The translations under genes and the position numbers were made by a program. Shown here one piece after another: positions 1 through 9,453 of a stretch of 9,453 nt of DNA (positions are counted from its first letter, which is position 1; each line of letters starts with the position of its first letter). The notes beneath the pieces were generated by a model that ran no database searches, was not told where the DNA came from, and worked only from the letters and a program-made list of their open reading frames with translations. This DNA is from Symploca sp. SIO2E9 (GTDB lineage: Bacteria > Cyanobacteriota > Cyanobacteriia > Cyanobacteriales > Coleofasciculaceae), in the NCBI GenBank assembly GCA_010692645.1, contig JAAHGS010000235.1, positions 1 through 9,453 of the forward strand, given 5' to 3'.

Positions 1-1229
1 TTCGCCCCCAGTTGCGCCATAGCTCCCGTATGTTTACGAGTCTTTGGCGTAGAGCTGGAAGCTCCACGGTTAGAGAGGTTCGTCCCGAACCCCTGTGCGT
101 GTAGGACACACACCATGGCAGCGGCTATGTCTCGGTCTTCGACAAATCCACAGTGCTTGCACTCATGGAGTCTTTGACTCAAATCTTTAGGCGCAGTATT
201 CCAACACTTAGGGCATCGTTGGGTTGGCTTAACTTTTGTGGTCAAGACTTCGATTTAGACCCCGCCAGCCTCCTCAACCTTATACTTAACCTTTTGTTTG
301 AAAGCCCCAATTCCTACGTCTAGAAGTGAGCGATTAAGCCCGGCTTTTTGACGTTTACGCTTGCTGCCTTTTTTTGCCTTACGAGTCATCCCTTTCAGGT
401 TTAACTCTTCTGTAGCGACCAGGCTATTACCGCTGACAATTTGTGCCGCTACTTTATGTTGCCAATCATCTCGTTGATTAGCTACCTTGCTGCTCAGCTT
501 GGAGACTTGTTTTTGAGTTTGTTTCCAACGCTTAGAGGCTAAGATATTTTTCTTTCTGTTGGGTGTTCGTTTGCGCCTTAGCCTCTTGGAGGCTTGTTTG
601 ACTTTCTCGCTGGTTTTAGCCAAAAATCTAGGGTTTTCTACCTTAGTGCCGTTAGACATTGCTACAGCAGTTTTGCACCCAAAATCCAAACCTATAGCAC
701 CAGTACTAGTTTCTCTAACTGGGTCACAATTGACGGTGATGCTGGCGTACCATTTATGGTTTTTCCAGACAATGGTGCAAGTGGTAGGTCTTCCCCAAGT
801 CCTTGCCCTACCTCGCATTCGTATCTCACCAAGATTGGATAATTCCAGAAAACCATGATCTCCAGTAGTATGGGTTTTCCAACCAGAACTACAAGGATAA
901 GTCCACCCACGATAGAGTCTGCCAGACTTGAATTTGGGATATTTAGCTAACCCTTTGAAAAAGCGATTGAAGGCGAAATCGACTCGTTTGAGAGTGGCTT
1001 GGAGAGCATGAGAACCCAGTTCTTTATATTCTGGGTGTACTTGCTTGAAAGCGGGCAAACAATTTTGTTGCTCTAGGTAGTCAACTGAGTGATTGAACCG
1101 CCGATATTGAGTCTTTCGATTATACAATGCTGCATTGTATAAATCTTTATGCATTCTGTGCCAATAATGCAACTTTTTAGCTTGACTTTTGGTGGGGTAC
1201 AGCCGAAAATTTACACGCTTCGCCTCCAA
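1..1229 (-). pseudogene. tnpB: TnpB (IS200/IS605-family OrfB, RuvC-like RNA-guided nuclease) interrupted by an in-frame TAA. The 3' end is cut by the window edge.
   Basis: The 324-aa ORF (255-1229) has the TnpB layout: N-terminal 'FRLYPT' start, RuvC-I Asp in AIGLDFG (D at 684-686) and RuvC-II Glu in VATEELN (408-410). After the TAA at 255-257 the same frame stays open to position 3. That stretch encodes IEVLTTKVKPTQRCPKCW...HECKHCGFVEDRDIAAA, which is the CxxC...CxxC zinc finger (150-215) and the RuvC-III Asp (129-131). Confidence 0.8.
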
Positions 1230-1376
1230 TTACATCAGCTCACTTAAGCGCTAATTATTGTTATATAATACCCTAGGTTAGACTAACTATGAAGGGTTTT
1301 CGGCAACTGAAGTTGCTCACACGGGGCTACCTTCCCCACCCTACTCCGTTGAGGATGGGGATTGCCGCCAGGAATG
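1..1376 (-). mobile_element. Partial tnpB-only IS200/IS605-family (IS1341-like) element. The tnpB-upstream (left) end lies near 1376. The tnpB-downstream end and its expected omega-RNA lie outside the window.
   Basis: There is no tnpA between tnpB and the flanking gene stub. Region 1230-1376 is non-coding and has hairpin potential: GCAACT/AGTTGC at about 1304-1317 and CCCCACC...GGATGGGG at about 1334-1360. The boundary is inferred from where the Uma2 homology breaks. Confidence 0.5.
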
Positions 1377-1475
1377 TTCAATTAGTTCACCATCAATTAA
1401 CTCATAGCATTGATTGTCACCATACTGCCTAATGAATTCATCAGCAGTTATAAACTTCGATGCTGCTTTAACCAT
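1341..1475 (-). pseudogene. 5' stub of a Uma2-family (DUF820) endonuclease gene, truncated by the IS insertion.
   Basis: The minus-strand ORF reads MVKAASKFITADEFIRQYGDNQCYELIDGELIE|HSWRQSPSSTE*. The ...EF..YGD..YELIDGELIE stretch matches the characteristic Uma2 N-terminus. The expected continuation (M-P-P...H) is replaced by unrelated residues from about 1376 and a stop at 1341-1343. Confidence 0.5.
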
Positions 1476-1529
1476 CGTGATTGTTAATTATCATGAAAAG
1501 GAATAGTGATCGCTTTGCACTCCTGACTC

Positions 1530-4500
1530 ATGAAACGCATTGTACTCATTGCCGGGTTTGAATCCTTCAACACTGACTTATACCGCAAAGCAGCTGAGCT
1601 GGCAACTAAACGCTGCCCGGAATTAGATATCCTGGTGTTTAGCGATCGCTCCCTCAATTCTGAACCTGCAGCTGTACAAGCTGCTCTACAAGACGCCGAT
1701 GTCTTCTTCGCCAGTCTAATCTTTGATTATGACCAGGTTATCTGGCTGCGCCAACGAGTGCAACAGATTCCCATACGCTTGGTATTTGAGTCAGCCCTAG
1801 AATTAATGAGTTTGACTCAAATCGGTGCCTTTAAAATTGGGGATAAGCCCAAAGGCATGCCTAAGCCAGTTCAATTTATTCTTAGTAAATTTTCCAGTGG
1901 CAAAGAAGAGGATAAACTCGCTGGATACATCAGCTTTTTGAAGACAGGGCCTAAACTCCTAAAATTTATCCCTGTACAAAAAGTCCAAGACTTACGCAAC
2001 TGGCTAATTATCTATGGTTACTGGAATGCTGGCGGCTCAGATAATGTGGCGTCGATGTTTTGGACTTTAGCGGAGAAATACTTAGGGTTAAAGGTAGGAA
2101 CCATTCCGCCTCCGGTAGAAACCCCAAATATGGGATTATTGCATCCAGATTATCAAGGATATTTTGAATCCCCACAAAAATATTTAGAGTGGTATCGCCT
2201 GAGTAAACCAGAAACCTGGCATCTGCCGGTGACAGGCATCTTACTTTATCGCAAGCATGTGGTAACTAAACAGCCCTATATTAACCAGATGATTCGCTAC
2301 TTTGAGCAATCTGGATTAGTACCACTGCCTATTTTTATTAATGGTGTTGAAGGGCATGTGGCGGTAAGGGATTGGATGACAACTGCCTACGAAACTGCCC
2401 AAAGAAAGTTAGGTAAGGTGGCAACTCCTTCCCTATCGACTGAGGCAATGGAAGTTGATGCCATTGTTTCTACTATTGGCTTCCCTTTAGTAGGAGGACC
2501 TGCAGGTTCGATGGAAGCAGGGCGTCAAGTGGAAGTTGCTAAAAGAATTCTTACTGCTAAGAATGTACCTTATATTGTGGCAGCACCACTGTTAATTCAA
2601 GATATTTATTCTTGGACACGCCAGGGTATCGGGGGGTTGCAAAGTGTCGTCTTATATGCTTTGCCAGAATTAGATGGAGCAATTGATCCTGTGCCCCTTG
2701 GTGGTTTAGTGGGAGAAGATATTTATTTAGTTCCAGAGCGAGTCAAGCGACTAACTGGGCGTATCAAGGGTTGGGTTGCTCTGAGTAAGACACCACCAGC
2801 AAACAGACGCATTGCCATTTTACTCTATGGCTTTCCTCCTGGATACGGAGCAACAGGAACAGCAGCTTTATTAAATGTACCGCGATCGCTACTTAAATTG
2901 CTACAGGCACTTAAAGAGCAAGGCTATACCATTGGCGATTTACCTGAAGAGGGTGAAGAGTTAATTCGTATGGTGAAAGAGGCGGATGAAGTGCCAGAGA
3001 ATAAGGAAGATTCTAATAGTTCCTCTCGGGTTAATGTTAAAACCTTGGAAAAATGGTTAGGTTATCTGCTAACTACTCGTATTGAGAAACATTGGAACTC
3101 TCTAAGTGGTGCTGGTATCAAAACCTATGGGGATGAATACCATCTCGGCGGTGTACAGTTAGGGAATATTTGGATTGGCGTGCAACCTCCCCTAGGTATT
3201 GCTGGGGATCCAATGCGGTTAATGTTTGAGAGAGATTTAACTCCTCATCCCCAGTATGCAGCTTTTTATAAATGGTTGCAGAATGACTTTCAGGCTGATG
3301 CTGTAATTCATTTCGGTATGCACGGCACAGTGGAATGGTTGCCTGGTTCTCCTCTTGGTAATACTGGCTATTCTTGGCCAGATATTTTGTTGGGAGATAT
3401 GCCGAATCTCTATATCTATGCTGCCAATAATCCCTCAGAGTCAATTTTGGCAAAGCGCCGTGGTTATGGTGTGTTAATTTCTCATAATGTACCGCCTTAT
3501 GGTCGTGCTGGTTTATATAAGGAGTTGATGGCGCTGCGGGATTTAATCTCGGAGTATCGGGAAGAACCAGAGAAAAATTATGCTCTTAAGGAAGGGATTT
3601 GTAAGAAGATTGTCGATACTGGCTTGGAGGCAGATTGTCCCTTTGAGGATGCCCAAAAACTGGGAATTGCCTTTACTCCCGAAAATGCCCAGATGTTTAG
3701 TAATCACAGTTTTAATGACTATTTATTAAAGCTTTACGAATACCTGCAAGTAGTAGAAAGTCGCTTATTTTCCACTGGTTTACATGCACTGGGTGAGATT
3801 CCGGATTCCGAGCAATTGGCTTCCTATCTGCAAGCCTATTTCGGAGAAGATTTACCGGAAAACTTGATTAACGAGATTGCCTCGGGAACAGATAGCGCTA
3901 GTATCGATAATAAATTTGAACTCAACGGCAAAACTCCGAAATTAGAAGAGGCTTTACAAATCCGTGACTTGCTATCCCAAACTAATGAGGAAATGGTTAA
4001 CCTGTTGCGGGGATTAAATGGTGAATATATCCCCCCAGCACCAGGAGGGGATTTATTAAGGGATGGCCCTGGAGTATTGCCCACAGGCAGAAATATTCAC
4101 GCCCTTGATCCCTATCGGATGCCTTCTCCAGCAGCCTATGAAAGGGGTAGAGAAGTTGCTAAAAAAATTATCGCTCAGCATCTAGAAGAACATAATCAGT
4201 ATCCAGAAACTGTAGCAGTAATGTTGTGGGGATTAGATGCCATTAAAACTCGTGGTGAATCTCTGGGAATTTTATTGGAATTGGTTGGAGCTCAACCTAT
4301 CAAAGAAGGCACAGGGCGAATTGTACGCTATGAATTAAAACCTTTAGCAGAAATTGGACATCCCCGTATTGATGTTTTGGCTAATTTATCTGGTATCTTC
4401 CGGGATAGTTTTGTCAATATCTTGGAATTACTCGATGATTTATTCCTACGGGCAGCCCAAGCCCCAGAATCAGAAGCAGAAAATTTTATCCGCAAACACG

Positions 4501-5258
4501 CTTTAGCACTGCAATCTCAAGGAGTGGAAAATGCCTCTGCCCGGTTATTTTCTAACCCAGCCGGGGATTTTGGTTCCATGGTAAATGAGCGAGTGGTAGA
4601 TAGTAACTGGGAATCAGGAGATGAATTAGCCAAAACCTGGCGCGGACGCAATGCTTTCAGTTACGGTAGAAAAGATAAAGGTCAAGCACGCCCAGAAATT
4701 CTCTCCCAATTACTACAAACCACTAGCCGTGTTGTTCAAGAAATCGACTCAGTAGAATATGGTCTTACCGATATCCAAGAATATTATGCCAATACTGGGG
4801 GTTTGAAGCGGGCAGCAGAAAAAGAAAGTGGCACTAAGGTAAACGCCAGTTTTGTCGAAAGTTTCTCTAAAGATACAACACCCCGCAACTTAGAAGATTT
4901 ACTGCGTCTGGAGTATCGCACCAAATTACTTAACCCCAAGTGGGCAGAGGCAATGGCAAATCAAGGTTCTGGCGGAGCCTATGAAATTTCGCAGCGGATG
5001 ACAGCTTTAATTGGCTGGGGCGGTACTGCCGATTTTACTGATACTTGGGTTTATGATCAAGCTGCTGATACCTATGCTTTTGATTCAGAAATGGCGCAGA
5101 AGTTACGAGAATCTAATCCTGAAGCTTTCCGTAATCTTGTCGGCAGAATGATAGAAGCCCATGGGCGGGGTTTCTGGCAAGCTTCTGAGGAAAAATTGCA
5201 GAAGTTGCGAGAGTTATATGATTTAACGGATGAGGAAATTGAAGGAATAATTAAGTAA
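1530..5258 (+). CDS. chlH: Magnesium-chelatase subunit H family protein (ChlH/BchH-like, CobN/Mg-chelatase superfamily), a short paralog.
   Basis: The 1242-aa ORF has an N-terminus (IVLIAGFES...ADVFFASLIFDYD) that aligns to the ChlH N-terminal domain. It also carries the family signatures HFGMHGTVEWLPG (3309-3347) and LPTGRNIHALDP, which are closer to ChlH/BchH than to CobN. It is shorter than canonical cyanobacterial ChlH (about 1330 aa). Confidence 0.85.
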   Translation: MKRIVLIAGFESFNTDLYRKAAELATKRCPELDILVFSDRSLNSEPAAVQAALQDADVFFASLIFDYDQVIWLRQRVQQIPIRLVFESALELMSLTQIGAFKIGDKPKGMPKPVQFILSKFSSGKEEDKLAGYISFLKTGPKLLKFIPVQKVQDLRNWLIIYGYWNAGGSDNVASMFWTLAEKYLGLKVGTIPPPVETPNMGLLHPDYQGYFESPQKYLEWYRLSKPETWHLPVTGILLYRKHVVTKQPYINQMIRYFEQSGLVPLPIFINGVEGHVAVRDWMTTAYETAQRKLGKVATPSLSTEAMEVDAIVSTIGFPLVGGPAGSMEAGRQVEVAKRILTAKNVPYIVAAPLLIQDIYSWTRQGIGGLQSVVLYALPELDGAIDPVPLGGLVGEDIYLVPERVKRLTGRIKGWVALSKTPPANRRIAILLYGFPPGYGATGTAALLNVPRSLLKLLQALKEQGYTIGDLPEEGEELIRMVKEADEVPENKEDSNSSSRVNVKTLEKWLGYLLTTRIEKHWNSLSGAGIKTYGDEYHLGGVQLGNIWIGVQPPLGIAGDPMRLMFERDLTPHPQYAAFYKWLQNDFQADAVIHFGMHGTVEWLPGSPLGNTGYSWPDILLGDMPNLYIYAANNPSESILAKRRGYGVLISHNVPPYGRAGLYKELMALRDLISEYREEPEKNYALKEGICKKIVDTGLEADCPFEDAQKLGIAFTPENAQMFSNHSFNDYLLKLYEYLQVVESRLFSTGLHALGEIPDSEQLASYLQAYFGEDLPENLINEIASGTDSASIDNKFELNGKTPKLEEALQIRDLLSQTNEEMVNLLRGLNGEYIPPAPGGDLLRDGPGVLPTGRNIHALDPYRMPSPAAYERGREVAKKIIAQHLEEHNQYPETVAVMLWGLDAIKTRGESLGILLELVGAQPIKEGTGRIVRYELKPLAEIGHPRIDVLANLSGIFRDSFVNILELLDDLFLRAAQAPESEAENFIRKHALALQSQGVENASARLFSNPAGDFGSMVNERVVDSNWESGDELAKTWRGRNAFSYGRKDKGQARPEILSQLLQTTSRVVQEIDSVEYGLTDIQEYYANTGGLKRAAEKESGTKVNASFVESFSKDTTPRNLEDLLRLEYRTKLLNPKWAEAMANQGSGGAYEISQRMTALIGWGGTADFTDTWVYDQAADTYAFDSEMAQKLRESNPEAFRNLVGRMIEAHGRGFWQASEEKLQKLRELYDLTDEEIEGIIK
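1642..1649. repeat. HIP1 palindrome GCGATCGC
   Basis: Exact octamer read in the sequence. It is a cyanobacterial signature. Confidence 0.9.
2882..2889. repeat. HIP1 palindrome GCGATCGC
   Basis: Exact octamer read in the sequence. Confidence 0.9.
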
Positions 5259-5340
5259 TAAGTAATAAGTAATAAGTAATAAGTAGGTTGGGTTGAGTAA
5301 TAAGTAATAAGTAATAAGTAATAAGTAATAAGTAATAAGT
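5253..5340. repeat. Tandem heptamer (AAGTAAT / AGTAATA) array in two blocks, STRR-like.
   Basis: Block 1 spans 5253-5284 (about 4.5 units) and block 2 spans 5296-5340 (about 6.5 units). They are separated by GTAGGTTGGGTTGAG (5283-5297). The chlH-like TAA stop (5256-5258) lies inside the first unit. Confidence 0.95.
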
Positions 5341-5342
5341 AG

Positions 5343-5385
5343 GTTGGGTTGAGCAAATGCGAAACCCAACATTTATAATGTTTTT
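5343..5385 (+). terminator. Possible intrinsic terminator for the chlH-like gene.
   Basis: An 8-bp stem pairs GTTGGGTT (5343-5350) with AACCCAAC (5363-5370) around a 12-nt loop, followed by ATTTATAATGTTTTT. The T-run is not adjacent to the stem, so the call is weak. Confidence 0.3.
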
Positions 5386-5421
5386 CTGGAGGGTGAACGC
5401 AATTTTGTGTGGGACTTGAAT

Positions 5422-5470
5422 TCTCCGCGTCTCCGCGTCTCCGCGTCGACCTGTCTCCGCGTCTGGAGCG
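5422..5470. repeat. Tandem octamer TCTCCGCG array.
   Basis: There are three perfect units (5422-5445), a degenerate unit TCGACCTG, one more perfect unit (5454-5461), then TCTGGAGCG. Confidence 0.9.
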
Positions 5471-5573
5471 TCTGCTTACTTATTTCCCCACGCCTTTTTT
5501 CGCTCACCCTTTTCTGGGTTTCGTTTCTCAACCCAGCCTACAGGATTGAGGGCTGAGATACACCTAGTTCTGT

Positions 5574-5608
5574 TCCCTGCTCCCTACTCCCTGCTCCCTG
5601 CTCCCTAA
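5574..5608. repeat. Tandem heptamer TCCCTGC array (5 units), STRR-like.
   Basis: Units read directly: TCCCTGC, TCCCTAC, TCCCTGC, TCCCTGC, TCCCTAA. Confidence 0.9.
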
Positions 5609-5692
5609 AACCGAGAATGATGGCAATGAACCATGAACTATTGCCAAATGCCATAATAGCGGTGAAAGTCCTCAATTTACGATGAAACCGTC

Positions 5693-6100
5693 ATGACACT
5701 GGAATTATTAGCCGCAGAAAAAATAGCTGAACTAGCATTTGGTGCTGTTATCGAAACTGGTGCTAGTGAATTGGTTAAAAAGTTGTGGGGGAAAATTCGT
5801 AACAAACTTAGAAGTGAACCTGTAGCCGAAGCGGCTTTAGTGGAAATTGAGCAAAATCATTCTAGGGAGCAGCTAACGAAGATTGTACCTTTTCTACAGG
5901 TGGAGATGCTTAAAGATCAGCAGTTTGCCCAGGAAATGCAAGCTTTAGCTCACGAAATTAACACTGGCTCGCAAGAGAATATTACCCAGCAGGATTTTGA
6001 AGCTCGTGATAATGCTGGTGTTGTTGGCAAGCAAGTAGGAACAGTTAACAAGGCAGGTGTCACTGAAATTGGAACTCAGATTAACGTGGGAAAGGAGTAA
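5693..6100 (+). CDS. Small helical protein with a Gly/Gln/Val/Asn-rich tail. It is a putative N-terminal effector or adaptor module of the downstream NB-ARC-TPR protein.
   Basis: The 135-aa ORF has an amphipathic N-terminus (MTLELLAAEKIAELAFGAVIETGASELVKKLWGKI), a helical middle and the tail NAGVVGKQVGTVNKAGVTEIGTQINVGKE. It lies on the same strand as the STAND gene, 71 nt upstream of the annotated TTG start. I recognise no enzymatic motif. Confidence 0.6.
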   Translation: MTLELLAAEKIAELAFGAVIETGASELVKKLWGKIRNKLRSEPVAEAALVEIEQNHSREQLTKIVPFLQVEMLKDQQFAQEMQALAHEINTGSQENITQQDFEARDNAGVVGKQVGTVNKAGVTEIGTQINVGKE

Positions 6101-6160
6101 CGGCAGAGGAAGTCCAAGAGTTTTTTAAAAAACTTGAGCAAGGGAATTCCTCAGTTGCCG
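6088..6160 (+). promoter_or_regulatory. Candidate -1 programmed ribosomal frameshift cassette: slippery heptamer G_GGA_AAG, 6-nt spacer, stem-loop.
   Basis: The zero frame reads GTG GGA AAG GAG TAA, so the heptamer 6088-6094 fits X_XXY_YYZ. The spacer is GAGTAA (6095-6100). The stem-loop spans 6101-6160 with these pairs: 6101-6105 with 6156-6160 (CGGCA/TGCCG), 6106-6111 with 6147-6152 (GAGGAA/TTCCTC, with a 3-nt bulge at 6153-6155), and 6113-6115 with 6143-6145. The apex is the palindrome AGTTTTTTAAAAAACT (6119-6134). The -1 frame is open from 6085 and is the frame of the NB-ARC gene. Confidence 0.4.
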
Positions 6161-6171
6161 CTTCCACTAAC

Positions 6172-8436
6172 TTGATTACCACCCCGCCAAACTTAAATAA
6201 CTGGCTTGGTAGAGAAAAGGAAATTAGCCAACTGCAAACCTGGCTCTGTGATACCGCAGTTAATCTGATTGGTATTCAGGGTTTGGGTGGTGTCGGCAAA
6301 TCGGCTTTGGCAGCTTATCTTTATAAACATATTGAGTTTTCGGATAAATTTTGGGCAGATATTAGTCAGAAGCCTGATTTTGTCGTCTTTGCTGAGAAGG
6401 TAATTACTGCTTTTGGTGGGCAAGTTACTAAGCAAGGAGATATCGACGGATTGATTAATGATTTGCTCACCTGCCTTAGTCAGCGTCGGTGTTTGCTGGT
6501 GGTGGATAATCTCGAAACCCTGCTAACCCAATCGCGGCAGTGGCAAGATTCAACCTATGAGCAATTTTTCAGCCGTTGGCTGCAGCAGGGAAGTAACAGC
6601 ACATTGCTACTAACTACCCAGGAAAAGCCAATTCTGTTTCAATCACAACCCTGTTGGCATCTATTGCGGGGAATGAACATTAGTGATGGTGGGCTACTTT
6701 TGCAGCGTCTGGGTATTCAGGAAACTGTTACGCAATTAGAAGAGTTTTCCAAGGCAGTGGATGGGCATCCCCTTACCTTGCAGTTAGTGGCTGGCTATTT
6801 GCGGGAATATTGTCATAGTCAGTTGAGTAGTGCTTGGGAATTAGGATTAAAGCAGTTTGAGTTAGTAGCAGAAGCTCAAGGAGTACACCGAGATAAGCAG
6901 GATGCGCGTTTATCCTGGATTTTACAGCAGCACTTTCAGCGCTTAACCCCTGTGCAGCAAAATTTCCTGGTTAATTTGAGTGTCTATCGGCAAGCATTTA
7001 ACCACCAAGCAGCAGGTTGGATGTTGGCTTCAGAAACAGAAGTAGTTAAGCCAGTGGTAGTGCAGAAGGAATTACGGGAACTATTCAACCGCTCCCTATT
7101 GCTGGAAACTGAAGATAGAAAGTATCGATTTCAGCCTTTGGTACAACAATATGCTCAGCAGCAAACCACTGATATCAATACTGCTCACCAAAAAGCGATC
7201 GCTTACTACAACTCAAATACTAAACAACAACCCTGGCAGACGCTAGAGGATGTCAGAGCCTATCTGGAAATTTTCTATCACTACTGTCAATTAGAACAGT
7301 ATGCCCAAGCCTTTGATACAATCGGCATCTGCGACGAGTTTTTAGATCTACGAGGTTACAATACCATCCGAGTCGAAGTGTATGGACAGTTGGTGCAAGA
7401 GTGGAAACTGAATCAGGATAACCAGTGGAAACTCTCAGCATCTCTGACATTCTTGGGCAATGCATACTATTCCCTCGGACAATACCAACAGGCGATAGAA
7501 TACCATCAGAAGTCATTAAAGATTTTTCGAGCAATTGGCAACCGCTCCGGTATTGCTAATTCTCTGAATAATCTGGGCATAGCATACAATTTCCTAAGAC
7601 AATACCAACAGGCACTCGATTATCTTCAGCAGTCGTTGCAGATATTTCAACAAATCCCTAACCACTCTGGAATTGCTAAGTCTCTGATGAATCTTGGTAT
7701 TGCATACAATTGCCTAGGAAAATATCAACAGGCGCTCGACTATCTTCAGCAGTCGTTGCAGATATTTCAACAAATCGTTAACCGCTCCGGCATTGCTCAT
7801 TCCCTAATGCATCTGGGCATTGTATACAAATCCCTAGGAAAATACCAACAGGCACTCGATTATCTTCAGCAGTCGTTGCAGATATTTCAACAAATCGGTA
7901 ACCGCTCTGGAATTTCGGATTCTCTGAATAATCTGGGCATAGCATACAAATCCCTAGGAAAATACCAACAGGCGCTCGATTATTATCAGCAGTCGTTGCA
8001 GATTAAAAAAGAAATTGGTAACCGCTTTGGAATTGCCAATTCTCTGATGAATCTGGGCAATGCATACTACGCTCTAGGAAAATACCAACAGGCGCTCGAT
8101 TATTATCAGCAGTCGTTGCAGATTAAAAAAGAAATTGGCAACCGCTCCGGCACTGCCAATTCTCTGATTGGTCTTGGTATAGCATACAATTGCCTAAGAC
8201 AATACCAAAGGGCACTCGATTACTTTCAGCAGTCGTTGCCGATTACTCAAGAAATTGGTGATCGTCATGGGGAAGCCAAATCTTGTTTTAATTCTGGATT
8301 TGCCTTAAAAGAACTAGGTAAAACATCAGAAGCTATTACCGCTTATCGAAATGCACGCCAACTATATCAAGCAATGGGACTAGATGCCAAAGTTCAGAAT
8401 TGCGACCATGTGATCGAAACTTTAAATTCAACTTAA
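6172..8436 (+). CDS. NB-ARC (STAND / AP-ATPase) NTPase with a C-terminal TPR array, an NLR-like protein. The true N-terminus is uncertain.
   Basis: Motifs present: Walker A GLGGVGKS (6280-6303), Walker B CLLVVDNLE (6490-6516), LLLTTQ (the hhhTTR-like motif), GHPLTLQLVAGYL (the GxP/'GLPLAL' motif), a winged-helix-like segment LSWILQQHFQRLTPVQQNFLVNLSVY, and at least 8 TPRs. The only in-frame start is a TTG at 6172 with no Shine-Dalgarno sequence. The frame is open upstream to 6085. Confidence 0.85.
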   Translation: MITTPPNLNNWLGREKEISQLQTWLCDTAVNLIGIQGLGGVGKSALAAYLYKHIEFSDKFWADISQKPDFVVFAEKVITAFGGQVTKQGDIDGLINDLLTCLSQRRCLLVVDNLETLLTQSRQWQDSTYEQFFSRWLQQGSNSTLLLTTQEKPILFQSQPCWHLLRGMNISDGGLLLQRLGIQETVTQLEEFSKAVDGHPLTLQLVAGYLREYCHSQLSSAWELGLKQFELVAEAQGVHRDKQDARLSWILQQHFQRLTPVQQNFLVNLSVYRQAFNHQAAGWMLASETEVVKPVVVQKELRELFNRSLLLETEDRKYRFQPLVQQYAQQQTTDINTAHQKAIAYYNSNTKQQPWQTLEDVRAYLEIFYHYCQLEQYAQAFDTIGICDEFLDLRGYNTIRVEVYGQLVQEWKLNQDNQWKLSASLTFLGNAYYSLGQYQQAIEYHQKSLKIFRAIGNRSGIANSLNNLGIAYNFLRQYQQALDYLQQSLQIFQQIPNHSGIAKSLMNLGIAYNCLGKYQQALDYLQQSLQIFQQIVNRSGIAHSLMHLGIVYKSLGKYQQALDYLQQSLQIFQQIGNRSGISDSLNNLGIAYKSLGKYQQALDYYQQSLQIKKEIGNRFGIANSLMNLGNAYYALGKYQQALDYYQQSLQIKKEIGNRSGTANSLIGLGIAYNCLRQYQRALDYFQQSLPITQEIGDRHGEAKSCFNSGFALKELGKTSEAITAYRNARQLYQAMGLDAKVQNCDHVIETLNST
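7195..7202. repeat. HIP1 palindrome GCGATCGC
   Basis: Exact octamer read in the sequence. Confidence 0.9.
7432..8391 (+). repeat. Eight tandem 120-bp (40-aa) TPR-coding repeats. The central six (7552-8271) are near-identical at the DNA level.
   Basis: A 36-nt block TATCTTCAGCAGTCGTTGCAGATATTTCAACAAATC is exact at 7621, 7741 and 7861. A 65-nt block is exact at 7954-8018 and 8074-8138. The repeats are phased exactly 120 bp apart. Confidence 0.95.
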
Positions 8437-8517
8437 CTCAAAGTGCGATTGCTCATCGTGGAGAATAATCCACCGACTATATTTGGATGGTGGCTTAGAA
8501 CAGGGCAAAGGCAATCG

Positions 8518-8895
8518 CTACCAATTAATTACCGTCAGAACATTAACCTTGGCAAATTCCTGATCAGCCGTTACTAAAGTTGCCGAATTTTGGATCGCCA
8601 TTGCCGCAATGATAGCATCCGGTAATTTCAACCGAAATTGTTGGCGAGTTTCAATGATTTTCTCAACCAGTAATATGTCAGTTGACACTAAACTAATCAC
8701 CTCTACTCGTTGAACAAACTGCTGAAAAAGTTGACGATCAGCTTGAGTCAGCCCAGAAAACGCCAGAAACTCAATTTGGCTAATCACTGAAATTCCTAGC
8801 CAATCAGCATTTAGCAATAATTGAACGAGTTGATAATTTCCCTGGAGTAGCGCTACAATTGCATTCGTATCCAACAGGTAGCGATCACCACTCAT
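8518..8895 (-). CDS. vapC: PIN-domain toxin (VapC-like ribonuclease) of a type II toxin-antitoxin pair.
   Basis: The 125-aa protein starts at MSGDRYLLDTNAIV. It has the PIN acidic residues in the expected order: LLDTN, SQIEF, LPDAIIAA, VTADQEF. Its ATG (8893-8895) overlaps the upstream antitoxin stop. The longer ORF start at 8931 would add 12 non-conserved residues. Confidence 0.85.
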   Translation of the reverse strand: MSGDRYLLDTNAIVALLQGNYQLVQLLLNADWLGISVISQIEFLAFSGLTQADRQLFQQFVQRVEVISLVSTDILLVEKIIETRQQFRLKLPDAIIAAMAIQNSATLVTADQEFAKVNVLTVINW

Positions 8896-9109
8896 CCCGG
8901 AGATTCCTCTGCATAGCAACTGCATCTCCATTCCAGGTTAATTGACCTACCAAATCAGAGAAATCATACTTGAACAGCGGCTTCTCGACAGATGAAATTG
9001 GATTCAATACAATGACGACATTGACCTCGGCATCTGCTAATTGGGTCGGAATATTAAGATTCAAACAACCAGACTCATCAATTTTCGTCGTCAGTTTTAT
9101 AACTTCCAT
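8885..9109 (-). CDS. Putative antitoxin partner of the PIN toxin (VapB-like).
   Basis: The 74-aa ORF starts at ATG 9107-9109 (MEVIKLTTKIDESGCLNLNIP...). It lies directly upstream of the PIN gene and overlaps it by 11 nt (8885-8895). The C-terminal ...GDAVAMQRNLRDEW tail is typical of small cyanobacterial antitoxins paired with PIN genes, from my recollection rather than a search. Confidence 0.65.
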   Translation of the reverse strand: MEVIKLTTKIDESGCLNLNIPTQLADAEVNVVIVLNPISSVEKPLFKYDFSDLVGQLTWNGDAVAMQRNLRDEW

Positions 9110-9204
9110 GATCAAGAGCGTGAAAGATTTCTTTCTAGCTTATCCTAGTAGTGCGATCGGTACGCCTCTAGTCGTTGATCATACGGACAAATCTTGACAA
9201 TTAA

Positions 9205-9246
9205 TACATATTTAGCCATAGTATCGACATTATGGCTAAATATGTA
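9205..9246. promoter_or_regulatory. Perfect 16-bp inverted repeat spanning the tnpA start codon. It is a candidate IS607 left-end site or operator, or a translational hairpin.
   Basis: TACATATTTAGCCATA (9205-9220) and TATGGCTAAATATGTA (9231-9246) are exact reverse complements separated by 10 nt. The ATG at 9232-9234 lies in the right arm. A TTGACA hexamer sits at 9194-9199. Confidence 0.5.
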
Positions 9247-9453
9247 AAACCAAGTGAAGCAGCTGAGTCTTTGGGAGTTTGCCTCAGAACCCTCAGAAGA
9301 TGGGAATCCGAGGGCAAGATCCAAACCGTCAAAACGCCGTCAGGGCATAGGCGCTACAACATCGAAGGGTTCATCAAAAAAGAATCAGAACCCGACGGAG
9401 GAAGAGCCGTTGTTGTCTATGCTAGGGTATCTACCCGACCACAAAAAGCAGAT
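9232..9453 (+). CDS. tnpA: IS607-family serine recombinase transposase TnpA (MerR-like HTH plus resolvase domain). This is the 5' part only and it runs off the window.
   Basis: Translation: MAKYVKPSEAAESLGVCLRTLRRWESEGKIQTVKTPSGHRRYNIEGFIKKESEPDGGRAVVVYARVSTRPQKAD. This shows a MerR-type HTH followed by the resolvase catalytic-serine motif YARVS(T)..QK.D. The ORF is absent from the supplied ORF track because it is truncated. Confidence 0.8.
   Translation, partial: MAKYVKPSEAAESLGVCLRTLRRWESEGKIQTVKTPSGHRRYNIEGFIKKESEPDGGRAVVVYARVSTRPQKAD

Follow-up and report, generated by a model that had tools for sequence, protein, structure and literature searches.

In Symploca sp. SIO2E9, a small ORF encoding a helical protein lies directly ahead of a large ORF encoding an NLR-like ATPase, an arrangement that raises the question of whether the two are separate genes or parts of a single one. 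We addressed this question within a 9,453-nt stretch of contig JAAHGS010000235.1 (hereafter, the window). Judging from sequence comparisons, we consider it reasonably probable that positions 5693–8436 constitute one recoded Bell/BASS-NLR gene, which would supply an abundant free protein, a putative death effector, together with a rare nucleating fusion.

Layout and domains of the locus

Both ORFs described in a first-pass annotation of this DNA were recovered on the + strand. The features referred to below are as follows:

5693–6100, + strand: small ORF in the zero frame (predicted termination product), ATG start, 135 aa, Bell-type
5693–5971, + strand: five-helix N-terminal domain, residues 1–93, with helices at 8–20, 26–39, 43–55, 58–74 and 76–91 (AF2 model)
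5972–6040, + strand: BASS10-like core of the disordered tail, residues 94–116, QENITQQDFEARDNAGVVGKQVG
6088–6094, + strand: slippery heptamer G_GGA_AAG, read as GTG GGA AAG in the zero frame (X_XXY_YYZ phase)
6098–6100, + strand: zero-frame stop TAA, one codon past the heptamer
6101–6160, + strand: candidate stimulatory stem-loop (uncertain), starting 6 nt past the heptamer
6094–8436, + strand: −1 frame continuation, 780 codons and a stop
6094–6171, + strand: linker upstream of the annotated TTG, GVTAEEVQEFFKKLEQGNSSVAASTN
6172 (TTG)–8436, + strand: large ORF as annotated, 754 aa
6211–6861, + strand: NB-ARC domain, Pfam match to residues 14–230 of the 754-aa ORF
6280–6303, + strand: Walker A motif GLGGVGKS
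7381–8406, + strand: TPR array of about 8–9 units
255–1229, − strand: TnpB gene
near 1229–1530, − strand: Uma2-like fragment
8518–8931, − strand: PIN/VapC gene
about 9232–9453, + strand: start of an IS607-type serine-recombinase gene

The first-pass annotation had treated the two ORFs as adjacent genes. That they share a strand stands, but the NLR frame overlaps the end of the small ORF and lacks a conserved start codon. This frame, which is −1 relative to the small ORF, opens at 6085, directly past a TAA at 6082–6084 and 16 nt ahead of the end of the small-ORF stop codon; no terminator was found on the + strand between the two ORFs. Conceptual translation of residues 1–134 joined to the −1 continuation gives a predicted Bell-BASS-linker-NB-ARC-TPR fusion of 914 amino acids.

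The domains of the large ORF are computationally established. Its NB-ARC region matches PF00931 with E=1.4e-10, its 41.3 bits lying above the gathering threshold of 23.5, and its translation contains all four of the strings by which the protein had been recognized (GLGGVGKS, LLVVDNLE, LLLTTQ and GHPLTLQLVA), including the Walker A, Walker B (LLVVDNLE) and GxP/helical-arm (GHPLTL) motifs of STAND NTPases. The C-terminal region matches TPR_12 (5.5e-69), as well as TPR_10 and TPR_1 over seven stretches each, and contains a 120-nt tandem repeat at 7454–8243 (6.6 copies, 82% match); the tandem array and its flanks together account for the expected minimum of eight TPRs. The proposal that this sensor is hypervariable likewise holds among sister Symploca loci, in which the array shows 52–72% identity and changes in repeat number, as compared with 90–98% identity in the NB-ARC/arm region. 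Like the window locus, Avs and bNACHT proteins combine a STAND NTPase with an N-terminal effector and with repeats that serve as a C-terminal sensor. The window protein is nevertheless not a member of the Avs family: its NTPase is an NB-ARC with TPR_10/12 repeats, it matched no PADLOC Avs, bNACHT or other STAND model, and the sole PADLOC hits were to TPR models of a generic kind (PDLC01169 and similar).

Searches of the small ORF against Pfam, PADLOC and NCBIfam returned no match. The protein has 17 close homologues of 129–189 aa in cyanobacteria, and an exhaustive HMMER search of 1.84 billion representatives collected 315 clusters at E<=1e-3, nearly all of 120–155 aa; on this conservation, the small ORF is a real gene. 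An AF2 model built with a 98-sequence alignment is all-helical across residues 8–91 (pLDDT about 81–90 over residues 11–90), in agreement with the earlier description of a non-catalytic helical protein. The protein is of the Bell (HeLo-analogous) kind; the model has five helices, the N-terminal one being of the type that is cupped by four helices in Bell domains. The tail is disordered (pLDDT <50). Within the N-terminal domain, a VPFLQVEMLKD..FA core is invariant. Many family members start with MEP[LIV][TS] or MTDPVT, similar to the ‘MEPIS’ N-terminal region of some Avs/bNACHT proteins; the window protein begins MTLELLAAEKIAELAFGAV, which diverges from these starts.

A survey of gene neighborhoods showed that the small ORF and the NLR co-occur across unrelated surroundings. 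The original proposal of an NLR-like module, in which an NB-ARC/TPR protein has a small helical partner, is upheld both by the domains and by this co-travel. The accessory-island setting was also recovered, the PIN/VapC, TnpB, recombinase and Uma2-like elements all having been located.

The junction between the two reading frames

The 3′ end of the small ORF reads GT G_GGA_AAG GAG TAA, and G_GGA_AAG is among the highly shift-prone heptamers in E. coli (PMC5009743). The same heptamer in the same phase is used by phage lambda gpG/gpGT, as is the A_AAA_AAG of related loci (see below) by dnaX tau/gamma and IS3 transposases. The candidate stem-loop that follows in the window has a dG of −22.1 kcal/mol (z = −2.36); similar stems occur at the same spacing in two sister loci (L001, z −2.48; L006, z −2.08); in L074, the stem at this spacing is a different one. 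No covariation support for the stem-loop, or for a conserved stimulatory RNA element, was found, nor was any stimulatory structure found in the A_AAA_AAG class.

We surveyed the junction in about 80 cyanobacterial loci, and its conservation in them is a computational observation. Three signals recur: G_GGA_AAG/C in 7 loci, A_AAA_AAG in 14, and, in 8 independent lineages, a single in-frame TGA with the NLR in the same frame downstream. The first two make up a −1 class of 21 loci, 18 of which were checked for phase; all 18 carry G_GGA_AAG/C or A_AAA_AAG in phase, with a zero-frame stop 0–1 codon past the heptamer and an accompanying −1 NTPase ORF, against a background of about 2% for any in-phase heptamer at ORF ends. 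In the in-frame class, the stop is TGA in 8/8 cases, with C or A as the next base, compared to 2/22 among non-recoded Bell genes (Fisher p=7.7e-6). Most recoded loci, whether of the heptamer or of the TGA class, share a homologous peptide past the junction. In a predictive test, three proteins picked solely by their ends (..VGKD, ..EKKP and ..EKKL) all proved to have a heptamer and a −1 NTPase ORF. Junctions bearing these signals link the Bell domain to at least two NTPase types, NB-ARC-TPR and nSTAND1-pentapeptide.

Could these signals instead mark the boundary of two separate genes, with the NLR initiating at TTG 6172 or at non-canonical codons, perhaps by termination-reinitiation, and the heptamers and TGA codons being coincidences of conserved C-terminal residues (..LGK, ..EKK)? 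Gene callers do annotate separate genes everywhere, the window TTG sits 29 codons into the open frame, and it is common for the members of Bell/NLR pairs to have a short gap or overlap between them (Dyrka et al., 2020). Several observations make this explanation improbable. The TTG is replaced by CTG/CTA in L002 and L003 and is therefore not a conserved start, and eight loci (L002, L008, L036, L039, L041, L044, L061 and L066) contain no ATG, GTG or TTG whatsoever between the junction and Walker A. The 26–29 codons upstream of the TTG, which encode −1-frame peptides such as GVTAEEVQEFFK and LEQGNSSVAASTNLITTPPNLNNWLGR, are moreover conserved at the amino-acid level in the recoding classes, and only in-frame indels are tolerated there, as with a 9-nt indel that separates the window from L001 and L006. 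Reinitiation further predicts no frame preference, whereas the NLR frame falls into just two arrangements, −1 behind an in-phase heptamer and 0 behind TGA, with no case of +1; the codon choice within the heptamer (GGA, AAG) is likewise fixed. The two-ORF gene structure of the first-pass annotation appears mistaken, with the NLR part tied to the small ORF by a conserved putative recoding site. The sequence evidence suggests that the NLR part is probably made mainly as a fusion, although weak initiation at TTG 6172 could provide some independent NLR start in the window.

The interruption could also reflect decay, in which an all-in-one Bell-NB-ARC-TPR gene has been broken by a frameshift (or, in relatives, by a nonsense mutation), or else an assembly error. 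Uninterrupted Bell-NB-ARC(-TPR) proteins do exist (P0064, P0120 and P0103), and from their sequences the Bell-NLR fusion is a real architecture. A further uninterrupted ORF, P0169, is 49% identical to the first 340 residues of the conceptual fusion, junction included (E=2e-96), and reads GAG GGA AAG GGT in frame at the junction. The A7 run might in addition draw homopolymer errors, and part of the recoded family appears to be decaying, because the NLR part is truncated in some of its loci (L002/L030, L036 and L041). As an account of the junction itself, however, we regard decay or misassembly as very unlikely. About 29 loci or lineages, spread over many genera, are interrupted at one and the same position, where the tail ends. 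Complete genomes (L019, L012) are among them, as are at least three Symploca MAGs that are independent of one another and differ in their junction nucleotides (the window, L001 and L006). The interruption takes just three forms, each a known recoding signal, with the nonsense form always TGA, and both halves are intact and conserved.

The small product as a Bell/BASS protein

Bell/BASS-NLR pairs have been described in filamentous bacteria as two-gene clusters for amyloid signaling, in which a helical domain of ~100 aa with a short C-terminal motif is encoded directly upstream of a collinear NB-ARC/TPR gene (Dyrka et al., 2020; bioRxiv 10.1101/2020.01.06.895854). The small protein of the window belongs to the same family, which has the same cyanobacterial distribution, and its relatives include the BASS10 and BASS8 Bell proteins of that study. 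P0015, which bears a BASS10-type tail, matches the small protein with E=7e-15; homologues in L009, L010 and L012 are counterparts of the BASS10 Bell protein of EPF21721.1 type (tblastn E about 3e-19) and bear the exact BASS10 pair listed in Table S2 of Dyrka et al. (2020), which gives the BASS10 strings; and those in L023, L025, L026 and L028 bear the BASS8 motif. By these sequence matches, the small protein is a member of the Bell-domain/BASS family. Its membership rests on homology to the published Bell proteins because the fold search gave no link: Foldseek of the helical domain against the PDB returned nothing significant (best E=1.1) and did not connect it to HeLo, MLKL, CC or Bab structures, and a profile of the family matched no PDB sequence. 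Structural similarity inside the Bell/HeLo-type superfamily is very low, according to the source papers.

The first-pass annotation had overlooked the BASS10-like amyloid-signaling motif of the tail, which emerged on alignment. The window tail aligns to both BASS10 Bell tails and NLR heads, with the I, V and GK positions invariant and the shared core following the pattern ..NI..N..A.D.S.V..VGK.E. Each NLR of the published pairs starts at a codon of its own and repeats the motif at its N-terminus; the window NLR frame has no conserved start codon and, from 6085 onward, no second copy of the motif, and is instead joined through the putative recoding site. From the sequence, the tail motif could reach the NLR only via a recoded fusion. 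The motif-pair screen of Dyrka et al. could not have found such loci, and frameshifting, readthrough and stop codons go unmentioned in that study.

Amyloid templating by the BASS10-like tail would be expected by analogy. In the Bab/Agp system of E. coli, Bell and BASS signaling operates in antiphage abortive infection (Ibarlosa et al., 2024; 10.1101/2024.11.07.622273), and both Bab/Agp and fungal HET-S/NWD2 pair a small helical membrane-targeting effector bearing a C-terminal amyloid motif with a sensor that carries the same motif in a cell-death defense. The window small protein has no sequence or fold match to Bab (PDB sequence profile, Foldseek).

Even if recoding is real, the short product might serve differently, as a regulator (a decoy or cap that silences the fused N-domain), as an adaptor of the effector-associated-domain type, or as a by-product of a device that holds the expression of a harmful NLR at a few per cent. 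The N-domain is also found fused to TIR, CHAT-TRADD-N-TIR and GUN4, associations that are adaptor-like and fit such a role at least as well as that of a pore-former, and Foldseek against the PDB matched the helical domain to none of the known four-helix bundles that form pores. The all-in-one fusions, moreover, retain the tail motif, which may therefore serve a purpose other than templating between proteins. We nonetheless judge these alternatives unlikely, if less so than separate genes or decay. The BASS10/BASS8 sister loci have a stand-alone small gene, with a second copy of the tail motif at the N-terminus of an NLR that is initiated separately, and this layout is that of the small protein as effector in Bab/Agp and HET-S/NWD2. 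Throttling alone would also not need a stop placed exactly past the tail motif in every lineage.

Proposed mechanism and relation to known recoding

In the single-gene model that we prefer, positions 5693–8436 would form one transcription and translation unit on which ribosomes initiate at ATG 5693. Most would stop at TAA 6098 and release the free 135-aa protein, in which a disordered BASS10-like tail follows the five-helix domain of Bell type; we infer that a minority would slip −1 on G_GGA_AAG to make the 914-aa fusion, perhaps aided by the stop one codon downstream and by the 6101–6160 stem-loop. With a recoding site between the small ORF and the NLR part, the N-terminal effector would exist in both free and fused forms. 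The TPR array would recognize a non-self or infection cue and the NB-ARC domain would oligomerize, clustering the N-terminal Bell-BASS units of the few fusion proteins so that their BASS segments nucleate an amyloid-like fold, which would in turn template the abundant free Bell-BASS protein. The helical domain of the templated protein would then attack the membrane and kill the cell, in abortive infection or allorecognition, as homologous systems suggest for the cell death, membrane targeting and phage defense alike. Recoding would thereby set the ratio of effector to sensor and, because a single gene encodes both, the motifs of receptor and effector would be identical by construction.

The predicted trans-frame product has the same architecture as all-in-one NLRs, such as fungal HeLo-NACHT proteins, plant ZAR1-type CC-NLRs and the bacterial Bell forms of Dyrka et al.; the leaky stop or frameshift differs in that the free N-domain is expected to be the main product here, and the all-in-one form a minor one. 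We lean modestly toward the view that the locus represents a third amyloid-NLR design, alongside the two-gene shared-motif and all-in-one designs, in which a single recoded gene would furnish an excess of free Bell-BASS executioner and a few sensing and nucleating fusions, with the ratio hard-wired by three interchangeable signals at one homologous junction.

Ratio-setting recoding of this kind is familiar from other settings. In phage lambda, G_GGA_AAG sets the ratio of the N-terminally coincident gpG and gpGT; UGA readthrough in Q-beta yields the N-terminally coincident coat and A1 products; and retroviral Gag/Gag-Pol relies on −1 frameshifting in HIV and on stop readthrough in MuLV. As in these systems, the short product of the locus is expected to be abundant and the extended one rare, and as in the retroviruses, the signals for frameshifting and readthrough are interchangeable at one junction in related genes. 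The host gene here differs in being a cellular, immune-receptor-like STAND NTPase rather than a virus, IS element or replication gene, and we found no description in the literature of a recoded effector/NLR arrangement for any prokaryotic immune receptor. If our reading is correct, the interchangeable signals at a single junction would show that the ratio itself is under selection, as it is in retroviral Gag/Gag-Pol, and the Bell/BASS-NLR loci would, as far as the literature that we found extends, be the first immune-receptor-like genes of prokaryotes for which programmed frameshifting or readthrough has been described.

The NB-ARC/TPR and Bell/BASS proteins

The two ORFs of interest, a small helical protein and an NLR, lie among the following features of the window.

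Features of the window
255-1229, minus strand: TnpB (OrfB_IS605), stopping at 255
~1229-1530, minus strand: Uma2-like fragment, a short open stretch (..FITADEFIRQYGDNQCYELIDGELIE..) that looks like the N-terminal piece of a Uma2-family endonuclease
1530-5258, plus strand: ChlH/CobN
5693-6100, plus strand: small ORF, ATG start, 135 aa
6172-8436, plus strand: large ORF (NLR), TTG start, 754 aa
8518-8931, minus strand: VapC-PIN
~9232-9453, plus strand: start of an IS607-type recombinase, beginning MAKYVKPSEAAESLGVCLRTLRRWESEGK...VVVYARVSTRPQKAD and running off the right end

The first-pass annotation had described the large ORF as an NB-ARC ATPase with a hypervariable TPR sensor, and each element of that description was borne out. 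In Pfam, PF00931 (NB-ARC) matches residues 14-230 above the gathering score (E=1.4e-10), accompanied by a long TPR_10/TPR_12 array that appears at the DNA level as a 120-nt tandem repeat (6.6 copies, 82% match, 7454-8243). Comparison of sister Symploca loci gives 90-98% identity in the NB-ARC and arm region and 52-72% in the TPR array, where the number of repeats also changes; the array is the variable part of the pair. PADLOC returned generic TPR models alone for this ORF and no Avs or bNACHT model. The NLRs of two homologous loci, L001 and L006 (Symploca SIO2B6/SIO3C6), have an extra ~95 aa at the C-terminus, absent from the window NLR, that includes a strongly hydrophobic, TM-like stretch (WQLVLCFVAGLVAFPFALVIFVLLILW).

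The small protein, 100% identical to a Symploca sp. SIO2E9 MAG entry, belongs to no family in Pfam, PADLOC or NCBIfam. Pfam likewise gave no family for 98 relatives; EAD9, weakly matched by just two of the 98, was judged noise. Close homologues (n=17, 129-189 aa) are all cyanobacterial or metagenomic, and a profile search of 1.84 billion representatives recovered 315 clusters, almost all of 120-155 aa. In the alignment the N-terminal part is conserved and includes the invariant core VPFLQVEMLKD..FA; the tail varies and has many N, Q, G and V residues. An AF2 model built from 98 sequences predicts five helices (8-20, 26-39, 43-55, 58-74 and 76-91; pLDDT ~85) and a disordered tail (94-135).

In Microcystis relatives (L009, L010 and L012), the small protein ends in ..NATAYDNSTVKMVGKIEADTVSF, and the NLR that comes next starts at its own Met and carries ..SATAQDQSKVNLIGKIE..; Dyrka et al. 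2020 (10.1101/2020.01.06.895854), for whom BASS denotes amyloid-signalling motif families and Bell a helical domain, give exactly these strings in their Table S2 for a BASS10 Bell/NLR pair, EPF21721.1/EPF21720.1. The BASS10 core aligns with the tail of the window's small protein, and a further motif, NNYGRDQ(I/F)NIE, in L023, L025, L026 and L028 corresponds to BASS8 of the same study, which counts about 2,800 Bell homologues. Many family members begin with MEP[LIV][TS] or MTDPVT, which resembles the 'MEPIS' N-terminal region common to Bell, Hell, Bab and some antiphage NLRs; in Bell domains, helix 1 is cupped by four helices (Ibarlosa et al. 2024, 10.1101/2024.11.07.622273). A PDB profile search and Foldseek of the AF2 model against the PDB gave nothing significant and no Bab, HeLo, MLKL or CC match (an NRC4 resistosome chain appeared at E ~3, probability 0.06), so the assignment to Bell is made by sequence homology with proteins that already bear that name. 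Of the helical protein first envisaged, the AF2 model retains the helices and sequence supplies the Bell kinship.

The same N-terminal domain is fused elsewhere to CHAT, TRADD-N and TIR (protein P0111), to TIR (P0069) and to GUN4 (P0052), and is present in three copies in P0085, which suggests that it may also have an adaptor or modular role in conflict proteins of other kinds.

An accessory setting had been described for this locus, and the surroundings agree with it: VapC-PIN, two IS elements (TnpB and the IS607-type start) and the Uma2-like fragment. In a survey of gene neighbourhoods, the small gene again lies directly upstream of an NB-ARC/TPR gene in Symploca SIO2B6, another cyanobacterium and Microcystis, with flanking genes that are unrelated from case to case; the Bell/NLR pair is mobile. 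By inspection, the ORF at ~9232-9453 appears to join a MerR-type HTH to the N-terminus of a serine recombinase, as is typical of IS607-family TnpA. The zinc-finger C-terminal part of TnpB (..CPKCW..HECKHCGF..) lies in another frame at 1-255 on the minus strand, and the window TnpB appears frameshifted or disrupted. Intergenic sequence upstream of the small ORF contains short tandem heptamer/octamer blocks, namely (TAAGTAA)n broken twice by GGTTGGGTTGAG, (CTCCGCGT)n and (CTCCCTG/A)n, at 5253-5354, ~5423-5465 and ~5570-5607, which resemble cyanobacterial STRR-type repeats.

The junction between the two frames

The NLR frame has a TAA at 6082-6084 and is open from 6085 onward. It runs in -1 with respect to the small ORF and overlaps the end of that ORF, which reads GTG GGA AAG GAG TAA. 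Within this end lies G_GGA_AAG (6088-6094), a canonical -1 slippery heptamer in the correct phase and also the phage lambda G-T site. According to the review by Atkins et al. (PMC5009743), this heptamer is highly shift-prone in E. coli and is used for g-t shifting in haloarchaeal viruses. The 26 codons from the heptamer to the TTG are conserved as protein, with the -1 frame peptides GVTAEEVQEFFK and LEQGNSSVAASTNLITTPPNLNNWLGR coded upstream of TTG 6172; the TTG itself is unconserved, being CTG or CTA in loci L002 and L003. Past the junction, the NLR frame of the window class contains no copy of the tail motif, and no plus-strand terminator was found between the two ORFs. The two adjacent genes originally described are retained in part: the small ORF is indeed upstream on the same strand, while a separate NLR start fits poorly with the unconserved TTG and the overlapping frames.

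Junctions were tabulated for 23 genome loci, 45 metagenome loci and the loci fetched for individual proteins; many loci derive from MAGs or metagenomes, and lineage independence was judged by sequence divergence.

Junction classes among homologous loci
Class a: G_GGA_AAG or G_GGA_AAC, NLR in the -1 frame; window, L001, L006, L002 (= L030), L029, L074
Class b: A_AAA_AAG, NTPase in the -1 frame; L032, L033, L036, L037, L039, L040, L041, L042, L044, L045, L050, L075, L076
Class c: NLR in the same frame past a single in-frame TGA (next base C or A) and open from the codon after it; L003, the L005 Microcystis group (including complete genomes), L007, L008, L011, L021, L022, L035
Class d: classical pairs in which the NLR has a Met and a motif copy of its own, TAA/TAG stops; the BASS10 and BASS8 loci
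Class e: junction without a detected partner; remaining loci

In all 18 class a and b loci checked, the first base of the heptamer is the last of a zero-frame codon, and 0 or 1 codon separates the heptamer from the stop. Among 464 distinct ORF ends from the same loci, 28 have an in-phase heptamer of any kind within their final three codons; 20 of these show one of the three heptamers seen at the junctions and presumably represent the Bell ORFs, leaving a background of ~2%. For the in-frame class, TGA is used in 8/8 lineages versus 2/22 non-recoded Bell genes (Fisher p=7.7e-6), UGA being the leakiest bacterial stop codon and weakest when C is next. Bell homologues in two Calothrix MAGs (L013 and L020) end in ..HIGDVNNPG, as in the recoded L003 protein, and have a TAG stop with no NTPase ORF opening at the junction; these may be orphan effectors, which fits the use of TGA only where an NLR follows.

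Sequence past the junction is likewise conserved, with the peptide VT.TE..L..EKLEQG.S...NLITTPPNL..W.GR.EEI.QL..WL homologous in most recoded heptamer- and TGA-class loci and differing between the window and L001/L006 by an in-frame 9-nt indel. Eight loci (L002, L008, L036, L039, L041, L044, L061 and L066) have no ATG, GTG or TTG from the junction to Walker A, so that an independently initiated protein there would be without a P-loop. Separate genes, with the NLR translated from a TTG start, are poorly compatible with the comparative data; weak independent initiation at TTG 6172 may occur in the window. As a predictive test, three divergent members were chosen solely by their C-termini (..VGKD, ..EKKP and ..EKKL), and 3/3 showed the heptamer in the expected phase, together with a -1 NTPase ORF that opens inside the overlap. 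At L037, L040, L042 and L076, a Bell-type ORF ending in A_AAA_AAG leads, in the -1 frame, into an NTPase of another type, which in L076 is nSTAND1 with pentapeptide repeats (Pfam). The first three of these share the lead-in ..GPNPYKGLLYFDEEDS..FGRE.., and a second beta-rich segment, ..GNAILAGDGNIVIFQTS.., follows the junction.

A simple frameshift mutation or sequencing error was rejected on the grounds that the junction is conserved across genera, with three signal types and in complete genomes. A pseudogene fits the comparative data poorly as well; the NLR part is truncated in some recoded loci (L002/L030, L036 and L041). For the in-frame class, selenocysteine or a reassigned UGA would be unparsimonious, given that sister loci have heptamers at the same junction, and reinitiation at a CTG right after the TGA is discounted by variation of the next codon (CTG, CTT, CCC, ATA or AAG).

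Uninterrupted proteins joining Bell, tail and NB-ARC(-TPR) also exist (P0064, 967 aa; P0120, 957 aa; P0103). Another, P0169, aligns at 49% identity with the first 340 residues of the window's conceptual -1 product, over their full length and through the junction (E=2e-96), and its own junction, GAG GGA AAG GGT GAA, holds the same heptamer in frame. The P0169 gene (L077/L078, metagenome; 1023-2384) lies directly downstream of a Phd/YoeB toxin-antitoxin pair; its 453-aa product ends within the NB-ARC arm and has no TPR, and may be a decaying or truncated all-in-one form.

RNA folding places a stem-loop exactly 6 nt past the heptamer in the window and in L001 and L006 (90-nt folds for the latter two), with energies of -22 to -23 kcal/mol and z between -2.0 and -2.5, and a different 7-bp stem at the same 6-nt spacing in L074. 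RNAalifold gave essentially nothing for the A_AAA_AAG class (-1.1 kcal/mol) and, for the G_GGA_AAG class, a long-range stem that covariation does not support (covariation term +0.64); an Rfam scan of the window had no match. Judged by these comparisons, the adjacent stop codon is the sole universally conserved candidate stimulator. The L005 Microcystis group and L007 have a hairpin, TCTGC-(8 nt)-GCAGA, 9-30 nt past the in-frame TGA, with differing loops; it overlaps conserved codons (LH..KAD) and may reflect mere coding constraint.

A putative recoded effector and sensor

The most economical reading of these sequences is a single recoded gene with two N-terminally coincident products: an abundant 135-aa Bell-BASS protein and a rare, predicted 914-aa Bell-BASS-linker-NB-ARC-TPR protein. 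By analogy with Bab/Agp and HET-S/NWD2, ligand-induced oligomerization of the NB-ARC domain would cluster the fused BASS segments, which would nucleate an amyloid fold; this fold would then convert the free pool of Bell-BASS, whose helical domain would damage the membrane. The main rival keeps the recoding and casts the short form as a regulator or adaptor, as favored by fusion of the N-domain elsewhere to TIR, CHAT-TRADD-N-TIR and GUN4.

Both the class d pairs and the all-in-one forms are architectures already described for Bell/BASS systems. The putative recoded form is intermediate between them, with fusion of the whole effector giving the NLR its motif; the window module is of the same kind as the Bell/BASS-NLR clusters of Dyrka et al., but its NLR has no separately encoded motif. 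Full-text literature searches turned up no precedent for either frameshifting or readthrough among NLR, NB-ARC, Bell or antiphage STAND genes, and the words frameshift, readthrough, stop codon and pseudogene are absent from Dyrka et al. 2020 (10.1101/2020.01.06.895854). The Bell/BASS-NLR clusters are already known, and the feature without precedent in these searches is the putative recoding at the junction.

If the recoding is real, both the annotation and the discovery of such loci would change: about half of the Bell-subfamily loci (~29 loci or lineages in this sample) probably have a misannotated NLR start, and motif-pair screens would miss the recoded loci entirely. It would also provide small, portable cassettes for frameshifting and readthrough from a group, the cyanobacteria, whose recoding signals have had little study, and would add a cellular, immune-receptor-like gene to the few non-mobile bacterial genes with programmed frameshifting or readthrough. 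The family, with its two-gene pair, leaky stop, frameshift and full fusion, would then constitute a natural experiment on the effector-to-sensor ratio in amyloid/SMOC-type signal amplification, its four versions being swappable and offering a route to testing how stoichiometry and motif identity bear on the threshold for cell death.

What the first reader, a model, noticed from the sequence alone, without database searches (positions are those of the whole stretch)
6088..6160. Canonical -1 frameshift cassette joining the small ORF to the NB-ARC-TPR ORF (possible 914-aa fusion)
Seen in the sequence: the small ORF ends ...GTG GGA AAG GAG TAA. The heptamer G_GGA_AAG (6088-6094) fits X_XXY_YYZ in the zero frame. 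A -1 slip (GGA to GGG, AAG to AAA) puts the ribosome on GGA at 6094, which is exactly the NB-ARC gene frame. That frame is stop-free from 6085 and reads GVTAEEVQEFFKKLEQGNSSVAASTNLITTPPNLNNWLGREKE... The zero-frame stop lies in the 6-nt spacer. A long imperfect stem-loop starts at 6101 (5+6+3 bp lower stem and a T6A6 palindrome at the apex), at the spacing typical of frameshift stimulators. The downstream ORF otherwise has only a TTG start at 6172 with no Shine-Dalgarno sequence. That start would leave the protein with no N-terminal effector domain, beginning right at the pre-P-loop 'GRE.E' segment. Established knowledge: X_XXA_AAG heptamers are among the shift-prone sites in bacteria (dnaX, many IS transposases). 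Inference: the locus may make both a free 135-aa module and a 914-aa module-NB-ARC-TPR fusion at a fixed ratio. That would be a novel way to couple an NLR to its effector. The alternatives are a 1-nt indel pseudogene, a sequencing error in the GGGAAAGG run, or two separate genes.
Basis: partly seen in the sequence, partly recalled or inferred. Interest (0 to 1): 0.78.

Follow-up and report, generated by a model that had tools for sequence, protein, structure and literature searches.

The report
Frameshift site fusing effector to NLR
A small cyanobacterial cell-death-type protein gene ends in a classic ribosome "slippery" sequence that most likely lets a fraction of ribosomes slide into the adjoining immune-receptor (NLR-like) gene, making a sensor that carries an exact copy of its own effector; relatives show the same trick done with two different slippery sequences or a leaky stop codon.

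Summary
The 135-aa ORF (5693-6100) ends GTG GGA AAG GAG TAA. G_GGA_AAG (6088-6094) is in phase. The NB-ARC/TPR frame is the -1 frame, open from 6085, and a stem-loop spans 6101-6160.

Comparative data support programmed recoding rather than an error or pseudogene:
- Ten independently assembled orthologous loci keep a -1 junction: eight with G_GGA_AA(G/C), two with A_AAA_AAG.
- In the eight G_GGA loci the two frames overlap by only 10-13 nt, and the heptamer lies in that overlap.
- The window's TTG 6172 is CTG/CTA in relatives, so it is a Leu codon inside the conserved 'NLITTPPNL', not a conserved start.
- Linker indels are multiples of three, and the receptor ORFs are intact and under purifying selection.
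- Wider relatives fall into three groups: a -1 heptamer junction (including one onto a different STAND receptor, nSTAND1-WD40), a single in-frame TGA, or a separate receptor gene.
- Separate receptors have their own ATG and an N-terminal copy of the small protein's C-terminal amyloid-like motif.
- Recoding-type receptors have neither. Uninterrupted all-in-one fusions also exist.

Best reading (about 0.7): set-ratio -1 frameshifting yields a free effector plus a 914-aa effector-motif-NLR fusion. No experiment supports this yet. I found no description of it in the literature.

The parts
5693..6100 (+). Small ORF (135 aa), the zero-frame product. Members of its family are nearly all 120-155 aa standalone proteins.
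   Evidence: The profile search found 312 family representatives. There was no Pfam or NCBIfam hit.
5693..5971 (+). Predicted five-helix domain (residues 1-93) with a hydrophobic first helix. Inferred to be a Bell/HeLo-like membrane-targeting effector domain.
   Evidence: AlphaFold2 model, helices 8-20, 26-39, 43-55, 58-74 and 76-91, pLDDT about 76-92 over residues 1-90. There was no significant PDB match, so the fold class is inferred from gene context only.
5972..6094 (+). Disordered G/N/Q/V-rich C-terminal tail (residues 94-134: ...DNAGVVGKQVGTVNKAGVTEIGTQINVGK). Inferred to be an amyloid-type signalling motif. It ends exactly at the shift site.
   Evidence: pLDDT below 50. The tail is variable between relatives but 'QINLG' recurs. 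In relatives with separate genes, the equivalent tail is mirrored at the receptor N-terminus.
6082..6084 (+). TAA in the -1 frame. It marks the 5' limit of the stretch in which a -1 shift can give a fusion.
   Evidence: The same stop is present in 7 of the 8 G_GGA-type loci (TGA in L069).
6088..6094 (+). Slippery heptamer G_GGA_AAG, in phase with the small ORF.
   Evidence: G_GGA_AA(G/C) is invariant in 8 orthologous loci and replaced by A_AAA_AAG in 2. It is among the three most efficient E. coli -1 motifs (PMC4066793). The Gly codon is GGA in 8 of 8 loci although GGA makes up only 17-39% of Gly codons in these genes.
6098..6100 (+). Zero-frame stop TAA, inside the 6-nt spacer between the heptamer and the stem.
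6101..6160 (+). Stem-loop that starts 6 nt 3' of the heptamer. The basal stems 6101-6111 / 6147-6160 are the conserved part; the apical T6A6 helix is not conserved.
   Evidence: -22.1 kcal/mol, z = -1.96. The basal 9-bp stem is paired in 87.8% of cells across 10 loci, against at most 58% for slid controls. Six cells show double-sided changes (1 of 500 shuffles).
6094..6210 (+). Linker read in the -1 frame (GVTAEEVQEFFKKLEQGNSSVAASTNLITTPPNLNNW). It has no conserved start codon and is homologous to the translated linker of receptors that have their own ATG.
   Evidence: Indels are 9 and 3 nt. 'NLITTPPNL' is conserved with synonymous changes. L037 (own ATG) and L024 (frameshift type) share the linker sequence.
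6172..6174 (+). TTG, the first canonical start codon in the receptor frame and the start used by gene callers. It is probably just an internal Leu codon.
   Evidence: CTG or CTA in L068, L069, L020, L002, L070 and L072. No Shine-Dalgarno sequence.
6094..8436 (+). NB-ARC/TPR receptor ORF in the -1 frame (780 codons plus stop). NB-ARC is about 6211-6861, the P-loop is 6280-6303, and the TPR array is about 7372-8406.
   Evidence: Pfam NB-ARC 1.5e-10, TPR_12 7e-69. The ORF is intact, and dN/dS against its orthologues is 0.24-0.38.

Best explanation
The locus is a two-ORF, one-mRNA recoding cassette.

**Zero-frame product.** Most ribosomes translate the 135-aa protein and stop at TAA 6098. This protein is a five-helix effector domain followed by a disordered amyloid-type tail.

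**Transframe product.** A set fraction of ribosomes slip -1 on G_GGA_AAG (6088-6094). tRNA-Gly shifts from GGA to GGG and tRNA-Lys from AAG to AAA. The stem that begins 6 nt downstream probably helps. These ribosomes read on through a start-less linker into the NB-ARC/TPR receptor. The result is a 914-aa effector-tail-linker-NB-ARC-TPR protein.

**Inferred biology.** The rare fusion is the sensor. When it oligomerises, its tails nucleate an amyloid fold that recruits and activates the abundant free effector. Because both products are read from the same codons, the sensor-side and effector-side motifs are always identical. Stoichiometry is set by the shift efficiency.

**Shown here:** the sequence anatomy, its conservation, the lack of a conserved start, selection on the receptor ORF, and the alternative junction types in relatives.

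**Inferred:** that slippage occurs, its efficiency, and the amyloid and pore-forming roles.
For: 1. **Anatomy verified**.
2. **Ten orthologous loci keep the junction.** They come from independent assemblies. All keep a -1 receptor frame and an in-phase heptamer: G_GGA_AAG in window, L067, L020 and L002; G_GGA_AAC in L001, L006, L068 and L069; A_AAA_AAG in L070 and L072. The surrounding tail sequence diverges.
3. **Short overlap.** In the eight G_GGA loci the overlap of the two frames is only 10-13 nt, and the heptamer lies within it.
4. **Efficient motifs.** G_GGA_AAG and A_AAA_AAG are two of the three most efficient -1 motifs in E. coli (PMC4066793).
5. **No conserved start.** TTG 6172 is CTG/CTA in six loci. 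L002 and L068 have no ATG/GTG/TTG at least 25 codons upstream of the P-loop. Linker indels are 9 and 3 nt.
6. **Family-wide dichotomy** among 60 distinct junctions.
   - 14 are -1-overlap junctions with a heptamer, and none of the 14 has an in-frame ATG.
   - 13 are in-frame single-TGA junctions without an ATG.
   - 18 receptors have their own ATG, and none of the 18 has a heptamer.
   - L030 and L035 have no ATG/GTG/TTG at all before the P-loop.
7. **Mirrored motif only where the receptor has its own ATG.** Own-ATG receptors carry an N-terminal copy of the small protein's C-terminal motif (z 9-16.5 in 5 of 6). Recoding-type receptor ORFs carry none (z below 1).
8. **One receptor body, different junctions.** L037 (own ATG) and L024 (A_AAA_AAG) share a receptor body, as do L003 (TGA) and the window (-1). 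An unrelated STAND receptor, nSTAND1-WD40, is also joined by A_AAA_AAG.
9. **Receptor ORFs are functional.** They are intact (700-990 codons) with dN/dS 0.10-0.38.
10. **No uninterrupted close relative.** None spans the junction among 5.8 billion proteins. Distant natural all-in-one fusions (P0066, P0124) are collinear with the predicted product across the junction, E 6e-19.
11. **Conserved stem.** The basal stem starts 6-8 nt after the heptamer and shows some compensatory change.
Against: - There is no experimental, proteomic or ribosome-profiling evidence.
- Frameshift propensities of cyanobacterial ribosomes on these motifs are unknown.
- Four of the ten orthologues have G_GGA_AAC, which lies outside the top E. 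coli class V_VVA_AAR.
- The window's stem-loop is only moderately better than shuffles (z = -1.96). Both arms of the conserved stem lie in coding sequence, and covariation rests on four divergent loci.
- A_AAA_AAG-type relatives outside this orthologue group show no convincing conserved downstream structure.
- The central linker is poorly conserved as protein. Its codon-position variability is only weakly biased to third positions: 18, 20 and 26 variable columns out of 38.
- The window and its closest relatives do have TTG 6172, so some independent initiation cannot be excluded.
- The effector fold could not be matched to any solved structure, and Pfam gave nothing. The Bell and amyloid roles therefore rest on context.
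Confidence: 0.7

Rival explanations
1. These are two ordinary adjacent genes. The receptor is initiated independently, at TTG 6172 or at a non-canonical codon by translational coupling or termination-reinitiation. It works without any N-terminal module, and the heptamer is incidental.
For: Gene callers annotate it this way in every assembly. The window, L067, L001 and L006 do have the TTG. Bell/NLR pairs are normally separate, closely spaced or overlapping genes (Dyrka et al. bioRxiv 2020). A bare GGGAAAG is not rare.
Against: The TTG is CTG/CTA in six orthologues and lies inside a conserved peptide. Several relatives have no ATG/GTG/TTG upstream of the P-loop. No near-cognate codon is conserved after the stop. 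This reading does not explain why heptamers of the most slippery class sit in phase in the short overlap in three unrelated junction contexts. It also does not explain why such heptamers are absent from all 18 receptors that have their own ATG, or why start-less receptors also lack the mirrored motif.
Confidence: 0.15
2. The shift happens at another level. Either RNA polymerase slips, or DNA-level slipped-strand variation (phase variation) occurs in the GGGAAAG / A7 run. The ribosome does not slip.
For: The A_AAA_AAG relatives carry a run of seven A, and homopolymer runs can support transcriptional slippage (review PMC5009743). The outcome, two N-terminally coincident products, would be the same.
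Against: GGGAAAG contains only runs of three, which from general knowledge is far too short for polymerase or replication slippage. All A-run loci have exactly seven A, and no length variant giving a fused ORF was found in any assembly or protein database. The motifs obey the tRNA re-pairing rule X_XXY_YYZ in phase, which matters only for ribosomes.
Confidence: 0.05
3. The site is a sequencing or assembly error, or a recent 1-nt indel pseudogene, in what is really a single fused effector-NLR gene.
For: The window is a MAG contig. Uninterrupted fusions exist in distant relatives. One relative, L023, has an extra frame break in a C6/C7 run that does look like an error or decay.
Against: The same junction is present in 10 independently assembled orthologous loci, with divergence up to dS about 0.45 and beyond. 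No protein in 5.8 billion spans the junction. The zero-frame stop follows the heptamer by 0-1 codons in all of them. The receptor ORFs remain intact and constrained.
Confidence: 0.03

Closest known systems
Bell-domain / BASS amyloid-signalling effector-NLR gene pairs of filamentous bacteria (Dyrka et al., bioRxiv 10.1101/2020.01.06.895854), and the Bab/Agp antiphage system (bioRxiv 10.1101/2024.11.07.622273)
   Same: A roughly 100-residue helical domain with a short C-terminal motif is encoded immediately upstream of, and collinear with, an NB-ARC/TPR (or other STAND) receptor, in multicellular or colonial cyanobacteria. In the separate-gene members of this very family, the C-terminal motif is mirrored at the receptor N-terminus. 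That mirroring is the defining signature of these systems.
   Different: Here the receptor ORF has no start codon and no motif of its own. It is joined to the effector ORF by a -1 slippery heptamer (or, in relatives, by an in-frame TGA). The published screens required a motif at the annotated receptor N-terminus, so they would miss such loci. Neither paper mentions a frameshift, readthrough or stop codon.
[quoted passage not shown]
   Same: An in-phase X_XXY_YYZ heptamer of the V_VVA_AAG class. A zero-frame stop lies just downstream. A structure starts 6 nt after the heptamer. An abundant short product is made alongside a rarer N-terminally coincident fusion. As with Gag-Pol, related loci use either frameshifting or stop-codon readthrough for the same purpose.
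   Different: The fused partners are an immune-type STAND/NLR receptor and its presumed death effector, not a transposase, a virion protein or a polymerase. Efficiency and stimulators are untested.
All-in-one effector-NOD-repeat NLR architectures (fungal HeLo/HELL-NLRs; bacterial examples noted by Dyrka et al.; P0066 and P0124 found here)
   Same: The predicted 914-aa product has the same order of modules. It aligns with P0066 as a single segment across the junction.
   Different: In the window the fusion would be made only by recoding, and together with an excess of the free effector.
dnaX tau/gamma frameshift (A_AAA_AAG with a downstream hairpin)
   Same: The same heptamer class, with a downstream stem at a similar spacing. 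A_AAA_AAG is used by the orthologues L070 and L072.
   Different: In dnaX the shift truncates the protein. Here it extends the protein by 780 residues. No conserved upstream Shine-Dalgarno-like stimulator was seen for the window's class.

Membership tests
-1 programmed ribosomal frameshift site (bacterial type) | In-phase X_XXY_YYZ heptamer that allows both tRNAs to re-pair in the -1 frame | tested here: met
   G_GGA_AAG at 6088-6094 is phased with ORF 5693-6100. It belongs to the most efficient class in E. coli.
-1 programmed ribosomal frameshift site (bacterial type) | A long ORF in the -1 frame that overlaps the site and lacks its own conserved initiation signal | tested here: met
   The -1 frame is open from 6085 to 8436. 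TTG 6172 is not conserved, and there is no ATG upstream of the P-loop in any of the 14 heptamer-type junctions.
-1 programmed ribosomal frameshift site (bacterial type) | Evolutionary conservation of the shift site and frame relationship beyond what coding requires | tested here: met
   All 10 orthologous loci conserve it. The Gly codon is GGA in 8 of 8 G_GGA loci against 17-39% usage. The heptamer is swapped for A_AAA_AAG in 2 loci with the -1 relationship kept.
-1 programmed ribosomal frameshift site (bacterial type) | Stimulatory element: a downstream structure 5-9 nt away, or an upstream Shine-Dalgarno-like sequence | tested here: inconclusive
   A stem starts 6 nt downstream, with z = -1.96. 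The basal stem is conserved with a few compensatory changes, but both arms are coding. No Rfam match.
-1 programmed ribosomal frameshift site (bacterial type) | Demonstrated transframe protein product | not testable with these tools
   This needs a reporter assay, a Western blot, mass spectrometry or ribosome profiling.
Bell/BASS-NLR amyloid signalling pair | A short helical effector protein encoded next to, and collinear with, a STAND (NB-ARC/NACHT) repeat protein | tested here: met
Bell/BASS-NLR amyloid signalling pair | The same short motif at the effector C-terminus and at the receptor N-terminus | tested here: not met
   The window's receptor ORF has no such motif (z = -0.7). The feature is met in separate-gene members of the same family (z 9-16.5). 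In the window it would be met only in the frameshift product.
Bell/BASS-NLR amyloid signalling pair | Effector domain homologous to the Bell domain (HeLo/HELL/MLKL-like N-terminal helix bundle) | tested here: inconclusive
   The five-helix model has a hydrophobic first helix. There was no Pfam hit and no significant PDB fold match. No reference Bell sequences were available for comparison.
Bell/BASS-NLR amyloid signalling pair | The motif forms amyloid and templates the effector | not testable with these tools
   This needs in vitro fibrillation or co-aggregation assays.
NB-ARC/TPR STAND NTPase (NLR-like) | NB-ARC domain with a Walker A motif, followed by a TPR array | tested here: met
   Pfam NB-ARC 1.5e-10 (41.2 bits against a cut-off of 23.5). 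GLGGVGKS at 6280-6303. TPR_12 7e-69.

The most novel reading that the evidence does not exclude
A whole family of cyanobacterial effector-NLR systems uses interchangeable translational recoding to build its sensor. The recoding is -1 frameshifting on G_GGA_AAG or A_AAA_AAG, or UGA readthrough. The sensor is made as a sub-stoichiometric C-terminal extension of the effector. This is a Gag-Pol-like strategy in prokaryotic innate immunity. It guarantees sequence identity between the amyloid nucleation motif on the receptor and the one on the effector, and it hard-wires their ratio. It evolved repeatedly, including onto a second receptor family (nSTAND1-WD40).
Probability: 0.6. Interest if true: 0.88.

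Novelty: new variant of a known kind. Interest (0 to 1): 0.8.

Why it matters
**Gene expression.** If confirmed, this would add chromosomal immune-type genes to the short list of cellular bacterial genes that use programmed -1 frameshifting. Known cases are mostly dnaX, IS elements and phage genes. It would also be a natural example in which frameshifting and stop-codon readthrough are used interchangeably for one purpose outside viruses.

**NLR biology.** It suggests a third way to connect a sensor to its effector, besides separate genes with duplicated amyloid motifs and permanent all-in-one fusions. The arrangement fixes stoichiometry and removes the need for the two motif copies to co-evolve.

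**Annotation.** Every assembly examined here calls these receptors with arbitrary downstream starts. Motif-pair screens for amyloid signalling would also miss them.

**Testability.** The cassette is small and easy to test with reporters.

Tried and rejected
- **Domain searches.** Pfam and NCBIfam on the small ORF gave no hits.
- **Fold search.** The AlphaFold model of the small ORF gave nothing significant against the PDB (best E 1.5). Bell, HeLo or CC homology could not be confirmed structurally.
- **RNA families.** Rfam on the whole window gave no family.
- **Transcription signals.** The promoter/terminator scan of 5250-6400 found no terminator between the two ORFs and no promoter-like site. 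This fits one mRNA but is weak evidence.
- **Structure downstream of A_AAA_AAG relatives.** No convincing consensus structure was found downstream of the heptamer in the other A_AAA_AAG-type relatives.
- **Codon-position variability of the linker.** Only a weak third-position excess was seen, so it is not used as strong evidence.
- **AAGGAG over the window's heptamer and stop.** I considered it as a Shine-Dalgarno sequence for a hidden start. I rejected this because it is not conserved in L001, L006, L002 or L020, and no start codon follows at a workable distance.
- **Sequencing error.** Rejected on the basis of 10 independent assemblies and the absence of any junction-spanning protein.
- **Literature.** Searches for recoding in NLR/STAND, Bell/BASS or antiphage systems found nothing.
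Full report
**1. What is in the window**

The window matches a 9455-bp MAG contig of Symploca sp. SIO2E9, a filamentous cyanobacterium. The small ORF's product is 100% identical to that record's hypothetical protein.

The small ORF runs 5693-6100 (135 aa) and ends ATT AAC GTG GGA AAG GAG TAA. GGGAAAG at 6088-6094 is phased G_GGA_AAG.

The -1 frame has a TAA at 6082-6084 and is then open from 6085 to the stop at 8434-8436. It encodes a linker, an NB-ARC domain (P-loop GLGGVGKS, 6280-6303) and a long TPR array.

A slip on the heptamer gives ...INVGK|GVTAEE... and a 914-aa protein. The first canonical start in that frame is TTG 6172, with no Shine-Dalgarno sequence.

A bare GGGAAAG is not unusual in 9.4 kb: 1 found, 1.7 expected. 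What matters is its phase and position.

No terminator lies between the ORFs, and there is no Rfam match.

**2. The small protein family**

The small protein has no Pfam or NCBIfam match. It does belong to a sizeable family.
- A word-indexed search found 18 relatives, all 116-189 aa.
- A profile search of 1.84 billion representatives found 312 hits. Almost all of the 150 best-scoring hits listed are 120-155 aa.
- A few are long. P0066 (967 aa) and P0124 (957 aa) carry the same N-terminal domain, a G/Q/T-rich motif, NB-ARC and TPRs in one uninterrupted ORF.

AlphaFold2 with a 78-sequence alignment gives five confident helices (residues 8-91) and a disordered tail (94-135). No solved structure matches significantly.

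**3. Orthologous loci**

I fetched the DNA around relatives and analysed the junctions with scripts.

Ten loci carry the same receptor, recognisable by the linker ...T.TEY..(I/L)LE...G.G...V..S.NLITTPPNL.NW.GRE.EIS.LQ. They are the window, L067, L001, L006, L068, L069, L020, L002 (identical to L021), L070 (identical to L071) and L072. They come from several Symploca MAGs, two other GenBank MAGs, a Logan assembly, a TARA scaffold, and ENA and GenBank metagenomes.
- All ten have the receptor in the -1 frame.
- Eight have G_GGA_AAG or G_GGA_AAC. L070 and L072 have A_AAA_AAG instead (...GAA AAA AAG TAA), with the receptor still in -1 (...KK|VILTTEY...). Their small proteins are 64-66% identical to the window's.
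- In the eight G_GGA loci the two frames overlap by only 10-13 nt, and the heptamer lies in that overlap.
- The zero-frame stop follows the heptamer by 0-1 codons in all ten.
- The Gly codon is GGA in 8 of 8 loci, although GGA makes up only 17-39% of Gly codons in these genes.

According to Sharma et al. 2014 (PMC4066793), C_CCA_AAG, G_GGA_AAG and A_AAA_AAG are the most efficient -1 motifs in E. coli when stimulators are present.

**4. No conserved start for the receptor**

- In the codon alignment the window's TTG 6172 is CTG or CTA in L068, L069, L020 and L002, and CTG in L070 and L072. It is the Leu of the conserved 'NLITTPPNL'. That motif shows the synonymous changes typical of translated sequence (AAC/AAT, ACC/ACA/ACT, CCG/CCA, CCA/CCC/CCG/CCT).
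- Linker indels are 9 nt (window and L067) and 3 nt (L002).
- L002 and L068 have no ATG/GTG/TTG at least 25 codons before the P-loop.
- The AAGGAG that overlaps the window's heptamer and stop is not conserved.
- The central linker is variable as protein. Codon-position variability is only weakly biased (18/20/26 variable columns of 38). I therefore treat the linker's coding status as supported mainly by frame-preserving indels and by homology to translated linkers (section 5).

**5. The wider family**

Among 60 distinct junctions:
- **-1 overlap with an in-phase heptamer: 14 junctions.** None of the 14 has an in-frame ATG upstream of the P-loop.
  - One group has 'HEKK*' (CAC GAA AAA AAG TAA) in front of NB-ARC/TPR receptors. 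In L030 and L035 there is no ATG, GTG or TTG at all before the P-loop.
  - A separate group has 'QKKS*' (CAA AAA AAG TCG TAG) in front of an unrelated receptor, nSTAND1 plus WD40.
- **Single in-frame TGA: 13 junctions.** The receptor follows in the same frame, the frame is open from the next codon, and there is no ATG. These include Microcystis complete genomes (CCT GAA TGA CTG...), L003 and L007.
- **Own ATG: 18 junctions.** None of the 18 has an in-phase heptamer in the last eight codons of the small ORF.

In receptors with their own ATG, the N-terminus mirrors the small protein's C-terminal motif. An example is NIAMNATAYDNSTVKMVGKIE against EINLSATAQDQSKVNLIGKIE. The alignment z-scores are 9-16.5 in 5 of 6 pairs tested. 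Recoding-type receptor ORFs show no such similarity (z below 1).

That mirrored motif is the defining signature of the Bell/BASS amyloid-signalling pairs of Dyrka et al..

Essentially the same receptor body occurs with different junction types.
- L037 (own ATG and motif) and L024 (A_AAA_AAG) share 'LEASSKAESVGIKAGDPPKSLA.WQGRDEEI'.
- L003 (TGA) and the window (-1) share 'VAAS.NLITTPPN'.

So the recoding junction sits where the receptor's own Met plus motif would otherwise be.

**6. The receptors are real genes**

ORFs downstream of recoding junctions are intact, at 700-990 codons. L002 alone is truncated, at 317 codons.

dN/dS values:
- 0.24-0.38 for the window against L001, L006, L068 and L069
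- 0.10-0.20 within the HEKK group
- 0.30 in the nSTAND1 group
- 0.6-0.8 for Microcystis pairs, which are too similar (dS about 0.08) to be informative

No protein among 5.8 billion covers both halves of the predicted junction. The interruption is therefore universal in this clade.

The predicted window fusion aligns as one segment (residues 3-214) with the uninterrupted P0066 (5-222, E 6e-19). The fused architecture is therefore viable in nature.

**7. RNA structure**

Across the ten orthologues a 9-bp long-range stem starts 6-8 nt after the heptamer. It is CGGCAACUG/CAGUUGCCG in most loci, and CGGCA+GAGGAA / UUCCUC+UGCCG in the window.
- It is paired in 87.8% of cells, against at most 58% for slid controls.
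- Six cells have changes on both sides (1 of 500 shuffles).
- Both arms encode conserved peptide, so this is suggestive only.
- The T6A6 apex is not conserved.
- The other A_AAA_AAG group shows no consensus structure.

**8. Interpretation**

The best-supported reading is set-ratio -1 programmed ribosomal frameshifting. It would yield the free 135-aa protein plus a 914-aa fusion.

By analogy with the separate-gene members and with published Bell/BASS systems, the fusion would give the receptor the amyloid-type tail (and the effector domain) that it otherwise lacks. Activated receptor oligomers could then template the free effector. This last step is inference.

Rivals:
- **Independent initiation at TTG or at a non-canonical codon (about 0.15).** It cannot explain the heptamer pattern.
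- **Transcriptional or DNA-level slippage (about 0.05).** This is implausible for GGGAAAG.
- **Error or pseudogene (about 0.03).** This is contradicted by ten assemblies and by constraint on the receptor ORFs.

**9. Novelty**

The key Bell/BASS papers do not mention a frameshift, readthrough or stop codon. Their screen required a motif at the annotated receptor N-terminus.

Full-text searches that combined frameshifting with NLR, STAND or antiphage terms found nothing relevant. The large recoding review does not list such a case.

The components are known: -1 PRF and effector-NLR amyloid signalling. Their combination appears undescribed, as does the interchangeable use of two heptamers and UGA.

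Noticed in passing
L014-L016, L018, L054-L056, L059-L061, L065 (Microcystis), L003/L004, L007, L026: Same small-protein family, but the receptor is in the same frame, separated by a single TGA. The context is mostly TGA-C (CCT GAA TGA CTG in Microcystis). The frame is open from the next codon. There is no ATG before the P-loop except in L026, which has one about 10 residues before the conserved W.GR. Apart from L026, whose N-terminus was not compared, the receptor has no motif of its own. This looks like programmed UGA readthrough that serves the same purpose as the frameshift. L046 has an in-frame TAG, and its linker (SSERERTKLNPP) is directly fused in the uninterrupted protein P0100 (SSERDRTKLTPP).
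   Followed up: partly
L028 3423-3435, L031, L033, L064: A_AAA_AAG (CAA AAA AAG TCG TAG) joins the same small-protein family in the -1 frame to a different receptor class, nSTAND1 NTPase plus WD40 repeats. The sequence after the shift reads ...KKVVVERDALGNAILAGDGNIVIFQTS..., which itself looks like a beta-rich motif.
   Followed up: partly
L009, L024, L027, L030, L035 (about 13 nt upstream of A_AAA_AAG); L028, L031, L064 (10 nt upstream): G-rich, Shine-Dalgarno-like runs (GGTGG, GGGTGG, GGGGGG; these encode 'IGG') lie 10-13 nt upstream of the A_AAA_AAG heptamers. That is the spacing of the dnaX upstream stimulator. They could be frameshift enhancers or simply part of the motif's coding sequence.
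   Followed up: no
L023 versus L024, near locus position 3500: L023 has the same A_AAA_AAG junction but a further frame break in a C6 run (C7 in L024). This puts the NB-ARC in the +1 frame. It is probably an assembly error or decay, and it is a useful contrast to the conserved heptamer junctions.
   Followed up: partly
L003 5640-5700; L002 5660-5700; L070 and L072 just after the P-loop: In-frame insertions of low-complexity, Pro/Ser-rich sequence lie right after 'AAYLY' of the NB-ARC. Examples are ...SPTSPASP... and EISTPSASSPSPSSPSPRLPS. In L003 the insertion is a palindromic cccctctcc...ggagagggg element. They look like short cyanobacterial repeat elements tolerated inside the NTPase domain. 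L002's receptor ORF is truncated at 317 codons.
   Followed up: no
window 255-1229 (-): A TnpB-family RNA-guided endonuclease ORF (IS200/IS605 OrfB; 324 aa, TTG start; NCBIfam guided_TnpB 2e-63). Another TnpB lies next to the orthologous cassette in L070. The flanking genes of the cassette differ in every genome, so the two-ORF cassette seems to be mobile or frequently relocated.
   Followed up: partly
window 1530-5258 (+): A 1242-aa CobN/magnesium-chelatase H subunit (ChlH-like; Pfam CobN-Mg_chel, E = 0) lies immediately upstream. It is a housekeeping gene unrelated to the cassette.
   Followed up: yes
window 8518-8931 (-) and 8885-9115 (-): A PIN-domain VapC-like toxin ORF (137 aa), with an overlapping upstream 76-aa ORF that has no Pfam hit and is probably the antitoxin. 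This is a toxin-antitoxin pair directly downstream of the NLR.
   Followed up: partly
window 6010-6094: The small protein's tail contains two pseudo-repeats (NAGVVGKQVGTV / NKAGVTEIGTQI). This is reminiscent of the two-repeat effector side of HET-s-type beta-solenoid amyloid motifs.
   Followed up: no

Follow-up and report, generated by a model that had tools for sequence, protein, structure and literature searches.

The TPR domains of fungal NLR proteins contain highly conserved internal repeats, are polymorphic in repeat number, undergo concerted evolution, and carry variable or positively selected sites on their concave face (PMC4986451). In the TPR fold, this face is formed by TPR positions 2, 5, 6, 9, 12, and 13 (PMC1261162). 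Internal repeat identities of 80 to 90% have already been noted in bacterial NLRs (bioRxiv 10.1101/2020.01.06.895854). Hence, the shuffling of repeats is not new, being documented in fungal NLR TPRs and noted in bacterial NLRs, while neither frameshift nor readthrough is mentioned by Dyrka et al. 2020 (bioRxiv 10.1101/2020.01.06.895854). The only bacterial pair of the amyloid-templating type with a demonstrated function is Bab/Agp, an antiphage abortive infection system of E. coli, in which the N-terminus of an adjacent TPR sensor templates the C-terminal amyloid motif of a small, helical, membrane-targeting protein (bioRxiv 10.1101/2024.11.07.622273).

The window (the whole 9,453-nt stretch of Symploca sp. 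SIO2E9 DNA that was analyzed) contains an NB-ARC-TPR ORF at positions 6172 to 8436 of the forward strand, which as listed starts with TTG at 6172 and encodes 754 amino acids. A Pfam search of this ORF gave an NB-ARC match over residues 14 to 230 (41.3 bits, cut-off 23.5), with a Walker A motif, GLGGVGKS, at 6280-6303 (residues 37-44) and LLVVDNLE at residues 108-115 as its Walker B counterpart, and further matches to TPR_12 (228.8 bits, cut-off 30.1), TPR_10 (179.5 bits), and TPR_1 (178.7 bits). These matches bore out the assignment of the protein, made in the preliminary description, to NB-ARC plus TPR receptors of the STAND/NLR type. The AF2 model of the receptor had a pLDDT of 91.9, and its top whole-chain fold match was 6MFV, a STAND-TPR protein. 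PADLOC returned generic TPR models only, its Avs and bNACHT models giving no match, and an Rfam search of the window yielded no match either. The NB-ARC domain is under purifying selection, as is the partner ORF lying 5' of it (dN/dS 0.17-0.33). Just 13 residues precede the NB-ARC match in the listed ORF, and an N-terminal effector or signaling domain would be gained only via a −1 frameshift fusion.

The TPR array is flanked by degenerate elements on both sides. Upstream of it, TPR-like helices form a "cap" region (7177 to 7431, forward strand; residues 336-420, with model helices at 336-348, 358-373, 377-393, and 397-410), which is retained in the homologous locus L011, while L001 is devoid of 60 residues, so that HYCQLEQY abuts QQAIEY. 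The array is closed by a degenerate capping unit, R8, followed by a C-terminal helix and the stop codon (8272 to 8436, forward strand). The C-terminus of the receptor, "AYRNARQLYQAMGLD", is soluble, whereas Symploca homologues end in a transmembrane tail instead. An antisense ORF at 7253-7534 was dismissed as a by-product of the repeats; like ORFs are present in L001 and L011. The receptor is a cyanobacterial STAND ATPase of the NLR type, in which an NB-ARC domain is combined with 40-residue TPRs of the LGN type, and its sensor arm is encoded by the region 7432-8391.

All eight 120-nt TPR units previously placed from 7432 to 8391 lie in the frame of the 754-aa ORF, and Tandem Repeats Finder reported a 120-nt period over 7454-8243 (6.6 copies, 82% matches, 0% indels, score 878). 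The first unit, R1 (7432 to 7551, forward strand), is divergent, with a DNA identity to R2-R7 of 61-72%; its ortholog in Symploca SIO2B6 is likewise the first unit (85%). It is followed by six homogenized 120-nt units, R2-R7 (7552 to 8271, forward strand), with helix A at repeat positions 38-14 and helix B at 18-34; the DNA identity of R8 to these units is about 40%. In the AF2 model of the array, 17-residue helices alternate. The exact runs described earlier, i.e., 36 nt at 7621, 7741, and 7861 and 65 nt at 7954 and 8074, are present, and others of 56 nt (7601/7841) and 31 nt (7559/7919) were found. The repeats had been called near-identical, which overstates their similarity: R2-R7 share just 73-88% of DNA and 60-85% of protein sequence. 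Alignment with HMMER to consensus CTPR and LGN/Pins, obtained without gaps, confirmed the proposed numbering, in which the repeat position equals the TPR position plus one. Accordingly, the TPR signature positions 7, 8, 11, 20, 24, and 27 are occupied by the invariant or conservatively replaced L8, G9, Y12, A21, L/Y/F25, and S28. In terms of internal identity, the array ranked 63rd among 110 homologues, and the gene is unremarkable within its family. "Highly internally conserved repeats" in the sense of Dyrka et al. 2014 are defined by an identity above 85% across 100 residues or more; the best 100-residue self-shift identity of the window protein is 83%, below that threshold, while the values for L001, L011, and L007 are 90%, 84%, and 98%, respectively.

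Positions 3, 6, 7, 13, 14, 25, and 32 are the most variable ones in R2-R7. Variation is not confined to helix A, as had been stated: 45% of the differences fall in helix A, 17% at positions 32-34, 17% in the loop, 12% in helix B, and 9% in the turn. The residue alternatives listed in the preliminary description were correct, but positions 25 and 32-34 had been overlooked, and positions 2, 14, 16, and 17, although variable in the window gene, are outside the family-wide hypervariable set. Likewise, helix B is not almost invariant at synonymous sites, since helix B and helix A do not differ in their proportion of synonymous differences (0.30 each), and codons 26-29 are the sole fully invariant ones in helix B. 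The proposed non-random clustering, on the other hand, is real. The concave positions chosen a priori (3, 6, 7, 10, 13, and 14) take 61 of 169 pairwise amino acid differences (36%), an enrichment with a permutation P of 2.5e-4, or P = 0.003 when compared with exposed positions only. The in-register alignment combined with the literature places the variable sites at concave-face TPR positions, as had been claimed, whereas positions 25 and 32 belong to the packing stripe of helix B and lie outside the groove assignment. Across 109 homologues, concave positions are hypervariable within proteins, with a Spearman coefficient of 0.77 against the window profile. Amino acid replacements thus accumulate at repeat positions 25 and 32 and on that exposed side of helix A (TPR 2, 5, 6, 9, 12, and 13) by which the concave groove is lined, and helix-B positions of equal exposure are strongly conserved.

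The six concave positions evolve about 6-fold faster than helix-B positions of equal exposure. Diversifying selection, i.e., a dN/dS above 1 at the contact sites, had been proposed, and the estimates for the window gene (0.78-1.22) give it no clear backing; those for two relatives are about 2. The counts behind these values are small, and since tree-based counts are inflated by recombination, tree-free minimum-spanning counts were used for the concave six, with dN taken relative to global dS. They gave 1.22 (P = 0.25) for the window, 2.10 (P = 0.009) for Symploca SIO3C6, 2.0 (P = 0.04) for L007, and 1.35 (P = 0.05) when pooled. Two other estimates were set aside: a pooled NG86 dN/dS of 0.78, calculated for the window alone at the sites originally listed, for which synonymous sites were too few for a decision, and SLAC-like parsimony counts on an NJ tree, which flagged positions 6 and 32 and were replaced by the tree-free counts, because shuffling of two-state sites inflates them. 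It might be argued that relaxed constraint alone underlies the pattern, the surface of helix A drifting while fold stability and gene conversion hold the rest, with no ligand-driven selection. For the window gene taken alone this would suffice, as its concave-site dN/dS is not significantly above 1 and the tree-based excess at positions 6 and 32 is open to inflation by recombination. Yet equally solvent-exposed positions of helix B have an omega of only 0.14-0.31, the two relatives reach an omega of about 2 at the identical six positions, and the hypervariability of these positions recurs within the 109 homologues. Moreover, gene conversion homogenizes every position alike and therefore is no source of contrast between helix faces. 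We consider relaxed constraint alone an improbable account, and the data are suggestive, though only suggestive, of diversifying selection on the binding face.

Two Symploca genomes, SIO2B6 and SIO3C6 (NB-ARC 92-96% identical), served for close comparison. Repeats are 77-96% identical within a gene and only 70-82% identical between genes, despite an NB-ARC identity of 92%. Since the repeats are closer to those of their own gene than to any in so close a homologue, they have undergone concerted evolution. Furthermore, the two halves of a unit give conflicting nearest neighbors, which points to recombination. Thus, both the excess of within-gene over between-gene identity and the mosaic units back the earlier idea of concerted evolution or unequal recombination. 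The derived states ALDY, K17, and N37 are common to R2-R7 and missing in R1 and in every Symploca unit. Repeat number, which had been expected to be polymorphic between strains, was found to differ among close relatives in a comparison of species: the window has 7 units, against 6 in the SIO2B6 locus and 9.5 in that of SIO3C6. The latter two loci are syntenic, and the orthology of units is partial. Unequal recombination and gene conversion shape the array, homogenizing the scaffold within each gene and altering the number of units among close relatives.

An array of this kind might itself be an assembly artefact, made of collapsed or chimeric units of a longer or different array. The family does give grounds for this concern: L007, a relative with 95-98% identical units, has a frame break inside its array, and several homologues are carried by very short contigs. 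In the window, however, the eight units differ from one another by at least 12%, and the intact ORF runs into a unique C-terminal cap. The risk of collapse raised in the preliminary description is therefore real for relatives with 95-98% identical units and unlikely to apply to the window, where no two units are the same and no exact repeat exceeds 65 nt. We regard an artefact as very improbable.

Directly 5' of the receptor gene and collinear with it, a 135-aa partner ORF (5693 to 6100, forward strand) ends 71 nt before the listed NLR start. It encodes a five-helix bundle (residues 8-90), the first helix of which is hydrophobic, and a disordered 43-residue tail (residues 93-135) that is rich in G, V, N, T, and Q (61%); the AF2 pLDDT was about 90 for residues 11-90 and below 50 for residues 93-135. 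The ORF shares 92.8% of DNA sequence with its Symploca copy, with a dN/dS of 0.17. A profile search retrieved 317 clusters (50%-identity representatives) at E ≤ 0.001, and among the best 150 of the 317, nearly all members are 120-155 residues long. Searches of Pfam, NCBIfam, and PADLOC with the partner gave no match, and a fold search of the PDB gave none with E < 0.8. Since there was no significant PDB fold match, the term "Bell-like" is used for the bundle by analogy. Judging by its composition and predicted disorder, the tail appears to be amyloid-like. In classical partners, i.e., in homologous long-gap loci, a tail motif is present on both proteins (z = 7.8-12). The tail encoded in the window had no significant similarity to the motifs of classical partners, and the N-terminus of the window NLR ORF revealed no motif copy of its own.

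The two ORFs meet at a canonical −1 slippery heptamer of the X_XXY_YYZ type, G_GGA_AAG (6088 to 6094, forward strand), which is in phase with the partner ORF and ends 3 nt 5' of its TAA stop codon (6098-6100); the −1 frame is open from 6085. Past the heptamer, this frame encodes a linker, GVTAEEVQEFFKKLEQGNSSVAASTN (6094 to 6171, forward strand), located 5' of any canonical start codon. In a survey of junctions at 27 distinct loci, each of the 11 distinct junctions with the NLR in the −1 frame had, 0-3 nt 5' of the stop, a slippery heptamer in phase (G_GGA_AAG/C or A_AAA_AAG), compared with none of 15 junctions of other types and a background of 0.85% per codon. The sole exception, L018, is distinguished from its near-twin L019 by nothing but an indel in a homopolymer (C6/C7). 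Although no start codon precedes it, the linker shows purifying selection (dN/dS 0.13-0.77 in 36 pairs), and it can be aligned to the linker that follows the motif in classical NLR partners, e.g., L007. The same module is fused uninterrupted to NB-ARC-TPR in the proteins P0188 and P0242. Downstream of the heptamer, a nine-pair long-range stem starts 6 nt past it, with a consensus energy of −8.4 kcal/mol and 1-2 covarying pairs across five sequences, and no clear hairpin was detected 3' of the heptamer in the window. A sister class of junctions, L008 and L009 included, has an in-frame TGA and no start codons, and UGA readthrough seems to operate in this class, members of which include Microcystis. 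The three-frame stop TGACTGACTGA of L008/L009 had been taken as an argument against recoding until the wider survey put both loci in the in-frame TGA class. Two other elements were rejected: the T6A6 run at 6117-6128 as a slip site, because it is located past the stop and is not conserved, and AAGGAG at 6092-6097 as a Shine-Dalgarno sequence of the receptor, because no start codon follows and it is missing in L001.

These observations could in principle be reconciled with two ordinary separate genes, the receptor being translated from TTG 6172 and interacting with the partner without fusion, and the heptamer being a by-product of conserved Leu-Gly-Lys codons. TTG is a legal start that would give an independent 754-aa protein with an intact NB-ARC, the RNA structure 3' of the heptamer is weak, and the partner homologues found in a word-indexed protein search are all annotated as small, separate proteins. 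Nevertheless, TTG 6172 is replaced in homologues by CTG, CTA, or CTC, i.e., by ordinary Leu codons, and no start codon is available 5' of Walker A in L012, L013, L025, and L027, which still conserve the linker peptide with dN/dS below 1. In addition, the frame relation at heptamer junctions is always −1, slipperiness is retained when G_GGA_AAG is replaced by A_AAA_AAG, and receptors of the window class are without the N-terminal motif copy present in classical partners. Separate expression of two genes is thus, in our opinion, an unlikely arrangement. Comparison of homologues supports the view that the receptor itself lacks a conserved start codon, and that its translation would begin in the 135-aa ORF and continue in the −1 frame. 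It is reasonably probable that one lineage of cyanobacterial NLRs has lost both the receptor start and its own amyloid motif, and that its receptors are made only by recoding, through −1 frameshift or, in the sister class, UGA readthrough.

The best joint explanation, which we find likely, is that the locus combines a shuffling TPR sensor arm of an NLR with a receptor made by frameshift from the partner ORF. Ribosomes would slip at G_GGA_AAG (6088-6094), just before the partner stop, into the NB-ARC-TPR frame, so that a single mRNA would give an abundant free 135-aa protein and a little of a 914-aa fusion in which this bundle and tail precede NB-ARC-TPR; the fusion would contain the peptide GVTAEEVQEFFK. 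The sole motif copy would then be shared by both products through recoding. The concave groove presumably binds a variable ligand, whereupon the NB-ARC switch would be freed and the receptor would oligomerize. By analogy with NWD2/HET-S and Bab/Agp, the oligomerized fusion might bring the tails together, and the clustered tails might nucleate a cross-beta fold and template the tails of the free protein, thereby activating its membrane-targeting bundle and causing cell death. Such an arrangement of many free executioners and few receptors carrying the executioner-plus-motif module as a built-in seed would constitute amyloid NLR signaling at a fixed ratio from a single mRNA. Our literature search found no report of an NLR receptor made by such recoding.

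Taken alone, the TPR result adds one ordinary member to a known class, and provides a quantified bacterial case of what had previously been no more than suggested for bacterial NLRs: homogenization of the scaffold, change focused on the concave side, and gain and loss of repeats among near relatives. Of greater importance would be the junction result. If true, recoding (i) explains how annotated cyanobacterial NLR genes that look truncated or start-less can function, (ii) places an immune-type receptor among the few bacterial genes with a product ratio set by recoding, and (iii) makes the junction a natural testing ground for amyloid templating, since the receptor needs a copy of the partner's motif and borrows the partner's own.

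Among described systems, LGN/Pins (GPSM2) and CTPR are the closest solved structures to the array by both sequence (E 1e-43 to 1e-49) and fold, and their 40-residue units align with it gap-free; however, they are eukaryotic scaffolds or designed proteins with no NB-ARC and with units that are not homogenized, and their kinship to it is limited to the TPR fold. The fungal NLRs of the Podospora nwd/het-e type (Dyrka et al. 2014) combine, like the window protein, an NB-ARC/NACHT domain with superstructure-forming repeats, from which the window differs in its bacterial host, in its 40-residue units of LGN rather than fungal type, and in that selection above 1 is only suggestive. Bab/Agp has a TPR-GreA/B-PIN sensor in place of NB-ARC and consists of two separate proteins with no recoding, and no sequence or fold similarity to the window partner was detected. 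The Bell/NLR pairs (BASS; Dyrka et al. 2020) likewise contain a small helical protein with a G/N/Q/V-rich C-terminal tail directly 5' of NB-ARC-TPR in a filamentous cyanobacterium, and in the homologous loci L007 and L026-L044 the tail motif is found on both partners. In contrast to these pairs, the receptor of the window lacks both a motif of its own and a conserved start, and the membership of the partner bundle in the Bell family is an analogy. At the junction, the closest parallels are cases of programmed −1 frameshifting by which a product ratio is set, namely dnaX tau/gamma, IS3 transposases, and the phage tail chaperones G/GT. The locus belongs to another gene family and has no clear hairpin, but it shares with them the X_XXY_YYZ heptamer (A_AAA_AAG in many of its homologues), the zero-frame stop beside the slip site, and, as predicted here, a short product and an extended fusion from one mRNA.

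The 9453 nt of the window are cyanobacterial DNA. They encode a TnpB-family protein (255-1229, minus strand, TTG start), a magnesium chelatase H subunit (1530-5258; BchH model, 1577 bits), a 135-aa partner ORF with no family match (5693-6100), a 754-aa NB-ARC-TPR receptor (listed as TTG 6172 to 8436) and, immediately downstream of it, a VapC-like PIN toxin that overlaps a small antitoxin-like ORF (8518-9115, minus strand). PIN_3 and PhdYeFM genes also directly follow the Aerosakkonema homologue (L010, 5285-6200). The TnpB-family ORF matched only positions 2-335 of the 389 in the profile and may be C-terminally truncated; TnpB genes flank the cassette in the homologous loci L001 (Symploca sp. 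SIO3C6) and L013, too. The stretch separating the chelatase gene from the partner ORF contains three short tandem arrays of the heptamer or octamer type, namely TAAGTAA x12.9 (5252-5341), TCTCCGCG x5.4 (5422-5464), and CTGCTCC x5.3 (5570-5606). They look like the short heptamer repeats often seen in filamentous cyanobacteria, and similar arrays are present upstream of the cassette in L001 and in a further homologous locus, L007. In the Pfam search, the 754-aa protein scored 41.3 bits for NB-ARC (cut-off 23.5) and 228.8 bits for TPR_12; it belongs to the NLR-type STAND ATPases and has a TPR arm. Its AlphaFold2 model (120 homologues) is confident (pLDDT 91.9) and shows alternating 17-residue helices from residue 336 up to the C-terminus. 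The best whole-chain PDB match was the STAND-TPR protein 6MFV, and the TPR arm matched LGN/Pins and consensus CTPR proteins; a gap-free alignment to CTPR set the repeat register at TPR position + 1.

The partner ORF is conserved along with the receptor and is under purifying selection (92.8% DNA identity, dN/dS 0.17). The predicted structure of its product is a bundle of five helices (aa 8-90), after which come 43 disordered residues, a tail rich in G, V, N, T, and Q. A partner profile search retrieved 317 clusters at E<=0.001, and among the best 150 listed nearly all members were 120-155 aa long. In two NB-ARC proteins of roughly 960 aa with highly repetitive 42-residue TPRs (P0188 and P0242), the helical module and a G/N/Q-rich segment form an uninterrupted N-terminus, and a CHAT-TIR protein of 617 aa (P0234) likewise starts with this module. 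Since these uninterrupted fusions occur in other lineages, the fused architecture is viable. We then surveyed 27 distinct junctions between partner and receptor (41 loci) from genomes and metagenomes. At the 11 distinct long-gap loci, the receptor has an ATG of its own, together with an N-terminal segment that significantly resembles the partner tail (z = 7.8-12 in 12 of the 13 distinct pairs compared), which is the arrangement of Bell/BASS amyloid signaling pairs. The remaining 16 junctions have a short gap (129-188 nt from partner stop to Walker A), and their receptors carry no motif of their own; among them, the window receptor lacks an N-terminal tail-like segment. Its frame, -1 relative to the partner, is open from 6085, inside the end of the partner, to upstream of TTG 6172, in place of which homologues have a plain Leu codon (CTG, CTA, or CTC). 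This open stretch encodes GVTAEEVQEFFKKLEQGNSSVAASTN, which aligns with the post-motif linker of the classical, long-gap receptors. Furthermore, no ATG, GTG, or TTG precedes Walker A in the short-gap loci L012, L013, L025, L027, L046, and L049. The linker is under purifying selection in the receptor frame (dN/dS 0.13-0.77 in 36 of 36 informative pairs) and is still 61% identical where synonymous sites have become saturated.

Eleven of the 16 short-gap junctions place the receptor in the -1 frame, and each of them has an X_XXY_YYZ heptamer in phase, 0-3 nt ahead of the partner stop: G_GGA_AAG or G_GGA_AAC in the window, L001, L011 (Symploca sp. SIO2B6), L012, and L022, and A_AAA_AAG in L013, L017, L019, L025, L027, and L028. 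In the window, G_GGA_AAG lies at 6088-6094, 3 nt before the stop at 6098-6100, and a weakly supported stem begins 6 nt after it. The heptamer was found in none of the 11 long-gap junctions, and its background frequency is 0.85% per codon in partner ORFs. In four other short-gap junctions, the two ORFs are in frame and the stop is always TGA, mostly in a TGA CTG context. The loci of this class (L008 2974-3003, L009 76-105, L010 2438-2500, L021, L046-L051, and L054), among them the Microcystis type with 187 sequences in its partner cluster, have either no start codon or a single one located 2 codons before Walker A. Only L018 deviates, and a C6/C7 homopolymer indel is what distinguishes it from its near-twin L019. 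These junction sequences are most economically explained by programmed -1 frameshifting in the class of the window and by UGA readthrough in its sister class; the predicted frameshift fusion of the window would have 914 aa. We consider it probable, though well short of certain, that 6088-6100 is a recoding junction, located 1.3 kb upstream of the array in the same operon, and such a junction would be of more interest than the array itself. The BASS, Bab/Agp, STAND-survey, and GeneTack papers were found to mention neither frameshifting nor readthrough, and within the literature searched no paper combines these topics.

Tandem Repeats Finder gave a 120-nt period with no indels for the repeat array, and the units phased from 7432 (R1-R8, 7432-8391) are all in frame, with R1, the first unit, being divergent and R8 forming a degenerate cap. 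The 36-nt run occurring three times and the 65-nt run occurring twice, noted in the preliminary description, are present at the phase given there, together with a 56-nt pair and a 31-nt pair. However, the term near-identical was too strong, as R2-R7 (7552-8271) share 73-88% of bases and 60-85% of residues. The entries in its list of variable residues are accurate, but positions 25 (L/Y/F) and 32-34 (FQQ/KKE/TQE), which are as variable as the helix-A sites, had been missed. Variation is not confined to helix A, which holds 45% of the pairwise amino acid differences, nor is helix B almost invariant at synonymous sites: the proportion of synonymous differences is 0.30 in both helices, and codons 26-29 are the only fully invariant ones in helix B. 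A 360-nt (three-unit) period scored slightly above the 120-nt one (window 7454-8243, L011 6765-7456), and in their helix-A parts R2 and R5 are closest to each other, which may be a trace of a three-unit duplication. A 93-aa antisense ORF (7253-7534, minus strand) overlaps the start of the array and has similar counterparts in L001 and L011; most likely, the repeat composition produces it incidentally. The suspected proneness to assembly collapse is unlikely to affect the window because its longest exact repeat is only 65 nt, but it is a real concern elsewhere, e.g. in L007 (5533-7917). There, about 20 units are 95-98% identical and a one-base frame break near 6832 splits the receptor into 949-aa and 446-aa ORFs; either the locus is a pseudogene, or an error was made in assembly or sequencing.

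A genome scan with the NB-ARC half identified the close homologue L001, and the syntenic locus L011 was reached via the partner protein. The NB-ARC regions are under purifying selection (dN/dS 0.21-0.33) and share 92.1% (window and SIO3C6), 92.9% (window and SIO2B6), and 95.8% (the two Symploca loci) of their DNA, whereas the arrays diverge far more. The window has R1 plus six homogenized units, SIO2B6 six, and SIO3C6 nine and a half, so repeat number differs among near relatives, here between species, where the preliminary description had expected polymorphism between strains. The proposed recombination or concerted evolution was also borne out. Units are 77-96% identical within one gene versus 70-82% to any unit of the other lineage, and R2-R7 have in common derived states (A-L-D-Y in helix B, K17, N37) that are absent in R1 and in every Symploca unit. 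Between SIO2B6 and SIO3C6, some units are still orthologous (B4~C3 94%, B5~C6 92%, B6~C9 91%), while others were inserted or lost. Within the window, nt 1-48 of R2 are closest to R5 (6 differences) and nt 49-120 to R4 (4 differences, versus 15 differing sites with R5), and all four combinations at unit nucleotide sites 17 and 73 are present among R2-R7; recombination among units therefore took place. In SIO3C6 (L001 9078-9197), 60 cap residues are missing in comparison with L011 and window 7300-7490, and HYCQLEQY runs straight into the QQAIEY of a canonical unit, the outcome that recombination of a degenerate TPR with a canonical one should have. The C-terminal module is swapped as well: the window gene ends in a soluble cap (8272-8436), as do the proteins P0004, P0005, and P0008, while the Symploca genes (L001 10278-10601, L011 7307-7786) and P0012 have a cap and then a predicted transmembrane tail (WQLVLSFVAVLVAFPFALVIFVLL...), which would make these receptors membrane-anchored.

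TPR positions 2, 5, 6, 9, 12, and 13 contact ligand in HOP, and the most variable TPR positions (2, 5, 9, 12, 13, 33, and 34) are located on the concave face (PMC1261162). The former six, chosen from the literature before testing (repeat positions 3, 6, 7, 10, 13, and 14), make up 15% of the positions but account for 36% of the differences (permutation P 2.5e-4; P 0.003 with exposed helix positions only as universe). On a helical wheel (100 degrees per residue) they span a 120-degree arc, with the invariant L5, L8, G9, and Y12 on the opposite side, as can be read from the sequence itself. Change is accordingly concentrated on one face of helix A, and its placement on the concave side would follow from the register and the literature. 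The earlier assignment of the variable sites to this face held in the form of enrichment; positions 25 and 32 share a helix-B stripe with core residues A21 and S28/L29 and are not counted as groove positions. Pooled NG86 for R2-R7 gave a dN/dS of 0.78 at the sites first proposed and 0.40 overall. Since recombining repeats violate tree methods, we adopted tree-free counting, in which the minimum mutations connecting the codons seen at each position were determined and nonsynonymous counts were compared with the array-wide synonymous rate. The concave six gave 1.22 (P 0.25) in window R2-R7, 2.10 (P 0.009) in SIO3C6, 2.0 (P 0.04) in the near-identical units of L007, and 1.35 (P 0.05) in 21 pooled units, versus 0.20, 0.14, 0, and 0.31, respectively, at exposed helix-B positions; the remaining positions of the window array gave 0.33. 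The difference between the two exposed faces is robust, and gene conversion cannot produce it because it acts on all positions alike. Positive selection is suggested at the family level, while the proposed diversifying selection is not demonstrated for the window gene.

From what is established for STAND proteins, ligand binding in the TPR groove would lead to oligomerization. Judging from NWD2/HET-S and Bab/Agp, the clustered tails might then nucleate an amyloid fold converting free partner, whose hydrophobic first helix would attack the membrane. Among the PADLOC defense models, only generic TPR ones matched the window. At least four phased 40-residue units are present in 110 of the best 120 homologues, among which the window ranks 63rd by internal identity. 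Within-protein variability in 109 homologues peaks at positions 3, 13, 6, 32, 25, 7, and 10, and this profile correlates with that of the window (rho 0.77). With 83%, the window is narrowly below the criterion used for fungal NLRs (>85% over 100 aa). Though several statements of the preliminary description need softening, the array is a real, ordinary instance of an evolutionary regime already known from fungal NLRs, where it extends to TPRs whose selected sites are on the concave side (PMC4986451).
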